From a virus (taxonomy: Duplodnaviria; Caudoviricetes), in IMG/VR virus record IMGVR_UViG_3300028591_000090, positions 64,001 through 128,000 of that record: 64,000 nucleotides of DNA. One strand, given 5' to 3'. Below, in pieces: positions 1 to 64,000 of this stretch (position 1 is the stretch's first letter; each line of letters starts with the position of its first letter). Made by a program: the position numbers and the translations under genes. Under the pieces are notes generated by a model. That model did not search any database and was not told the DNA's origin. It saw only the letters and a list, made by a program, of their open reading frames with translations.

Positions 1-272
1 AGAGCAAGAAGAGATTTTACAACCTCAATCTTATCATCTCTATCGTCTACACCTTTATCTATAATATTCATCATTTTGAGAATAATTAGAGTTTGAGATG
101 TAAATTCTGGACCGGGAATAGGGTGGGTTTCTTTTTCCCACGTTCTCATTCCGATTTTGATAAACTTCATTATCCGTTTCTCTTCTTCGTATGTAACTTC
201 TTTTAGTTCTTTACGAAGACGGAAATAGATTTTTATCCAAGTCCAAAGATTTATTTTTGTTTTTACCGCCCC
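1..272 (-). CDS. partial hypothetical protein (runs off window start; start codon unclear)
   Basis: Frame open from ~290 to window edge (..KINLWTWIKIYFRLRKELKE..), downstream of TATATTTG at 309-316. The nearby ATG at 274 is out of frame by one base within a G4 run. Confidence 0.35.
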
Positions 273-322
273 ATTTGTTTGTATCTTTTTTTATTTATTT
301 ATGAGCCGCAAATATACCAAAA

Positions 323-354
323 AAGTTGTAGATTCATAAAAAAACCTACAACTT
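323..354 (-). terminator. intrinsic terminator after Hsp20 pair
   Basis: aagttgtag...ctacaactt inverted repeat with adjacent A/T run. Confidence 0.55.
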
Positions 355-381
355 CGCACAAAGAAAATATCAACAATTTAA

Positions 382-825
382 CTATTCTATATTAATAGCG
401 AATGCTTTTGTTTCTGGTTCTTTCTTTTCCTTAAATGGAATTGCGACGTAAAGCAAACCATTTTCGTATTTAACTTTGATACCCTCGATATTAAACAAGT
501 CTTTATCAACGTCGATAATAAACTCATTAATGTATCTGATTGTTTTCACCTCGTAATTTCTTATTGGTTCTTGACAATCTTTTTCTGTATTACGAGTAAT
601 AACGAGTTGGTTATTCTCATTAAAGTTTACAGATAAGTCTTCTTTTCGAACACCAGGATAGGCAATCTCAAAATGAGAACCCCAATCATCTCTGTATTTG
701 TTTACATTCGTATCAATCATACCAATTTCATTTTTTACTTCAATAGAATCGCTTCCAAGTGCTTCCATCAATTTCTTTTTCATTTCATCTGATACTTTAT
801 CAGAAATTATAAGTCTTCCGTACAT
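382..825 (-). CDS. small heat-shock protein (Hsp20/alpha-crystallin)
   Basis: IAYPGVRKEDLSV and VKYENGLLYVAIP motifs, C-terminal IxI motif. Confidence 0.85.
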   Translation of the reverse strand: MYGRLIISDKVSDEMKKKLMEALGSDSIEVKNEIGMIDTNVNKYRDDWGSHFEIAYPGVRKEDLSVNFNENNQLVITRNTEKDCQEPIRNYEVKTIRYINEFIIDVDKDLFNIEGIKVKYENGLLYVAIPFKEKKEPETKAFAINIE

Positions 826-837
826 AGTTTTATATTT

Positions 838-1260
838 TTAATCAATTTTAATACTAAATCCTTTATTTTTCTTTTCTTTAACAAAAGGTACTGTAATTGT
901 CATCATACCGTTTTCAACTTTTACTTTTGTTTTCTCTACATCTGTATTTTTTGTAGGAATATTAAAGAAGAAATCTGATTGTGGGAAAGGAATATTTTCT
1001 TTTTCTTTGAATTGAATAGAAAGATAAGAACCTTCCTTAATTTCAACCGAAATATCTTCTTTTGAATATCCTGGTACTGCGACATAGAAAAGAGCACCGT
1101 CTTCGTTTACTCTTTTAATGTAGTTTCTACCAGAGAAAGATTCAAACATTTTCGATACAGAATCAGTAAGGTTTGTGTTTTGTGGACAGAAAGAATCGAA
1201 CATATCGTTCATTGATTTTCTTAAATCCTTTAGAGTTGCTAACATATTATTATTTTCCAT
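838..1260 (-). CDS. small heat-shock protein (Hsp20/alpha-crystallin)
   Basis: VAVPGYSKEDISVEI and VENGMMTITVP motifs, C-terminal IKI. Start moved to ATG 1260 because GTG 1290 abuts the promoter. Confidence 0.85.
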   Translation of the reverse strand: MENNNMLATLKDLRKSMNDMFDSFCPQNTNLTDSVSKMFESFSGRNYIKRVNEDGALFYVAVPGYSKEDISVEIKEGSYLSIQFKEKENIPFPQSDFFFNIPTKNTDVEKTKVKVENGMMTITVPFVKEKKNKGFSIKID

Positions 1261-1292
1261 AGTTTTTAAATTTTTTAATTTTCTCGCCACTT

Positions 1293-1308
1293 GTCAATTA
1301 CCGTGCCA
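1293..1308 (-). promoter_or_regulatory. sigma54-like -24/-12 promoter
   Basis: Minus strand TGGCACG-GTAA-TTGAC versus consensus TGGCACG-N4-TTGC, ~35 nt upstream of the Hsp20 ATG. Confidence 0.6.
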
Positions 1309-1321
1309 CACAATAGTAATA

Positions 1322-1361
1322 TGACAAAATGACAGAAAATTTAAAATTTATCTGTCATTTT
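1322..1361. promoter_or_regulatory. TGACA/TGTCA boxes and 11-bp inverted repeat (operator/UAS or terminator)
   Basis: TGACA at 1322 and 1330, TGTCA at 1353; aaaatgacaga (1326-1336) pairs with tctgtcatttt (1351-1361). Confidence 0.45.
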
Positions 1362-1369
1362 TGCAAACA

Positions 1370-1585
1370 CTACGAAATCAATCCGTTACTGTCTTTTGGT
1401 AGAAACTCATCTGGAACTTTACCACATTTAGCACAAACAAATGTTTGAATTGGCATAACGGTATCTTTTGTTTCTCCAGTTAATAACTTACTAAAACGGT
1501 AGAACATATGTGCCTCAAGAAAAGCAGTACCACCACATTCACAAACCAATTGCTTCCCGTCTGATAATTTCAAATTTCCGTCCAT
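1370..1585 (-). CDS. small Zn-ribbon protein
   Basis: CECG...CAKCG. Confidence 0.65.
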   Translation of the reverse strand: MDGNLKLSDGKQLVCECGGTAFLEAHMFYRFSKLLTGETKDTVMPIQTFVCAKCGKVPDEFLPKDSNGLIS

Positions 1586-1586
1586 C

Positions 1587-2069
1587 TTATTCGTATTTTT
1601 TTTCTTTATCTTTGTTTATTTCAAGAGTCAAATCCAAAATATTATCTTGAATCACTCTTTGACAAGTTTTTAATTCTTGATACATATTAAGAGCATTCTT
1701 TGCTGCAATTGCATAGATTTCTTGGTTTCTCAACATCATTTGCTTCTTTGCTTTCTTAAAGGCAATCTTCTTACCATAGTTTTCGTCATATTGGTCTCCT
1801 TGAGATAATACAACCGTCCCAACAAATGTTTCATATCCAAAAACATTTCTTTCGTTTAAATGCTGAATTTTTTTTGTTTTTCGGTTTTTAACAAAAACAG
1901 AAAACAATTCTTCACTTGCAGAAGTTGTTGGACTTGATGTTGTAAAACGAGCAGAAATTTTACACGTAATTGCTCTCTTCTTCTCTGTTGTTACAGATTT
2001 GAAATACTCGACATCTTTAATTAAGAATCCCCAAATTTTTGGTCTTCTTTGTTTCTTTACTGCTTCCAT
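1587..2069 (-). CDS. hypothetical phage protein
   Basis: 160-aa ORF in operon-like packing. Confidence 0.65.
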   Translation of the reverse strand: MEAVKKQRRPKIWGFLIKDVEYFKSVTTEKKRAITCKISARFTTSSPTTSASEELFSVFVKNRKTKKIQHLNERNVFGYETFVGTVVLSQGDQYDENYGKKIAFKKAKKQMMLRNQEIYAIAAKNALNMYQELKTCQRVIQDNILDLTLEINKDKEKKYE

Positions 2070-2078
2070 ATTATTCTA

Positions 2079-2879
2079 TTATTTTAAGTTTTCTTTAATA
2101 TTAAAAATTTCTATAGCCATATCATAAAAACCAGTATCTACAAATTTGGCACACGCAGGTGAAAATATTTCGTTAAAAACACCTATAAAATATTCTTTAT
2201 CTAAAAATTTATATATTAGTGGTAACGCACAATATATAGATTTATCATTTTGAATACAAATAGAAACATCTTCTACATCTTTAGCAAAACAAATTCCAAT
2301 TTTTATATTATCTGAAATAACTAAAGTTTGCATTCTTTCAAAAGCAAGATTTTCTTGTAGTACTTTATCAAAACCATCTTTTATAGAACATTCTAATTTT
2401 TTAAGAATTTCATCTCTTGAAAAATCAATAAGAATACGTCTTTCGTTTATTGCTTTTAAAGGAGAAGATTCAATTCCATATTTTAAAATATTCTCTTGAA
2501 GGGAATATATTTCGCAATAAAAACAGTCGTTTTCTTCATTAAAAGAAAAGTCCATTTTAAATGGGAAAAAAATACGATGCAAAATATCCATTAAGGCTCT
2601 TTGTTCTTTTTTATAATAATGAAAAGCTTCATTATCTATAAAAAGTTTAAAATTACATATATCAAAAAAACTTATATATGTACCTTCTTCTGTTCCAAAT
2701 ATATTTATAACAAACGTATTATAATGCCAAAGTCTTTTTAAATTATCATAATCAAAATCTGATAATTTCTTATTAAAAGAATCTTTAATTTTTTGTTCAA
2801 TGCCAAAATCTTTTGGCTTACCTACTAATTCTGGATATTTACTAAAAATAAATCCAAGTTTTTTTTCTTTTTTTTCCAT
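2079..2879 (-). CDS. hypothetical protein, paralog of 2886..3713
   Basis: Shared MEKxEKKLGFxFxxYPxLxGK start, FHYYK/FDYYK, EExxCF, IFSP and KENLK end. Confidence 0.7.
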   Translation of the reverse strand: MEKKEKKLGFIFSKYPELVGKPKDFGIEQKIKDSFNKKLSDFDYDNLKRLWHYNTFVINIFGTEEGTYISFFDICNFKLFIDNEAFHYYKKEQRALMDILHRIFFPFKMDFSFNEENDCFYCEIYSLQENILKYGIESSPLKAINERRILIDFSRDEILKKLECSIKDGFDKVLQENLAFERMQTLVISDNIKIGICFAKDVEDVSICIQNDKSIYCALPLIYKFLDKEYFIGVFNEIFSPACAKFVDTGFYDMAIEIFNIKENLK

Positions 2880-2885
2880 ATTATT

Positions 2886-3713
2886 CTAATTTTTTAAGTT
2901 TTCTTTAACATTTTTAATTACGAGACAAAATTCAAAACCATTATTTTCATCCATAAGGTCGACAAAAGTAGGTGAAAAAATATCCTTAAAAATACCAATA
3001 ATTTCAACTTCACTAACAAAAGAACACAATGATGATAAATGAACAGTAATAATATCATCGGATGCAAAACAAAATTTAGCAAAATCATGTGAATTTAAAC
3101 AAAAATCAACATATAATTTTAAATTATCACTTAAAAGAGATTCTTGTATTTTTTTAATTTTATCGGATGCTTCATATTCAAAGAAATTTTTTATCTTTTC
3201 TTCTATATTTTCTTTTAATACATAAAAAAAATACTTTTTTACAGTTTTATAAATAAGATTATTATTTCTAATAAAATCTAATCTAAAATTTTTTGTTCTA
3301 TTTTTTATAATAGAAGCCATTATCTCTTTAATTTCTACCAAAAAACAATTATCCTCTTCTATAAAAATAACATTTACTGGGAAAGGATTAAATACGTTTT
3401 GAAATACATGATTTAATTCTTCTATATTATGTTTATAATAGTCAAAAGTTTTATTGTTCATATAAATAAAATTATGTGTATAATAATCAAAACATTCTAA
3501 AATTATCCTATTACAATTATAATTTTTATTTTTTATTTTAAAACTCCACTTTTCTGTACCTTTGAACAGGAAATCAATATCATTTTCCGATAAACGACTA
3601 AAATAGTTTTCAAAAGTTTCTTTTAACAAGTTTTCTGTTACAAATGCATTACTTTTCCCAAATAATTGTGGGTATTCAGTAAAAACAAAACCCAATTTTT
3701 TTTCTTTTTCCAT
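2886..3713 (-). CDS. hypothetical protein, paralog of 2079..2879
   Basis: Same shared motifs as 2079..2879. Confidence 0.7.
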   Translation of the reverse strand: MEKEKKLGFVFTEYPQLFGKSNAFVTENLLKETFENYFSRLSENDIDFLFKGTEKWSFKIKNKNYNCNRIILECFDYYTHNFIYMNNKTFDYYKHNIEELNHVFQNVFNPFPVNVIFIEEDNCFLVEIKEIMASIIKNRTKNFRLDFIRNNNLIYKTVKKYFFYVLKENIEEKIKNFFEYEASDKIKKIQESLLSDNLKLYVDFCLNSHDFAKFCFASDDIITVHLSSLCSFVSEVEIIGIFKDIFSPTFVDLMDENNGFEFCLVIKNVKENLKN

Positions 3714-3719
3714 ATTATT

Positions 3720-5576
3720 CTATTTTTTTAAGTTTTCTTTAAATTTTTTATAATCATCTGCAAAAGAATCTTCTATATCTTCATCAAATGATTTTACAGT
3801 TGTTTCATATCCGTATTTAGATGCTATTTCGATAAACTTATCTGGTTCTACCTTTGTATGTGCAATAAGTTCATCTGAAACATCTAATAAGAATTTTTTG
3901 TTTCCCTCAATCAATTTAACGGTTCTATCATAAAGTTTCTTTAGATAATGTTCGCAAAGGTCGTCTTTTTCTTTCGGACGACTCATATAATAATCATCAT
4001 CATATACACCAATAAAATCAGACATTGCGTACATTGTTACATAATCGAGAATATCAGCAGTTGCATGTTTCAAATCAGAACTTGCTCCACTTGTTATTTT
4101 ATCTTCACCAAAAATAAGTTCTTCTGCAACACGTCCTGCCAATGCGATACAAATCTTTTTCTCATATTGTTCTTTTGTACCAAGCAAAGGGTAGACAGTA
4201 CAGAAACCACCCATATTTGGTTGTGATACAGAAGACACTAACTGACGTGGAGCAACATTAAATAATACTGCTTGTGCTACAGCGTGACCAGATTCGTGAA
4301 CAGAATGAATTGTCTTCAAATCTTCTGTTTTATCTTTCTTAATAGATTCAAGAGTTCTTGATATACCAAAAGTATATTTTTCTACTTTATCAACCATACC
4401 GATAACGGTATGATCTCTATAATCGAGAGTGATTTTTTTACACCCATCGTTATCCTTTATCTTTTGAATCAAAAAATTTGCAATTGGATTTTCAAAGAAC
4501 AATGCAACCGTACTAAAGATAGGTCGAACTCCTTGTACTGGATAAACACCATATTTATAAATTGCATCTAACAAATTTTGTGTTGCAATAAATGTTACAC
4601 CCGTTTGTTCTTTAATTCTCTCTGACGTGGTATCAATAACGTGTTTAATCAAATCCTTGTTTGCTTGTTTTGACAATACAGGATAAATGATATGAATATT
4701 ACCAAGTCTTGCAATCTGTTCTTGACGGAATCTTTTTGATAGTGCTTGTTTGATTCTTGATACTTTGATGTCGTTTGTTAATTCATTATAAATGTCAGCG
4801 TCTGTATCATTATCATATCCTTCTTTATAAATATCAAATGCTTCATCAAGATTTGCTCCAATAATTACCAATACTTTATTGTAAACCTTATTTTCATAAA
4901 CTTCCATTTTTTTATCTATACCTTTGATAATAGATAGGACTTGTGCTGGTTTGATTTTATTAATATTATAAATCTTGTCAATACCCGTCATAAAAAAAAG
5001 ACTTCTGATTTTACTTAATGTATAATCTGACAAATCAGATGTTTTTTTCTTTATATCCTTTGAACGCTCAAGGTCATCAATCATATTTCTAATTCTTGAT
5101 TTAAGGCTATAATCAACAGGAAATGTACCATCAGACAAAAAAGTCCACAAATCTATAGCAGTAGATGAGTTTTTTTCAAGAATTTCATGATTATCTTCAT
5201 CTATTGTCTTCAATTTTTGAAATTCATCAATGAAAACAACACCCATATCATCATCAAACTCGCTTTCAACGATTGCGTCTTTAAGGTAGTATGCATCGGT
5301 ACTATCTGATTGAATTTCACAATAATTATCTGACATTTGTATCAGTTTTACGAAACTTCTAACCAAATCTGTCTTACCAACACCAGTAATACCCCAAAGA
5401 TTTACAATCAACGGCTTCGTTCTTAAATCTGGATATAGATACCAAGAAGAAATAGCGTCAATGAATTGGTCAATAACCTTATCAATACCGAAAAATTTCT
5501 TTTTCAGTTCAATACGAGCATTTTCCAATACTTTCTCTTTTTCTATAAGTTCCTCTTTCTTTTTATCTAACTTCAT
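3720..5576 (-). CDS. soluble AAA+ ATPase fused to M41 (FtsH-type) metallopeptidase
   Basis: Walker A GITGVGKT, Walker B VFIDEFQK, HESGH zinc motif, LAGRVAEE and GASSDL motifs; no transmembrane segment. Confidence 0.85.
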   Translation of the reverse strand: MKLDKKKEELIEKEKVLENARIELKKKFFGIDKVIDQFIDAISSWYLYPDLRTKPLIVNLWGITGVGKTDLVRSFVKLIQMSDNYCEIQSDSTDAYYLKDAIVESEFDDDMGVVFIDEFQKLKTIDEDNHEILEKNSSTAIDLWTFLSDGTFPVDYSLKSRIRNMIDDLERSKDIKKKTSDLSDYTLSKIRSLFFMTGIDKIYNINKIKPAQVLSIIKGIDKKMEVYENKVYNKVLVIIGANLDEAFDIYKEGYDNDTDADIYNELTNDIKVSRIKQALSKRFRQEQIARLGNIHIIYPVLSKQANKDLIKHVIDTTSERIKEQTGVTFIATQNLLDAIYKYGVYPVQGVRPIFSTVALFFENPIANFLIQKIKDNDGCKKITLDYRDHTVIGMVDKVEKYTFGISRTLESIKKDKTEDLKTIHSVHESGHAVAQAVLFNVAPRQLVSSVSQPNMGGFCTVYPLLGTKEQYEKKICIALAGRVAEELIFGEDKITSGASSDLKHATADILDYVTMYAMSDFIGVYDDDYYMSRPKEKDDLCEHYLKKLYDRTVKLIEGNKKFLLDVSDELIAHTKVEPDKFIEIASKYGYETTVKSFDEDIEDSFADDYKKFKENLKK

Positions 5577-5582
5577 AAAAAA

Positions 5583-5906
5583 TTACTTATTAATTACTGC
5601 TTGAATTTTTTCTTTTATACTATTTTTCTCACCAAGACCGTTAAATCTATCAACAACAGTACCTTGTTTAATAATAATTACAGTCGGAAGACCACGTATA
5701 CTAAATTTAGCAGCAATATCATCGTTTTCTTCACCATCACAAGTGTAAAATTCAACATCTTTTAAATCCTCATCTTCTGACAAAGATTCAAATGTAGGTT
5801 TAAATGCCTTACATTGGCAACAAAAGTCTGCCCAAAAATCAATAACGATAACCTTATCACTTTTCAAGGCTTCGTCAATGTTTGCATTCGTTAATTCATT
5901 AGTCAT
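5583..5906 (-). CDS. thioredoxin
   Basis: IDFWADFCCQCK (CxxC) and IRGLPT cis-Pro motif. Confidence 0.85.
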   Translation of the reverse strand: MTNELTNANIDEALKSDKVIVIDFWADFCCQCKAFKPTFESLSEDEDLKDVEFYTCDGEENDDIAAKFSIRGLPTVIIIKQGTVVDRFNGLGEKNSIKEKIQAVINK

Positions 5907-5933
5907 AACTTATATATTTTTTATAATTCTTTG

Positions 5934-5941
5934 CAAATATA
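5934..5941 (-). promoter_or_regulatory. Bacteroidota-type -7 promoter element TAnnTTTG (one of ~15 sites)
   Basis: Sites upstream of starts on the matching strand: 309, 5934, 7720, 21474, 21854, 22944, 27262, 28583, 30653, 38005, 38588, 40247, 59547 (-); 23005, 60337 (+). Confidence 0.75.
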
Positions 5942-5967
5942 ATAAAATTTTTGAATATAACAAAAAA

Positions 5968-5991
5968 AAAGCGAGAATTTTTTCTCGCTTT
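5968..5991 (-). terminator. intrinsic terminator
   Basis: aaagcgagaa/ttctcgcttt stem with adjacent A9 run. Confidence 0.7.
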
Positions 5992-6208
5992 ATTGTTTTT
6001 TTTCTTGTTCGTCCTTAAATGGACTTTGTTGTGTTATTGTTCCGTCTGCAAGTTCGTACACTATTTTGTCATCAACGGAAAAAACTAATGGTATTCCTTT
6101 TTCGTGATTCTCCTTTATCACTTTTTGAACTGCATTGTTTCCAATAATTTCAATTTCATACCCTTTAATTTGGCAATCAACATCATTTATTGAATCATTT
6201 TCATTCAT
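5990..6208 (-). CDS. hypothetical protein
   Basis: 72-aa ORF coupled to upstream gene. Confidence 0.55.
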   Translation of the reverse strand: MNENDSINDVDCQIKGYEIEIIGNNAVQKVIKENHEKGIPLVFSVDDKIVYELADGTITQQSPFKDEQEKKQ

Positions 6209-6404
6209 GGTCTGCTAAAAATTTTATTTTTTGTATTACGTCTTCAATAATCGTAGCACATTCGTTATAGATAGAAGTCTCCCTTTGCGTCATCGGTTCG
6301 CCACCAGCTATTTTTTTTGACAGAAGAACAAGGGTATAGTTATCTACTTTACCTGTGTCAATAAACATATTCCACTTTTCATCTGTGATTAAATTATCTT
6401 GCAT
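6201..6404 (-). CDS. hypothetical protein
   Basis: 67-aa ORF coupled to dNMP kinase. Confidence 0.55.
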   Translation of the reverse strand: MQDNLITDEKWNMFIDTGKVDNYTLVLLSKKIAGGEPMTQRETSIYNECATIIEDVIQKIKFLADHE

Positions 6405-6943
6405 TGTATTATCTTCTCTCTTAAATCGTCTATACTACCATCGTTATTTATTATAAAGTCAAAGTCATTATAGTTATCTAACGCTGTTTCAGATATATGC
6501 GTGTTTGACAAATCATCTGTTGGTCTTTTTACACGTATTACAATACCACCAAGTTTCTTTATCCCCTCAACTTCGTTTGGAAATCTTACATCAGTAATAA
6601 CCCAATTCTGTGAATCGTCATAAGAAGACAATGTAGAAATCACCCAAGTATTCGGATTTATAAGATTTCTAAAACAATCTGTCCCAATGTGTTGTAACAT
6701 CCAACGTGGTGTTGTTTTTATTACATTTCCATTTTCATCTTTAATCCACCATTCTTCTTTTAATGGAGATTCTTTGAATTCTCTATCTTCAAGTTTCTCT
6801 CTTGGACAACCAAGTAATAATGCAGTAATTTCTTTTAATCTATCTGCATATTTAACAATTTTGAAAGAACCATCTAATGATTTAATGATTTTTCCAATTT
6901 CATCTTTACCAGCATTCATTTTGCCTGCAACACCAATAATCAT
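6389..6943 (-). CDS. deoxynucleoside monophosphate kinase (T4 gp1-like)
   Basis: GKMNAGKD P-loop, PRWMLQHIGT, ITDVRFPNE, HISE motifs. Confidence 0.85.
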   Translation of the reverse strand: MIIGVAGKMNAGKDEIGKIIKSLDGSFKIVKYADRLKEITALLLGCPREKLEDREFKESPLKEEWWIKDENGNVIKTTPRWMLQHIGTDCFRNLINPNTWVISTLSSYDDSQNWVITDVRFPNEVEGIKKLGGIVIRVKRPTDDLSNTHISETALDNYNDFDFIINNDGSIDDLREKIIQCKII

Positions 6944-6946
6944 ATT

Positions 6947-7705
6947 TTAAAATAATTTTAATTGTTTGTGAGTATTTAATAATCTATTATTTGCTATTTC
7001 TGTGTAATTCTTTGATATTTCACAACCTATAAATCTTCTATCCAACAACTTGCATGCAACAGCAGTTGTTCCGCTTCCCATAAACGGGTCAAGAACAATA
7101 TCTCCCTCATACGTTAATAGATTTATAAATTTTGTTGCGAAATCAATAGAAAAATTTGCTTTAGTTAGTCCATTTGTTTCTGTCTTAAAGTTTTCAACAC
7201 CTCTTGTCATATTCATAAAGGTATCTTTATCAATTGTTGAAATTCCGTCTGTTTCTTTTTTCCACGAATCTTTAAAGTCAATCAATACTCCCTCAAATGG
7301 TGAGTTTATATATGGCGAAGAAGCAGATAGCCAACTTCCCCACGCTGTTGCTTTTGCAAGTGTTATATCTTGCCAAACAGTCATTGCATGATGCTTAAAC
7401 CCAATTGACTCCATTAAATTATAAATGATAGATAATGGAGACGTTCTTTGTTTTGCTGTTCCCAAAGATAAGTAATGATTTATTGCTATACGTCCATCTT
7501 TTTTAAGTACACGATAACATTCCTTTAACCACACTTCGCACCATTTATAATAGTCAAGCCAATCAATGTTATCATTGTAAGAATCATAATCAATGCCAAC
7601 ATTATATGGTGGAGATGTTAGGATAAAATCAATAGAATTTTCTTCTATCTTTTGTAGAAAACTCACACAATCTTCGTTATATATCTTATTCTCTTCGAGA
7701 ATCAT
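6947..7705 (-). CDS. DNA N4-cytosine/N6-adenine methyltransferase (beta class)
   Basis: TSPPY precedes DPFMGSGTT; ends QLKLF. Confidence 0.9.
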   Translation of the reverse strand: MILEENKIYNEDCVSFLQKIEENSIDFILTSPPYNVGIDYDSYNDNIDWLDYYKWCEVWLKECYRVLKKDGRIAINHYLSLGTAKQRTSPLSIIYNLMESIGFKHHAMTVWQDITLAKATAWGSWLSASSPYINSPFEGVLIDFKDSWKKETDGISTIDKDTFMNMTRGVENFKTETNGLTKANFSIDFATKFINLLTYEGDIVLDPFMGSGTTAVACKLLDRRFIGCEISKNYTEIANNRLLNTHKQLKLF

Positions 7706-7750
7706 AGAAAAATTTTCTGCAAATATAAAAAACTTTTTTATAAAAAGAAA

Positions 7751-7780
7751 AAGAACTGATAAAAATTTTTACCAGTTCTT
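7751..7780 (-). terminator. intrinsic terminator
   Basis: aagaactg...cagttctt stem flanked by A runs. Confidence 0.5.
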
Positions 7781-7807
7781 CAAAAAAATATTATGTTACA
7801 TAGTGAA

Positions 7808-8098
7808 CTAAGATTCTGGAACAAAGATTTCGTCATCATCGAACATTTTGTCGAATTCTGCCAAATTTGTCATTGCAACAGATTCACCACCGCCAGTATC
7901 AATATCGTTAATATCATCTTTTACTATACCATCTTCTTGTGAAGCAGGAACTTTTGGTTCTTCTTCTGTTGACTCTGTTGGTTCTGTTGGAACTTCTTGT
8001 TCTTGTGCTCCAATTTGTGCATCCTCATCTAAAGATTCTTTGAGAAACTGACTCCAAGTTGGGCATTTACCACCCCATGTCGCTTTATTCATAGTCAA
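7808..8098 (-). CDS. small acidic protein, possible head-internal protein
   Basis: TAAATAA upstream (8114-8120); FLKE followed by an acidic low-complexity body. Confidence 0.55.
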   Translation of the reverse strand: MTMNKATWGGKCPTWSQFLKESLDEDAQIGAQEQEVPTEPTESTEEEPKVPASQEDGIVKDDINDIDTGGGESVAMTNLAEFDKMFDDDEIFVPES

Positions 8099-8182
8099 TA
8101 AAATTATTTTTCTTTATTTATTTAACGATTCTTGTTTGATTTTCGTTTTTAAGTATATCTGCAAAAAAAAATAGAAAGAAAA

Positions 8183-8797
8183 ATGGAAAGTTTAGTAAAA
8201 AAATTAAAAGATGGAAGTTCTGTTGACTTCATTAAAAAACTTAAAGATTTTGGTTATGAAAAAGAATTTGGCTTGTCATTAAACGGAACTGATAATGCTG
8301 TTTATCGTAAAATCATTGATGATGATACAGAAATTAGAGCACATATAACCGAAAATGGTATTATATTTAAAATTAAAAATTCTTTAAAAAATGTTGAAAT
8401 AAAAGCAACTTTTAATTTTGATACGAAAGGTGCTCTTGATTCAGAATTAAATGTAGATTTGTATATTGGTGGATTACCAAAATCTTTAACTACTGAACTT
8501 AACAATATGATAAGAAGAATAGACATCGAAAAAATGGAAAAAACATTTTTTTCAGACGTATATGATTTAATACCAACTTTAGTGGCTATTAACGCAAAAG
8601 AAATTTACGTATCTGGAAGTGTAGCAACCACTATTTCTGAAATGCCTAATTTTATTGAAAACAAAACAAAATTTAAAGATACTGAAACTTTTCCAGTATC
8701 ATATAATTTCGGACAAATTAAAATTGATGAGAAAACAATTGATGTAAATAATTATACAAACTTATCATGGGATGATAATACTGTTTTTTATGCATAA
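8183..8797 (+). CDS. hypothetical protein
   Basis: 204-aa ORF. Confidence 0.65.
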   Translation: MESLVKKLKDGSSVDFIKKLKDFGYEKEFGLSLNGTDNAVYRKIIDDDTEIRAHITENGIIFKIKNSLKNVEIKATFNFDTKGALDSELNVDLYIGGLPKSLTTELNNMIRRIDIEKMEKTFFSDVYDLIPTLVAINAKEIYVSGSVATTISEMPNFIENKTKFKDTETFPVSYNFGQIKIDEKTIDVNNYTNLSWDDNTVFYA

Positions 8798-9469
8798 ATG
8801 AAAGCAATAATAAGTTTAACATCGTGGCGTAAAAGAATAAAAACCGTCGGGATGACGATATATAATATCCATACAATGTGTAAGGATTTCCATATTGTAT
8901 TGGTATTAAGTTCTGACGAATTTTCACAAAAAGAAAAGAATCTTCCAAATGATTTAATAACAATGCTCAATAATAATATCTTTGAGTTATTGTGGGTTGA
9001 GAAAAATTATAAAGCATTTAAGAAGATTCTTTTTACAATGGAAAAGTATAAAGATTTACCTGTTATTAGTGCTGATGATGATTGTCTATATAAAATAAAC
9101 TATGCACAAATACTTTATGAGGAATGGTTAAAACATAAAGATTGTGTTATATCGTTTTCTGGTAGACAACACGACGGAATAATTCATACGTGTGGAAGAT
9201 ATACTCTCTATCCACCATATTGTTTCAAAGAATATGGAACAAATTTTTTAACTGACTATATCATAAATCTTGTAGAAGATGATAAATATTATAGTGCGTT
9301 AAAGAAAGTTATGGGTATAAAATCTATTGTTCTAAATAAATATAGACAGAGGGACATTTGTAGTTTTAGCAATACAGAATCTCCACTCACCAATATATAT
9401 CGTAAAAAGGATCTTGATGAGGCATATAAAAAAAGTCTTGATTACATAAATGCGAACATACAAAAATGA
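8798..9469 (+). CDS. GT-A fold glycosyltransferase (GT2-like), paralog 1
   Basis: IISLTSWxKRI, ISADDD (DxD), EDD. Confidence 0.75.
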   Translation: MKAIISLTSWRKRIKTVGMTIYNIHTMCKDFHIVLVLSSDEFSQKEKNLPNDLITMLNNNIFELLWVEKNYKAFKKILFTMEKYKDLPVISADDDCLYKINYAQILYEEWLKHKDCVISFSGRQHDGIIHTCGRYTLYPPYCFKEYGTNFLTDYIINLVEDDKYYSALKKVMGIKSIVLNKYRQRDICSFSNTESPLTNIYRKKDLDEAYKKSLDYINANIQK

Positions 9470-10094
9470 AAAGGGAATTATAAGCCTTACTTCGTGGAAG
9501 AAAAGAATAACGACTGTTGGTAAAACGATATTTAACCTATACAACACGTGTAAAGGATTTCATATTGTATTGGTATTAAGTTCAAATGAATTTCCAAAGA
9601 AAGAAGAAGAACTTCCTAACGACTTAAAAGTATTGTTGGATAAGAACGTATTTGAACTGTTGTGGGTTGAAAAGAATTATAAGGCATACAAGAAAGTATT
9701 ATTCACAATGCTTAAATATCCAAATGTACCAATTATTAGTGCCGATGATGATTGTTACTATAAAGTCAATTATGCAGAAAATTTATATCAAGCGTGGATA
9801 AGAAACGGTAAACCAGATGTTGTTAGATATACACCAAGAAAAGATATTCGTACACAAGGACCGTGTACACTATACAATATGAGTAAATATGCTCAACAGA
9901 TAATTGATTCTCTTACAGACGAACAAATTAAAAAAAGTCTTGACGATGATACAATGAGTACGTTCATTAAAGCAAATAATCTAAAATTGGTTTCGACTGG
10001 AATAAAAATATTGCCGTTTATTTTTCACGATGACACAGAACCATTATCGAAATATCAAAGAGATAGTAAATTCTATAAAAATTGTTTTGTATAA
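9450..10094 (+). CDS. GT-A fold glycosyltransferase (GT2-like), paralog 2
   Basis: IISLTSWKKRI, ISADDD. Confidence 0.75.
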   Translation: MRTYKNEKGIISLTSWKKRITTVGKTIFNLYNTCKGFHIVLVLSSNEFPKKEEELPNDLKVLLDKNVFELLWVEKNYKAYKKVLFTMLKYPNVPIISADDDCYYKVNYAENLYQAWIRNGKPDVVRYTPRKDIRTQGPCTLYNMSKYAQQIIDSLTDEQIKKSLDDDTMSTFIKANNLKLVSTGIKILPFIFHDDTEPLSKYQRDSKFYKNCFV

Positions 10095-10109
10095 TATAAT
10101 ATACATTTT

Positions 10110-10892
10110 CTATTCAAACTGTTTTATATAGTCGTCTTTCTGTTTTGTCCAGCGATTTATCTTAAAATAATATTCTCTGCCAATATTAACCTTTCCATAT
10201 ACGGCATCGCCTCTACCAATTTTATTTCTACAAAACTCTGATAACGTCTTTGTTATATAATGATTTATATAACAATTTGCATAACACGGTTTTGAGAGAA
10301 ATATCTTATCATATACTTTTCGACCAACAGTATCAACATGACCAATAACCTTACAATTAACAAAAGGTGAGTGTGCTGAATTAAATATCAGTCCATTTAT
10401 TTTTGTACGCACAATACATTTTGCTTTTCTGTTTTCAAATGACTGTAACGGTTTTGTAATTCTTTTCCATACTGGTACAGATATATCTCCATATATCATA
10501 TCATCGTCACCATATATTTGCCAGCAAGGTCGAATAGCAACGGCATTTTTAAACATTGATTCCGATACAAAATCTTTTATAGATTTATATTTCTTTCTAT
10601 CATACATAAAAAATTCATCGACATCAATAAACGCTATCCAATCATATTCTTTACCAAAACGATTGTAACAATCATTGTATGCCTTTGATTGATATGCAAT
10701 CTTATTATGTACGTTAATAATTGTTATCTTTGATAATATTGCATTATTGATACAATCACCAACATACTTTGTTTTATCATTGTTATTGTCATAGATATAA
10801 ATATGGTCAAACCCAACCATTAAATGCCAACAACACCAATCATTGATGTAGTCATTTTCGTTCTTCGCTATTGTACACAATGCAAGTTTCAA
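10110..10892 (-). CDS. glycosyltransferase (GT92/GT2-like)
   Basis: CTIAKNE..YI.DW..WH..GFDHIYIYDN, WIAFIDVDEF, INHY.TK. Confidence 0.8.
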   Translation of the reverse strand: MKLALCTIAKNENDYINDWCCWHLMVGFDHIYIYDNNNDKTKYVGDCINNAILSKITIINVHNKIAYQSKAYNDCYNRFGKEYDWIAFIDVDEFFMYDRKKYKSIKDFVSESMFKNAVAIRPCWQIYGDDDMIYGDISVPVWKRITKPLQSFENRKAKCIVRTKINGLIFNSAHSPFVNCKVIGHVDTVGRKVYDKIFLSKPCYANCYINHYITKTLSEFCRNKIGRGDAVYGKVNIGREYYFKINRWTKQKDDYIKQFE

Positions 10893-11764
10893 TTTTCAAA
10901 AGATGATTTATTTGGCAACACAGATTGTAAATAACTATTCACGTTTGTCTTGAATAAATGATATGAATCTGCATTTAGTGCTTCTGTATCATTAAAACAA
11001 ACTAACTTATTTCTTATATTAAATTTTGGCTTATATTCATACTGATTGATATTAACAGTACGTTTATCCGTCAAATTCAATTGGACCATTGCATCAAAAA
11101 ACATCCAATCTGTTACATTTGTTTCTTTTCTAAAACGACTATTCGCCAATGCTCTCCTTATAGAGAAATTAAACTTATTCCAAATAAACAACTGTAAATC
11201 TTTTTTGAATGATATTGGTCCGTGTCCCGGCTTATAATGTGTTGCTGGACCAAGTTGTGATTCAAGAATCTTATATCCGTTGAGAATATTCTTATGCCAA
11301 TATGTTATACCGTATCTATCATAATTTACCTTATACTCATTTACCGGTCTATTATAAATAAAAAAATCAGATTCAGACAATGGTCGTACAGCAAAGAAAT
11401 CATCGTTGAACAAAATATACGTATTCGATAGTTCTTTAATAAACGGTGCATAACAATTTATCACACTACTGTTAAATGTTGGTAATTCTGACTCTGGTAT
11501 AAAATTTCTATGATATACAATCTTTAACTTTGGATTTTTAACATTTAACCAATCTGGTATTTGACTTTCATTTGAAAGCAATAGAAATACATATCTTACC
11601 CAAGGCATATTCTTTTCTATACCTCTAAAGAAATATTTGAACGTACCCATATCTCTGAATCGGCAATCTGCCTTTTCTCCTTTCTCTTTATACTCATACT
11701 CTCTATATTGGGAAACCCACTTACTATCGTTTGGATTTACCCAAGGAACTAATACATCTACCAT
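10889..11764 (-). CDS. Stealth-family hexose-1-phosphate transferase
   Basis: DVLVPWVNPND (CR1); RFRD..FKYFFRGIEKNMPW, LPTFNS, FNDD (CR2); CFND and LPNKSSFE (CR4). Confidence 0.85.
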   Translation of the reverse strand: MVDVLVPWVNPNDSKWVSQYREYEYKEKGEKADCRFRDMGTFKYFFRGIEKNMPWVRYVFLLLSNESQIPDWLNVKNPKLKIVYHRNFIPESELPTFNSSVINCYAPFIKELSNTYILFNDDFFAVRPLSESDFFIYNRPVNEYKVNYDRYGITYWHKNILNGYKILESQLGPATHYKPGHGPISFKKDLQLFIWNKFNFSIRRALANSRFRKETNVTDWMFFDAMVQLNLTDKRTVNINQYEYKPKFNIRNKLVCFNDTEALNADSYHLFKTNVNSYLQSVLPNKSSFEN

Positions 11765-11840
11765 AACATAATTATTTACGTTTCTTATAATATTTTCGTT
11801 TCATAAATAAAAAGAAAACATAGTATGGAACAATATATCC

Positions 11841-12020
11841 GATGAAATAAAATTACTCAAACTTACTCAATGCTTGATTTGAATAATTCTCTGTGGATTG
11901 CAATCCACTCCATCGGAACGACAGAAGTTTATCCTTTAAATCACATCTTTTGATATTCAAAGGTTCAAAACTTCCGTCAATATTTTGTTTTAAGAGTGGT
12001 CGAAACACGGTTTCGCTTAC
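11841..12020 (-). ncRNA. candidate TnpB omegaRNA scaffold overlapping the tnpB 3' end
   Basis: Hairpins at 12001-12015 and 11893-11908 (perfect 16-bp palindrome). The 11853-11886 stem pairs fully on the minus strand only (one G-U). Position matches known TnpB omegaRNAs; boundaries are approximate. Confidence 0.45.
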
Positions 12021-13463
12021 TCTGTTTCTTATATTGACACTTGCATTATGGTCTGCATTATCACTATGACCACAACATGTACATACAAATTCTTCTTGTG
12101 TTTTTCTATTGTTCTTATCTATGTTTCCACAAACAGAACACATTTGACTGGTGTAGGAAGAGTGTACTATTGATAATTGCATGCCATAATTCTGTGCTAT
12201 ATGTTTAACTTCTTGCTTTAAAGATGAAATATTTAGTGCAGATACAAGTCTATTGTAATTTATCTTATCAAATTCTTCTGTTTTTGCAAACGATTTCTCA
12301 AATCCATTGTCAAGATTTTCCATAACAATATGGTCATAACCATTAGAAGATAATGTTTTACACATTTTGGCAATCAGATTCTTATTAGAATATTTTATCT
12401 TGTTCGCTATGACATCTATCTTGTGTTGTCTTCTTTTACCAACGGTATATTTTTCATCTTTAGACTTCAAATCATCAGTATACTTTCGTTCTGACAAATA
12501 ATCCTTGACTAATTTGTGATTGTAGTCAAAAATTTCTCCAGTAGAGCAAGAAAATAGATTATGTTTAGTATTTACGTCAATTCCTATAAATGATTTTTTG
12601 TTCTCTATCATTATTCTCTCGCAATCCTTGCACAGATTAATCTTAATTGTTTTGTGATATTCGTCAAAACAAATTATATATTCATAGTCATTCGTCTGTT
12701 TCCTCCAAGACATCATATTATCGTGGTAATCCTTTGCAAATTTAACAGGTATATCAAAGGACTTTCTATCAAATCCAGATAGACTAATGAAAGCATTTAT
12801 TACAGAGTTATAGTTCTTATTGTAGTCAACAATTCTTTTCTTTCTGCTTCTTCCACCGAATGTCAACTTCTTGAACTCGATTGGTTCTTTGTATCGTTTT
12901 AATATATAGTCTCTCTTCTGGCGTGTGAGATTCCATAGTCTTTCAAATCCAAATTTGTCAATGACTCTATTCATCATAGAGAAGAAATCCTCTTCCGTCT
13001 TTAAACGAATAAACTCAAGAACAGATGTATTGTTACATTTAATAAGATACGTTAATGTCTTTGACAAATCAGTCGAACTTCTTCTTATCTTTGTCTTCTT
13101 GAAATCACCTTTCTTGTTTTTCTTTGTAGTCCTTTTATAAAACTCAAGACCAAGGTACTCAACTTTCTCAAACTTTAGTTTTCTCCTTAATTGAACGAAC
13201 CGATTCTCATAGCAAGTATAAACGTGAGTATAGAGTTGGTTATCGAATGACGATGGAATTTTGTTTTTGTACTTATTCCTCATATATTTCATAAAGTCAA
13301 ACTTCGACATTTCGTGATAAAACATTATGTTTGAATTCACATCATTTGATACAATATTCTTGTGGTTACGTAATGTAATAGCAAAGTCATACAACTCATT
13401 GTACTTTTCCTTAGTCAATGAGTCTGACATAAATGATTTAGTATGTTTGCTTTGAATTATCAC
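11853..13463 (-). CDS. tnpB: TnpB-family RNA-guided nuclease, solo and long (536 aa)
   Basis: RuvC-I GIDVN, RuvC-II VMENL, YTSQMCSVCG...CTCCG zinc finger, RuvC-III NADHNASVNI; catalytic D/E/D intact. Confidence 0.88.
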   Translation of the reverse strand: MIIQSKHTKSFMSDSLTKEKYNELYDFAITLRNHKNIVSNDVNSNIMFYHEMSKFDFMKYMRNKYKNKIPSSFDNQLYTHVYTCYENRFVQLRRKLKFEKVEYLGLEFYKRTTKKNKKGDFKKTKIRRSSTDLSKTLTYLIKCNNTSVLEFIRLKTEEDFFSMMNRVIDKFGFERLWNLTRQKRDYILKRYKEPIEFKKLTFGGRSRKKRIVDYNKNYNSVINAFISLSGFDRKSFDIPVKFAKDYHDNMMSWRKQTNDYEYIICFDEYHKTIKINLCKDCERIMIENKKSFIGIDVNTKHNLFSCSTGEIFDYNHKLVKDYLSERKYTDDLKSKDEKYTVGKRRQHKIDVIANKIKYSNKNLIAKMCKTLSSNGYDHIVMENLDNGFEKSFAKTEEFDKINYNRLVSALNISSLKQEVKHIAQNYGMQLSIVHSSYTSQMCSVCGNIDKNNRKTQEEFVCTCCGHSDNADHNASVNIRNRVSETVFRPLLKQNIDGSFEPLNIKRCDLKDKLLSFRWSGLQSTENYSNQALSKFE

Positions 13464-13502
13464 TACAATCTTTCTTGTTTTTATCTACAATCCTTATTTT
13501 AT

Positions 13503-13558
13503 AAAGGCTGGAGAGGAGCGACCTCTCCGTGAGCGATTGTAGATTTCTCACCGCCTTT
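13503..13558 (-). ncRNA. structured leader RNA (three-way junction) upstream of tnpB
   Basis: GC-rich island. P1 aaaggc/gccttt, P2 ggagagg/cctctcc, P3 gtgag/ctcac. The P3 loop is complementary to 13483-13492 and 13463-13470. Confidence 0.6.
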
Positions 13559-13569
13559 TCTTTATTTAT

Positions 13570-13617
13570 TATACAAATTAGAAATAAAATAAACTAATTT
13601 TATTTCTAATTTGTATA
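13570..13617. repeat. perfect 21-bp inverted repeat with 6-nt spacer
   Basis: tatacaaattagaaataaaat-aaacta-attttatttctaatttgtata. Confidence 0.9.
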
Positions 13618-13675
13618 TATAAATAAAATAGAATCAATTTATTTTTGATAAATTTAAAAAAATTAGATAAGTTTT

Positions 13676-14047
13676 ATGTCAATAACTTATATCCCTTTAT
13701 TTGAATATTTTACTGTATCACGTAAAAAACTCATTAAAAGAATTTATGAAGAATTAAACGATAGAAAAATTACAAGCAAATTCTATGATGATGAATATTG
13801 GTTAGGTGTAGACGAAGCAATAAAAGCAATAAATTACGCTTGTGAAGAGTTCCATTGTACTTGTGTCGTTACTGTAAAAGACGGTGGATATAAAAAAAAT
13901 AGCGATAGTTCTGGAAAAAGAAAAGAATATAATTTTGAAATACTTGATGAAAATAAAATTGCTATTGCTATTGGTGTTATTATTTGTAGTGCCGCAGGAA
14001 CTCTCGAAGACCCGTTTAGCAGATACGATATAACGGTAAACATGTAA
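13676..14047 (+). CDS. hypothetical protein with N-terminal YIPLFE motif
   Basis: 123-aa ORF, TAAATA at 13625. Confidence 0.7.
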   Translation: MSITYIPLFEYFTVSRKKLIKRIYEELNDRKITSKFYDDEYWLGVDEAIKAINYACEEFHCTCVVTVKDGGYKKNSDSSGKRKEYNFEILDENKIAIAIGVIICSAAGTLEDPFSRYDITVNM

Positions 14048-14089
14048 AAATTATTTTACGTTAATAAAAAAAACGAATATCTGTTTTTT

Positions 14090-14806
14090 ATGGAAGAAAA
14101 ATACGAGTCCATTGGTAAAAAATATAATGGCGAAAAGGCAATTATTAGTCTAACTTCTTGGAAAGCAAGAATTGATACCGTTGGAAAAACATTATTTAGT
14201 TTATTAGTTAAATGTCCTGGATTTCACATAGTTCTTGTTTTAAGTGAAGAAGAGTTTCCACAAAAAGAAAAAGAATTACCTGATGATTTAATGCTTTTTA
14301 TAAAAAAGAAATTTATTGAAATTCTTTGGGTTTATAAGAATTATAAAAGTTTAAAAAAAGTCCTTTTTACAATGGACAAATATAGAGATGTTCCTGTGAT
14401 TAGTGCAGATGATGATTGTGTATATAAATTTAATTATGCAAAAGACTTTTATGATATTTGGGTAAACCATAAAGATTATTTTATTTGTTATTGGTGTGCA
14501 TATAATGAAAAATATAAGTGTTATAACACATCTGGTTATGCAACATTACACCCACCATATATATACGGAGATTGTTTAAAATATCTAAACAACGATAAAC
14601 TTATAGAATACAATCAAGATGATTTAATATATCTTGCATTAAGAATAAAGAAAGGGTTAAAAAATGTTATATGTTTAAATAAACCATACGAGAAAATTGT
14701 TTGTTCTCACGATGAAATAAAGCCGTTACATGATACATACAGAAAAGATAAATATTTACAAAAAAATACCATAAACGATGTAATAAATTTTATTGTAAAT
14801 AATTAA
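14090..14806 (+). CDS. GT-A fold glycosyltransferase (GT2-like), paralog 3
   Basis: IISLTSWKARI, ISADDD, QDD. Confidence 0.75.
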   Translation: MEEKYESIGKKYNGEKAIISLTSWKARIDTVGKTLFSLLVKCPGFHIVLVLSEEEFPQKEKELPDDLMLFIKKKFIEILWVYKNYKSLKKVLFTMDKYRDVPVISADDDCVYKFNYAKDFYDIWVNHKDYFICYWCAYNEKYKCYNTSGYATLHPPYIYGDCLKYLNNDKLIEYNQDDLIYLALRIKKGLKNVICLNKPYEKIVCSHDEIKPLHDTYRKDKYLQKNTINDVINFIVNN

Positions 14807-14812
14807 AACAAA

Positions 14813-15358
14813 ATGATAAATTTAATAGGAAATAGTTGCTTCTCAAGTTACATAAAAAGAGATTTTTTAAAAGAAGAATTTATAAATCCTTTTGTGTGGT
14901 GTTCAGTAACGGAAACGGATATTCTTAATGTAATAAAGTTTTATGAAGAAATTAATTGGTTTAATTATTCAATTTATCTATATAAAAATAAGACATTCAA
15001 TATACAAAATGTTAAAATAATCGTAGATAATTTATTTACAATAAAATTTCCACACTATGCATTAAGTAATTGTGAAACAAAAATAGATGGTGTTAATGTA
15101 TTTTCTAAAAATATAATTCAATTTGCAGAAGAAAAATATAACAATAGGTGTAAAAAATTATTAAAATATAATATTACTCCAACTTATTTGCTTGGTGGTA
15201 CTTGGGAAGATCAAATAATATATAATGAAAAAGATTTTCTTAAATTTAAAAATATAATAATTGTTAATAATCCACAAATTGTACACGACAATTATAAATT
15301 GGCGTATTGGTTTTGGGAGAACAAAAATCAATTTAAATTTAACATTGAACCAAAATAA
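14813..15358 (+). CDS. polysaccharide-locus protein (DUF1919-like)
   Basis: LIGNSC..NPF.W..I.FPHY..KY.NR pattern. Confidence 0.45.
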   Translation: MINLIGNSCFSSYIKRDFLKEEFINPFVWCSVTETDILNVIKFYEEINWFNYSIYLYKNKTFNIQNVKIIVDNLFTIKFPHYALSNCETKIDGVNVFSKNIIQFAEEKYNNRCKKLLKYNITPTYLLGGTWEDQIIYNEKDFLKFKNIIIVNNPQIVHDNYKLAYWFWENKNQFKFNIEPK

Positions 15359-16176
15359 AAATCTGTTTTATCGTCTTTATATTTTATATAAGATGCACCA
15401 GGATAAAAAGTTAATTCTCCAAAATAAACTTTATTATTTATTTCGTAAAAATCAACTCTAACAAATTTAAAATCTCTGCTTAATATTTCAGCATATGATT
15501 TCATTGTTTTGAAAGTATAAGGTTCTTTATGAGAAATACTATAATTTGCTTTAAAATCAAGTCTTGATATTTCTGTACATTGATTCCAGTTCATATCGTA
15601 ATAATTTAAATGTTTATTAGAATTATTTCTATCTGATATTATTTGACAAAACATAGGCTTACCATTAAAGCAAAGAAACTTATAATCTAATAAATCTTTA
15701 TTCCCATCAGACATATATTTTTCAATAAAAATTTTTCTCGGAATTAAACTATAACACAATTCATATCCCCACCAAGACCAATCTTTACTTAACCATTCAT
15801 TAAATTTATTTCTTGCTTTTGTTTTATCTATATTACCATTTTTAACTACAATATTCGTATGAGAACCGTGATTTGTTTTTATAACGTAATCTTTTGGCAA
15901 TTTTGAAAAATCTATATCATCAAATTTATCATAGATTCCAATAATAGGAATAGAAATATCTTCTCCTATTTTATTTTTTACATATTCTCTTACTGTTATC
16001 TTATCTGCACAATATGTTTTTAAAAAAGTTGAATCATAAACTTTTAACCATTCAAGTTTTTCGGTGAATCTTTTCGGATTTTCTATATCTGGATAAAAAC
16101 CCATCATTTGTTTATATCTTTCCTTTATATTAGGAATTAATGATTTACAATATTCTAACCATTTATTCTTCTCCAT
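15328..16176 (-). CDS. TupA-like ATP-grasp enzyme
   Basis: NPKRFTEKL.WLK, ADKITVREYV, IKTNHGS, DYKFLCFNG, FVRVDFY, FGELTFYP. Confidence 0.88.
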   Translation of the reverse strand: MEKNKWLEYCKSLIPNIKERYKQMMGFYPDIENPKRFTEKLEWLKVYDSTFLKTYCADKITVREYVKNKIGEDISIPIIGIYDKFDDIDFSKLPKDYVIKTNHGSHTNIVVKNGNIDKTKARNKFNEWLSKDWSWWGYELCYSLIPRKIFIEKYMSDGNKDLLDYKFLCFNGKPMFCQIISDRNNSNKHLNYYDMNWNQCTEISRLDFKANYSISHKEPYTFKTMKSYAEILSRDFKFVRVDFYEINNKVYFGELTFYPGASYIKYKDDKTDFYFGSMLNLN

Positions 16177-16960
16177 AATTAAAAAGCATTTTATATTTCT
16201 CTAATAATTTTGGATATGAAGATAAAACAGCATACATCCAGTTGTCTCTTTTTTCATATCCATTAGCATCTTTTTGATGACTACTTTTACACAACCCCTT
16301 CCATTTACTATTATTTTTATCTATATCTATTCCCCAACCATATCTTAAATGAAATATAGGAATATCATAAAAAACCGTCCACGGCTGAAACCAACATTCG
16401 TCTGAAATAGGAGATGTTTTATCTCTTATTATCTGATTTTCGTTATTTAAAATTTCTTTTGGATATAAAACCGATGGTATCATACTTTGTCCACACCACC
16501 TTACTGTATTTACACTAGGTTCTTCTTCTAAAACACCAGGACCATATATTATTCTTCTTCCTACATATTTATGATAAGGGTACGAATTATAACAAATTAT
16601 ACAATTAGGAAATTTATTATGGTTTTCAACAACTGTTTTTATTAAATCATCAGCATATCTTACATCATCATCTATCAAAAATACCAAATCATTTTCTTTA
16701 GCAATTTTAAAATATTCGTGTCTTTTATGAACGTAAGTATTTTTAGGTAACCAATGTAAGAAAACTTTTGGGTGTTTTATTACTGTTTGTAAATCTTTAG
16801 GTAAATTCTTTTCTTTATTAGGAAATTCTTCTATGCTCAACCATAAATGAATTTCATCTGGCTTTAATGTTTGTTTTGTCAATAATAAAAATATAGATTT
16901 ACTAACATTATTAATTCTTCCAGGATAACTTGTCATTGTTACAATAATTCTCTCTTTCAT
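16163..16960 (-). CDS. GT-A fold glycosyltransferase (GT2-like), divergent paralog 4
   Basis: IVTMTSYPGRI, QTLKPDEIHLWLS..EFP, IDDD, SDECW. Confidence 0.75.
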   Translation of the reverse strand: MKERIIVTMTSYPGRINNVSKSIFLLLTKQTLKPDEIHLWLSIEEFPNKEKNLPKDLQTVIKHPKVFLHWLPKNTYVHKRHEYFKIAKENDLVFLIDDDVRYADDLIKTVVENHNKFPNCIICYNSYPYHKYVGRRIIYGPGVLEEEPSVNTVRWCGQSMIPSVLYPKEILNNENQIIRDKTSPISDECWFQPWTVFYDIPIFHLRYGWGIDIDKNNSKWKGLCKSSHQKDANGYEKRDNWMYAVLSSYPKLLEKYKMLFNYGEE

Positions 16961-17919
16961 AATAAGTTACCATATTTTAAAAACCAATTTATAAATTTTT
17001 TTACCCCATCTTCAATCATCACTGATGGTTTATATCTGTAATCTTTTTCGAGCAAAGAACAGTCTGCGTATGTTTTATACACATCTCCTGGTTGCATTGG
17101 CATAAAAATCTTTTCAGATTCTTTACCTAATTCTTTTTCGATAAGAGAAATAAATTCAATTAAATTTATTGGATTTGAACAACCAATATTATATACTTTA
17201 TGTTTATAATCAAGTTCTTTTTTTACAATACTAATAATACCGTTTACAATATCATCAATATAAGTAAAATCACGAATCATATCACCATTATTGAAAACTT
17301 TAATAGGTTTACCATCTGATATAGATTTTGCAAATAACATTGGTGCCATATCTGGTCTTCCCCACGGTCCATATACAGTAAAAAATCTTAATCCTGTACA
17401 TTGTATACCATACAAAGAAGAATAACAAGAAGCCATTAGTTCGTTTGATTTCTTTGTAGCGGCATATAAACTCTGTGGATTGTCTACTTTGTCTTCTTCA
17501 CTAAAAGGAACTTTTTCATTTCCTCCATAAACAGAAGAAGAACTTGCGTATATTAGTCTACGAATATTGTAGTTTCTACAGCATTCTAATATATTAAAGA
17601 ATCCAACAATATTACTTTGGATATACACATCTGGATTCTCAATAGAATATCGTACTCCTGCTTGTGCAGCCAAATTTATAATTAAATCAAATTTTTCTTT
17701 TTCAAATATCTTTGATAAAAATTCTTTATCTTCTATATTTGAAATATATGTTTTAAAATTACTAAATTCTTTTAATATTTCAAGTCTTTTTTCTTTTAAT
17801 TTAACAGAATAATAATTGTTCATATTGTCTATACCGACAATATCATAACCTTGCTCAAGTAAAACCTTACTTAAACTAAAACCAATAAAACCAGAACTTC
17901 CTGTTATTAAAATTTTCAT
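16957..17919 (-). CDS. NAD-dependent epimerase, UDP-glucuronate 4-epimerase-like
   Basis: GSSGFIG, LAAQAGVRYS, YAATKK, RFFTVYGPWGRPDMA. Confidence 0.9.
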   Translation of the reverse strand: MKILITGSSGFIGFSLSKVLLEQGYDIVGIDNMNNYYSVKLKEKRLEILKEFSNFKTYISNIEDKEFLSKIFEKEKFDLIINLAAQAGVRYSIENPDVYIQSNIVGFFNILECCRNYNIRRLIYASSSSVYGGNEKVPFSEEDKVDNPQSLYAATKKSNELMASCYSSLYGIQCTGLRFFTVYGPWGRPDMAPMLFAKSISDGKPIKVFNNGDMIRDFTYIDDIVNGIISIVKKELDYKHKVYNIGCSNPINLIEFISLIEKELGKESEKIFMPMQPGDVYKTYADCSLLEKDYRYKPSVMIEDGVKKFINWFLKYGNLL

Positions 17920-18125
17920 TATTTTATTTTTTTATCTAACATATCAATAAATTCTTGATACTCTTTTTCAAAAGCATTCACAAGTTCTTCATTTTTCTTT
18001 TCTTCTACTTCCTTTTCTTTACTTTTTGTTGTAAAATTTCTGTTTGTTCTCAATCTGTAATTACAAACTGGAACTATACCATCGTCCATATCGTCATCAG
18101 CAGACGTTACTACTTTTTTCGCCAT
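17919..18125 (-). CDS. small protein sharing a C-terminal motif with the GT8
   Basis: FEKEYQEFI versus FEREYLEFI. Confidence 0.55.
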   Translation of the reverse strand: MAKKVVTSADDDMDDGIVPVCNYRLRTNRNFTTKSKEKEVEEKKNEELVNAFEKEYQEFIDMLDKKIK

Positions 18126-18131
18126 TATATT

Positions 18132-19088
18132 TTAATTATTTGATTCTTCGTTTTGTAGACTTGCAATAAATTCAAGGTATTCTCTTTCAAAGTCTTCCAT
18201 TTTAAAAGCAGTTCCTGTTGATGATACGGGTTCTACTTTCTTTGTAATAACAACCCTCTTCTTTTTCTCTTCTTTTGGTTTCTCATATACAACATCAGCC
18301 GGCTTTTTCTCTCTTTCTACCTTAATATGTTTTTTAACGCTTTCATTGTATATGTTTGTCCATTTTTTACCAAATATTTCAAAACCAACAATTGATTCCC
18401 AAGGTTTTTTATTGATAAAATGATAAATACTACCATCAACGTCCATAGTTCTTTTCAATACGTTGAATTTTGACGGTAAAAACGTAATTGCACGGCTAAA
18501 TAATCTTTCATTTAATACTTCATAATCAATACTACCGTATTTATCACCGTATAATTTCATTTTTACTCCAGTATTAAACAAGGAAACATAAAAAGACTTA
18601 CCTAAACTCTTCTTTTCAACAATCATAACACCAGTGTTTATCTTTGTCATTTTTTTTATTCTTGTGTCATAATTATTTCTAAATGAATAGTCGTTTATGA
18701 CTGCACCAAAATTTATCTCTGTTTTAAAAAGAGATTCTATGTTTTCATTAACAATACAATCGCTATCAATATAAAGAATTTTATCGTATTCTGTAAGAAG
18801 GAACATATCAAATTTATATGCACCAACCATTTTTGTCTTTGATGTATGTCCGCTCCAATATGAAAATAGTTTTCGATAATTGGTTTCCTTTACCTCAACA
18901 AATTTTACATTAGAATACATTTCTTTTAGATATTGTTGGTTTTCTTGGCTCAAAGCACATCTGCTTATACCGTGAAGAACAACAAAATCTCCGTTAAACC
19001 ATTCGTTATTTTTTAGAAAAGAATATAATAATGCTTGCGTTCCCTTAATATATTCATCACTAGACAAAGTACAAACTGCGAATTCCAA
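18132..19088 (-). CDS. GT8-family glycosyltransferase with charged C-terminal tail
   Basis: YDKILYIDSD, INTGVM, YHF..KKPW. Confidence 0.85.
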   Translation of the reverse strand: MEFAVCTLSSDEYIKGTQALLYSFLKNNEWFNGDFVVLHGISRCALSQENQQYLKEMYSNVKFVEVKETNYRKLFSYWSGHTSKTKMVGAYKFDMFLLTEYDKILYIDSDCIVNENIESLFKTEINFGAVINDYSFRNNYDTRIKKMTKINTGVMIVEKKSLGKSFYVSLFNTGVKMKLYGDKYGSIDYEVLNERLFSRAITFLPSKFNVLKRTMDVDGSIYHFINKKPWESIVGFEIFGKKWTNIYNESVKKHIKVEREKKPADVVYEKPKEEKKKRVVITKKVEPVSSTGTAFKMEDFEREYLEFIASLQNEESNN

Positions 19089-19144
19089 AATAATAGATTA
19101 TTTTAATTACATAACGTAATTCTCTATTATTTAGTTATTTGTTT

Positions 19145-20491
19145 TCAACGTACTATAACGCACATTTTGCTTGCCCTTGTAATTGCTGTATACATAGAAC
19201 GATATTTTGTTGTAATATCCGTCATAGATACATTCATAATATCTGGCTCGTCAACAATAGCACAACTATAGGTACTTCCTTGTGATTTATGAGATGTAAT
19301 CGCATACGCAAAATCAACACTTGCAAATTTTTTCTTTAGGGCATAGGCATCAGAGAATAAACTCTTCTTTTTTAGTCCCTCTTTCTCTTTCTTTGCTTTA
19401 TTGAATCGGGCAGTAACAAGAGCATTATATTTGTATAATGATTCTCTCGCAACAACTCTAATATAGTGGTCGAGACCGATACCCTCTATTTCATAATAGA
19501 ATATTTCCTCACCATCTATTTCTTCTGATTGTTTATCTGCGTGTGTTAGAACAAATTCTGTACTATTTTCAATGATAGTATCACTAATTTCATAGTTATC
19601 CATCATAATCATAAAATCGCCCTCTTCATACTCTTTTACAGCCTCGCCAAAAAGATGTGCACGGATTTGTCTATTGACAATCTCCCTCGTTACATTTCGA
19701 TAGCATATATATTTTATGAGATTCATGTCGTGTCTTTCAAGAGCCTTTTTAAATGTACCGATACAAAGATTAAAGATATTATCTCTATAATCGAAGTATA
19801 ATGCTCCGTTTTCGTCAATGATACTATTCTTTTGTACACCATACAAATAATCTTTTTGTTCCATTACACTATTCCAATATAAATCAGAATATGGCAATAT
19901 TGGCGACTTTTCTCCTTGTCGCAAGCGTTCTGTTAATTTGTAAGTATATTGTGTATCAAAAGTTTTCGATGGTTTTACACTATCAGATACTGGTGGTAAT
20001 TGTCCCAAATCACCACTAAAAATAAGTTTTGCTCTCGATTTTTTATTTTCTAAAATAAATTGCAATGCTTCATTATCAATCATCGAGCATTCATCTATAA
20101 TTATAAGAGTTGCAGAATCAATCGGTCTCAACAATGTCTCACTATATGTTGAATATTCAAATTCTCCAGTTTGTTCGTTGAATTTCATACCAAGCATAGA
20201 AGCGACAGAAAAAAATCCAACAGCCCTTGAGTTTTCTTTACGTGCAACAGAATATTTCTCTCTCAATACATTCTTTGCTTTGTGTGCAATAGCACCAACA
20301 ATGACTGTATGACTATCACAATATTTCTTAATTATCTCAATAAGGACAGTTGTTTTACCAACGCCTGCTTTACCATCAAGTGTAAACCATTGGTCCCCAA
20401 CAATATCTTTATTATCAATAAACTTTGATATTGATTTAATTGCGTCTTTTTGAGACTTCGTTAATTTTAATTTGCCCTTTTTCTTTACCAT
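19145..20491 (-). CDS. SF1B helicase, T4 Dda/RecD-like
   Basis: GKAGVGKT, IIDECSM, GDLGQLPPV, YAITSHKSQGST, YTAITRA. Confidence 0.88.
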   Translation of the reverse strand: MVKKKGKLKLTKSQKDAIKSISKFIDNKDIVGDQWFTLDGKAGVGKTTVLIEIIKKYCDSHTVIVGAIAHKAKNVLREKYSVARKENSRAVGFFSVASMLGMKFNEQTGEFEYSTYSETLLRPIDSATLIIIDECSMIDNEALQFILENKKSRAKLIFSGDLGQLPPVSDSVKPSKTFDTQYTYKLTERLRQGEKSPILPYSDLYWNSVMEQKDYLYGVQKNSIIDENGALYFDYRDNIFNLCIGTFKKALERHDMNLIKYICYRNVTREIVNRQIRAHLFGEAVKEYEEGDFMIMMDNYEISDTIIENSTEFVLTHADKQSEEIDGEEIFYYEIEGIGLDHYIRVVARESLYKYNALVTARFNKAKKEKEGLKKKSLFSDAYALKKKFASVDFAYAITSHKSQGSTYSCAIVDEPDIMNVSMTDITTKYRSMYTAITRASKMCVIVR

Positions 20492-20504
20492 GTTTCTGTT
20501 TTTT

Positions 20505-20846
20505 TTACCAACAAATACTTCCTTGACATTGATGAGGTATCACAAAACCGTCTTCTTTATAAAAAGGATAATAGTTTCCACATGCTGTTCTTGTTCCACC
20601 ACTATAGTCAATTACATAGATAATCATAACAAACAATGGAGTCTTTTCATCTTCACCGAAAAATAAACGGATACGATATGGTCTTAAAGAATTTTCTTCG
20701 TAATATTCAGAAAATTCATTATTATGTTCATGCTTTGCTTTCATAATAATGACCTCTGTGTCTTCTTTAATAGCAAGTTCACAATCAATTTTTACATCAT
20801 TGTAATCAAAAACCTTACCCCTAAAATTGAATTCTTTTATTTTCAT
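20505..20846 (-). CDS. hypothetical protein
   Basis: 113-aa ORF. Confidence 0.55.
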   Translation of the reverse strand: MKIKEFNFRGKVFDYNDVKIDCELAIKEDTEVIIMKAKHEHNNEFSEYYEENSLRPYRIRLFFGEDEKTPLFVMIIYVIDYSGGTRTACGNYYPFYKEDGFVIPHQCQGSICW

Positions 20847-20852
20847 AATTTT

Positions 20853-21443
20853 TTAATTTAAACAATAGTGAAACATTATATTATTTTTCGTTGTATGTTC
20901 TTCAAAATACTTTCTATCAATGTAATCATTGATGCATTTTTGTGCTCTTTCAATTACATCTTCATTTTGCATAATTTCTTCTTTATTATCTTCATATTCC
21001 ATAAAAGCCAAGATAGAATCTAATTTAATACCCCATTGAACATCGTTATCGTCTGCTGACTTTGACAATATTTCAATAGCATTTTTTAATACCTTCATAG
21101 ATTCTTCACGAGAAAGAAATGGATTTAAGCATTTAATTACCTCTACTGGAAGAATATAAAAATTATTTTCTTGAAACAAATATGATACATAACGATTAAT
21201 ATCCTTATTGTATGTAATTGCACCTTTGACTGGACGATTCAAAGAATCGTTCAATTCAAAGATAATATCGCCTTTTTGGAACTCCTTTGATTCAAATACA
21301 ACAGAAATATCTTTAATAGAATATTCTAAAGTTTTCTGGCAATAAAGTGCATCAATCACATCTTTTAAAATGTTCGGATTCTTATAAACATTTGCGTTCT
21401 TAAAAACCGAAGCCATCTGAATATCAAAATCGTTTATTAACAT
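20853..21443 (-). CDS. hypothetical protein
   Basis: 196-aa ORF behind a TATATTTG promoter. Confidence 0.6.
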   Translation of the reverse strand: MLINDFDIQMASVFKNANVYKNPNILKDVIDALYCQKTLEYSIKDISVVFESKEFQKGDIIFELNDSLNRPVKGAITYNKDINRYVSYLFQENNFYILPVEVIKCLNPFLSREESMKVLKNAIEILSKSADDNDVQWGIKLDSILAFMEYEDNKEEIMQNEDVIERAQKCINDYIDRKYFEEHTTKNNIMFHYCLN

Positions 21444-21467
21444 AACTCTTAACTTTTAATTAATTTG

Positions 21468-21915
21468 ACAATGCAAATATAAGCATTTTTTTTATACAAG
21501 TCAAGAGTTTTGTTAATTATTTTTCATTTTCTTCTGCGTTTAACCGTGGACATTCGTCACTATAAACAGTAATCGGATACCTATCAAGATTGCTAACGCC
21601 ATTTGAAAGATAATGAGTATAAGTTTTTCCTGTTAGTTCGCATTTACACTCAATCCATGTACTAAAGCCTTCAGAAATTGTTGCTGGGTGACAATGCTTG
21701 CAATGTATGCAGTTATGACTAATATTGTCTATAAAAGATATTGACTTGTCAAGTAACGACATTGCATTACTTAATTCGTCTCTCAACACCGTTAAGTTTT
21801 GTTCAGCAAAGAAATTTGAATCCATATACTTTTTAATTAAAAATTCAACAATGCAAATATAAGCATTTTTTTAATACAAGTCAAGAGTTTTGTTAATTAT
21901 TTTTCACTTTCTTCT
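21468..21915. repeat. 68-bp direct repeat x2 (21468-21535, 21848-21915) containing a promoter
   Basis: Two mismatches; contains TTGACTTG...TATATTTGC and the last codons (EExEK-stop) of the upstream gene. Confidence 0.92.
21517..21825 (-). CDS. small Cys-rich protein
   Basis: CIHCKHC..C..CP; flanked by the 68-bp repeats. Confidence 0.6.
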   Translation of the reverse strand: MDSNFFAEQNLTVLRDELSNAMSLLDKSISFIDNISHNCIHCKHCHPATISEGFSTWIECKCELTGKTYTHYLSNGVSNLDRYPITVYSDECPRLNAEENEK

Positions 21916-22124
21916 ACAATTTCTTCTTCAAACTGTTCTTTTGCAATAACAAGAACACCTTCATTCAAAGGACAATTCTCTAATCTATCTTCTTCTATTA
22001 ACGCTTCGTCAAGTTCAAAGAAACTTTCACTAAATTTCAAATTTGCATAACAAATAATTTTATTATTGCTTACAATACAGAAAGGACATGTACTACATGT
22101 TGTTACTTCAATTTTGTTCATCAT
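21897..22124 (-). CDS. small Cys-rich protein
   Basis: CSTCPFC..C..CP. Confidence 0.6.
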   Translation of the reverse strand: MMNKIEVTTCSTCPFCIVSNNKIICYANLKFSESFFELDEALIEEDRLENCPLNEGVLVIAKEQFEEEIVEESEK

Positions 22125-22920
22125 ATCTAATAATCTCTAATAATTTAACTCTCATTTTCTTTATTGCCTTTGTCCTTGTGTAATACACATTATTCTTCGA
22201 TAGTCCAAGAATGTCGGCAATTTCTTGTTCTGTATGTTTTGGATAATCGTTCATACCATAATTGTAATTAATGATAATTTTTTCTTTTTCGTCCAAAACG
22301 TCCATACACATTTTTACCAATTCATAATCAAAAGATTTGTCTGCATTTTCTTCTGACGTTAAATATGAAGCGTATTCGCTTTTTTCTTCTTTATCGTCAT
22401 TATATACGTCATTGATACTAAAAGAACGTATTGCGTCAGATACAGAAAATCTTTGAAAAAATTCATTTTCTTCTTTATTTTTATCTTCTTTTACTTTGTC
22501 TTTTATCTTACAAGGAATTTTAACTGGATAAATCGTTCCTTCTTTTAACTTCGACAAATATTTCTCCAAGAAAAAGTTTGCCCAAGAGCGAAATTCTCCA
22601 TTGTTTCTTTCGTAATCATAAGTTTTAAGTGCATCTATAAGAGCAAGATTTCCCTCTGCAACTAAATCATCATATGAAACTTTTGAACCTCCTGCATATC
22701 TCTTTGCATACATTATAACATACTTTAAGTTAGACTTTATAATCTTCCAAAAAGCATCCATATTATTCTCTTTCTTATAAAGATAAAATAATTCTTTTAA
22801 TTCTTCTTTCGATAAAGATTCTGCTTTTATTGCTTCTACATCACTTCTGTATCGAGCATTATTTTCTGTTCTTTCGTAAAATCTACATTCGCTTTTTGTT
22901 CGTCCTAATGTAACTATCAT
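22108..22920 (-). CDS. sigma70-family RNA polymerase sigma factor
   Basis: IIKSNLKYV..AKRY, DLVAEGNLALI, region 4 EIADILGLS...KAIKKMR. Confidence 0.88.
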   Translation of the reverse strand: MIVTLGRTKSECRFYERTENNARYRSDVEAIKAESLSKEELKELFYLYKKENNMDAFWKIIKSNLKYVIMYAKRYAGGSKVSYDDLVAEGNLALIDALKTYDYERNNGEFRSWANFFLEKYLSKLKEGTIYPVKIPCKIKDKVKEDKNKEENEFFQRFSVSDAIRSFSINDVYNDDKEEKSEYASYLTSEENADKSFDYELVKMCMDVLDEKEKIIINYNYGMNDYPKHTEQEIADILGLSKNNVYYTRTKAIKKMRVKLLEIIRYDEQN

Positions 22921-22922
22921 TA

Positions 22923-22946
22923 TTGTCTCGTTTTAAAACGAGACAA
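22923..22946. promoter_or_regulatory. perfect 24-bp palindrome between promoter and sigma-factor start
   Basis: ttgtctcgtttt|aaaacgagacaa, overlapping TATCTTTG (22944-22951). Confidence 0.55.
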
Positions 22947-23027
22947 AGATACTAATTTTTTACGAAAAAACAAAATATTTTTTGGAAATTGTTTATTTTT
23001 TTTCTATCTTTGCCAAAAACTATAGAT

Positions 23028-23465
23028 ATGTTTGTTGCAGGAGATAAAGAAACAGAAGATATAAATAAAAGAAAAACAGTTATTTACGTAAGGCAAAAAT
23101 TAGGAACTCGTAAAAATGTAGAAGAACGAGCAGAAAACTTGCGTGCATATTTAATTCGTAATGGTATATCTGTTGATATGACATTAACAGATTCAAGTGA
23201 TTTCTTTATATGTAATGCAAAACAAAGACCAAATTTATATAAATTAATTGATTTAATTGAGAACAATAGAGTTAGTACAATATACACCTATTCTCTCAAC
23301 GATATATCAATAGTATTCTTTAGTATATTTGAATATATCTGTAAATTGCATAAAACAAAAATCGTTGCTGTAACATCTACATCTCTATCAGAAGAAGAAA
23401 AACAAGAGGTAAGAATTGGGTTAGGAAAACTAATTGCATATTTCAGAAAAATTTACAATATATGA
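23028..23465 (+). CDS. serine resolvase-like (IS607 TnpA-type catalytic domain), catalytic motifs degenerate
   Basis: VIYVRQK (for YARVS), RPNLYKLIDLIE, SLNDIS (for DRLxR). Start moved to ATG 23028, downstream of TATCTTTG. Confidence 0.55.
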   Translation: MFVAGDKETEDINKRKTVIYVRQKLGTRKNVEERAENLRAYLIRNGISVDMTLTDSSDFFICNAKQRPNLYKLIDLIENNRVSTIYTYSLNDISIVFFSIFEYICKLHKTKIVAVTSTSLSEEEKQEVRIGLGKLIAYFRKIYNI

Positions 23466-23845
23466 GAAAACTGGGAGCAATAGTATTCGACGTTGAATTA
23501 GAATTCATACTTGTTCAAATAAAAAATGAACAATATGATATTCTCACTTTCGATTCCAAAATAGACGGAAAATACGACTCTATTATTGCTATCATAAAAG
23601 CATATATGGACGTTTTTGGTAAGAAAATGGATTGTTGGGAACCAGTTCTTGAGTTTGACGGTATGGAAACATATACAATAAAAACTGATTTAGAAGAACT
23701 TGATATTGATTCTTACGATGATTATGATATTATAAGCATAGAAGACCTAAATAACGTGGATTGTACGCCACGTTTGAAATGGTTTACTTATATGTGTTTG
23801 GATAGGAGTATGCGTAAAAATAAAATTGTAAAAAATCATGAATAA
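23462..23845 (+). CDS. hypothetical protein (possible degenerate Nudix fold)
   Basis: GAIVFD start, no Nudix box. Confidence 0.5.
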   Translation: MRKLGAIVFDVELEFILVQIKNEQYDILTFDSKIDGKYDSIIAIIKAYMDVFGKKMDCWEPVLEFDGMETYTIKTDLEELDIDSYDDYDIISIEDLNNVDCTPRLKWFTYMCLDRSMRKNKIVKNHE

Positions 23846-24443
23846 GAAAATTGAAAAACTATTAGAAATTGTAGAAAAGATTTCAAAAGAAAATGTTAAA
23901 ATCGAAGATGAGGTCTTTTTTAAAGGTAAATGGAAATTTCACGATGTATATGATGGTGTTATAGAATTATACGCTCCAATAAATCAAACAACAGCATGTC
24001 CAATGTTTTGTTTTAAGAGCCACAATATGACAGATAAATATCACATTATATTTGCAGACCCAACACAAAACGACATGAAAGGCACTATATTAACCCCAAT
24101 GCAAATACACGATGTTTTTGGTATTGATATTATACAACTTGAAAAAGACATACTTAAAAGCAGAGATTATACACTCTCTCGACCACAAATTGATTTGATT
24201 GCAGAAGAACTTGCTTCCCATATAAAAATACTAAATGCTTGTAAAGAAGAAAAAACATTAGAAAAAGTAATTAAAAATATGTTATTGCCTTTTACTGGTG
24301 AACAAGGTTCACAAGCAGGAGTGGAACAATTACCAACTTTGGATTATAATGTAGTAAATCCGTCAGAATTTTCAGACCCATCCGACGAGTCAGAAGAAGA
24401 AGACGAAGATGATGATGACGATGACGAAGAATCTTCGTTTTGA
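23838..24443 (+). CDS. hypothetical protein with acidic tail
   Basis: 201-aa ORF ending DESEEEDEDDDDDDEESSF. Confidence 0.65.
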   Translation: MNKKIEKLLEIVEKISKENVKIEDEVFFKGKWKFHDVYDGVIELYAPINQTTACPMFCFKSHNMTDKYHIIFADPTQNDMKGTILTPMQIHDVFGIDIIQLEKDILKSRDYTLSRPQIDLIAEELASHIKILNACKEEKTLEKVIKNMLLPFTGEQGSQAGVEQLPTLDYNVVNPSEFSDPSDESEEEDEDDDDDDEESSF

Positions 24444-25039
24444 GCATTATCTTGTGCACTATCTTGTGCATTATAGCAGTATTTTCGATTAACAGTATAC
24501 TTTTTACCAAGCAGCTGTAATAATACTTCTATATCTTTAAGACATTCGCCCTCTGCACCACCAACCAACACAATATCACCAGTAATAGAATCTAATATAG
24601 TAACCATTTCTTCTGTTGGGAAAAACCACTTATGAGAACCATTTACTAATACAGCAAAATTGCCATCTTTTGTTTTCCACATTTTCGGCTGTACTACATT
24701 ACTTTTAACCATAGATATTACATCTTGGTAAGTCTTATCGTCAAAATATTTAGAATAATCGTGGATTTCACCATCAGCGTGGTCAACACCATAATGTTTT
24801 CTTATAGCAAATACCTCATTATTGAATTTCTTATCTGGTCCGCTTGCCTTGTGGTCATCCCATATCTGAATAGCAAAAGGAAAATTTAAACAATAATCAT
24901 TTATTTCTTCTGGTAAATTATCCTTACCATTTTTTTTCCACCATCTTTCAAATGGTTTTTGAACATCAACAACAATAATTACTTGATTGTTATATGCTTC
25001 AAAAAGAGGAATTAATTCTATTGATTTTGTTTCGTACAT
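24344..25039 (-). CDS. isochorismatase/cysteine-hydrolase-like protein
   Basis: IIVVDVQ, IRKHYG, LVGGAEGECL (Asp/Lys/Cys triad pattern); N-terminal IPLFE. Confidence 0.55.
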   Translation of the reverse strand: MYETKSIELIPLFEAYNNQVIIVVDVQKPFERWWKKNGKDNLPEEINDYCLNFPFAIQIWDDHKASGPDKKFNNEVFAIRKHYGVDHADGEIHDYSKYFDDKTYQDVISMVKSNVVQPKMWKTKDGNFAVLVNGSHKWFFPTEEMVTILDSITGDIVLVGGAEGECLKDIEVLLQLLGKKYTVNRKYCYNAQDSAQDNAQNEDSSSSSSSSSSSSSDSSDGSENSDGFTTL

Positions 25040-25087
25040 TTAAGCGAATAAACCTTTTTTCTTATTTATTCACCAAATACAGACAAA

Positions 25088-25129
25088 AAAAATGCACAAA
25101 ATATATTGGTAAATATTTTGTGCATTTTT
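25088..25129. terminator. 17-bp stem terminator
   Basis: aaaaatgcacaaaatat / atattttgtgcattttt. Confidence 0.7.
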
Positions 25130-25156
25130 ACATATAATAAGGTGTATTTCAGATTT

Positions 25157-26260
25157 TTACTTACCTGATTTTCTACTATTCGCAGTTTTTGAAATCATCT
25201 GTAAATTCGATAGAACTGTTTTTCCACCTTTCCACCACGGAACTATATGGTCGGCTTGCATATCTTTAATATCAAACCATTCATTAGTGATAGGACAAAT
25301 ACCTTTTTGCTTTTCATACGCTGTACGTTTGTCACTTTCATTAAAAAGACGCTTTGATAATTTGCATGCAAGATTTTCATCCTCACCACTCAATATATAT
25401 TCGTACACACCTTTTTTATCAGTAACTTCTTCATTAGCCATAAGTTCATTTACTTTTTCTTCTATCTGTTTTGCGTCATACATATTATTATGATAAGTAT
25501 TATATAACCGTCCCCAATTAAGCCCACTCATTTCTTTACGGTAATTCTTTTCACCAAATGTCGTATTAATCCAATTAATTACACTCTGAAAATAAAGCCA
25601 TAATTCATTCGCATTAATATCATGCTGATGTTCAGACATATACCTTGCGATATTTCCATCGCTAATCCAATCAAGAACAGTTTCAAGATACTCTTGACGA
25701 ATAGGTGAACCTTTGACATATTTGTTACCAAGACGATATGCAACACAGTTTGTTTTTGAAAATTTTTGTTTTGCGTCCGACAACCATGTTCCTATATAAT
25801 TAATATTCAATAATTCTTGTTCTGTCAATTTTTCTCCTGCAATATTTACTGTACGAAACCAATCAAGACGCTCTTTGTCATTTCCCTCACAAACATATAT
25901 CATCAGTTCGTAATTTAAAATTTGCTCCTTTTCTGTATCTGTCAAGTTTGAAAAATTACGCTCATTAATTGAGAAACCTCCCTTTACAAGATATTGGCAA
26001 ATTGAAATTGTACGCTGTTGACCATCAAGAAGTTCAAACGTACCATCGTCATTACGAACCCAATACATGGTATTCAATGGGAATCCTTTCATGATGGTTT
26101 CAATTACTGCGTTACGTTGTTTGTCATTGTAACAAAATTCTCTTTGATAAGGCGGTCTGATATTCAACAATCCGTGAAAACCAATTACACCTTCTTCCTC
26201 ATTATTTACGTATCCGTCAAATAAATCTTTTACTTTAACTTGCTTTAATTCTATCTTCAT
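25157..26260 (-). CDS. DUF262 (GmrS/ParB-like) plus C-terminal HNH endonuclease
   Basis: RPPYQRE, LLDGQQR, ADHIVPWWKGGKT..NLQMI...N. Confidence 0.85.
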   Translation of the reverse strand: MKIELKQVKVKDLFDGYVNNEEEGVIGFHGLLNIRPPYQREFCYNDKQRNAVIETIMKGFPLNTMYWVRNDDGTFELLDGQQRTISICQYLVKGGFSINERNFSNLTDTEKEQILNYELMIYVCEGNDKERLDWFRTVNIAGEKLTEQELLNINYIGTWLSDAKQKFSKTNCVAYRLGNKYVKGSPIRQEYLETVLDWISDGNIARYMSEHQHDINANELWLYFQSVINWINTTFGEKNYRKEMSGLNWGRLYNTYHNNMYDAKQIEEKVNELMANEEVTDKKGVYEYILSGEDENLACKLSKRLFNESDKRTAYEKQKGICPITNEWFDIKDMQADHIVPWWKGGKTVLSNLQMISKTANSRKSGK

Positions 26261-26283
26261 AACTTTTATTTTTTAATTTGGTT

Positions 26284-27234
26284 TTACTTTCTTTTAATTA
26301 ATATACGGAAATATGGACATTTGCCATTTACTGATAAGTCTTTGTCATCATCTCCCTTACGGAATTTTACAATTTCAAACTGGTCTGATGAGGTGTGAAT
26401 CAAACCATCACTCCACAAATATTTTAACGTCGTAATTGGTACGCCAATTACACCATCATAATCAACAGGAATATCAACTGCTTTATCACAATTTATTGCG
26501 TCATAATTATCATATTTCGGATAATCTTCTGGCGTATATTTCTTGTATAAAAATAAAACATCTCTCTTTCTATCATTACTTATGTTTGTAAACCAACAAA
26601 TTGAATTTACTTGTTTATAGATGCCGTCTTCCCTTTTTTCATATCTATCATTATCTAATAAATAACCATCTGGTACTTTAAAAAATGGCATTTTTCCAGT
26701 AAACAATGTCCTTCCTAACCATACTTTCCCTTCCTTAATATAAGGAAAAAATTCTTTATATGTTATAGCATTTCCATTAGCCAAAATCAAAAATTTCTTA
26801 TCATATTCCATCAGTTGTGCGACATATTCTTTGAATAAACTAAACGGAGGGTTTGTAACAACGACATCTGCTTCTTTTAGAAATTCAATACATTCTTCGG
26901 AACGAAAATCACCGTCGCCTTTTAGTTCAGTAACCTTGATTTCTTCGTTGTCAACAATATGGTTGCCGTTCTTGTCACCCTCGTATATAAGGACAACACC
27001 CTTTTCATTCTCTTTGTAACCAGTCGCAATTAACTTTTTTAATCCAAGTTCCTCAAATCTGTTACTAAAATACTTAAAAAAATTACTCTCTCTTGCATCG
27101 TCACAATTACAATATACTGTTTTTCCAGCAAAGAAATCGACATAATTTACTAACTCCTTCTCGATGTCTGTCAATTGTGTGTAAAACTCATCATTTTTTG
27201 CTTTTTTCGCTTGATGTAAATTTGAATTTTTCAT
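26284..27234 (-). CDS. adenine-specific DNA methyltransferase, EcoRI-methylase family
   Basis: KNDEFYT, YCNCDD, GDFRS.EC, VTNPPFSLF, GVPIT. Confidence 0.85.
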   Translation of the reverse strand: MKNSNLHQAKKAKNDEFYTQLTDIEKELVNYVDFFAGKTVYCNCDDARESNFFKYFSNRFEELGLKKLIATGYKENEKGVVLIYEGDKNGNHIVDNEEIKVTELKGDGDFRSEECIEFLKEADVVVTNPPFSLFKEYVAQLMEYDKKFLILANGNAITYKEFFPYIKEGKVWLGRTLFTGKMPFFKVPDGYLLDNDRYEKREDGIYKQVNSICWFTNISNDRKRDVLFLYKKYTPEDYPKYDNYDAINCDKAVDIPVDYDGVIGVPITTLKYLWSDGLIHTSSDQFEIVKFRKGDDDKDLSVNGKCPYFRILIKRK

Positions 27235-27319
27235 ATCTTTTACTTTTTTAATTCAACGATGCAAATATAAACATATTTTTCAACAGATTCAAATTTTTAG
27301 AAAAAAAAGTTAAAATATT

Positions 27320-27808
27320 TTAACTAACAATACATAAAATTACATATTCTTCCCAATCTGTTGTTTTCTTTATAAAGAATAATTCATATAGAGCATCAAA
27401 CCAAGTCCACGGACCCTTAATACATTGATTCTTTTCCTCTGACACCTCAAGAAGGTTTATCATCGAACAAAGGTAATTCTTGTCATTATCCTCCATTCTT
27501 TGAATATAATTCTTTGTATGTTCCTTGCATTTTTCGATGCATACGTCAAACAGTTCTTTGTCGAGGACACCATATATTATATCACATTCGCTGGGAAGTT
27601 TTTCAAGTGTAAATCTTTTCAGTTTCCCTTCTCTGTTCATGTCCTCAATTATTTGTGTACAAAAGTCACCTTGTAACTTTATTATGTTGTTTACCTCAAA
27701 AAAATGTTCCAAGTCATTATCATATTTTTCAACTTCTTCTTTTGATTTTTCAAGAAGACGATTCCAAACATAAACTGGTAATCTATACATTGTATTTCGA
27801 AAACTCAT
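27320..27808 (-). CDS. hypothetical protein
   Basis: 162-aa ORF. Confidence 0.6.
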   Translation of the reverse strand: MSFRNTMYRLPVYVWNRLLEKSKEEVEKYDNDLEHFFEVNNIIKLQGDFCTQIIEDMNREGKLKRFTLEKLPSECDIIYGVLDKELFDVCIEKCKEHTKNYIQRMEDNDKNYLCSMINLLEVSEEKNQCIKGPWTWFDALYELFFIKKTTDWEEYVILCIVS

Positions 27809-27810
27809 AT

Positions 27811-28563
27811 CTAAAAAAGACTTAATTGTGATGTTTCATTTTTTATTCTTTTCTCTGCCATTTCAACATATTTTTGCGATATTTCAGAACCAATATAGTT
27901 CATTTTATATTGAATAGCACCCAACGCTGTTGTTCCACTTCCCATAAATGGGTCATAAACAATACCATTTTCTGGGCAACAAGTAACAATACAATTACAC
28001 GTCAATATCTTTGGAAACGGTGCTGGGTGGTCATTCTTTTCTTTAATAATTTTTCCAACATCAATATTCCAAACACTCTGACGATAAAAAGATTTATCTT
28101 TGTCAAAATAAAACTTTTCTGTATCTTTTACAATCCAATAAATATATTCTGTTATCGGTTGAAAATAATGTGGGTCATTCGCCAATGAAGAACCTCTATT
28201 CCAAATTATTTGTTGGTGCAAAGGAAAATCATATACCCACTTTGGAGCAACAACCTTATTATGTACCAAAATATCTTTATGGTTATAAAATAAAGAACCT
28301 GTTGGTTTTAGGATTCTCAAACATTCTGATATTACTTTCTTTTGCCACGCTTCATATTCTTCTGGCAACATAGCGTCATCGTATGTATCGTATGCTATTT
28401 GTCTACCTCTTAATGCTCCCCACGATTTTGAATCGCCTGTTTTAGGAGCATAAATGTTTTTATTATAAGGTGGCGATGTTACTATAACATCAACAGAATT
28501 GTCTTCTATCTTCGACATTGTAACAAGACAATCTTCGTTGTAAATCTTATTTAATTCTATCAT
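27811..28563 (-). CDS. DNA N4-cytosine/N6-adenine methyltransferase (beta class)
   Basis: TSPPY, HPAPFP, DPFMGSGTT; ends QLSLF. Start moved to ATG 28563, downstream of the promoter at 28583. Confidence 0.9.
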   Translation of the reverse strand: MIELNKIYNEDCLVTMSKIEDNSVDVIVTSPPYNKNIYAPKTGDSKSWGALRGRQIAYDTYDDAMLPEEYEAWQKKVISECLRILKPTGSLFYNHKDILVHNKVVAPKWVYDFPLHQQIIWNRGSSLANDPHYFQPITEYIYWIVKDTEKFYFDKDKSFYRQSVWNIDVGKIIKEKNDHPAPFPKILTCNCIVTCCPENGIVYDPFMGSGTTALGAIQYKMNYIGSEISQKYVEMAEKRIKNETSQLSLF

Positions 28564-28640
28564 TCTATTATACTTTGTGCGGCAAATATACAAAATATTT
28601 TTGTTAAAACAAAGACTAAATAACAAAAAAAACATTCCTC

Positions 28641-29342
28641 GTGGAAGTTAAAGATGTCCAAAGTTTATACAACAGAACATTCGGTTCTTTAAACAAAAGT
28701 GAAGAATCCTATCTCGCTTTTGTAGAACTTCTATATAAATTCAACCTCATAGATGACTCGTTATACTTTGACCTAAAACAAAGAGCCACGACATCTTCTT
28801 TTGATATTGTCGGAGAGTCATTTTTAACAAAACCAATACAAACAATACCTTTATTTGAGGCATTTTCTGAACTTTTCGACGAAGAAGAAAAAGCACTTTT
28901 AGGAGAAATTTATGATAATTTAGAAACTGCCAATCATATTGTTATCAAACTAACAGATGACAAATTTCAAAATCAACAATATGATAAATGTTACGACGAC
29001 AAAGGTCTTGTTATATGGAAAAATATAGAGACAGATGATATTATCGACAGAGATAAGGCTGCTGAACTTGTTAATGACTTATTAAACGATTTTGGCAACA
29101 CAATGGTAATGAGAGATGATTATCTTAATGTGATTAGAGGTGTTGAAGGAGAAAAATACTTTGATGAATACGGCATGTACAAGAAATTAAGAACATTCTT
29201 CAAAGATATTGTTGGTGGTGAGCCGGAAGATAAAAAATCTTGGGAAGATTACTTAAATTATGTAAAAGACGCAGGAATTATCACAAAACAACAAGTTTCA
29301 AAATTATCAAAACTTTTTATAGATGGCAAAGAGTACAATTAA
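28641..29342 (+). CDS. hypothetical (probably late/virion) protein
   Basis: TAAATAA at 28617; internal IPLFEAF motif. Confidence 0.6.
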   Translation: MEVKDVQSLYNRTFGSLNKSEESYLAFVELLYKFNLIDDSLYFDLKQRATTSSFDIVGESFLTKPIQTIPLFEAFSELFDEEEKALLGEIYDNLETANHIVIKLTDDKFQNQQYDKCYDDKGLVIWKNIETDDIIDRDKAAELVNDLLNDFGNTMVMRDDYLNVIRGVEGEKYFDEYGMYKKLRTFFKDIVGGEPEDKKSWEDYLNYVKDAGIITKQQVSKLSKLFIDGKEYN

Positions 29343-29463
29343 ACAGAAGTTAGCACAAAAGAAGACTAAAAAGTTCTCACAACAACCAAAATTACAGCGT
29401 GGTTCGAGCAGTAGTGCTTCTGGCGTTAAATTAAAACGTCGTGGTTGTTGTGGTAAAGTGTAA
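29323..29463 (+). CDS. 46-aa basic protein below the ORF-track size range
   Basis: MAKSTIKQKLAQKKTKKFSQQPKLQRGSSSSASGVKLKRRGCCGKV; fills the gap before the primase stop exactly. Confidence 0.6.
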   Translation: MAKSTIKQKLAQKKTKKFSQQPKLQRGSSSSASGVKLKRRGCCGKV

Positions 29464-30636
29464 TTATAACAAAAGAGCGTCTATATTGTTTATTGCCCAC
29501 GGATTTGGATTATAAACTGTCATTTTCTTTGCAATATATTCATCAAATCTCTCTTTTGTGAGACAATTATTGCTTTTTGAATACAAAAAGTTAAAAAGTT
29601 CATTTATATCGTGTATCTTATTGATAGCCGTAATATCATTCCAAAATTTTTTCTTTAAATTTTCAATAATTTCAGTCCATTTTAGAATATTATAGTCTGT
29701 TTTCTTTATCATCTTTGCAACAGAAGCAAATCCAGCACTATCTCTATCAAATAATATGTTTATTTTATCACTTTTTATATGATTTAATACAAAACCAATC
29801 TTTGTAGAACCTTGAACTGCAAGGTAATTATCTAAAAACATTGCATCAAATTGTCCCTCTGTAATGTTTATCGGTTTTTCAAAGTCAATATTCAATATAT
29901 TGTAATACGAAGATATTAAATCAAGAAAATCTATATCTTCTTGCTTTATTTCTGTATCTGGTTTCCAAAATTTAAGAAAATCAGAATACATTTTTATGAT
30001 ATAAATCTTTTTACCAACAACAGAACGTGTTGCAAAACTTAAAATTCTATCTGTTTTATCATCTATATTGAGAATATAAATTTGTCTATCGCTTCTATCT
30101 GCAAAAACACGTCTATGAATATCTGGTATTGAATATGCACAACGATTATTCAAAAATTTAAATGTATTTGTCGTTGTTGAAACATATCTAATATCAATAA
30201 GACCAAACCAAACCATTAAATTTTGAACAGTTGGTAGTTTTTGTAGCAAATCCATATCTTCAAGATAATCGTATATCGTATTATCCTTTGTCGCAACAAG
30301 ATTATTATACGCTTGGTTTTCTGTTTCGGCTAAATTTATCTCATTAAAGTCTATATTGTTTATATCTATCGAATATTCATTGGACCATTTAAGAATAAAA
30401 TTTGATAGAGATACAGAAGTGAAACAACCACCATTAAAACATCTATATCTCTTTGAACGTGAATATAAATTACCACGTGGAGTTGCATTTACCGTATGCG
30501 TATCACCACAATAGGGACAATAAAACCTTAATCCTTTATCGGTTTTCTTTACCGTATGCTTAAACGGCTCATCTGGAAACCTTTTAATCATTAAGGTTTT
30601 AATAAATGATTCTATGCCTTCTTCTAACTCTGCCAT
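29464..30636 (-). CDS. DNA primase (T4 gp61-like)
   Basis: CPYCGD...C..GC zinc finger; TOPRIM ITEGQFDAMF and FDRD. Confidence 0.85.
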   Translation of the reverse strand: MAELEEGIESFIKTLMIKRFPDEPFKHTVKKTDKGLRFYCPYCGDTHTVNATPRGNLYSRSKRYRCFNGGCFTSVSLSNFILKWSNEYSIDINNIDFNEINLAETENQAYNNLVATKDNTIYDYLEDMDLLQKLPTVQNLMVWFGLIDIRYVSTTTNTFKFLNNRCAYSIPDIHRRVFADRSDRQIYILNIDDKTDRILSFATRSVVGKKIYIIKMYSDFLKFWKPDTEIKQEDIDFLDLISSYYNILNIDFEKPINITEGQFDAMFLDNYLAVQGSTKIGFVLNHIKSDKINILFDRDSAGFASVAKMIKKTDYNILKWTEIIENLKKKFWNDITAINKIHDINELFNFLYSKSNNCLTKERFDEYIAKKMTVYNPNPWAINNIDALLL

Positions 30637-30683
30637 ATGTCTATTTTCGCAACAAAGATACTACATTTTTTCGTTTTCTCAAA

Positions 30684-30690
30684 TAAATAA
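30684..30690 (+). promoter_or_regulatory. T4-late-like TAAATAA element (one of ~14 sites)
   Basis: At 11804, 28617, 30684, 40275 (+) and 8114, 11772, 13562, 19127, 25062, 44792, 49381, 52613, 60286, 61503 (-), mostly ahead of structural or lysis genes. The motif is also common by chance at this AT content. Confidence 0.55.
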
Positions 30691-30711
30691 AGTAAAATTA
30701 TTTTTTGTGTA

Positions 30712-32049
30712 ATGGTATCAGACAAAGAAATCAACTCTTTATTGTTGAAATTCAATAAAATACATAAATCAAACATTTCTGCAAGACAAGTAAAATATTA
30801 TACTATTGCAGAAACTTTAAATAGACTAACAGAGGGAAAAGCAAATCTTCCTACAACAGACTATGTAAGACATCAATTATATGAATCTGGTTTGTCTTTT
30901 GATGAAATGTATAAAATGTCTGATAGATTCGCTAACCAACTGATATTGGAAAATTCACCAGACGATTGCTTTTCACAAGAATCACAAAAGGTATTAAATC
31001 AAAGCAATATGCCAAATGATACAGAAGAAAATACCAACAACGAAGAAAATACCGATAACAATAATAATATCGAAGAAGATGAGGGAGATGTAGAAGGAAG
31101 CGAATACGACGCAAAAGAAGGCGGTTTTAATCAAGGTGGATTTAACGATGATGATTTTAAGAAAATGTCTGTATCTAAAGAACAACAAACAGCGGATTCT
31201 GTACGATTAGGCAGACAAGATACATTTGCTCATAGAGAACAAATGGCTAAAAACGCAGAAGAAAAACAACGTAATGAAGAATTGTCAAATAAAGTTAAAC
31301 AAGGAACATTAGATGTTGATAATCTCGAAATAACAGTTGATAGATTAGAAAGAGGTTGGGGTAATGGTGAACACCCATATACAACTGGTAAAATGTACAT
31401 AAACGGTCAATTTTTCTGTTATACAATAGAAAACTACGACTTTACTTATGTTACTGGTAAAAGAAACTCTAAAGATATAAAACTTAAAATTGATAAACTT
31501 AAAAGAGCATTTAATAAAATCGTAAATGGTGTAACACAAAATGCAAAAGTAGCAATTCCTGCAGGACAATATGTTATTTCTAATCAACCAACAACAAAAT
31601 ATAATAAAACAGGTAAAGTTCAAAATTTGCAAGCAATATACAAATATCAATGTGTTAAAGACCAAAACGGTAATTGGAAACCATTGATTAAAAATGGACA
31701 TAAAGTTTTTATGACAATTGGCAACCAACCAAATGGAAATGCTATCGTCCCTCGATTAAATGCAACAACACAAGATTGTGGTTTTGCTGGTATTTTAATT
31801 CATGGCGGTTTTAATCCATCATTTAGTAACGGTTGTATATTAATTGTAGACGAAGAACCTAAAAACGGTGTTGTTAATGAACCAGATAAAACAATGTTAT
31901 CACACTCCAAACAAGTATATGATAAACTATGGAATATGATTCAAAGAACACAATCAAAAGGTGGTAAAATCACCATTAATATAAATGCCGATAACGAAAA
32001 AGTTACATCTAAACCTCCTCAAAATACCGTATTGGCATCCATAAAATAA
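30712..32049 (+). CDS. protein with C-terminal DUF5675 (L,D-transpeptidase-like) domain
   Basis: TTGKMYINGQFFCYTIE, AIPAGQY, ILIHGG....SNGCILI. Confidence 0.75.
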   Translation: MVSDKEINSLLLKFNKIHKSNISARQVKYYTIAETLNRLTEGKANLPTTDYVRHQLYESGLSFDEMYKMSDRFANQLILENSPDDCFSQESQKVLNQSNMPNDTEENTNNEENTDNNNNIEEDEGDVEGSEYDAKEGGFNQGGFNDDDFKKMSVSKEQQTADSVRLGRQDTFAHREQMAKNAEEKQRNEELSNKVKQGTLDVDNLEITVDRLERGWGNGEHPYTTGKMYINGQFFCYTIENYDFTYVTGKRNSKDIKLKIDKLKRAFNKIVNGVTQNAKVAIPAGQYVISNQPTTKYNKTGKVQNLQAIYKYQCVKDQNGNWKPLIKNGHKVFMTIGNQPNGNAIVPRLNATTQDCGFAGILIHGGFNPSFSNGCILIVDEEPKNGVVNEPDKTMLSHSKQVYDKLWNMIQRTQSKGGKITININADNEKVTSKPPQNTVLASIK

Positions 32050-32058
32050 TTTTTGAAA

Positions 32059-35000
32059 ATGAATAATGTTATAGAAGGATTTGAACTATTAAATGAAAAG
32101 CAAGAAGTTCTAAGTTATATAATATCTCAAATTGAAAAATTGGGACTTAATGACGATCCATTTAAAATTAAAGATGGTAACGTAAATAATGGCAATAATA
32201 ATAATCCTAATGATAATAATGCCAATGGTAATAATATTGACAACAACATGAATCAAAACAACGGTTCTGATTCTCAAGATATTAATGATGCTACAAAAGA
32301 AGCACAAAGCAATGCAAATCAAGCATTACAACAAGAACAAAACGAATTAAAACAAGAACAGCAAAACCAAGAAGGAGAAGAAAATAATCCTAATGAAGCA
32401 GAAAATCAAAATCAAGATAATAATAATGGTAATGAAAATAAATATTGGATAACAAGTGCAGATACTAACTTTAGACCAAAACCAAATACGCCAATTTATT
32501 ATTATAATGAAGAATTATATAACAATAACCAACCAACAGATGAAAATCCAATTGGTAACTTTGAAAAAGATTCTAAAACTAATTATAATATAAACGGAGT
32601 AGATTACGCAAAATATGAAGAAGATGAAAATGGCAATATAGTAAAACCATTACTTATGTATCCAAGAGAGCAAGCAGAAAAAGTTAATTTTGATGAAAAT
32701 GGTGAAGACATTAATGATACAAATTCTTCTGATTGGATAAAAGGAACAGATCCTAATTATTCTCCTACAGATGGTACGATTTTATATAGATATGATGAAG
32801 AAATTTTTAATGGAAATGAAGATGAATCAAACGCTCAACCTTTCGGTGCTTTTATTAAAAAAGATAATGATAAATCATACAGAGTCAAACAAAATGATGG
32901 TAAACCTCTAATCATAAACAAAGAGCAGTTTATGTATAAAAAATCTGATGCAAAATATAATTCACAATCTATATGGATTCAAGGTGGAGAATCTGATACA
33001 AACCCTAAAAAGAAAAAACCAAGTCAAGCACAACTACTTTATCAATATAATGAGGATATTTATAAAAACAATGGACCAGAATCGCAAGCAAAAAAAATAG
33101 GTTTTTGGATTAACGAAGACAATACTAATTATACCTATAAACCATTCCCTCAAAATGAAATAAAAAAATATTATCAATCTGATTTTACAAATGATAAAAA
33201 AGGAAATAATTTAAATATATTTAAAGAACTTGCTTTATATTATGATGCACCAAATTTGTTTCCAAGCGTAACAGTAGCACAAGCAATAGTAGAATCTGGG
33301 TGGGGTACAGACAAAAACTTTAAATCAAATAATAACTGTTTTAATATTCATGGACATGGTTATAAAAATGTTGTTTCTGGTACAGATACAGATGCTAATG
33401 GTAATCAATATGATACTGATTTTAGAAGATATGAAACTGTAAATGATGCTTTTCTTAACAGAATTAAATTTTTATACGAAAATCCAAGATATAGAGAGAA
33501 TGGAGTTTTTAACGCAAATACACCAGAAGAACAAATACAAGCATTAAAAAAAGCAGGATATTGGCAAGGAGCAAATGGAGAACAATTACTTCTTGATGTA
33601 TTAAGACAAAATAATTTAACAGAATTAGATAGTCAAAGAAATACACAAACCGTAACAGTACAAAAACAAGAAACAATGTATTTGTTAGGTAATAGTGGAA
33701 GCAATGGTGGTAGTGGTAACGGAAACGACTCTAATGGAAATAATAACAATAATAACGATAATCAAAAAAAATTTGATGAATCTACAGAAAGTGAAAGTAT
33801 GGAAATAAACGGATATATCCGTGGAGATAACTTACGATATATTCCAAAAGTCGGTGCTAAAATGTATGTTAAAGATCCAAAAAACGAAAAACAATTAGTA
33901 GAGGCTACAACAGGAACTTTCCAATATAGACAATATGGTAAAAAAGCAGAAAATAATAAAAAAATTCAAATAGAAAATTATCAATTATCAAAGGGTTCTG
34001 CTCAATCTATGCATATTTGGTACAAAAAGACAGATGCTGACGGAATTGGTCAAAAATATGTAAAAAATGAGACATTCCCAATAAAATATGGTCAAGAATC
34101 TGAAAAAATTAGAAATATTCAAAATGTAATATTTACAGATAAAAAATGTATTGATGGTAGATTTGGTCCAGTTATGTTAGATATTTTCTATAGAGTATAT
34201 GGAATCAAAGATACAAAAGGAAATAAGATAAATGCATTATCTCAAGTATATTATAATAAAATTATTGGTAAAATAAACAAAAATGAAGAAAACGAAAACA
34301 GAAATGAAAAAATTTCTGGAGATAATGACAATGGTCTTATGCCACAACAAAACGCAAAATTATATGCTAATAAAGATTGTCCAAGGTATAGTTTAACAAA
34401 TGGTGGTCTTTATCATGGGAAAAATGAATATAAAAACGGAGACTTCGTTGGCTATATGGGTGATGCATCTGATATAATAGAACAAGATGGAGAAAAATAT
34501 TATAGATTCAGAGATAAAAATAATCAAGAGCAAAAAAGTTATATAAAAGCAAAAGATGTTTCTTTTACAAGAAACGAATCTATTGAAGATAATCCAACTT
34601 GGCTTCTGAATAATTTTACTAAAGACCAATTAGAAACATTACGTAATTTAATTTGGTACTATAAAGAAAAGGCAGGAAGAACAGAAGGAAAGGCTGTTGA
34701 TGGTGCATTATATGATATGCAAGATAAAAACAGAAAAGACATTAAAGCACATCTTGGTGCAGATGAAGCAAATGAAATTTCACAAAGACGTTGTTCTTAT
34801 TCTGATATAAACAACGCTTTTAATAAAACAAAAGCAAAAGAAGAAGAAGAGGAAAGAAACAAACCACAAACAATGACATTCTTATTAGAAAGAAAAGATA
34901 GAATGAGAACATCTTACAATAGAATGGCTGGTGCTATACTTGGTGAAATATCATTAAACGGAGAGAAAACTTTGTTTTATACTATGGAAAAAAGTAATGT

Positions 35001-35433
35001 GTTGGTTAAACCTGGCAAATATCAAATTATATTAGAAACAAGTCCAGATAGAAACTTACACGTTAATACAGACAAAAAGAACGCTGATTATACTCCAATC
35101 GGTAACGGTGAAGTTGAATATGGAGAATACGTTTATGGTAACGATGAAAAAATAAAAAGAAGAGACAAAAACGGATACATCAGAGTTCCTTTATTAAAAA
35201 ATGTTCAAGGTAGAGAAGGTATACAAATACACCCAGGAAAAGATTTAGGGTGGACAAAAGGTTGTATATTAATTTCAAAAAGAAGTGCAGGATATACTGG
35301 ATTTAATTGGTCTGATTCTGTTAATGCATACCATGAATTTTGGAATATGATAAGAAAAGACTTTGATGATAATTTCAACCCTATAAAAGGTGCAGAAGTA
35401 TGGATTGAAATAAAAAATAATTTTAAACAATAA
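32059..35433 (+). CDS. large multidomain peptidoglycan hydrolase: GH73 glucosaminidase plus DUF5675
   Basis: AQAIVESGWG, NNCFNI, FRRY, AGY (GH73); IDGRFGP PG-binding-like motif; C-terminal GREGIQIHPG...TKGCILI. Confidence 0.78.
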   Translation: MNNVIEGFELLNEKQEVLSYIISQIEKLGLNDDPFKIKDGNVNNGNNNNPNDNNANGNNIDNNMNQNNGSDSQDINDATKEAQSNANQALQQEQNELKQEQQNQEGEENNPNEAENQNQDNNNGNENKYWITSADTNFRPKPNTPIYYYNEELYNNNQPTDENPIGNFEKDSKTNYNINGVDYAKYEEDENGNIVKPLLMYPREQAEKVNFDENGEDINDTNSSDWIKGTDPNYSPTDGTILYRYDEEIFNGNEDESNAQPFGAFIKKDNDKSYRVKQNDGKPLIINKEQFMYKKSDAKYNSQSIWIQGGESDTNPKKKKPSQAQLLYQYNEDIYKNNGPESQAKKIGFWINEDNTNYTYKPFPQNEIKKYYQSDFTNDKKGNNLNIFKELALYYDAPNLFPSVTVAQAIVESGWGTDKNFKSNNNCFNIHGHGYKNVVSGTDTDANGNQYDTDFRRYETVNDAFLNRIKFLYENPRYRENGVFNANTPEEQIQALKKAGYWQGANGEQLLLDVLRQNNLTELDSQRNTQTVTVQKQETMYLLGNSGSNGGSGNGNDSNGNNNNNNDNQKKFDESTESESMEINGYIRGDNLRYIPKVGAKMYVKDPKNEKQLVEATTGTFQYRQYGKKAENNKKIQIENYQLSKGSAQSMHIWYKKTDADGIGQKYVKNETFPIKYGQESEKIRNIQNVIFTDKKCIDGRFGPVMLDIFYRVYGIKDTKGNKINALSQVYYNKIIGKINKNEENENRNEKISGDNDNGLMPQQNAKLYANKDCPRYSLTNGGLYHGKNEYKNGDFVGYMGDASDIIEQDGEKYYRFRDKNNQEQKSYIKAKDVSFTRNESIEDNPTWLLNNFTKDQLETLRNLIWYYKEKAGRTEGKAVDGALYDMQDKNRKDIKAHLGADEANEISQRRCSYSDINNAFNKTKAKEEEEERNKPQTMTFLLERKDRMRTSYNRMAGAILGEISLNGEKTLFYTMEKSNVLVKPGKYQIILETSPDRNLHVNTDKKNADYTPIGNGEVEYGEYVYGNDEKIKRRDKNGYIRVPLLKNVQGREGIQIHPGKDLGWTKGCILISKRSAGYTGFNWSDSVNAYHEFWNMIRKDFDDNFNPIKGAEVWIEIKNNFKQ

Positions 35434-35435
35434 CA

Positions 35436-35467
35436 AAAAAGGCTGTTATTTTTAACAGCCTTTTTTT
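35436..35467. terminator. bidirectional terminator
   Basis: aaaaaggctgtta...taacagccttttttt between convergent genes. Confidence 0.85.
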
Positions 35468-36006
35468 TACAACATAAAATAAGACATTAATTGAAATGTT
35501 GTTGCCATTGTCATTACATCATTATAATGACCTTTCATTATATCATAATAAGGCACTCTAACCATTCTATCGTTATCTTCAAGTTTAACTTTAACTTCAT
35601 CGTCTTGAATCAATCCAGTTAAATTAAAAGCATAACTTGTTGGTTCTGATTTGAATAATGATATATTTACATCTGTTTCTCCCAAAAAGAAGATTCTATC
35701 TTTTTCAATTCTTGTTGTAGGAATACTAAAATATTTTGATATGAATAATCTTATTACATCTATGTTTGAATCAAAATTGTACGGAGATATATCCAATACT
35801 GTTGTTTTTAATTTTTCAAACATATCTGTATATTCGTGTAAGAACAGATATTGAATATTGGTATTTTGAGCGTTCATAACAAACGGCAAAATGAAAATAG
35901 GTGGAGCAACATCTACTATAGCATTAGATTCACCCCTTGAAAAATATGTAAGACGTGGACTTATCTTTTTTGATTCTATGGACGTATCTATAATATTATT
36001 GTTCAT
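35467..36006 (-). CDS. hypothetical protein
   Basis: 179-aa ORF. Confidence 0.6.
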   Translation of the reverse strand: MNNNIIDTSIESKKISPRLTYFSRGESNAIVDVAPPIFILPFVMNAQNTNIQYLFLHEYTDMFEKLKTTVLDISPYNFDSNIDVIRLFISKYFSIPTTRIEKDRIFFLGETDVNISLFKSEPTSYAFNLTGLIQDDEVKVKLEDNDRMVRVPYYDIMKGHYNDVMTMATTFQLMSYFML

Positions 36007-36622
36007 CTACCGAAATCTCTTTTTCTTTATTTATTTTTGTTTCCGGCTCGAATTGCTCTTTAAGAGAATTCATTATATCATCTACCTTTAAATTAGATAG
36101 AATATATTCTCCCAAATCACTTAAAAATTTCTTTTTATCGTCTGCATTATTATACATTACAGTCAATAATTCAGAAGCAGGAAGTTCAATATTCAAAGAC
36201 AAATCAAAATCTCTCTTTGTTTTCTTAAATCCAGCAAATATATCTGTTTTAGTCTCTGTTTTTACCTCCACCTTTGGTTGTTCTACTGTTTTCTTTCCTA
36301 AAATTTCCTCTGGTGTTTTTATTTCTCCTTGTTTTTTATTATTCAAGCCCAAATCCATTGCATCGGCACTAAAATCAATGTCCGTTGGGTCTAAATAATA
36401 ATCTATTCTTGATAATGGTACTGGAACACCAGATGACATATTAAGCACAACACCACCATAGTTTTCACTTTCATAAACACCCATACAACGAACAGGGTCT
36501 CCTATTTTAATTGGCATTGGCGAATCTGGAGCGACTTTCCAACGGAAATTTTTCCCCATATACTGTTTTTTTAATAAAGATAAATCCATTCTATGTAATA
36601 TTTTTTGAATTAGTTTCCACAT
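35996..36622 (-). CDS. hypothetical protein
   Basis: 208-aa ORF overlapping the PolB fragment end; no YGDTDS. Confidence 0.6.
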   Translation of the reverse strand: MWKLIQKILHRMDLSLLKKQYMGKNFRWKVAPDSPMPIKIGDPVRCMGVYESENYGGVVLNMSSGVPVPLSRIDYYLDPTDIDFSADAMDLGLNNKKQGEIKTPEEILGKKTVEQPKVEVKTETKTDIFAGFKKTKRDFDLSLNIELPASELLTVMYNNADDKKKFLSDLGEYILSNLKVDDIMNSLKEQFEPETKINKEKEISVDEQ

Positions 36623-37989
36623 TGTAATTTTTTGTATTCTGCTTTTCTTTCATTCATCATTCGTTTATATTCAAATCTTTTATCCAAATATCTTGTAAAC
36701 ATTCTTGCTGTTACAGATTGTTTTGATGTATCAAATATTGTTCCTACTGCTGTCTTAACATATTGTTTTCCAACACATTTTGATTCATCTCTACCAAGAT
36801 ATGCCTCAGGTGAAATATCGAATTGTATACCAAGAGAGATATACATTGCTCTAAAATCAAACGAACCGATGTTTTTCTTAAATCCTTTTTCTGGCTCTTT
36901 TATGTAAGCACCCTCATAAGTATCTATTTTTTTATTATTTGAACCTTTTTGTACTGGAAAATATAATCCATCTTTTGCAAATTCTCTACAATATATCAAG
37001 TTAGATACATATACATTCGAGAATATCTTACTTATTTCTACTTGAGAAATCGTACATAAAGACGCTATAGCCTCCGATATTAACAAGGTTTCATTAATAT
37101 ATTTAACGAGACAACTATCAATTATGTTATAAAGCATAAAACGATATTCGTCTTGCATAAATTCTTTCATTGTATTATACGGATTTTCCAATTTATCCAA
37201 TCCAAATAGATAATTTGACACCGTACCCAATTTGAAATTTTCAAGTTTCTCTATAAATCTAAACTCTTTTGTTGCCTCACAAAAATCAACAATACCTAAA
37301 TGAGTAGGAATATGATATTGACCTTGCGTCGTCATTGTTGGCATTCTACCTAATAAATTAACACCTAATTTTACACAACGATTATAAATATAAGTCCAAT
37401 CATATTCAACGACTTTCCAGCCTGCTATAAATCCAAGTTTAGGTAACACAGCATTGGCAAAGAAATTAAGCATATCTCCCTCTATTGGGAATCTTCTAAA
37501 AAAGATTGAAAACTTTGCATTAAATTGTTTAAAATACTCATTTAATTCTTTTTCAAGAGATTTCATTTCCTCTATTGATAACTGCTTTAAAGTGCTTAAT
37601 ATTATCACATTATCATTATTAACAATAGAGATTGTATTTATAGGATATTCTGCTAAATTTGCTTCTGTAAATTCACCACTATCTGGAACATCGTTTTCTA
37701 TGTCAAGATAAGTAATACGTGGCATATTACGAGCATATATCTTATCGTGAAATTCTCCCTTAAAATATTTTAATAGTAATTCTTCTATTCTATATCGTGT
37801 TAATGATTGTGTTGCAATAGGCATAATACTATTGCCATTCCACGATTTATAATTCGTTGGTTTATCAGAATCATACCAATTAAACATTTCTCCGTCTGGT
37901 AAATTCAACTGCAATAATTCAAGTTTACCTTCTTCGTTATAGAAAGAAACCCTCATTATTTTATCAACTATATCACAACCAACAAGCAT
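36610..37989 (-). CDS. family B DNA polymerase, N-terminal half (exonuclease plus region II only)
   Basis: ExoI LDIE, ExoII GWKVVEYDWTYI, ExoIII YNIID, YEGAYIKEP..G, DFRAMY, ISPE; stops just after KRFEYK. Start moved to ATG 37989. Confidence 0.82.
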   Translation of the reverse strand: MLVGCDIVDKIMRVSFYNEEGKLELLQLNLPDGEMFNWYDSDKPTNYKSWNGNSIMPIATQSLTRYRIEELLLKYFKGEFHDKIYARNMPRITYLDIENDVPDSGEFTEANLAEYPINTISIVNNDNVIILSTLKQLSIEEMKSLEKELNEYFKQFNAKFSIFFRRFPIEGDMLNFFANAVLPKLGFIAGWKVVEYDWTYIYNRCVKLGVNLLGRMPTMTTQGQYHIPTHLGIVDFCEATKEFRFIEKLENFKLGTVSNYLFGLDKLENPYNTMKEFMQDEYRFMLYNIIDSCLVKYINETLLISEAIASLCTISQVEISKIFSNVYVSNLIYCREFAKDGLYFPVQKGSNNKKIDTYEGAYIKEPEKGFKKNIGSFDFRAMYISLGIQFDISPEAYLGRDESKCVGKQYVKTAVGTIFDTSKQSVTARMFTRYLDKRFEYKRMMNERKAEYKKLQCGN

Positions 37990-38014
37990 AATTATTTTTT
38001 TTCGCAAAAATAAA

Positions 38015-38055
38015 AAAGAAAGTTGACATTTCAAAGAAAAACATCAACTTTCTTT
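38015..38055 (-). terminator. stem-loop/terminator
   Basis: aaagaaagttga...tcaactttcttt. Confidence 0.5.
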
Positions 38056-38084
38056 CAAATAACCTTTTAAAATAATTTTTAAAA

Positions 38085-38567
38085 TTATTCTTTTCTTGTA
38101 ATTCCTGCCTCTTCTGGAGTAATATCTTGAGCAGGAGTATTATTTTTCTTGCTATCTTCAAGTTGTTTGATTGCCAAATAACTTGCTTCAAGAACATTAA
38201 CGGCAACTTCACCGTATTTTTTACGCATATTGAACAAAGGTACAAATGGATTTGATTCAATATTGATTTTCTCTTTTTCAGAATCAAAAGATACTGCACT
38301 CAAAGCCATTTCAATCAACAATAATTGTGATTTTTCGTCCATAAGAGCAAATGCATCCTCATAGATAAAAACTTGCACCATATCTTCTTTTTGTGCGATA
38401 AATTCAGTTGCTGCTGACGCTTTACTTACTTTTATCATATCCTTTGCTTTTGTTAAAGACATAACACGTAAATTAAGTCCATAACTTTCAAGCCCGGTCT
38501 TTGCAAACTGGTCTTCAACCATCTTTACAATATCCTCATCTGTTTCGTAAATTTTTCCCATAATCAA
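38085..38567 (-). CDS. hypothetical protein resembling phage putative metallopeptidases but lacking HExxH
   Basis: QLLLIEMALSAV at the expected helix; KKYG. Confidence 0.45.
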   Translation of the reverse strand: MIMGKIYETDEDIVKMVEDQFAKTGLESYGLNLRVMSLTKAKDMIKVSKASAATEFIAQKEDMVQVFIYEDAFALMDEKSQLLLIEMALSAVSFDSEKEKINIESNPFVPLFNMRKKYGEVAVNVLEASYLAIKQLEDSKKNNTPAQDITPEEAGITRKE

Positions 38568-38620
38568 ATAACTTTTAATTAACTCGGCAAAAATAATACA
38601 AAAATATCAAAAAAGCAAAA

Positions 38621-39202
38621 TTATTGAGGATTATTTTCTTCTTCTCCGATTTCTTCACCTCTAAACATTGCTCTATCAAACAAATCAAACATTTTTAATA
38701 GAACATTATAGTATTCAAGAGTTTTCTTCAAAGATTTCTTATAAACATCAACTAATTGTTGTGGTAAATTTGCTATCGTATTACCAGAATAAGCATAATA
38801 TAATTTCTTCAAATCTTCTTTTGAAATAGAATCATTACCCAACCATTGTGTTATAACAGAATACTTTTCACGATATAATTCACTAAAGCCAAACCAATTG
38901 ATAATGTCTTTTAATTGTTGACACAAATAAGTAGGATCGTCATTTGCCAAAATATTATCTATTCTACTAATATAATCCTCATATTTACGTATCTTTTGGA
39001 TTGTTTCATTAAAAATGGTGTAATAGTATTTAATTGATTCGTCTGGTATCACCACATTTCCGTGAGGTGTCATAAACTGTACACCATTACCCTTAATGAT
39101 AACTCTCATTTGAGAATTATTCATACCATCTTTAATCATTTGCTTTACACCTTGTAAATCAAGTGAACGAGCCTCTTCCTCTCTTTCTGCTTTTGTTGAC
39201 AT
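38621..39202 (-). CDS. hypothetical protein
   Basis: 193-aa ORF. Confidence 0.6.
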   Translation of the reverse strand: MSTKAEREEEARSLDLQGVKQMIKDGMNNSQMRVIIKGNGVQFMTPHGNVVIPDESIKYYYTIFNETIQKIRKYEDYISRIDNILANDDPTYLCQQLKDIINWFGFSELYREKYSVITQWLGNDSISKEDLKKLYYAYSGNTIANLPQQLVDVYKKSLKKTLEYYNVLLKMFDLFDRAMFRGEEIGEEENNPQ

Positions 39203-39208
39203 TCTAAA

Positions 39209-39700
39209 TTATTTTTTCTCCGATTCGGTTTCTTCTTTTTCTGCCTTTTCTGCTTCTGCTTTAATTTTCTCCAACTTTTGTTTTCTATGGCTAATATCAG
39301 CAGAGATAATCATTTTAATTATTTCAGCTAAAAGGTTTTCTGTATAAGTAATAACCTCTTCGTTATTATTTAGTGATTCAATCAGTTTACTTCCAAATTG
39401 TCTTATCATTGCAACCATATCTTCGGCAGCAATAAACACATCTTCTTTACCAATTTCATTCACTTTATCTACCGTTCTTAATTGAACTTGCAATTCTTCT
39501 GCTTTTTCATTAAAACTTTTGTCTGGAACAAGATTTTTTACCATTCCTTTCCAATCACAATTACTACAAACAGCAGTATTAACATCATCAGAAAAATTAT
39601 TTTCGTCTGTTGCAATTACTCCTTTAGCTGTTAAAACAACATTTTTACTTCCACATTTAGGACAATTCGTATGTCTTAAATACCATTCATTTCTTTTCAT
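39209..39700 (-). CDS. Zn-ribbon-containing protein
   Basis: CPKCG...CSNCDWKG. Confidence 0.6.
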   Translation of the reverse strand: MKRNEWYLRHTNCPKCGSKNVVLTAKGVIATDENNFSDDVNTAVCSNCDWKGMVKNLVPDKSFNEKAEELQVQLRTVDKVNEIGKEDVFIAAEDMVAMIRQFGSKLIESLNNNEEVITYTENLLAEIIKMIISADISHRKQKLEKIKAEAEKAEKEETESEKK

Positions 39701-39715
39701 TTTAAATATATTTTT

Positions 39716-40222
39716 TTAAATACTTTCTTTTAATAGATATTTTTTCGCAATATTCTTCGATTTCATATAATCAACCCTTACTGTATTTACATTCATATTA
39801 TATTCTTCCGAAATCTCCTTATGCTTGTAATTTTCTATTGCGTAAAGTTTGAATACGTCACAACAAACCTTGCTTTCTGATTCTATAGAACTTGTAATGT
39901 ATTGTTTCAAATCGTTATATTGGAACTCATCAAAATCTGTTGAATATTCTCTCAACGATTCATAACAATCATCTATATCTTCTTCTTTCTTTTTATACTT
40001 GTTGTGCCTAATATAATCTATTGTATTGTTTATTGCTATTCTTGTAATATAAGTTTTACAAGATTTCAAATCTATTTTATCCAACACTTTAGATATTTTC
40101 AGAAACGCATCTTGAGCACAATCCTCTGCGTCTTCTACATTTTTTGTATACTTCAAACAAACATTTTTTATATACGACCAATATTTTTCATATAACAAAT
40201 TCAACTTATCATTATTATTCAT
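39716..40222 (-). CDS. ECF-type sigma factor
   Basis: DAEDCAQDAFLK, YITRIAIN..ID..R, YKHKEISE....NTVR. Start moved to ATG 40222. Confidence 0.85.
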   Translation of the reverse strand: MNNNDKLNLLYEKYWSYIKNVCLKYTKNVEDAEDCAQDAFLKISKVLDKIDLKSCKTYITRIAINNTIDYIRHNKYKKKEEDIDDCYESLREYSTDFDEFQYNDLKQYITSSIESESKVCCDVFKLYAIENYKHKEISEEYNMNVNTVRVDYMKSKNIAKKYLLKESI

Positions 40223-40302
40223 CAGAAAATCATTATTTCTGCAACGCAAAGATACCAAAAAATAAAAAAAATACTAAATAATAGAAAAGAGCATTATTTA
40301 CT

Positions 40303-41037
40303 ATGACTTTGAAAGAATTAGAAACCGATGTAATGAATGAAATCACCTTTAGTGGTGCACTTCCTTTCAAACTTCCAATGAAAGAACTTGAACGTATTAT
40401 AACAAATGCAAAAAGATATTTTTACGACTATTGGAGATATGGACTTGAAAAAACACATATAATTATTCCATTAGACGTTTTCAAGTCACCTCTATATGAG
40501 AAACAACACGGTATTTTCTTACCAGAATGTATTCAATATGTTACAGCGTGTGAAGAATGCAAAGGTAGTTCTATTTTTGGCTCTATTGATAGAGATTTAG
40601 GAGACCAGAAATTCGTTGGTTCTGAACTATTCCTAACACCTTTTATGGGAGAAGCGTTAGTATATAGATTAGCAATGTTTTCGTTTCTTGACTTGACAAA
40701 AAACCTGACTATTTCTACTTTGTCATACGATTACAATAACGGTTCACATTTCTTGAGAATATTAGGTAGAAGTCCAAAAGTAAATGTACACCTTGCTGTT
40801 TCAAAAAGAGTAGAAGATGAATACTTATATAACCTTGAAATATTCCAAAGATATGTCCGTGCAAAAGCAAAGATAAGAACGCAAGAAATGTTATCTATTC
40901 TTGATTTTAATCTTCCTGGTGAATTTAAATATAACTATTCAGAAATGGCAAATTTTGCAAAAGACGAAATGACACAACTTGAAGAAACCATAAAAGGTGA
41001 AAACGTGAACGATTTCATTATTATGACAAATTATTAA
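40303..41037 (+). CDS. neck/head-tail adaptor protein (T4 gp13-like)
   Basis: N-terminal helix with A..YFYDY, Y..AKAK and LPG motifs; TAAATAA upstream. Confidence 0.55.
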   Translation: MTLKELETDVMNEITFSGALPFKLPMKELERIITNAKRYFYDYWRYGLEKTHIIIPLDVFKSPLYEKQHGIFLPECIQYVTACEECKGSSIFGSIDRDLGDQKFVGSELFLTPFMGEALVYRLAMFSFLDLTKNLTISTLSYDYNNGSHFLRILGRSPKVNVHLAVSKRVEDEYLYNLEIFQRYVRAKAKIRTQEMLSILDFNLPGEFKYNYSEMANFAKDEMTQLEETIKGENVNDFIIMTNY

Positions 41038-41041
41038 TATT

Positions 41042-41401
41042 ATGAAAGATTTTTATTTCAGAAATGAACAAGACCCCAATTATCTGCCTGATATATTAGA
41101 AACATCAGACACTATAGAATGTTTAATTACTCAAATAAGAATGTGTTTAGAAACAAAAAATGGTGATGTTTTGGGTGCTTATTATTTTGGTGTTGGTTTT
41201 GATGAATTATTATTCAAACAAAATATCGACTTGAATAATTTATGCAGAAGAGTTAAAACTCACATAAAAGAATATAGTTTGGTTTCTCACGATTTTGTCG
41301 TTGATTGTGGAGCAAAAACAATATACAACGATTCGTATAGAGAAGACGCTATTTTAGATATATCAATCAACGGACAATCAATTTTAGGTTACGCAATGTA
41401 A
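41042..41401 (+). CDS. baseplate wedge/sheath-initiator protein (gp25-like)
   Basis: QIRMCLETKNGDVLG..FGVG..LLF. Confidence 0.65.
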   Translation: MKDFYFRNEQDPNYLPDILETSDTIECLITQIRMCLETKNGDVLGAYYFGVGFDELLFKQNIDLNNLCRRVKTHIKEYSLVSHDFVVDCGAKTIYNDSYREDAILDISINGQSILGYAM

Positions 41402-41402
41402 C

Positions 41403-41432
41403 AAAAAAGCCAAATCAAATGATTTGGCTTTT
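41403..41432. terminator. bidirectional terminator
   Basis: aaaagccaaatc-aaat-gatttggctttt. Confidence 0.8.
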
Positions 41433-41435
41433 CTG

Positions 41436-41813
41436 TTACTCTACTCTTTGTAAAATTCTTACTATCTTTTCTTTGAGTTTTTGTCCTAATCCATCTCTTG
41501 TACCTAATGCGTTATCCATTGCGTCAAAAGACAAATAATTACAGCAAACATCATTGTCAAAATCTTGCGATTTGCGATAAATACCCTTTATTTTAACCTC
41601 GCCATTTTCCAATAACCCAGATATACGATAATTATCGCCATCAAACTCAAAAGTTATATCAAAAGAATTATCCTCGTTTATATTTTTACTACAAATTCCA
41701 TCTTGTACGTTACAAAATACAGAAGCACACGAAACAAGGTTTGCGTGTTCCTCTGGATTTCCTAACATTTCATTTAAAATGTCATCGTATGAATATATTA
41801 CACTCTTACGCAT
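41436..41813 (-). CDS. hypothetical protein
   Basis: Start moved to ATG 41813, coupled to the upstream stop. Confidence 0.55.
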   Translation of the reverse strand: MRKSVIYSYDDILNEMLGNPEEHANLVSCASVFCNVQDGICSKNINEDNSFDITFEFDGDNYRISGLLENGEVKIKGIYRKSQDFDNDVCCNYLSFDAMDNALGTRDGLGQKLKEKIVRILQRVE

Positions 41814-44766
41814 TTTCTTTTGGTTCTTCTTGTTTAGTTTCTTCTGCTTTAGGTTCTTCATTAGTTGTCTTTTCTACAGAAACAACGTCTTCGTCATTAA
41901 CAGTAGATGTAGAACCATCTCCATTTTCAACTTCTATCAACATATCTGCTACTGTTTTTTCAGAACCATCTTCTAATTTAATTTTGTCACCCTCTTGTGG
42001 ATTAACGCCATTATCTTCGTTAGATTCGCCATTAGTAGCATCATCTTTTAGTTTTTGTAATTCGCTCGAAACTTTTTGCTCAAGTTCTGCAATTTTCTTA
42101 TCGTCTGCTTCTCTTAATGATTTATATTTGTCATCAGAAAGAATTTCTTCTCTTAATTGTGCTAAAGTATCAAGCATTAAACCTTCTGCTTTCTTTTTCA
42201 TACGATTAGCGGCACGACCACCTTTATGTGTTGAACTTGCTTCTCGAATACCGTTATTAAATTCATCTTTTATTTCTTTTTCTTGTCTTTTGAAAGCTGC
42301 TATTGCATTATCAATATTTTCTCCATCGTATTCTTTTTCACCAAGTTTTTTATCGTACTCTGCTTTCATTCTATTGGCTATAACCTCTGGCAATTCTTTT
42401 GTATATTTGTGAATTGCATATTTTACTTGTGCACTACCAAGAAGACCAAGTTCTTTCAAATCAGTAGCATAGTCAAAACCTTTCTTTAATGCACCACCTA
42501 AAGTCAATGCACCACCTAAAGCACCCATAGCTGCTTTACCAATTCCCTTACCTACTTTTCCAAGACCTTTACCAACAGTTTTCATTGCATCAAGAAAACC
42601 CTCATTGACTGGTTTTAAGTCTTCTACGCAAATATTATAACCTCTACTGTCGATTATAAGAGAATCTTCACCTTTTTTATTTTTACCAAAATCTACACTA
42701 ACCCAATCAGAAGTATATGCACCTTCTAATACTTGTGCTTGTGTACCATCTTGATTAAATTTCACTCCTAAAACATAATCATCATCTTCAAAATAATGAG
42801 TTGGTCCAAAAGATTCAACAACTTTGTCGTAATCCTCTTTTATTTCAGTATCATCTACAGGGATGTCATTTTTTTTTTCGGTATCTGTTATATCAGTTGT
42901 TTCAGTTTGAAAATCTTCGTTTTCGTTTACTTGCCCTTCTGGTTTTACCTCCTCGCATTTAGCGTCTCTTTCGTGTGCTTGACCACATTTAGGACATTTG
43001 ATTATTTGATTATCTTCATTTGTAGATTCCAAACTTTCAATTACAGTATAATCAGTACCTTCACCCTCTTCATTTACCGTACCCTCAATTGGTTGGTTTG
43101 AACTATTGTCACCGTTTTCTGTAGAGCCATTATCACCACATTCATTACATTCTTCGCTTTCTTTGATTGGTTTTGCAAATCTCAAAGCGTCACTTGCTTT
43201 ACACAATTTTTCATAATTGCTCTTCAAATCGTTCATTCCACCGAATAAAACATCTTTAAGACTTTCAACATCTTTTCTATCTTCTTCATTCAAATCAGTA
43301 TAAGTAGCCTCATTTAACTTATTATAGGCTTCTTTATATTCTTCAATTTTCTTGTTGATTTCAGCCTTTTGTTCTTCGATTTTAGCAATATCTTTACGAA
43401 CATCTTTAATACTCATTTCAAAAACATTCGATACATCAAAACCAAACTTATTCAAACAAAACTCATACAATTTATATGCATTCATTTTATAAACGTCTGT
43501 TTTTGATTCTGAAACATAATCATATACAAAATATTCATTACCAATATTGAATATCATAGAAGATGCTCCACGTTTTTCGTTAATCATAAATTTAACAAAC
43601 GGCATATTGTATATGTTACTAACATTTTCCAATATTGTATACAAGCAAGATTTTGCTGTAGTGCTTTCAACAACTAAACTTTCGTTTTTCTTTGCCTCAT
43701 CAACATTAGTAACTTTCTTACCATTAATAAAGAAATCCAAGCATTGATTTTCGTTCAATTTGAAATCAACTGTTGAGTGAGATAATTTAGTTGTAACACC
43801 ATTATTAGTCAAATGGAAACCAAGAGATTCAAATGCTTTAACAGCACCATAGAATTTACTATTTTTATCAAATACATCTAAATCACTTATTTCATATACA
43901 TTAACTTTACCCTCTGAAATAACTCTTGCAACACCACTTTGTTTTTCTGGTGTAATTTTAATAAAGGTATTATCAACATAGAATGTAACATTTTTACCTT
44001 CTCTCAATACTGGACCAACATAATTATATACTTTAGTTTCTCCATTGCTTTGACCTAAATCAAAAGTATTAATTCCTTTTGATGCTCTTATACCACGCAA
44101 TGTAGATAACATATTGATAATAGAAGCGTTATTAACTGATTCTCCAAGTCTTATTGCCAAAACCTCTGGATTATATTCATTATCAACAACACTTTGTTTC
44201 AATGTACTAACTGCACTTGGATTCATACAATATCCACCCATTGAATCAGCATATTTAATAGTGTCAAGAACGCAAAGTTTTTCTTGATTATCATTTACAT
44301 AATTATTGATTTCATCTTGTGCGTTTCTTACAGCATCATAATCTTTATACTTGTCTAACAAACCACTAAGAGAATTCAAATACAAATATGACGGTCTTTT
44401 TGACGTTTGACAATCTTTCTGAATATCATTTAAACAAGTAGTCAATTCTGGTTCTGATTGAACTTCTGCTTTTACTTTATCGCACAAACCATTAACGTCA
44501 AATTCATTGCAACAAGCATCAATATATCCGTCAACGTCGTTTTTCTTTTCGTCTTCAATTTTATCATCAACAGAATTAATAATAGAAGACAAATCGCTAT
44601 TATTCATATATTGATTTACATCAGTTAAACCTTCTTTAAGGTCTGTCAAAAACTGCATATTGTTTTCAAACTTAATGTTCTCTAAAACTGCACGTAATAC
44701 TTTACTGTTATTCAATTCAGCGTTACTTTCAATGACCATCTGAATTTTGTTAATAAATTCTCTCAT
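41806..44766 (-). CDS. large acidic virion/prohead-core-like protein
   Basis: 986 aa, many (L/V/I)xE sites typical of T4-type prohead protease substrates; TAAATAA upstream. Confidence 0.55.
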   Translation of the reverse strand: MREFINKIQMVIESNAELNNSKVLRAVLENIKFENNMQFLTDLKEGLTDVNQYMNNSDLSSIINSVDDKIEDEKKNDVDGYIDACCNEFDVNGLCDKVKAEVQSEPELTTCLNDIQKDCQTSKRPSYLYLNSLSGLLDKYKDYDAVRNAQDEINNYVNDNQEKLCVLDTIKYADSMGGYCMNPSAVSTLKQSVVDNEYNPEVLAIRLGESVNNASIINMLSTLRGIRASKGINTFDLGQSNGETKVYNYVGPVLREGKNVTFYVDNTFIKITPEKQSGVARVISEGKVNVYEISDLDVFDKNSKFYGAVKAFESLGFHLTNNGVTTKLSHSTVDFKLNENQCLDFFINGKKVTNVDEAKKNESLVVESTTAKSCLYTILENVSNIYNMPFVKFMINEKRGASSMIFNIGNEYFVYDYVSESKTDVYKMNAYKLYEFCLNKFGFDVSNVFEMSIKDVRKDIAKIEEQKAEINKKIEEYKEAYNKLNEATYTDLNEEDRKDVESLKDVLFGGMNDLKSNYEKLCKASDALRFAKPIKESEECNECGDNGSTENGDNSSNQPIEGTVNEEGEGTDYTVIESLESTNEDNQIIKCPKCGQAHERDAKCEEVKPEGQVNENEDFQTETTDITDTEKKNDIPVDDTEIKEDYDKVVESFGPTHYFEDDDYVLGVKFNQDGTQAQVLEGAYTSDWVSVDFGKNKKGEDSLIIDSRGYNICVEDLKPVNEGFLDAMKTVGKGLGKVGKGIGKAAMGALGGALTLGGALKKGFDYATDLKELGLLGSAQVKYAIHKYTKELPEVIANRMKAEYDKKLGEKEYDGENIDNAIAAFKRQEKEIKDEFNNGIREASSTHKGGRAANRMKKKAEGLMLDTLAQLREEILSDDKYKSLREADDKKIAELEQKVSSELQKLKDDATNGESNEDNGVNPQEGDKIKLEDGSEKTVADMLIEVENGDGSTSTVNDEDVVSVEKTTNEEPKAEETKQEEPKENA

Positions 44767-44791
44767 TAAAATAAAAATTTTTTCTTTTTTG

Positions 44792-46792
44792 TTATTTATT
44801 ATCTATTTCCGATTTTGGTTTCATTGTAACGATTGGAGATATTTCACTTCCGTCTTCAACATAACCAGGAATATGAACGTCTGACGCTATTTCATCATCT
44901 TTTTCATATGCCGATTGTAATTCTTGTATTTTTCTTAATCTTGTTTCCTCTATAGAGTATTCTTTCATAACTTGATTAAGATTATCTTTATATTCACCAA
45001 TTTGATATTGATTCAACCAAAAACCAGTATAGATTGTATTGCTTGCTCCTGTTGCATAATTAGTTGTTACAATATAGAAATCGTTAGTCGTTGATGTTAA
45101 AATTTGTGAAGCAAGTTTTTCATCAATATAAAACATAACTTGACCTTTATCTGGTCTTATAGTTTTATCTTCTGTGGAAGCCTCAACAGTTATTTTTGCA
45201 GAATTATTATTAATATCGAATACAAGTTTAACATCTGTACCACTACCACCAAAATTCAAGTTTTTAGGTTGCAATACACCGTTCTTTTCTTCATATATTG
45301 TAAACTTATAATACGAATCCATTGGCTTTAATATAATACGTAAATCATATTGTTTATAGATTATTCTACTATCTGTTAGATTCTCGTTCAATACAACGTC
45401 AGGCTCAACAGATACTTTATTATAATCTACATATAACGGATAAGAGAATTTTGTATTTATAACATTAGAAGAATCCTCTCTTAATGGTCTATCCATAAAT
45501 ATCTGTTCTTCGTACAATTCCGTAGCGTCTGCAGCACTCTTGAATACTCTGTTATAAATCTTATTTGGTGTTACATCGCCAAGACCAAAAATACCAACTG
45601 TATTCTTACCATATTTGTTTACATTTAATGACATACAACTACTTGTTCTAATTACTTGTTCACCAGTATTTTCATTCAATAAACGTGCTTGGTAATCAAT
45701 ACTAAAACTTGTATCTATTGGTGCATTTTTAAGAACAGGTCTAAATGTCATATACTCATCAAAATCATCTTCTTGGTATGAAGTCATTGTATATGTTTTC
45801 TTAATTTCACCATTTCTATCGTTTTCATATAATATAATTTGATGAATTATATCCCATTTATCGCCAGTAGAAGCAAGACGATTCATAAAATTCTCAACAG
45901 AACCATCTCCGTAACGCATACCGTATGTAAAATAATTACCGTCTGTTGCTTCTTCTATAGAAGCATTTACCATTTCATATTCATTAAATTGAGATATAGA
46001 AGCCTCGTAATGTTCCGATAAATTAAAGAACAAATAACTGTGGTCTTCTGTTTTTAACGTATAATCAGTTGAACATTCTTCCACAGAAATTGTTATCGGT
46101 GCATTTTTAGTAAAACCTTTATATCTTGTTTCATTTGTATATTTGGTAATATCTTCCCTCGACAACCAAGCAGCCGACGTATCTTTTCTTGATATTGCAG
46201 AATAATATTCGTTGTTTAACGCTTTTATTGACGGAATCTTAAACTCTACATATCTATCAAATTTTGCATTCGTTAAAAAGATTGGAAATGAATTATATGT
46301 AACCAAATCTGCATAATTTGCCGAATTAAGGTAAACTGATAAGAAATAATTATAAGTTCCGTCTGTCATTAAATTTCTTACCGTAAACACAAGTGCTGCA
46401 AAATTTGTCAATGTATATCCAGATATAAAATGAAATCTAACTGTATCAACATTGGTATGTATATAATCAATCATATCTCCACCCATTAAATCTGATTTAA
46501 TGAGTTTTTTATTATACTCAAATATATCATTCTTTTCATCAAATGTAGCAAATCTATCATTTTCGTATGGAAAAACAGTATATTTCTCAACATTATTTGT
46601 ATAATATGTTGCTCTTGGATAAGAATGTTTATCAGAACAATAGCATTGCTTTATTTTAGCAATTTGATTGTCTACAAGATACATTGCATAATCTTCTGTC
46701 TCGTTGTTTACGGTTACATCATTAAATATGTATTCAACAAGGCAATAGTCTGTTATTCTAATAAATTTACTGTTATTTGAGTTTGATTTCAT
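44792..46792 (-). CDS. putative virion structural protein
   Basis: 666 aa, beta-rich, within the structural block. Confidence 0.5.
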   Translation of the reverse strand: MKSNSNNSKFIRITDYCLVEYIFNDVTVNNETEDYAMYLVDNQIAKIKQCYCSDKHSYPRATYYTNNVEKYTVFPYENDRFATFDEKNDIFEYNKKLIKSDLMGGDMIDYIHTNVDTVRFHFISGYTLTNFAALVFTVRNLMTDGTYNYFLSVYLNSANYADLVTYNSFPIFLTNAKFDRYVEFKIPSIKALNNEYYSAISRKDTSAAWLSREDITKYTNETRYKGFTKNAPITISVEECSTDYTLKTEDHSYLFFNLSEHYEASISQFNEYEMVNASIEEATDGNYFTYGMRYGDGSVENFMNRLASTGDKWDIIHQIILYENDRNGEIKKTYTMTSYQEDDFDEYMTFRPVLKNAPIDTSFSIDYQARLLNENTGEQVIRTSSCMSLNVNKYGKNTVGIFGLGDVTPNKIYNRVFKSAADATELYEEQIFMDRPLREDSSNVINTKFSYPLYVDYNKVSVEPDVVLNENLTDSRIIYKQYDLRIILKPMDSYYKFTIYEEKNGVLQPKNLNFGGSGTDVKLVFDINNNSAKITVEASTEDKTIRPDKGQVMFYIDEKLASQILTSTTNDFYIVTTNYATGASNTIYTGFWLNQYQIGEYKDNLNQVMKEYSIEETRLRKIQELQSAYEKDDEIASDVHIPGYVEDGSEISPIVTMKPKSEIDNK

Positions 46793-47082
46793 TACTCTCC
46801 ATTGATTTTTTGTGTTATAAACTTATCTATATTTCTTTCTATTATCAAATAAGACTGAAAATCTTTATCTTTCAACAAATTAAAAAAATCTTTTTCTCTT
46901 TTCTTTATTATTTCCTTTTCGACTGTTAATGAATGGCTTTTTAGTTCCAAATCATTCAATTTTTCCTTTAATTCGCCTATTTCTTTAGAAACAACAGAAT
47001 ATTCGTCTCCGACTCTTTTATACTCGGAAATAATTTCATTAATTTCGTCTTCATATTCCTTTTTTACACCTTCAACTACCAT
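46792..47082 (-). CDS. coiled-coil hypothetical protein
   Basis: Heptad pattern. Confidence 0.55.
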   Translation of the reverse strand: MVVEGVKKEYEDEINEIISEYKRVGDEYSVVSKEIGELKEKLNDLELKSHSLTVEKEIIKKREKDFFNLLKDKDFQSYLIIERNIDKFITQKINGE

Positions 47083-47094
47083 AAACTACATTTT

Positions 47095-49362
47095 TTACAC
47101 GATTAAATTAGAATTATTACTTGCAACTATAAACATATTGTTTTTTATCTCTTCCAACAAAGCATTTGTTTGTTTAATGAAGGTTGCAAGACCAATAATA
47201 CCACTTGAATCACTATTATTTAACGGAATAGGAACAACTGTTGTTGTGTTTCCAGTTTCTTTTTCTCCTTCTTCTGTTGTTTCTTTTACCGGCTCTTCAA
47301 CTTTCGTTGTTTGTAGTGATAGACTCTGAATAGAATTCAATAATTCTTTTTGATTTACAGAAAAGACATCTATCAATTTATCTAATTTCTCCGTAATAGT
47401 TTCATTACTTCTATTATTAGAGATATTTGGCTCTATTGTTGTTTTATTTTCGGTTGTTTCAATAGGACGCAAGTCATTACTATATTTTTCTGATAATTTT
47501 GTCGAAATTTCGTTTTTATTTTGTATTTGTGTTAAATCTTTTACCTCTTCAAAGTTCTTTAACGCCTTTTTTAAGTCTTTTTTGTCTATCGTAGCATATG
47601 TTTCTATCAATTTAGACAAATTTTCCTTTGCATTATCAAAATTATAGTTATTAACTGTATTTAAAGAATCGGCAAGAGTTGTTATTGTTCCAGTAAAGTC
47701 CTTAACATTGGCATCTTTCAAATAATCAACGACATTGTTTATCGTCTTTTTAACACCTTTAATATCTGTTTTATCAATAGAAGACAAAGTATCTGTAATT
47801 GTCTTAAAATTAGATGAAAATTGGTCTATATTATTTGCTTCTGATATAGATTTGAATGCTTCTGTTAAAGATTTTGTTTTTGTAGAGAATATTTCTATAT
47901 TTTTATCTTTAACACCATTTAACGATTTAACAATATCATTGATAGAAGACTCCATTTTACGTAAATCCGACTTTTCAACGCTTGTTAAATTATTAACAAT
48001 AGTATTCATTTTGTCATTAAATGCGTTTGCTTCTTCTTTATCTGGCAATCGAGTAAAAGATGAATATAATTTATCTACTTTTTGATTAAATTCTCTTAAT
48101 TTACCAATTTCTACACTATCTAAAGAAGAAATCATTCTGTTTATATTCTTTCCTGCTTTAGAAAAATCACCTTTATTCATATCAGAAAGTGTTTCAACAA
48201 CATTATTGAAACTATCACTAAAATCACTTATCTTTTCTATGTTTTCTAAACTACCAAGATTATCACTTATTGTTGTAATATTATCGCCAAGTTGTTTTGT
48301 TGATTTTGTTATATCAACAAGTTCTGCGTTTATATCATTTGTATTTGATAAAGACTTAATAAGACGTTTAATCCCTTTCAAACCATCTTTCAAATCAATT
48401 TCTCCAACAGAAACAAAAGCATCATTAATATTTTTGAACTTCAAATCCAAATCTGCAATTCCTTTATCGTTAATAGAACTAAAAGAATTGATTGTTGCAT
48501 TCATTGATTTAGCAGATTCTTGCAATCCCTTATAATCTATACCTTTCATCATTTCAGAAAAAGTAGTAATACTATTTTCTGCATCAATGTTAAATACATC
48601 AAAGATATTTGTAAGATTATTCTTTGCTTTTTCTACTTTTTTCGGTGATATTTTATTTGTCGCTAAATCACTAAATGTTTTTGCTAATCCGTCTGCATTG
48701 ATTTGTTCTACCAGACTAGCAGCCTTATTTACAGTATCAATATTATTAAATTGTTCTTCTGTTATAGGTTTTATTTTCGATAAAGAACCAACTAAATCTG
48801 TTATATTTGTAGAAAAATCGGCAACAACTTTTGAGTTTATATCATCATTAAAGTTCTCCAAGAAATCAAAATTGAAATCTTTTAAATTCGCTAATCTTTC
48901 AAATATTTTTGGTATATTATCAAGTTCATCTACCTTTGTCGTTTTAATTGAATTAAGTACATCTAAATTATTTTGCAATCTTTTTAAGAATCTATCTAAC
49001 TTATTCATTTTACCGATATTCAAATCTTCTAATGACATAAAGGCATTGCCTAACATACCAATCTTGTCAGAGAAAAGTGAAATATCTTCTTCATTTATGA
49101 CATTCATATAAGACACAACTTCGGACATATCCTTTGTAGAATCTTTCAACGCCTTTGTTGTTTCTTCGTTTATATTTTCAAAAGATTGAACTTGATTATT
49201 ATTGTTTTCTCTTTCTTTTTGTTCGGCTAAAGTATCATTAATTCCCTCTAACAAAGAGACCATTCTTTGTTTATAACCGTCCGCATCAGAATTTAATATA
49301 GATTCTAATGAGTTATTAAGGAATAAATTTATATCTTCTAAAGATTCTTCTACCGATTGCAT
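47095..49362 (-). CDS. tape-measure-like helical repeat protein
   Basis: Repeated ~50-aa amphipathic helical units (F...F..I...L...DK.D); near tail chaperone-like genes. Confidence 0.5.
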   Translation of the reverse strand: MQSVEESLEDINLFLNNSLESILNSDADGYKQRMVSLLEGINDTLAEQKERENNNNQVQSFENINEETTKALKDSTKDMSEVVSYMNVINEEDISLFSDKIGMLGNAFMSLEDLNIGKMNKLDRFLKRLQNNLDVLNSIKTTKVDELDNIPKIFERLANLKDFNFDFLENFNDDINSKVVADFSTNITDLVGSLSKIKPITEEQFNNIDTVNKAASLVEQINADGLAKTFSDLATNKISPKKVEKAKNNLTNIFDVFNIDAENSITTFSEMMKGIDYKGLQESAKSMNATINSFSSINDKGIADLDLKFKNINDAFVSVGEIDLKDGLKGIKRLIKSLSNTNDINAELVDITKSTKQLGDNITTISDNLGSLENIEKISDFSDSFNNVVETLSDMNKGDFSKAGKNINRMISSLDSVEIGKLREFNQKVDKLYSSFTRLPDKEEANAFNDKMNTIVNNLTSVEKSDLRKMESSINDIVKSLNGVKDKNIEIFSTKTKSLTEAFKSISEANNIDQFSSNFKTITDTLSSIDKTDIKGVKKTINNVVDYLKDANVKDFTGTITTLADSLNTVNNYNFDNAKENLSKLIETYATIDKKDLKKALKNFEEVKDLTQIQNKNEISTKLSEKYSNDLRPIETTENKTTIEPNISNNRSNETITEKLDKLIDVFSVNQKELLNSIQSLSLQTTKVEEPVKETTEEGEKETGNTTTVVPIPLNNSDSSGIIGLATFIKQTNALLEEIKNNMFIVASNNSNLIV

Positions 49363-49396
49363 TTATATATAGTATTTTAATTATTTAGTTTTTTCT

Positions 49397-49948
49397 TTAT
49401 TCTATCTTTGGGTTGAGTCCAATCATTGACTCATTCCATTGAACCGTCTTAAAAACACCAGTTGCTTTATCTTTTGAAACAACACCGAACAAAGCATCTA
49501 TGTTTTTTGCATAATTACTAGCCGCCTTAAATTTTGCAATATTAACCAATGTAGTGTTATATGTTTTATAATAATTTTTCATTGCCTTTTCTGTTTTCTT
49601 CTTCGGCAATTGTGGGAATAAAGTATATTTTTGCGGTTTTATTTCAATAAGCCATTTAACAGTACCACCATACTTTGATTTTGTTTCCATAAAAACATCT
49701 ATATAATAAAAATGTTTTTTCTGGTCCAACGGACTGATATATTGCACTTTTACATTTTCTATTGAATAACGTATAACAGCATCACACCTATCTAACCATT
49801 TATAATATTCAAATTCCCAACCAGAACGGTAATATATCTGCTTTGTATCACCAATATACTTGTTTGTGTTTATTGGGTGAAACACTCCTTGATATGTTTG
49901 AGCATTTGGATTCGGCTTCAAAAAATCTTGTATACGTTCTCTTTCCAT
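49397..49948 (-). CDS. head-completion nuclease (T4 gp4/TnsA-like)
   Basis: F.P.N..KY.GD...I.YRSGWE, YYID, LIEIKP. Confidence 0.8.
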   Translation of the reverse strand: MERERIQDFLKPNPNAQTYQGVFHPINTNKYIGDTKQIYYRSGWEFEYYKWLDRCDAVIRYSIENVKVQYISPLDQKKHFYYIDVFMETKSKYGGTVKWLIEIKPQKYTLFPQLPKKKTEKAMKNYYKTYNTTLVNIAKFKAASNYAKNIDALFGVVSKDKATGVFKTVQWNESMIGLNPKIE

Positions 49949-49959
49949 TTTAACAAAAA

Positions 49960-49983
49960 GAGGGGTATTTTTTCCTACCCCTC
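49960..49983 (-). terminator. intrinsic terminator
   Basis: gaggggta...tacccctc stem followed by T run on the minus strand. Confidence 0.6.
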
Positions 49984-50187
49984 AAAATTATTTATGTCAT
50001 TTTCTTCTGTCTCTTTTTGTTTCTTTTTCAATTCTTCTTCTATCTCATTAATAATATCCTCTCTAACTTCAAGACGATAACAGAACTCATAATATGGCAT
50101 TTTATTTATATCTCCTAATGTTATGCCAGGATAATCATGCATTAGAATCATTTCCTTTCTAAATAAGGTCATCAAGTTCACCTGCAT
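49975..50187 (-). CDS. small tail/baseplate assembly chaperone-like protein
   Basis: I.LGDI.KMPYYE motif; overlaps the end of the upstream gene; start uncertain. Confidence 0.55.
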   Translation of the reverse strand: MQVNLMTLFRKEMILMHDYPGITLGDINKMPYYEFCYRLEVREDIINEIEEELKKKQKETEENDINNFEG

Positions 50188-51202
50188 ACGAGAAAAAATC
50201 TGCCACCGTGAATCCTCCCCGAAAAAAGAGTGGTCTCTCCAAGACCACACCACATTTAGGACATTTAGTCTTCACAGTAAACATATTAACACCGTCATTA
50301 AATTCTTTAATGAAACCATCAATAAAGAAGAATTTATTTCTACTCCAAGAAACAATATTACTTCTCATTTTATCAAAAGAAGATTCTCTTAATTTTCGCC
50401 AATCTCGAACAAAGAACGGCATCATCTTTGTCGCAAGTTTATCAACATCTATCCCCTCTGCTCTTAAATTCATTACATAATTTGTTAAAAACGTCAATGT
50501 ACCAAGAGTAGGAGCAAAAATATTTATATCTTCATTAAGTTTTTCAGAATGAATAGTAAAACATTTTTGTTCTGGATTATAATATTTCCAAATCTTTTCA
50601 CTTATACTAAATGATTCCATAAACATATCAGATACCAAAGGAATAGTACCCTTCCAACCACAAGTATCACTACAAACAAAAGGAATACCAAGTTGATTTG
50701 AACCGTCAGCAAAAGTTAATTCTCTAATTTTTGTCAATAGTGGAATACGGTCAAATTCAACCAAATCTTTCCAACTAAAATCTGTCTTTTGACGGCTTCT
50801 TGCTTGAAAACATCTTTCAAGTATCATGTTTAATTTTTCAGACACATCAAGTTTGTCTGATTTATCAATCGTGGACCATTGTTTCAATTCCATATTGTTT
50901 GCAGAACGAATAGATATTTCTATATCGCTTGGATAAAAATATCCTCTACTTGGAATCATATTCTTATCAATTACAACCCAACCAAATTCATTTGAAGCAC
51001 TTATATTAGACCCATCTTTAACAATTGGTTCTAATTCCCTCAACATAAGTTTTCCTTCTTCATTACGATAAGTCATACCATTGTCTTCGTATTGTATACT
51101 TGACTTTGGCTTCTCTTCTTCTTGTGTGAAATTTTCTGGGTTTTCCTTTTCGAGCATAGCCAATAATTCCTCTTGTGAGGAAGCAGTTGTTTTCTTTGCC
51201 AT
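50159..51202 (-). CDS. baseplate hub assembly protein/chaperone (T4 gp26-like)
   Basis: IPSRGYFY, DLVEFDR..LL.KIRELT, CxxxC, PTLG, terminal CPKCG..FF. Confidence 0.65.
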   Translation of the reverse strand: MAKKTTASSQEELLAMLEKENPENFTQEEEKPKSSIQYEDNGMTYRNEEGKLMLRELEPIVKDGSNISASNEFGWVVIDKNMIPSRGYFYPSDIEISIRSANNMELKQWSTIDKSDKLDVSEKLNMILERCFQARSRQKTDFSWKDLVEFDRIPLLTKIRELTFADGSNQLGIPFVCSDTCGWKGTIPLVSDMFMESFSISEKIWKYYNPEQKCFTIHSEKLNEDINIFAPTLGTLTFLTNYVMNLRAEGIDVDKLATKMMPFFVRDWRKLRESSFDKMRSNIVSWSRNKFFFIDGFIKEFNDGVNMFTVKTKCPKCGVVLERPLFFRGGFTVADFFSYAGELDDLI

Positions 51203-51233
51203 TATAAAAAATTATTTTTCTATTAAACGGATA

Positions 51234-51707
51234 TTAACCTAAAATTGTTTTAATAGAATCATCAAAATTTCTTTTTAATGATTCATACAATCCGTCGTTA
51301 TTGAATAAAGTCTCTGGGTATACTTCTGATACTGACATATCTTTGTCATCACGAACATAAACACGTATTCTCTTATTTTGATAATCTATACGATAGTCAG
51401 AAATTTTTCCTGTAATACTCATATTTTTATTTCCGTCTGGACTTATTCTTATAGCGTTTACACTATCGCCAACCTTAAATGTTTCTTGAAATTCAGTCAC
51501 CAACTCATCAAACATATCTATCTTGTTCGTTTCTGGTCTTGACATATCATGTAACGGCAAACTATATACCTTAAAAGCAGGGTTGAATGCGGCACAAGAT
51601 GCCGTTATACCCATACCAAAATCTCCAGTCCACGGAAAACCTTGATATGGATTTCTCATTGCTCTAAATATACGTTCTGGTTCTTGACCGATACGAAATG
51701 GTGACAT
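51234..51707 (-). CDS. hypothetical protein (SH3-like C-terminus)
   Basis: FKVGDSV...GKI pattern. Confidence 0.55.
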   Translation of the reverse strand: MSPFRIGQEPERIFRAMRNPYQGFPWTGDFGMGITASCAAFNPAFKVYSLPLHDMSRPETNKIDMFDELVTEFQETFKVGDSVNAIRISPDGNKNMSITGKISDYRIDYQNKRIRVYVRDDKDMSVSEVYPETLFNNDGLYESLKRNFDDSIKTILG

Positions 51708-51713
51708 ATATCA

Positions 51714-52052
51714 TTAAATATTTTTTAACGGAAAATCAATAGGCATAACTGCTGTTTGATATGCAAGAATTTTTAATTCTCCATCCCAAGTTAGTTTACC
51801 TATTGCAATTTCATACTCTTTTCCCTCGGTAAATGCACTTGATGGAATATCTATTGCTTTATTTTCATCATCGACATCAACTGCATTAGTCCACAATTTA
51901 ATATTTTTGGCTTTATTTTCCATTACCAAAAATTTAGTAATCCAATAATTATTATAACCTTTTAGGTCTTTGTCAAATACTGGTTTGTAAGACTTCCCAT
52001 TTTCTATCACTTCTAATCTGTACGCTGCCATACTACTATTTTTTTTTAACAA
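51714..52052 (-). CDS. hypothetical protein
   Basis: 112-aa ORF; start uncertain. Confidence 0.5.
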   Translation of the reverse strand: MLKKNSSMAAYRLEVIENGKSYKPVFDKDLKGYNNYWITKFLVMENKAKNIKLWTNAVDVDDENKAIDIPSSAFTEGKEYEIAIGKLTWDGELKILAYQTAVMPIDFPLKNI

Positions 52053-52588
52053 CCACTCGGAATATATTCCGAATTTAATCCAACACCATCTTTGTGAATT
52101 ATCGGTAATAATACGCTAACATTCACAAAATAGTTATTGTTGTTTATAATCTCTAATTTATTTATTAAATGACTATGATCTGTTGTAACTGGATTACTCA
52201 ATAATGTAAAGAAAAGATAAAAAGGAATATCAAATGTTACACCTTCATTATTAGTAATACGTGCAATAACATTTAAATCTTCATCAAATACTTCTACACC
52301 AGCGTCATCAACGCTTGGATAACTTACATATAATATCCAACCTCTTGTCTGCATTGCTACTGTATCATCTGGACTAATATCAAACTTGTTATCAAAAACA
52401 ACTAAAGAACTATGGCTTGGAATAACCTCTTGTGCTCTTTTATAACTATCAACAGGAGAAACAAGTCCCTTAAAACAGCATAATTCAGCAAGAATATCAG
52501 CACCTCTAACTATAGAAAAACAACCCTCTATAAGTCTTAAATTAAGTGTTCCGTCTAATGCGTCACAAATATGTTGAATATCGTACAT
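52046..52588 (-). CDS. putative structural protein
   Basis: TAAATAA upstream; beta-rich. Confidence 0.5.
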   Translation of the reverse strand: MYDIQHICDALDGTLNLRLIEGCFSIVRGADILAELCCFKGLVSPVDSYKRAQEVIPSHSSLVVFDNKFDISPDDTVAMQTRGWILYVSYPSVDDAGVEVFDEDLNVIARITNNEGVTFDIPFYLFFTLLSNPVTTDHSHLINKLEIINNNNYFVNVSVLLPIIHKDGVGLNSEYIPSGC

Positions 52589-52624
52589 TATAAATATATC
52601 TTTTCTTTTATTTTATTTAGTAAA

Positions 52625-52654
52625 AAAAAGCGAAACCATTTTTGGCTTCGCTTT
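52625..52654 (-). terminator. intrinsic terminator
   Basis: aaagcgaa.cca...tgg.ttcgcttt stem. Confidence 0.65.
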
Positions 52655-52665
52655 ATTGTGGTGAA

Positions 52666-53616
52666 CTAAAAAAATGTTTTTCTCGAAATATCAAATCCTT
52701 GTGGTTTCTTTTTAACCTTTTTAACTTCTTGTGTGTTGTCTTTGTTTTTAATACTGTTGTCTATAAACTGTTCTTCATTTAATTCAAAATCATTATTACT
52801 GTCGTCTACATTTATTTGTTCACCTTCATTATTTATTTCACTTTTTGTATTAAATTTTGCAACGTCTTCTTGAATCTGTTCTAAATCATCTTCTATCGGT
52901 TTTTCATCTTTAGCCAATGTTTCTTCTAAATACTCATCTGGAAATTCTTCCTTTTCTTCGTATTCTTCGTGTTCTGTACCATCACTCATATTTTCATATG
53001 CATTCTTAAACCAATCAGATTCTGTAACTTTTTTATATCTTTCTTTAAAATCTTCTTTCGGTTTCTCTTCTTTGGTATAATACGATAAATCAGTTCTTTT
53101 TACATCATCGCTATAATCTTTATTTTTCATTAACATTGGATTCTCGCCCTCATATTCTTCTTCTTTTCTTTTTCCTTTTTTAGATTTCAAATAATCAACT
53201 AAACATTTAATATATCCAAGTGCAACAATAGGTAATATAGCACCAGATATGATTGCAAGATAACGCTTCTGTTCTATTACACTTAAATCATTTAATGCAA
53301 ACAATTCCGACCAATCAGAATATTCTGCAAGGTTGTGATAAGCATAATAAGTATTACCCATCATTTGAAATAACGTCAATATGATAAACAATGACCACAC
53401 AATAAACTTGTTCATTGCATCTTGAGTTACAACGGTTGCAAGCGAAGCAGCCGCACCAAGTTCAAAAGCAACAGCAAGTGATATTGCTAATATTTCAACG
53501 GGATTACTTAATTGGAAAAACTCTACTGTATGTATCATTGATATTATAGATACAAACAGATACAAAAGCGTAAAAGTACCAATTATAAACCAATTTGTTA
53601 ATTTACTCTTATTCAT
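52666..53616 (-). CDS. membrane protein (4 TM) with long acidic tail
   Basis: Four hydrophobic segments in the first 145 aa. Confidence 0.7.
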   Translation of the reverse strand: MNKSKLTNWFIIGTFTLLYLFVSIISMIHTVEFFQLSNPVEILAISLAVAFELGAAASLATVVTQDAMNKFIVWSLFIILTLFQMMGNTYYAYHNLAEYSDWSELFALNDLSVIEQKRYLAIISGAILPIVALGYIKCLVDYLKSKKGKRKEEEYEGENPMLMKNKDYSDDVKRTDLSYYTKEEKPKEDFKERYKKVTESDWFKNAYENMSDGTEHEEYEEKEEFPDEYLEETLAKDEKPIEDDLEQIQEDVAKFNTKSEINNEGEQINVDDSNNDFELNEEQFIDNSIKNKDNTQEVKKVKKKPQGFDISRKTFF

Positions 53617-53933
53617 TATTTCTTCATTATTTTTGTTAATACACTATCTTTTTGTATTTGTTCTAATGTACGTGGAGAATTAACAGCAGTATTCAAGTAT
53701 AACTGCATAACATCTTCACCGTCAATTTGATTATCTTTCAAAAACTTCAATTCTGTATTCGCTTTTTCTAAATCTTTATAAAGCAAATTAATTGAATCCT
53801 TTGCCTCTGATAATTCAACTTTTATCTTTTGTGTATTCTTTTTTGCTGTACAAGAGTTACACATACTCAAAAAAGAACAACAAAATACAACTATTACACC
53901 AATAAAAATGTGTTTAATCTCTATCTTTTCCAT
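53616..53933 (-). CDS. N-terminally anchored coiled-coil protein / possible lipoprotein
   Basis: Hydrophobic N-terminus with Cys, then coiled coil. Confidence 0.55.
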   Translation of the reverse strand: MEKIEIKHIFIGVIVVFCCSFLSMCNSCTAKKNTQKIKVELSEAKDSINLLYKDLEKANTELKFLKDNQIDGEDVMQLYLNTAVNSPRTLEQIQKDSVLTKIMKK

Positions 53934-53942
53934 TCTTAAAAA

Positions 53943-54434
53943 TTATTTATATATAAAAAACAATGTAAGCAACACAATAGATAACACATATATAAAAAGA
54001 TATATTGTGTTTCTTCTATTTATCTTTCTAAAAAGGAAATCACACGTAACACCATACGCATAATAATCTTTCGTCAAGATTCTTTCATATTTAAACTTGG
54101 TTATATCATACAATTCATAAGGAACAAGTTCATTCTGTACGTTTAATACTTCTCTCGATAAAGAACCTCTTTCATATTCATCTAACGAAGTCTTATCCAA
54201 AGAAATAAGATTCTCTGGCATTAAATTAACAGCAAAAGCAAGTCTTTTTCCACCATTTACAATATTCCAATTCTTTCTCTTTGCTAATCCGTCTTCGTCT
54301 ATTTTTCTTATCTGATTACGAAAAAATACAAGATTTTCAAACTCTTTCATATAATCAAATATCATCTTGAAAAAATATGATGGCAACAAATACTTTACTA
54401 TGCCGAATTTTGAGTGATATTTTTCTAATGTCAT
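53943..54434 (-). CDS. hypothetical protein with C-terminal TM
   Basis: Hydrophobic C-terminus. Confidence 0.55.
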   Translation of the reverse strand: MTLEKYHSKFGIVKYLLPSYFFKMIFDYMKEFENLVFFRNQIRKIDEDGLAKRKNWNIVNGGKRLAFAVNLMPENLISLDKTSLDEYERGSLSREVLNVQNELVPYELYDITKFKYERILTKDYYAYGVTCDFLFRKINRRNTIYLFIYVLSIVLLTLFFIYK

Positions 54435-54464
54435 TATTTTATATTTTTTTTTACAATACGTATT

Positions 54465-56432
54465 TTACTGCATATCCATTACCTCATTCAAATCAAATTT
54501 TGCCCCAGTACCGTTTCGTTCTTGATTTGCCTCAATTACATCGTGTTGAACAATTCTTCTATATTCAGTAAATGCACTATCTCTTTCTAATTTATCCCAA
54601 TAATCCCAACCAATTTCTTTGTATTGTGGCGAACCGATAAAAACATTTGCATGAATACAACTCAAAGCAATATCATCGTGACCTGTTTGACAACGATAAA
54701 TTGTACGACCTTCATTAGAACCAAAGTTAGATAATTCTGCAAAGGTAATCTCACTCGTTGTTATTACCTTATCAATAGAAACATTTTGTTGGAAACTTTC
54801 ACAATATTTAACCTTCATTTTATTTGAAGATAAATTTGTTCCTGGTTCATAATATAAATCATCTTCTTTTTCCTTATTAAATATTATCATACCAGTCCAA
54901 TAATTTGCATTCCTCAATAATTTATCCCTTACAACAATACCTTGATTATTCAACTCAATACCAATCCTTACGTTTTCGTAATTAAACAAATCAAAAACAA
55001 TAGTATTAACGACATCGCTAAAAGTTTCTATGTTTATCGAATTACACCTAAACATACCAATCTGAATAAGAGAAAAGACATCTATCTCTTCCTCTATATT
55101 GTTCTTATTCATTAACACTCTATTAAGAGGCATTGGTGCAACCTTAAATATATTACATACATGATAATCTTTTCCAACACCTTTCGAGGTATCTATTCCA
55201 AAAACATAATAATTATCGTCTTTCTTTAAATCATCTATATCAGAAGTAAAATTATGTTTCAAAAATATTGGATGCCACGTTAAAAATTGTGAAAAATCTG
55301 TTTTTACTTTATGAATTTCTCCTTTTTTGAAATATGTCTTATCTATATTCATACAAGGTATCGCCCTTGAAACAAATTTTGTCTTTATATTATACAATTT
55401 CTTTATATCAGAAGAGTTTAATAACAAATTGTCACCCTTAAAAAACTGTAAACCATATTCTTGATTAAAGTCTTCTACAGAACCAAGGTCTGCAATTGTC
55501 TTCTGCTTCCACTCTTCATCTCTACCTTTTACTTGCCACCAATCAACTCTCAAAGGATAGAAATTAGAATCTCCCTCTCTTTCAACAGCATCTATTGCAC
55601 TATTCCATAAGGTATTAAATTTATTCATACCATTTGGTGTTGAAGTAATGATAATTCTACTACCTGGTGTACCAGAAATTGTAGGATATGTTGAACGCCA
55701 AAAGTCATCAATAAAGTTTGCAGAAATATGTGCAAACTCATCCATATATAACAAGTCAATACTCAAACCGATAGCAGATTTCTTTGTTGTTGAACGACCA
55801 ATTATACGACAACCATTATCCAATTTCATTGATTGTACGTTGTTAATCAATATACCCGGCTTCATAAAGAACGGTAAATTGTTCATAATCTGCTTTACCT
55901 TATCAATAATTTCTTTTGTCGTATCCAAAATATCACCCAACATCAATACGTTCTTTTCCTTATGGAACAATACAAACCATAAAATAAAGATTGCAGAAGT
56001 TGTTGTATTATGTGATAAAACATCCCCTGTATAATAAGAATGCTCACCACTATCAACACTTATATCATACATATAAAACTTATATGGATGTCTTACAACC
56101 TCAAGAACAACTTTTGGCTTATCCTTACCATATAAAACTTGACCATATACTAAATCTTTAGCATATACCGTCCTTAAATTTATATCAAAAAATAAATGAT
56201 TGTCTGCACACTCTATCGACGTTCCATCTGAAAATTTTACCTCATATACTTGATATGGCTTCGTTATATACAAATCTGTTGCTTTATGATAACCATCTCG
56301 TGATAAAACCTCTACATCTTCAAGACTTTCATGATACACAAACTTATTATCCATAATAACAGCATTACGAAACATTAAATATTCCGTAAACTGTATCAAA
56401 TATCCTATTATGGTCTTTAATATTTGCTTCAT
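54465..56432 (-). CDS. terL: terminase large subunit, C-terminal part, with split-intein C fragment (aa 1-142)
   Basis: Intein block B CADNH and blocks F/G MYDISV...VLSHN|T; then Walker B YMDEFAH, ITSTPNG, FNQEY, nuclease GIDTSKG..KDY, HDD. Confidence 0.92.
   Translation of the reverse strand: MKQILKTIIGYLIQFTEYLMFRNAVIMDNKFVYHESLEDVEVLSRDGYHKATDLYITKPYQVYEVKFSDGTSIECADNHLFFDINLRTVYAKDLVYGQVLYGKDKPKVVLEVVRHPYKFYMYDISVDSGEHSYYTGDVLSHNTTTSAIFILWFVLFHKEKNVLMLGDILDTTKEIIDKVKQIMNNLPFFMKPGILINNVQSMKLDNGCRIIGRSTTKKSAIGLSIDLLYMDEFAHISANFIDDFWRSTYPTISGTPGSRIIITSTPNGMNKFNTLWNSAIDAVEREGDSNFYPLRVDWWQVKGRDEEWKQKTIADLGSVEDFNQEYGLQFFKGDNLLLNSSDIKKLYNIKTKFVSRAIPCMNIDKTYFKKGEIHKVKTDFSQFLTWHPIFLKHNFTSDIDDLKKDDNYYVFGIDTSKGVGKDYHVCNIFKVAPMPLNRVLMNKNNIEEEIDVFSLIQIGMFRCNSINIETFSDVVNTIVFDLFNYENVRIGIELNNQGIVVRDKLLRNANYWTGMIIFNKEKEDDLYYEPGTNLSSNKMKVKYCESFQQNVSIDKVITTSEITFAELSNFGSNEGRTIYRCQTGHDDIALSCIHANVFIGSPQYKEIGWDYWDKLERDSAFTEYRRIVQHDVIEANQERNGTGAKFDLNEVMDMQ
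56007..56432 (-). mobile_element. split intein, C fragment (142 aa)
   Basis: Ends HN followed by Thr+1 (codon 56006-56004). Confidence 0.88.
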
Positions 56433-57571
56433 TTCTCTAAAAACTCTTTACACTCTGCTATAACAGATTCTTTGTTTTTTTTATAATCATTTTCCCATAC
56501 AACCAATACATCAAAACCTAATGACTCTGCATATTGTTTCTTTTTCTTGTCGTATGCCCACCTTTCTTCTGCTTTCATTTTATTATTTGAAAAAGAATCT
56601 TTATCTTTAAAAGTTTCTGGATTATAATGCCAAAAATCTCCATTAAATTCTATTATCTTATTTTTATAACAAAAATCATAAGCATAACATCTACTTTCTA
56701 TATTATCAAAGACAAAAAATTGTCTATTACCAACACAAGAAAAACAATTTTTTGATTCTATTTTTGTTTCATTTAATAAATTTGATATAAACTCTTTTTC
56801 TAAATTAGAAGAAAAACCATCTTGTTTTTTGGGTATTTTTGAGAATAATCCTTGTTTATACATTCCTTCTACTTTTTCAGACCATTTTCTTTGCCTTTCA
56901 TAAAAACGTCTTTCTCCTTCTTCTTTACCATATTTTTCTATACATTTATCTAATGTAAATGTTCTTTGTCTTTCTGATAATGCTTCTTTTGCGTCTTCTT
57001 CTGACATTCCCTGATTTAAATAATATTCTATTTGTGTTGGACCAATCCTATCTTTTAATGATTCTTTTGCAAATTCATGAACTTTATTCTCTGCTTCCTC
57101 TTCGCTATATCCCCTTTTTATATAAAAATATTTAGAAAAAGGTGAATTTTCTTTCAATTCTTGCTCCGTATGTTTTGATTTGTGCATTGGATTCTTTTCT
57201 CCTTTAAACTTTTCTGAAAACATTTTCTTATACTTTTCATTTTTCATATGTTTTCCAGAATTTTTACTTGTATTTTTATAATCGTTTTCACAATACAAAG
57301 GAGCCTCTGGAAATTCTTTCTTATACTCATCAAGAGTTCTGTCTGGGTGCATATTTCTCATCCAAACACCATAAATTCTTGGAGTAACTAATCCATTCCA
57401 TCTATCAACAACATAATCAACCCCTTCTACACCTTTTCTTAACTCTTCTTGTTTCTGCTTAAAAAGATATTCCTCTCTACAAGACGGTTTACAATATAGT
57501 TGAGTTTTACATTTTTGTTCAAATTCTTTTCCGCAATTTGGACAAATAATTATTTTATGTTCTGCCTTCAT
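56429..57571 (-). CDS. free-standing homing endonuclease, Vsr/DUF559-like, with zinc finger and NUMOD-like DNA-binding repeats
   Basis: CPNC..YCKPSC, KGEKNPMH, repeated Y..GxSEExA; YDF..KIIEFNGDFWH...D..K...GF..VVWE.D. Confidence 0.8.
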   Translation of the reverse strand: MKAEHKIIICPNCGKEFEQKCKTQLYCKPSCREEYLFKQKQEELRKGVEGVDYVVDRWNGLVTPRIYGVWMRNMHPDRTLDEYKKEFPEAPLYCENDYKNTSKNSGKHMKNEKYKKMFSEKFKGEKNPMHKSKHTEQELKENSPFSKYFYIKRGYSEEEAENKVHEFAKESLKDRIGPTQIEYYLNQGMSEEDAKEALSERQRTFTLDKCIEKYGKEEGERRFYERQRKWSEKVEGMYKQGLFSKIPKKQDGFSSNLEKEFISNLLNETKIESKNCFSCVGNRQFFVFDNIESRCYAYDFCYKNKIIEFNGDFWHYNPETFKDKDSFSNNKMKAEERWAYDKKKKQYAESLGFDVLVVWENDYKKNKESVIAECKEFLEK

Positions 57572-57572
57572 A

Positions 57573-58127
57573 TTAACTTAATTTTTCATATATTCTATAA
57601 AGAAAATTACGTATCCTTACAAGTATATTTATTTTCAATTTTGTTGGCATCTCGCCAAGTTTTATTTTCCTATTATTTACTTGAATATCAGTATTATAAG
57701 GGCAACACTTCCCAATTTGACGGCTTGCGAGTACAATACACTGGGGATGTTTTATAAACCCTTCCAAAAGTCCTTGTTGATAATCTCTTAATTTAATACT
57801 TTCATATCCAGTTCCAGTTTTTAATTTACAGAATTTATCAGCAAAATATATCGGGTCTGCAGCACATTTACGTAATTCGTCCATTTCTTCCCTTGTATAT
57901 TCAAAGGTAATTCTTGGTTTTCTAAATGTAATATCATTTTGTAGAAATGGGGAGTTTTTAATTCTGCTTAATTCAATAAAACCATCTTGATATTCTTTAA
58001 TAACTTGATTAACTTTTTCTGTGGACCAAGCAATATCTTCGTGTCCTTGATTATTTTTATCAAAGCCATCTAATTTAGTAACGTCGATATTAGTAAATGT
58101 TCCACCTTTTTTGAAATAGTTAATCAA
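57573..58127 (-). CDS. terL: terminase large subunit, N-terminal part, with split-intein N fragment (last 44 aa)
   Basis: ELRKCAADPIYF, LRDYQ (Q-motif), LASRQIGK|CCPYNT. Confidence 0.9.
   Translation of the reverse strand: MINYFKKGGTFTNIDVTKLDGFDKNNQGHEDIAWSTEKVNQVIKEYQDGFIELSRIKNSPFLQNDITFRKPRITFEYTREEMDELRKCAADPIYFADKFCKLKTGTGYESIKLRDYQQGLLEGFIKHPQCIVLASRQIGKCCPYNTDIQVNNRKIKLGEMPTKLKINILVRIRNFLYRIYEKLS
57576..57707 (-). mobile_element. split intein, N fragment (44 aa)
   Basis: Cys1 directly after Walker A GK; block A CCPYNTDI..KIKLGEM. Confidence 0.85.
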
Positions 58128-58142
58128 AGTACATCAATTATT

Positions 58143-59066
58143 TTATAGCATTTGAAGAATATCTGAATCATCGTCCATTTCGTCTTCGGCACGAATTGTT
58201 GTTGCATCAACATCATATTCTTCTACTAAATCATTTTTATTTGCGTGATTTACATATCTTGAAACGTCTCCACGTTCTTTAAGATAATCGCTTCGTTGTT
58301 CTTTAATTTCTTCTTCTGTAAACTTATTTTTAGATATTTCTTCAATAAGTATTAACGGGTCTGATGTAATAAAGAACTTTTCTTCTTGATTTGTTTCTTG
58401 TGGAAGTTGTTTTGTTTGTTGTTGTGGTTCAATATCCTCTACTGGAACAGAAACATTCTTTTTACCAGAATATGTTGTTTTAAGCATATTATAATCTTGA
58501 GCCTCGATTTTTGCCTTTTTATAGGTTTCTTCAAGGAATATCATATAATTTGCTTGTGTTCTTGTAAGTTCAGACATTTGTGAATTAAGGTTACAAAATG
58601 CCTCTATAACTTTAGGATTAGTATTTCCGGCATCAATATCTTCCATTATTCTCGCTAAAACGACTTTTGTCATTTTTAATTGGAACAATGTATTAGACAT
58701 ATTGAGCGTATCGAAACTTTTTTTCTTTTCGATATATTCTGGCTTATCAATAACACCAAAAGCAAAATAGAAATCATACATTGACTCTATTAAGTTCTTT
58801 GCTTGTGTTTTGAATCGCTTATCTAATTCTGCAATATTAAGTGGTGCTTGTGATTGTGATGGCGTTCTATCTGATTGGCGTATTTGAGCACCAATATCAA
58901 CTTTTGGTATATCAGGGATAAAGTCTTCCTTATTTTCGTCGTTTTTAGCGTCGAAATCAATTTCTTCTTGTGAATTATCGAATTGTGAAGGATTTATACC
59001 CTTCAACAATTCGTCTAATTCATTTCTTAACTGTTTGTCTCTATCATCTGATGGTTTAGTTGCCAT
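58143..59066 (-). CDS. hypothetical helical protein upstream of terL (terminase small subunit candidate)
   Basis: Position and helical core only. Confidence 0.4.
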   Translation of the reverse strand: MATKPSDDRDKQLRNELDELLKGINPSQFDNSQEEIDFDAKNDENKEDFIPDIPKVDIGAQIRQSDRTPSQSQAPLNIAELDKRFKTQAKNLIESMYDFYFAFGVIDKPEYIEKKKSFDTLNMSNTLFQLKMTKVVLARIMEDIDAGNTNPKVIEAFCNLNSQMSELTRTQANYMIFLEETYKKAKIEAQDYNMLKTTYSGKKNVSVPVEDIEPQQQTKQLPQETNQEEKFFITSDPLILIEEISKNKFTEEEIKEQRSDYLKERGDVSRYVNHANKNDLVEEYDVDATTIRAEDEMDDDSDILQML

Positions 59067-59515
59067 TATAGTTCAATTAAGCCCAATTCTATCATAATAT
59101 TAAGAACGCTTGCTTCAATATTCGTATTAACAAAATCTTCAACAGTTCTTTTTTCTTTCATTTCTGAATCAAAGTAAGTTTTCGTTAAATCAATCTTTTC
59201 AACTGTAAAATCTACTTGTTCACGGTCTAAATCATTCAATGCTTTAACCAAACCTTCTCTATCTTCGATTTCAATATCATCTAAAGTTTGAGGGTTTTCT
59301 TTACGAGTACCATCTGCTTGTTCTACACCAATAAAACTACCGTTTTCATCAAGAACAGCGAATTTATTGATAATATCAAGACGTTTTTCGTCATATTCCT
59401 TTATGATTTCATCTACCTTTTTAGAATTTTTAGTCAAAATGATAGAAAAAGGAACTTTTTGATCTGCAAAATGTTTCAAAACATTGCTTAAATTTAAAAT
59501 TTGAATGTAATTCAT
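59066..59515 (-). CDS. hypothetical phage protein
   Basis: 149-aa ORF behind a TATATTTG promoter. Confidence 0.6.
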   Translation of the reverse strand: MNYIQILNLSNVLKHFADQKVPFSIILTKNSKKVDEIIKEYDEKRLDIINKFAVLDENGSFIGVEQADGTRKENPQTLDDIEIEDREGLVKALNDLDREQVDFTVEKIDLTKTYFDSEMKEKRTVEDFVNTNIEASVLNIMIELGLIEL

Positions 59516-59564
59516 TTTATTATAGATTATTTTTATTATTACAACGCAAATATACCAAAAAATG

Positions 59565-60194
59565 TTATTTTTTAATAATAAATGAGTTCACCTCTATTTT
59601 CCCATTAGGTCTTGTCATCGTTGCTGTTGTTGAATAGACAACTTTACGTGGGATAAAGATGTTTTTTAGTCTAAATTTGCCGATTTTTTCTTTGTGTGTA
59701 ATAATATCTATAGTGTCTGCTGTTGATAAGTCAAAATTTAGTGTATCTTTTGATACATAGAAGAAAATATCAGTCCAAGTATCGTGATAATGTCCTGTTT
59801 TATATAAAATACCACCATTTGATAGAGAATCTTTAAGATATACAGTATCTTTTATATAAATTTTAGTAGTTCCTGTTGCTGCACCACTAATTTTCTTCAA
59901 TTTAATATTCAAATCATCTATTATTTTCTTTAAATGTGCTATTTCTTTATTGGAACTTGTCTTAAATTCTTCGAGAGTAAGTTCTGCTTGTTTCGTTTTA
60001 GCGGCATTTTTGCCACTTTCAGTCTTATAATACACAACAGAATCACTTACAGCATAAAAATTCGTTGTGAGTCTATCTATTTCCTTACTTTGATTACAAG
60101 ATTTTGTCATAAAAACGGCAACAACAACAGAAAGAGCCAATATAATTAGTTCTTTAGAGTATTTTTGCAAATATTTCAAAAAAAAGTTTATCAT
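59565..60194 (-). CDS. spanin-like lysis protein (N-terminal TM plus coiled coil)
   Basis: TM, coiled coil and DTVY motif typical of Bacteroidota phage lysis genes. Confidence 0.55.
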   Translation of the reverse strand: MINFFLKYLQKYSKELIILALSVVVAVFMTKSCNQSKEIDRLTTNFYAVSDSVVYYKTESGKNAAKTKQAELTLEEFKTSSNKEIAHLKKIIDDLNIKLKKISGAATGTTKIYIKDTVYLKDSLSNGGILYKTGHYHDTWTDIFFYVSKDTLNFDLSTADTIDIITHKEKIGKFRLKNIFIPRKVVYSTTATMTRPNGKIEVNSFIIKK

Positions 60195-60197
60195 ACT

Positions 60198-60272
60198 TTA
60201 CATATTAGAGGTTATCGCTATAGAAACCAATATCACAGTTATATAAACTCCAACCCAAATCGCTCCAATCAT
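60198..60272 (-). CDS. 24-aa hydrophobic peptide
   Basis: MIGAIWVGVYITVILVSIAITSNM, between TAAATAA (60286) and the spanin-like gene. Confidence 0.4.
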   Translation of the reverse strand: MIGAIWVGVYITVILVSIAITSNM

Positions 60273-60372
60273 GACATTTTTTCTTTTATTTAGTTATTTT
60301 TTTACCAAAATATTTGCATTTGTTAAAAAATATGTTTATATTTGCATTGTTAAATTAAAAAAGATAAAGGTT

Positions 60373-60927
60373 ATGAAAAAATTAGTATTCTTATCGGCAG
60401 TTTTAATGGTAATAACATTAATGTCAAGTTGTAAACAAAGTTCTACAGTTATTAATAACATTGACCAATCAGAAAGTTATTGTGGTGAACTTGATAGTTA
60501 TGAAACTAAGGATATTAAATATGAAGATGCATACTTCAAATTTTTTATATACAAAACAGGAGAAAGGGAAATGATTGATTTTTATCAAAGAACAAATGGT
60601 AGTTCAAAAGGAATTTATCTTGGAAATTCATCTAAAGCAGAAATTATAAATTTATTTAAATTTTTAAAAAATTTTGCAGAAAATGAATATTTATATGACA
60701 CCATACGATTTGATTCAAAACTTTATTATATAGAACATACATATAATAATTATAATAAAGTAACTATTAGAGAAATTATAAAAGACAAAAATTTTAATCC
60801 ACATAAAGAATGTGGTAAAAAATTACGTGAAAAAGACACAATAAATGACTTTATTATAGATTATATAGATATAAAAAGAGTTTCTGATTGGATAGAAGAT
60901 TTTGATGGTGATATTATCAACAAATAA
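60373..60927 (+). CDS. lipoprotein
   Basis: MKKLVFLSAVLMVITLMSS-C signal; own TATATTTG promoter at 60337. Start moved to ATG 60373. Confidence 0.7.
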   Translation: MKKLVFLSAVLMVITLMSSCKQSSTVINNIDQSESYCGELDSYETKDIKYEDAYFKFFIYKTGEREMIDFYQRTNGSSKGIYLGNSSKAEIINLFKFLKNFAENEYLYDTIRFDSKLYYIEHTYNNYNKVTIREIIKDKNFNPHKECGKKLREKDTINDFIIDYIDIKRVSDWIEDFDGDIINK

Positions 60928-60932
60928 TAATA

Positions 60933-61481
60933 TTATTCTTCTTTAGATTTATTTTCAATCATAAAAACATCAGAGAAATCAACGCCCATATATTCAGATG
61001 GAGGTCTTCTGTATCGGCAATTCCGAACAAGACACTTCATCTTTTCTAATCGTTCTACTTCTAGTTTAAGTTCAGATAAATCGTGAAGAAAAACATCTTT
61101 TTCATTACGTAAAGCAACTTTATCGTCTCTATGTTTAGTGACCTCTTCATATAACATATCTATTTTTCTATCTTTTTCTTCTATTCTTCGTTCCCATTCT
61201 ATAATTCTTTCATCGAGTTTCTTTTCTCTTTCATCTAATTTAGCGTATACTTTATCGTATTCTTCTTTACGTTCTGTAAGTTGTTTATCACAATCTTCTT
61301 TTGTCGTTGTAATTTGTGCTATAGCAGCCTCATATAATTTTTTCCATTCTTCCCCTTCAAATGCTTCGTTTTCTAAATGTGCATGTTTTTTTTGGTATTT
61401 ATTCATAAGGAATCCTCCGCCTGCAAAAGTAACAATTATAGTTATAACTTGTGGTAATATTTCTAATATATAATCTAACAT
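60933..61481 (-). CDS. holin-like / lysis-cassette protein (N-terminal TM plus coiled coil)
   Basis: TM, WKKLYE coiled coil, C...C..RPP tail. Confidence 0.5.
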   Translation of the reverse strand: MLDYILEILPQVITIIVTFAGGGFLMNKYQKKHAHLENEAFEGEEWKKLYEAAIAQITTTKEDCDKQLTERKEEYDKVYAKLDEREKKLDERIIEWERRIEEKDRKIDMLYEEVTKHRDDKVALRNEKDVFLHDLSELKLEVERLEKMKCLVRNCRYRRPPSEYMGVDFSDVFMIENKSKEE

Positions 61482-61520
61482 AATAAAAATTCTTTAACAG
61501 AATTATTTATTCTAAAAAAA

Positions 61521-62222
61521 TCACCTCAAATACTTCTCTAAATCATACAGTATCAATATATCAGAGACTGTTCGACCAAATCTTATCTCCTTATCAAATC
61601 CTGCAAAATGCAAAAATGTACCTATTTTCATTTGTTGTATAGATAAATCGTTATCCAAAGCATAATGATAACTCCAGTTTTCTTCTAACGAATACAAGTC
61701 ATCAAACACAACTTCTTGAGATAAATCTTCCACACATTCTTGTTGTGCTTTTTCATACATAAGGTCAAACATTCTATATGCTTTATCTGTTGCTCCACCC
61801 AATATACCAGAGCACATTACACAACCATTTGATAATTCTTTTGGATAATGTTTATATGGTGCTTGAGTTTTTTCCAACATTCTTATATTTTCAGAATACA
61901 AATCAAAACCATCATCTACCTTAAATGTTGGCATTACAAATATATCCAAATCAACGTGTAAAAATGGTTTTCTCTGTAATGTATATGTCTTTAGTTTTGG
62001 TATATTCCAATATCTTCTATCCCAATTCCAATCAAAAAAATCAACGTCGATAATATCATCAAACGGTAAATGTTCAAAATCTTCCCTACAATCTGTATAA
62101 AGTATCGTGTTGTTCTTTGTATGTTTTTTCATAGAACCAACAGCAAGAGTAGCCAATTTCATAGTTATATCTGAAATTGGTTTTAATTTATCTATTTGAC
62201 AGTATGTATAAACTATATTCAC
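61521..62222 (-). CDS. nucleotide-diphospho-sugar transferase-like protein
   Basis: ILYTD, WNIPKL..Y..Q..PFLHVDLD (DxD), CSGILGG, EE, FLHF.G. Confidence 0.6.
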   Translation of the reverse strand: MNIVYTYCQIDKLKPISDITMKLATLAVGSMKKHTKNNTILYTDCREDFEHLPFDDIIDVDFFDWNWDRRYWNIPKLKTYTLQRKPFLHVDLDIFVMPTFKVDDGFDLYSENIRMLEKTQAPYKHYPKELSNGCVMCSGILGGATDKAYRMFDLMYEKAQQECVEDLSQEVVFDDLYSLEENWSYHYALDNDLSIQQMKIGTFLHFAGFDKEIRFGRTVSDILILYDLEKYLR

Positions 62223-62458
62223 TATTTCAATATTATTGACTTATACCAAACACCTTTCTTTCTACCACTTGAAGAAGAACTTGCATTTTCTTTCATATAC
62301 ATAAAGTTTATACCAACAACATTTGTTTTATCAAAACCAGATGAGGGTAAACTTAAAGTATATGTAACAGAATCTTCTGTCTGAGGAGAATCATTGTATT
62401 TTTCATGGTTAAATGTATGATTTGCATCATCTTCTTTATAAGTAGTTACACTACCATT
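62222..62458 (-). pseudogene. in-frame continuation (78 codons) after the TGA stop of 62459..63304
   Basis: NGSVTTYKEDD...GVWYKSIILK-TAG, with the TAG overlapping the GTG start of the next gene. Confidence 0.6.
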
Positions 62459-63304
62459 TCAATCTACTAATTGTACGTATAATATTAAATTGTTGTTATA
62501 TGTTGTTATTTGTGTTGTTGTTGCTGAACGTGTATTATATCCATTACGCACAAGACATGTCGTAGAAGATGTATTTGTATAATTAAATACTTTTGCTTTT
62601 ATATCTAATGTAGTTATATTTGTAAAATCTATACCACTACCAAAACGATATTCTAAATGTCCGTGCTGACCAGAACTTGCAGAAGATGGTTCATTACACA
62701 TTGCATATACTTGACCAAGTTCTATATCACAAGGGTAAGTATCTGTTGAAGCCTCTGTACCAACAAGATAATATCCGTCAGATGCCGTATTAAATTTAGA
62801 TTGTGTTTTACAATCGTCATAATAATAGATATTATACGTAGGAACAAAAGTCCAACCGTTTGTTCTTGCCGTTGATATATACGATTGACATTGAAAATCA
62901 TTAGAAGCAAGATACCAAGCAGAATCAGCAAATCTACATTCGTGTGCTGACGTTGTTGATAAGTGTGATAAAATATCTCTTGTACGACGTTTTTTTTCAA
63001 CTTCCTTTATAATTTCTTTATTTACTATCAAAGTATCGTTAGAAGCCTTAAAAATGGTATCTGTTTTAACCAAATATTTAATCTTCTCCTTCCATTTTAT
63101 ATAATAAACAGTATCTGCCTTTGAATAAATATAAACACTATCCTTCAAATAAACACTATCCTTTTCGACCTTGCTCAAATAAACGGTGTCATAATTGTTT
63201 ACATATTCAACCTTTTCTACTGTTTTGCATCCATTGAATGTCAAAAGAAATGTAATGAATGCAACAAACATCAATATCAATAATATTCTCTTAAATGTTT
63301 CCAT
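62459..63304 (-). CDS. chimeric ORF: spanin-like lipoprotein N-terminus fused to a Ser/Thr-rich fibre-like domain
   Basis: Lipobox-like FNGC and DTVY/DSVY repeats up to EVEKK, then an abrupt composition change at an A8 run. Confidence 0.55.
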   Translation of the reverse strand: METFKRILLILMFVAFITFLLTFNGCKTVEKVEYVNNYDTVYLSKVEKDSVYLKDSVYIYSKADTVYYIKWKEKIKYLVKTDTIFKASNDTLIVNKEIIKEVEKKRRTRDILSHLSTTSAHECRFADSAWYLASNDFQCQSYISTARTNGWTFVPTYNIYYYDDCKTQSKFNTASDGYYLVGTEASTDTYPCDIELGQVYAMCNEPSSASSGQHGHLEYRFGSGIDFTNITTLDIKAKVFNYTNTSSTTCLVRNGYNTRSATTTQITTYNNNLILYVQLVD

Positions 63305-63334
63305 TTGTATAAGTTAATTTTTATGTTTTAAAAA

Positions 63335-63390
63335 AAAATACGACTGACCAAAAGGCTCTCCTCGTCCTAATTTTCCCAGCCGTATTTTTT
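63335..63390 (-). terminator. stem-loop/terminator
   Basis: aaaatacg.ctg ... cag.cgtatttt. Confidence 0.5.
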
Positions 63391-63391
63391 A

Positions 63392-64000
63392 TTATAAGTT
63401 ATCGAAAATCCAACCAATCGCCTGCTTTGCAGTTACCATAGCCATCAATGCCGCATCATTACGTATCATATTTAGAACAGTGTTGTGGAATGCGATATGA
63501 CATCCGCCATATGAAGTTACAACTTGCAATTTGCTTATTACAAGCTCCACTGAATCCCTCGACAACAATCCACAATATGACAACGATATGTCGTTTGAAA
63601 TATTACCGCAGGAAATTATGTCGGTAATTCTGGTATTATATCTGACAATTGCCGATGATGTATCTATACCGTTAGGCATATTAGGAATGGACATAACATT
63701 TAATTGGTAGAATGGGATATTGCCAGTGGCTGCCTGATAATTGTTATATGCCGAAGTTGAATTACATCCATACATATAGTTTACTGATGACGCTGTTGTA
63801 CCAGATATGTTAAGGCAATTCAAACTATTGTATTTCAATGAGAAGCAATCCCTAAACAAACTATTATAGTTTATTGCGGATGACGGAAATGAGGATGATA
63901 GATTCCATATCACATCCTCCAAATAGTAACAACCGTTAAATGCCCCACTGTAGTCGGTACATATGGACAAATCAACATTGCTCAAATCGACATATGTCAA
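63392..64000 (-). CDS. C-terminus of a BspA/DUF285-like leucine-rich-repeat protein (fibre/receptor-binding candidate), partial
   Basis: AFNGCYYL and LFRDCFSL repeats, LSRDSV..VI..L, terminal KQAIGW. Confidence 0.6.
   Translation of the reverse strand: MTYVDLSNVDLSICTDYSGAFNGCYYLEDVIWNLSSSFPSSAINYNSLFRDCFSLKYNSLNCLNISGTTASSVNYMYGCNSTSAYNNYQAATGNIPFYQLNVMSIPNMPNGIDTSSAIVRYNTRITDIISCGNISNDISLSYCGLLSRDSVELVISKLQVVTSYGGCHIAFHNTVLNMIRNDAALMAMVTAKQAIGWIFDNL

Follow-up and report, generated by a model that had tools for sequence, protein, structure and literature searches.

Between a promoter-like motif and the start codon of a tnpB gene in a large phage lies a compact, GC-rich stretch whose transcript could fold into a three-way junction, with one loop complementary to two sites just downstream. 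The question raised by this locus is what such an RNA might do in front of a nuclease gene. The DNA analyzed, referred to here as the window, is a stretch of 64,000 nt from a 183.6-kb phage record. The answer favored here, with roughly an even chance of being right, is that the stretch is a cis-acting 5′ leader that occludes the tnpB start of an IS607-type element lacking tnpA. The features that bear on this answer are collected in Table 1.

Table 1. Positions of the leader RNA, its complementary sites and the surrounding element in the window.
Feature	Positions	Strand	Description
IS607-type element	~13693 to 11838	minus	carries tnpB, no tnpA; in large phage
Element left end	13632-13695	minus	GGG at 13693-13695, then A-rich repeats
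Perfect 20-bp inverted repeat	13570-13617		8-nt spacer
Repeat left arm	13598-13617		inverted extra copy on ~40-nt insertion
Repeat right arm	13570-13589	minus	TTTTATTTCTAATTTGTATA, a segment conserved in the element's promoter region
TAAATAA promoter-like motif	13568-13562	minus	3 nt 5′ of P1
Three-way-junction RNA	13503-13558	minus	stems P1, P2 and P3; between promoter-like motif and tnpB start
P1	13558-13553 with 13508-13503	minus	AAAGGC with GCCUUU
P3	13551-13547 with 13533-13529	minus	GUGAG with CUCAC; 13-nt loop 13546-13534
P3 loop segment (anti-start sequence)	13544-13535	minus	AUCUACAAUC
P2	13528-13522 with 13516-13510	minus	GGAGAGG with CCUCUCC; 5-nt loop
Site 1	13492-13483	minus	GAUUGUAGAU; 10/10 complementary to loop; duplex -13.6 kcal/mol
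Site 2	13470-13463	minus	GAUUGUAG; 8/8 complementary to loop; duplex -10.1 kcal/mol
tnpB	11853-13463	minus	536 aa, GTG start; RuvC triad and zinc finger conserved
Conserved 3′ region and right end	11838-12020	minus	hairpin 11893-11908 with compensatory changes

The initial annotation had described a GC-rich island in AT-rich DNA with three stems, and had reported that a loop was perfectly complementary to a 10-nt site and to an 8-nt site that includes the first base of the start codon. All of this was borne out, small differences in coordinates aside. The island has a G+C content of 54% compared with 24% in its flanks, both complementarities are perfect, and the stems are found on the minus strand. 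The linkers of the junction are only 0-1 nt long. Its predicted fold has an energy of -23.8 kcal/mol for the junction by itself, and a stretch of 116 nt folds with z = -3.4 relative to shuffles. The loop of P2 reads UCGCU or UAGCU, and no pairing partner was found for it.

Site 2 ends in a G with which the GTG start codon (13463-13461) begins. When the 63 nt downstream were shuffled, a match to the loop of at least 10 nt was obtained in 2 of 20,000 shuffles, and such a match together with a second one of at least 8 nt in none of 20,000. The duplex energies of sites 1 and 2 differ by no more than about 3.5 kcal/mol in every homolog, and in several of them the minimum-free-energy structure is a nested alternative fold that uses one site or the other. 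Both pairings are weaker in locus L088 (-7.5 and -7.8 kcal/mol), which has an AUG start and a gene that is still intact, a point against start occlusion.

The protein encoded behind the leader matches PF07282 (E 1.7e-15). Residues D296, E382 and D471 and the cysteines C442, C445, C461 and C464 are invariant in 26 homologs. L088 and the autonomous relative L008 both have an ATG at the codon aligned with the GTG, which supports this start; the downstream ATG at 13430, the choice of a gene caller, lacks conservation. The left end of the element is where homology starts among loci with differing upstream genes. GG(G) stands at the left homology boundary in eight loci and ...TCGGA at the right boundary, while one locus (L004) is without the left-end part of the element. 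The right terminus reads ...TTTTATTTCATCGGA (11838), and homology between loci ends about 15 nt past the stop codon. The A-rich repeats of the left end are phased at about 10 bp (TTGACAnnAAAyTTATCTAA ... TATCAAAAATAAA; TCAAA-type; 13632-13685) and are probably TnpA-binding motifs. Both hallmarks of an IS607 element, GG termini and phased subterminal repeats, are thus present in the sequence. The conserved 3′ region is presumed to be the omega-RNA scaffold. No adjacent serine-recombinase TnpA (MerR-type HTH plus Resolvase) was found in the window, whereas the relatives L008 and L091, which are 74-86% identical, carry a tnpA that overlaps the tnpB start. The copy in the window is therefore a non-autonomous derivative.

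The motif directly upstream of the junction had been described as a late-type TAAATAA element at a distance of 4 nt. The motif is there and is promoter-like, with a gap of 3 nt. Its designation as promoter-like follows from its enrichment before ORFs in the window, where 19 of its 56 copies precede an ORF start by 120 nt or less, compared with 7% expected; most of these ORF-upstream copies are 14-32 nt from the ATG. In the homologous leaders TAAATAA is kept or nearly so (TGAATAA, TGATAA). Farther 5′ of the motif, the insertion that carries the left arm of the inverted repeat is peculiar to the window, being missing from all nine other loci (identity drop at 13583-13641).

These loci were identified in nine other phage contigs that contain the same leader, giving 10 distinct loci with differing neighbor genes. 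Pairwise identity among the 10 is 93-100% in the junction compared with 74-87% in the coding sequence, and all 18 stem pairs of P1-P3 are identical in 10/10 loci. By region, identity reaches 0.96 at 13526-13555 and 0.94 near the start, while the coding sequence stands at about 0.80 and the left end at 0.6-0.7, and the leader is the conservation peak of the entire transposon. On these comparative grounds, the leader is a genuine, selected element under strong purifying selection and not a chance fold. Also supported is its place on the tnpB transcript side. A leader ORF running through the junction is ruled out by indels of 1-2 nt, which are not multiples of three, between junction and start among the homologs. 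Two DNA-pattern scans of IMG/VR gave no more copies of the leader, and a first single-protein scan of IMG/VR gave no matches. One scan of metagenomes returned a single leader locus, L087, and when 66 loci plus the window were screened with a covariance model built from the leader, only the window's own copy was matched.

Covariation between loop and target had been put forward as a check on the pairing, and its outcome was mixed. Stems P1-P3 are invariant and hence beyond the reach of covariation testing. In the loop:site 2 helix, one of the eight pairs covaries, that of column 41 with column 113 of alignment A6 (loop position 13537, A/G), with A-U in five loci, G-C in four and, as the exception, A.C in L100. 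The sample consists of 10 closely related, apparently recombining sequences, and the observed value was reached in 15 of 500 shuffle controls, a figure that is not a probability because the sequences are related. On the coding-sequence tree the rows with G-C do not group as a single clade (AU test p = 0.006; two or more changes), and a polymorphic site between columns 41 and 113 shows all four allele combinations with each column. Complementarity of loop and site is retained in 9/10 loci despite substitutions. Site 1 showed no covariation: its changes in the homologs are wobble changes or end mismatches only, it is degenerate in L088, and it stays U where loop and site 2 change together. Given that pattern, a decoy role for site 1, a two-state switch and any trigger for it are proposed here only tentatively. 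A wobble bias was also considered as evidence for the RNA strand; read in the tnpB sense, most of the one-sided changes are G.U-compatible, but the bias loses significance when L100 is counted.

As judged from the sequences compared, the leader was shown to be restricted to tnpA-less elements. Site 2 is missing from the junction-less relatives L008, L091 and L098, and the start region of these three (the first two with tnpA, the last with another 5′ end) has A-rich sequence and an ATG instead. In the autonomous relatives the serine-recombinase tnpA occupies the position of the leader, joined in L008 by a small upstream ORF, and the A-rich spacer between site 1 and site 2 aligns with the tnpA 3′ end of L008. 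The overlap of the tnpB start with the tnpA stop in the autonomous relatives suggests translational coupling, which the leader may have replaced after tnpA was lost. More distant TnpB homologs (L009 and its relatives) are preceded by a second, unrelated leader ("group B"), which covaries strongly and has a U-run; one such leader gave nothing meaningful against Rfam at a permissive E-value.

In the favored mechanism, transcription would begin at TAAATAA, placing the junction at once downstream, and the compact three-way junction would display the 13-nt P3 loop. Pairing of this loop with GAUUGUAG, where the GUG start lies, would create a long-range helix or pseudoknot predicted to repress translation. 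With the start hidden from the ribosome, nuclease synthesis would stay low. Site 1, a near-identical upstream copy, would compete for the loop as a decoy, and this competition would set the balance between closed and open states. Such a decoy-versus-start switch is plausible. It is unlikely, in addition, that the leader represents a bistable pseudoknot switch for phage RNA-guided nuclease genes in which TnpB, its ribonucleoprotein or an infection-stage factor reads the three-way junction and shifts the loop. If true, the shift of the loop between decoy and start would provide autoregulated or timed nuclease production and, taken with the group B leader, phage tnpB genes would generally gain RNA control modules of their own after loss of tnpA.

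The strong conservation of the leader could also reflect a protein-binding operator, read base-specifically by TnpB (autoregulation) or by a phage RNA-binding protein, with the loop/site complementarity being secondary or part of the bound fold. This is rather unlikely. In phage T4, the leader pseudoknot of gene 32 nucleates gp32 binding. Stems, loops and junction bases here are nearly invariant, against a divergence of 13-26% in the coding sequence; plain occluding hairpins usually drift with compensatory changes, and a base-specific contact with protein accounts for the near-invariance no less well than simple occlusion does. TnpB binds RNA and processes its own mRNA, according to one report (PMC10278001). 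Nevertheless, no likeness of the leader to the conserved 3′ omega-RNA region was seen, and an operator leaves unexplained why a second complementary copy sits exactly on the start codon and covaries with the loop.

A leader without function is distinctly unlikely. It would be a relic of the tnpA deletion, kept alike by recent spread and recombination of a left-end module, and its complementary copies would be leftovers of a local duplication. The narrow distribution of the leader, which was found only in a TnpB clade of about 80% identity, fits this explanation, as do the mosaic leaders (that of L100 joins L087-like and L097-like parts) and the alignment of the inter-site spacer with L008 tnpA. 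However, the element is less conserved on either side of the identity peak, a pattern that hitch-hiking does not predict. The complementarity held in all but one of the loci, and a tnpB gene intact in nearly all of them, also argue against a relic.

Very unlikely, too, is a small stable RNA, either a processed C4-like antisense RNA that acts on sites 1 and 2 after processing or a 5′-terminal mRNA stabilizer that blocks 5′-end-dependent decay. If transcription started at TAAATAA, the very 5′ end of the RNA would hold the structure, and the C4 RNA of P1/P7 is likewise co-transcribed upstream of its pairing sites. Against this explanation, the covariance models of Rfam 15, those of IS605-orfB motifs, small ribozymes and riboswitches among them, gave 0 matches in the whole window at gathering thresholds. 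With E up to 10, the region 13380-13680 returned chance-level matches only (E 2-8; 9-21 bits compared with thresholds of 50-100), among which there was no C4 (RF01695), RAGATH-18 (RF03064) or ribozyme. ARAGORN found no tRNA-like gene hinting at an RNase P substrate, and no intrinsic terminator was detected after P1. The motif GATTGTAG has seven copies in the 183.6-kb record, three of them at this leader, and no further plausible target near any gene start was found in that record. A pure stabilizer, for its part, needs no complementary sites.

A role at the DNA level, with GATTGTAG bound by the IS607 transposase or another protein, or with the junction as a plus-strand terminator against antisense transcription, is highly improbable: although IS607-family left ends have several subterminal repeats bound by TnpA (PMC6188088) and the junction is followed on the plus strand by the T-rich run TTTTCTTTATTTATT, known TnpA motifs are direct repeats with ~10-bp phasing at 20-60 bp from the end, such phased repeats are present further upstream and are the better candidates, GATTGTAG occurs neither at the right end nor in the left end of the autonomous relatives, which do encode TnpA, a shared motif should change in all three copies while site 1 stays U, and the terminator scan found nothing on either strand.

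Other identities were considered for parts of the leader. A Cas12a-like crRNA handle (UCUAC...GUAGAU) was rejected, since GUAGAU is followed by conserved leader and the gene start rather than by a variable spacer; the conventional conserved 3′ guide-RNA region retained by the element also counters it. An 8-nt match between UCGCUCAC of the leader and GUGAGCGA of the 3′ coding region is not conserved. RNAduplex applied to long stretches of the leader and the 3′ omega-RNA region gave pairings all over, which were uninterpretable.

The initial annotation had suggested an undescribed cis-regulatory RNA class. The leader indeed has no match in Rfam, C4 included. Nevertheless, the term is overstated because start occlusion by 5′ leaders is already known in genes for mobile-element nucleases or transposases (PMC2988022). 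The cis-acting leader proposed here is a new example of a familiar control type, not a new principle. In the homing-endonuclease genes of T-even phages (I-TevI, I-TevII, I-TevIII, segB and mobE), RNA structures sequester the ribosome-binding site near late promoters (PMC2988022). Those genes and tnpB share a selfish DNA-cutting enzyme of a T4-like phage, a promoter motif directly upstream and an RNA structure that would hide the start and so restrict nuclease production; the translation-initiation region of tnpB is included in the predicted loop:site 2 pairing. In the T-even genes, however, the Shine-Dalgarno sequence is masked by a simple local hairpin that contains the late promoter, so that late transcripts are without the inhibitory arm. 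The motif in the window is instead 5′ of the whole structure, not within or after an inhibitory 5′ arm, and transcripts from TAAATAA would consequently carry the inhibitory loop. The junction loop would also pair over a long range, and it has a second, competing site.

In the mRNA leaders of type I toxins such as dinQ, mutually exclusive pairings set the accessibility of the start (PMC5066626). Alternative 5′-leader pairings would likewise gate the start of a harmful protein's mRNA here, but the toxin leaders respond to 5′ processing and work together with antisense sRNAs. Autonomous members of the IS607 family (IS1535, IS607) encode a tnpA serine recombinase together with tnpB (PMC6188088). 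The element in the window has with them in common an orthologous TnpB, GG ends, phased left-end repeats and a guide-RNA-like conserved 3′ end, and differs in having the leader in place of tnpA and the small upstream ORF.

Fold-back inhibition in IS10 and IS200 relies on stem-loops of the 5′ leader that occlude the transposase start region. As proposed here, the transposon's own leader pairs with the initiation region and expression is low; the controlled protein is the transposase, the hairpins are nested and the IS families are others, whereas here the TnpB nuclease is concerned. In the C4 RNA of P1/P7 (RF01695), two loops (a′ and b′) pair with two boxes (a2 and b2) that span the ribosome-binding site of the target, and the RNA is cut out as a tRNA-like substrate of RNase P. 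It resembles the leader as a structured RNA upstream on the same transcript, with loops complementary to a downstream start and extra copies of the site upstream. Membership in C4 was rejected, given that only the P3 loop is complementary to downstream sites: one loop has two alternative targets, and C4 requires two loops and two boxes.

Cas12 descends from TnpB nucleases, which behave as RNA-guided homing enzymes. To our knowledge, almost nothing is known about the control of TnpB dosage. The better conservation of the leader than of the nuclease gene suggests that expression control is strongly selected in phage-borne tnpA-less elements. The scope of this result is modest, covering ten closely related metagenomic loci and a logic that has precedents. 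At about 100 nt and with clear, testable pairings, the leader is a compact RNA with which TnpB expression could be studied or engineered. That related elements have a second structured leader, independent of this one, points to a general need for such control.

The tnpB gene lies behind a structured leader. On the best-supported reading, which has about even odds, this leader is a cis-acting RNA that keeps TnpB translation low through pairing of the loop of stem P3 with the start-codon region. Two segments downstream of the junction are complementary to the loop; site 1 would compete with site 2, at the start codon, for the P3 loop. The source record is a 183.6-kb IMG/VR phage, of which the window is one part. 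It encodes a T4-type large terminase and a split family-B polymerase, and its nearest catalogued relatives are huge uncultured phages. The zinc finger and RuvC residues of TnpB are invariant across the 26 homologs compared. From the alignments, the true start of tnpB is the GTG at 13463, because L008 and L088 (L numbers denote homologous TnpB loci from other contigs) carry ATG at the same aligned codon. The ATG at 13430 (13428–13430), the start in public gene call P0001 (525 aa), is not conserved in homologs.

Features of the element and of its leader, with mean pairwise identities in aligned copies
Feature	Position	Strand	Remarks
tnpB	11853–13463	minus	536-aa TnpB, PF07282
Three-way junction	13503–13558	minus	three stems, tight; 54% G+C vs 24% in flanks
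P3 loop		minus	13 nt; carries AUCUACAAUC
Site 1	13483–13492	minus	perfect 10-nt complement of P3 loop
Site 2	13463–13470	minus	perfect 8-nt complement of P3 loop; last base is first of GTG codon
TAAATAA	13562–13568	minus	candidate promoter of tnpB leader
Left end of element	near GGG at 13693–13695		then A-rich repeats, ~10-bp phasing
Left-end direct repeats, TCAAAnTTA type	13632–13695		after GG(G) boundary; also upstream of leader in L005, L087–L092, L097, L100
Right end of element	...TCGGA at 11838		~15 nt past tnpB stop codon
3' hairpin	11893–11908		inside conserved 11838–12020; GUGGAUUGCAAUCCAC; relatives have GUAUGUGUACACAUAC instead
Identity, junction	13526–13555		0.96
Identity, around start codon			0.94
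Identity, tnpB coding sequence			about 0.80
Identity, left end			0.6–0.7
Group B leader	L009:1375–1515; L027:275–415		directly upstream of tnpB; same stretch as in L009 in L014, L015, L018, L019, L020, L021, L039

The leader features all fall within 110 nt upstream of the tnpB ORF. The anatomy described in the initial annotation, namely the junction, the P3 loop, both complementary sites and the overlap with the start codon, is present in the sequence. Upon shuffling of the downstream sequence, a complement of at least 10 nt arose in two of 20,000 trials and both complements together in none. The whole record contains seven copies of GATTGTAG, and three of them are in the leader. The junction alone was computed at about −23.7 kcal/mol. 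Across homologs, the computed duplex energies were −7.5 to −13.6 kcal/mol for loop:site 1 and −7.8 to −12.4 kcal/mol for loop:site 2, the two never differing by more than about 3.5 kcal/mol. The predicted minimum-free-energy fold in several homologs is nested, with site 1 or site 2 replacing P1 and P3. These energetics are compatible with competing states, short of demonstrating a switch.

Protein searches led to a tight TnpB clade of roughly 80% identity, and the leader was found in nine further distinct loci (L004, L005, L087, L088, L089, L090, L092, L097 and L100). It forms the conservation peak along the aligned elements, with pairwise identities of 93–100% in the junction against 74–87% in the coding sequence. 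Between junction and start there are indels of one or two bases, which rule out a conserved peptide encoded in the leader. A pattern of this kind indicates that the leader is itself under purifying selection and is not hitch-hiking. The near-invariance of every junction base suggests an added constraint, which may be several folds that exclude one another or else binding by a protein, for which TnpB is one possibility.

Covariation between loop and targets had been proposed as a check in the initial annotation. All 18 pairs of P1–P3 are identical in ten of ten sequences, so covariation says nothing for or against the junction, and changes at site 1 in homologs are confined to wobbles and to mismatches at the ends. 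One pair of the loop:site 2 helix covaries, with A-U in five loci and G-C in L005, L090, L092 and L097, and another changes from U-A to U.G. The four G-C rows do not group as a single clade in the coding-sequence tree (p = 0.006 in the AU test; two or more changes are required), and a polymorphism between the two covarying columns is found in all four allele combinations with each column; the loop:site 2 association is therefore not simple linkage. L100 is an exception, the only copy in which a loop A faces a site 2 C (an A.C mismatch), and with it included the shuffle control attains the observed covariation in 15 of 500 shuffles. The loop:site 2 covariation is suggestive, not decisive. A separate point for this pairing is that site 2 occurs only where the junction occurs; L008, L091 and L098 have A-rich sequence and ATG there. 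L088 has an AUG start, and complementarity to the loop is weaker at each of its two sites. The L100 leader (L100:1388–1512) is an apparent mosaic, L087-like in its 5' part and L097-like in its 3' part, which is sequence evidence for recombination among elements.

Read at the DNA level, the copies of the complementary motif would be TnpA sites. This fits poorly, as the motif is absent from the right end and from TnpA-encoding elements, and site 1 does not change in step with the loop and site 2 copies. No Rfam family, including C4, RAGATH-18 and small ribozymes, matches the leader, and neither a tRNA-like fold nor a terminator-like signal was found in or at it. A covariance model of the leader, run over 66 other TnpB loci and the rest of the window, detected no diverged copies, and pattern scans of IMG/VR did not find it. 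The earlier suggestion of an undescribed RNA class goes too far; the regulatory logic is already known from other systems. It is shared with the fold-back inhibition of IS10 and IS200. It is shared likewise with T-even homing-endonuclease genes, where structures beside late promoters sequester the ribosome-binding site (PMC2988022), and with type I toxins, whose leaders are bistable (PMC5066626). Unlike in the T-even cases, the promoter motif here lies upstream of the whole structure, the target is present in two copies, and the proposed inhibitory element is a three-way-junction loop that acts at long range.

TAAATAA is a plausible promoter. Of its 56 copies in the window, 19 lie at most 120 nt upstream of an ORF start (7% expected), mostly 14–32 nt from the ATG, and the 103-nt tnpB leader is unusually long against other such distances. 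Over the whole window, TAAATAA and TAnnTTTG are both enriched 14–45 nt upstream of ORF starts; the motifs suggest a pair of promoter classes whose leaders are very short, as would fit a host of Bacteroidota type. At 13570–13617 the window copy of the element, and no other, has a perfect 20-bp inverted repeat. An insertion of ~40 nt here carries, in inverted orientation, a copy of the promoter-region segment of the element (TTTTATTTCTAATTTGTATA, then a TAAATAA-like motif). This copy points toward a plus-strand gene at 13676, as though duplication of the promoter served to express the gene that the insertion displaced.

The ends of the IS607-type, tnpA-less element were placed by comparing loci with different neighbouring genes, and this comparison puts the leader in the place of tnpA and the small ORF of the autonomous form. 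L008 (74–86% nucleotide identity) has a MerR-plus-Resolvase tnpA (L008:1869–2504), the stop of which overlaps the tnpB start. At the equivalent position in L091, a 70-codon ORF (L091:1–213) abuts the tnpB start, and in DNA sequence it is similar to the 3' ends of tnpA in L008, L023 and L028. Since L008 and L091 nest within the leader-bearing copies on the coding-sequence tree, either tnpA would have been lost or the leader module exchanged more than once. L098 (L098:1240–1530) is a tnpA-less copy with neither junction nor left end, in which a relic of the tnpA 3' end passes directly into the ATG start without GATTGTAG. The phased left-end repeats resemble TnpA-binding motifs described for IS1535 (PMC6188088) and are likely the TnpA-binding motifs of this IS607 subgroup. 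L004 is without this repeat part, and that copy is probably immobile. The last ~200 nt of the element are conserved and contain a hairpin with compensatory changes, as expected for a guide-RNA scaffold, of which the hairpin is probably a part; no RAGATH-18 match was found in 11838–12020, a stretch that comprises the right end of the element and the conserved tnpB 3' end.

In other large phages a second, unrelated leader type (group B) precedes about half of those more distant TnpB homologs (roughly 50% identity) that lack tnpA. In it the loop of a 5' hairpin forms a kissing interaction with the apical loop of a second, long hairpin. Covariation for this fold is strong: 17 of 26 pairs have changed on both sides, pairing in the 8-bp kissing helix is 100% and six of its pairs covary, and the observed values were attained in none of 500 shuffles. 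A U-run follows the second hairpin, 10–17 nt before the ATG, and no Rfam family matches. Group B may exert control by means of a terminator, or may be a small RNA. Because both it and the junction leader precede tnpA-less TnpB genes, structured leaders seem to be a recurrent accessory of such phage-borne genes. A third, short and A+T-rich type lies upstream of the tnpB match in L022, L035, L037, L038 and L043; it contains a TAAATAA-like motif and, ~35 nt before the ATG, an A+T-rich hairpin (AAUCAUUU...AAAUGAUU).
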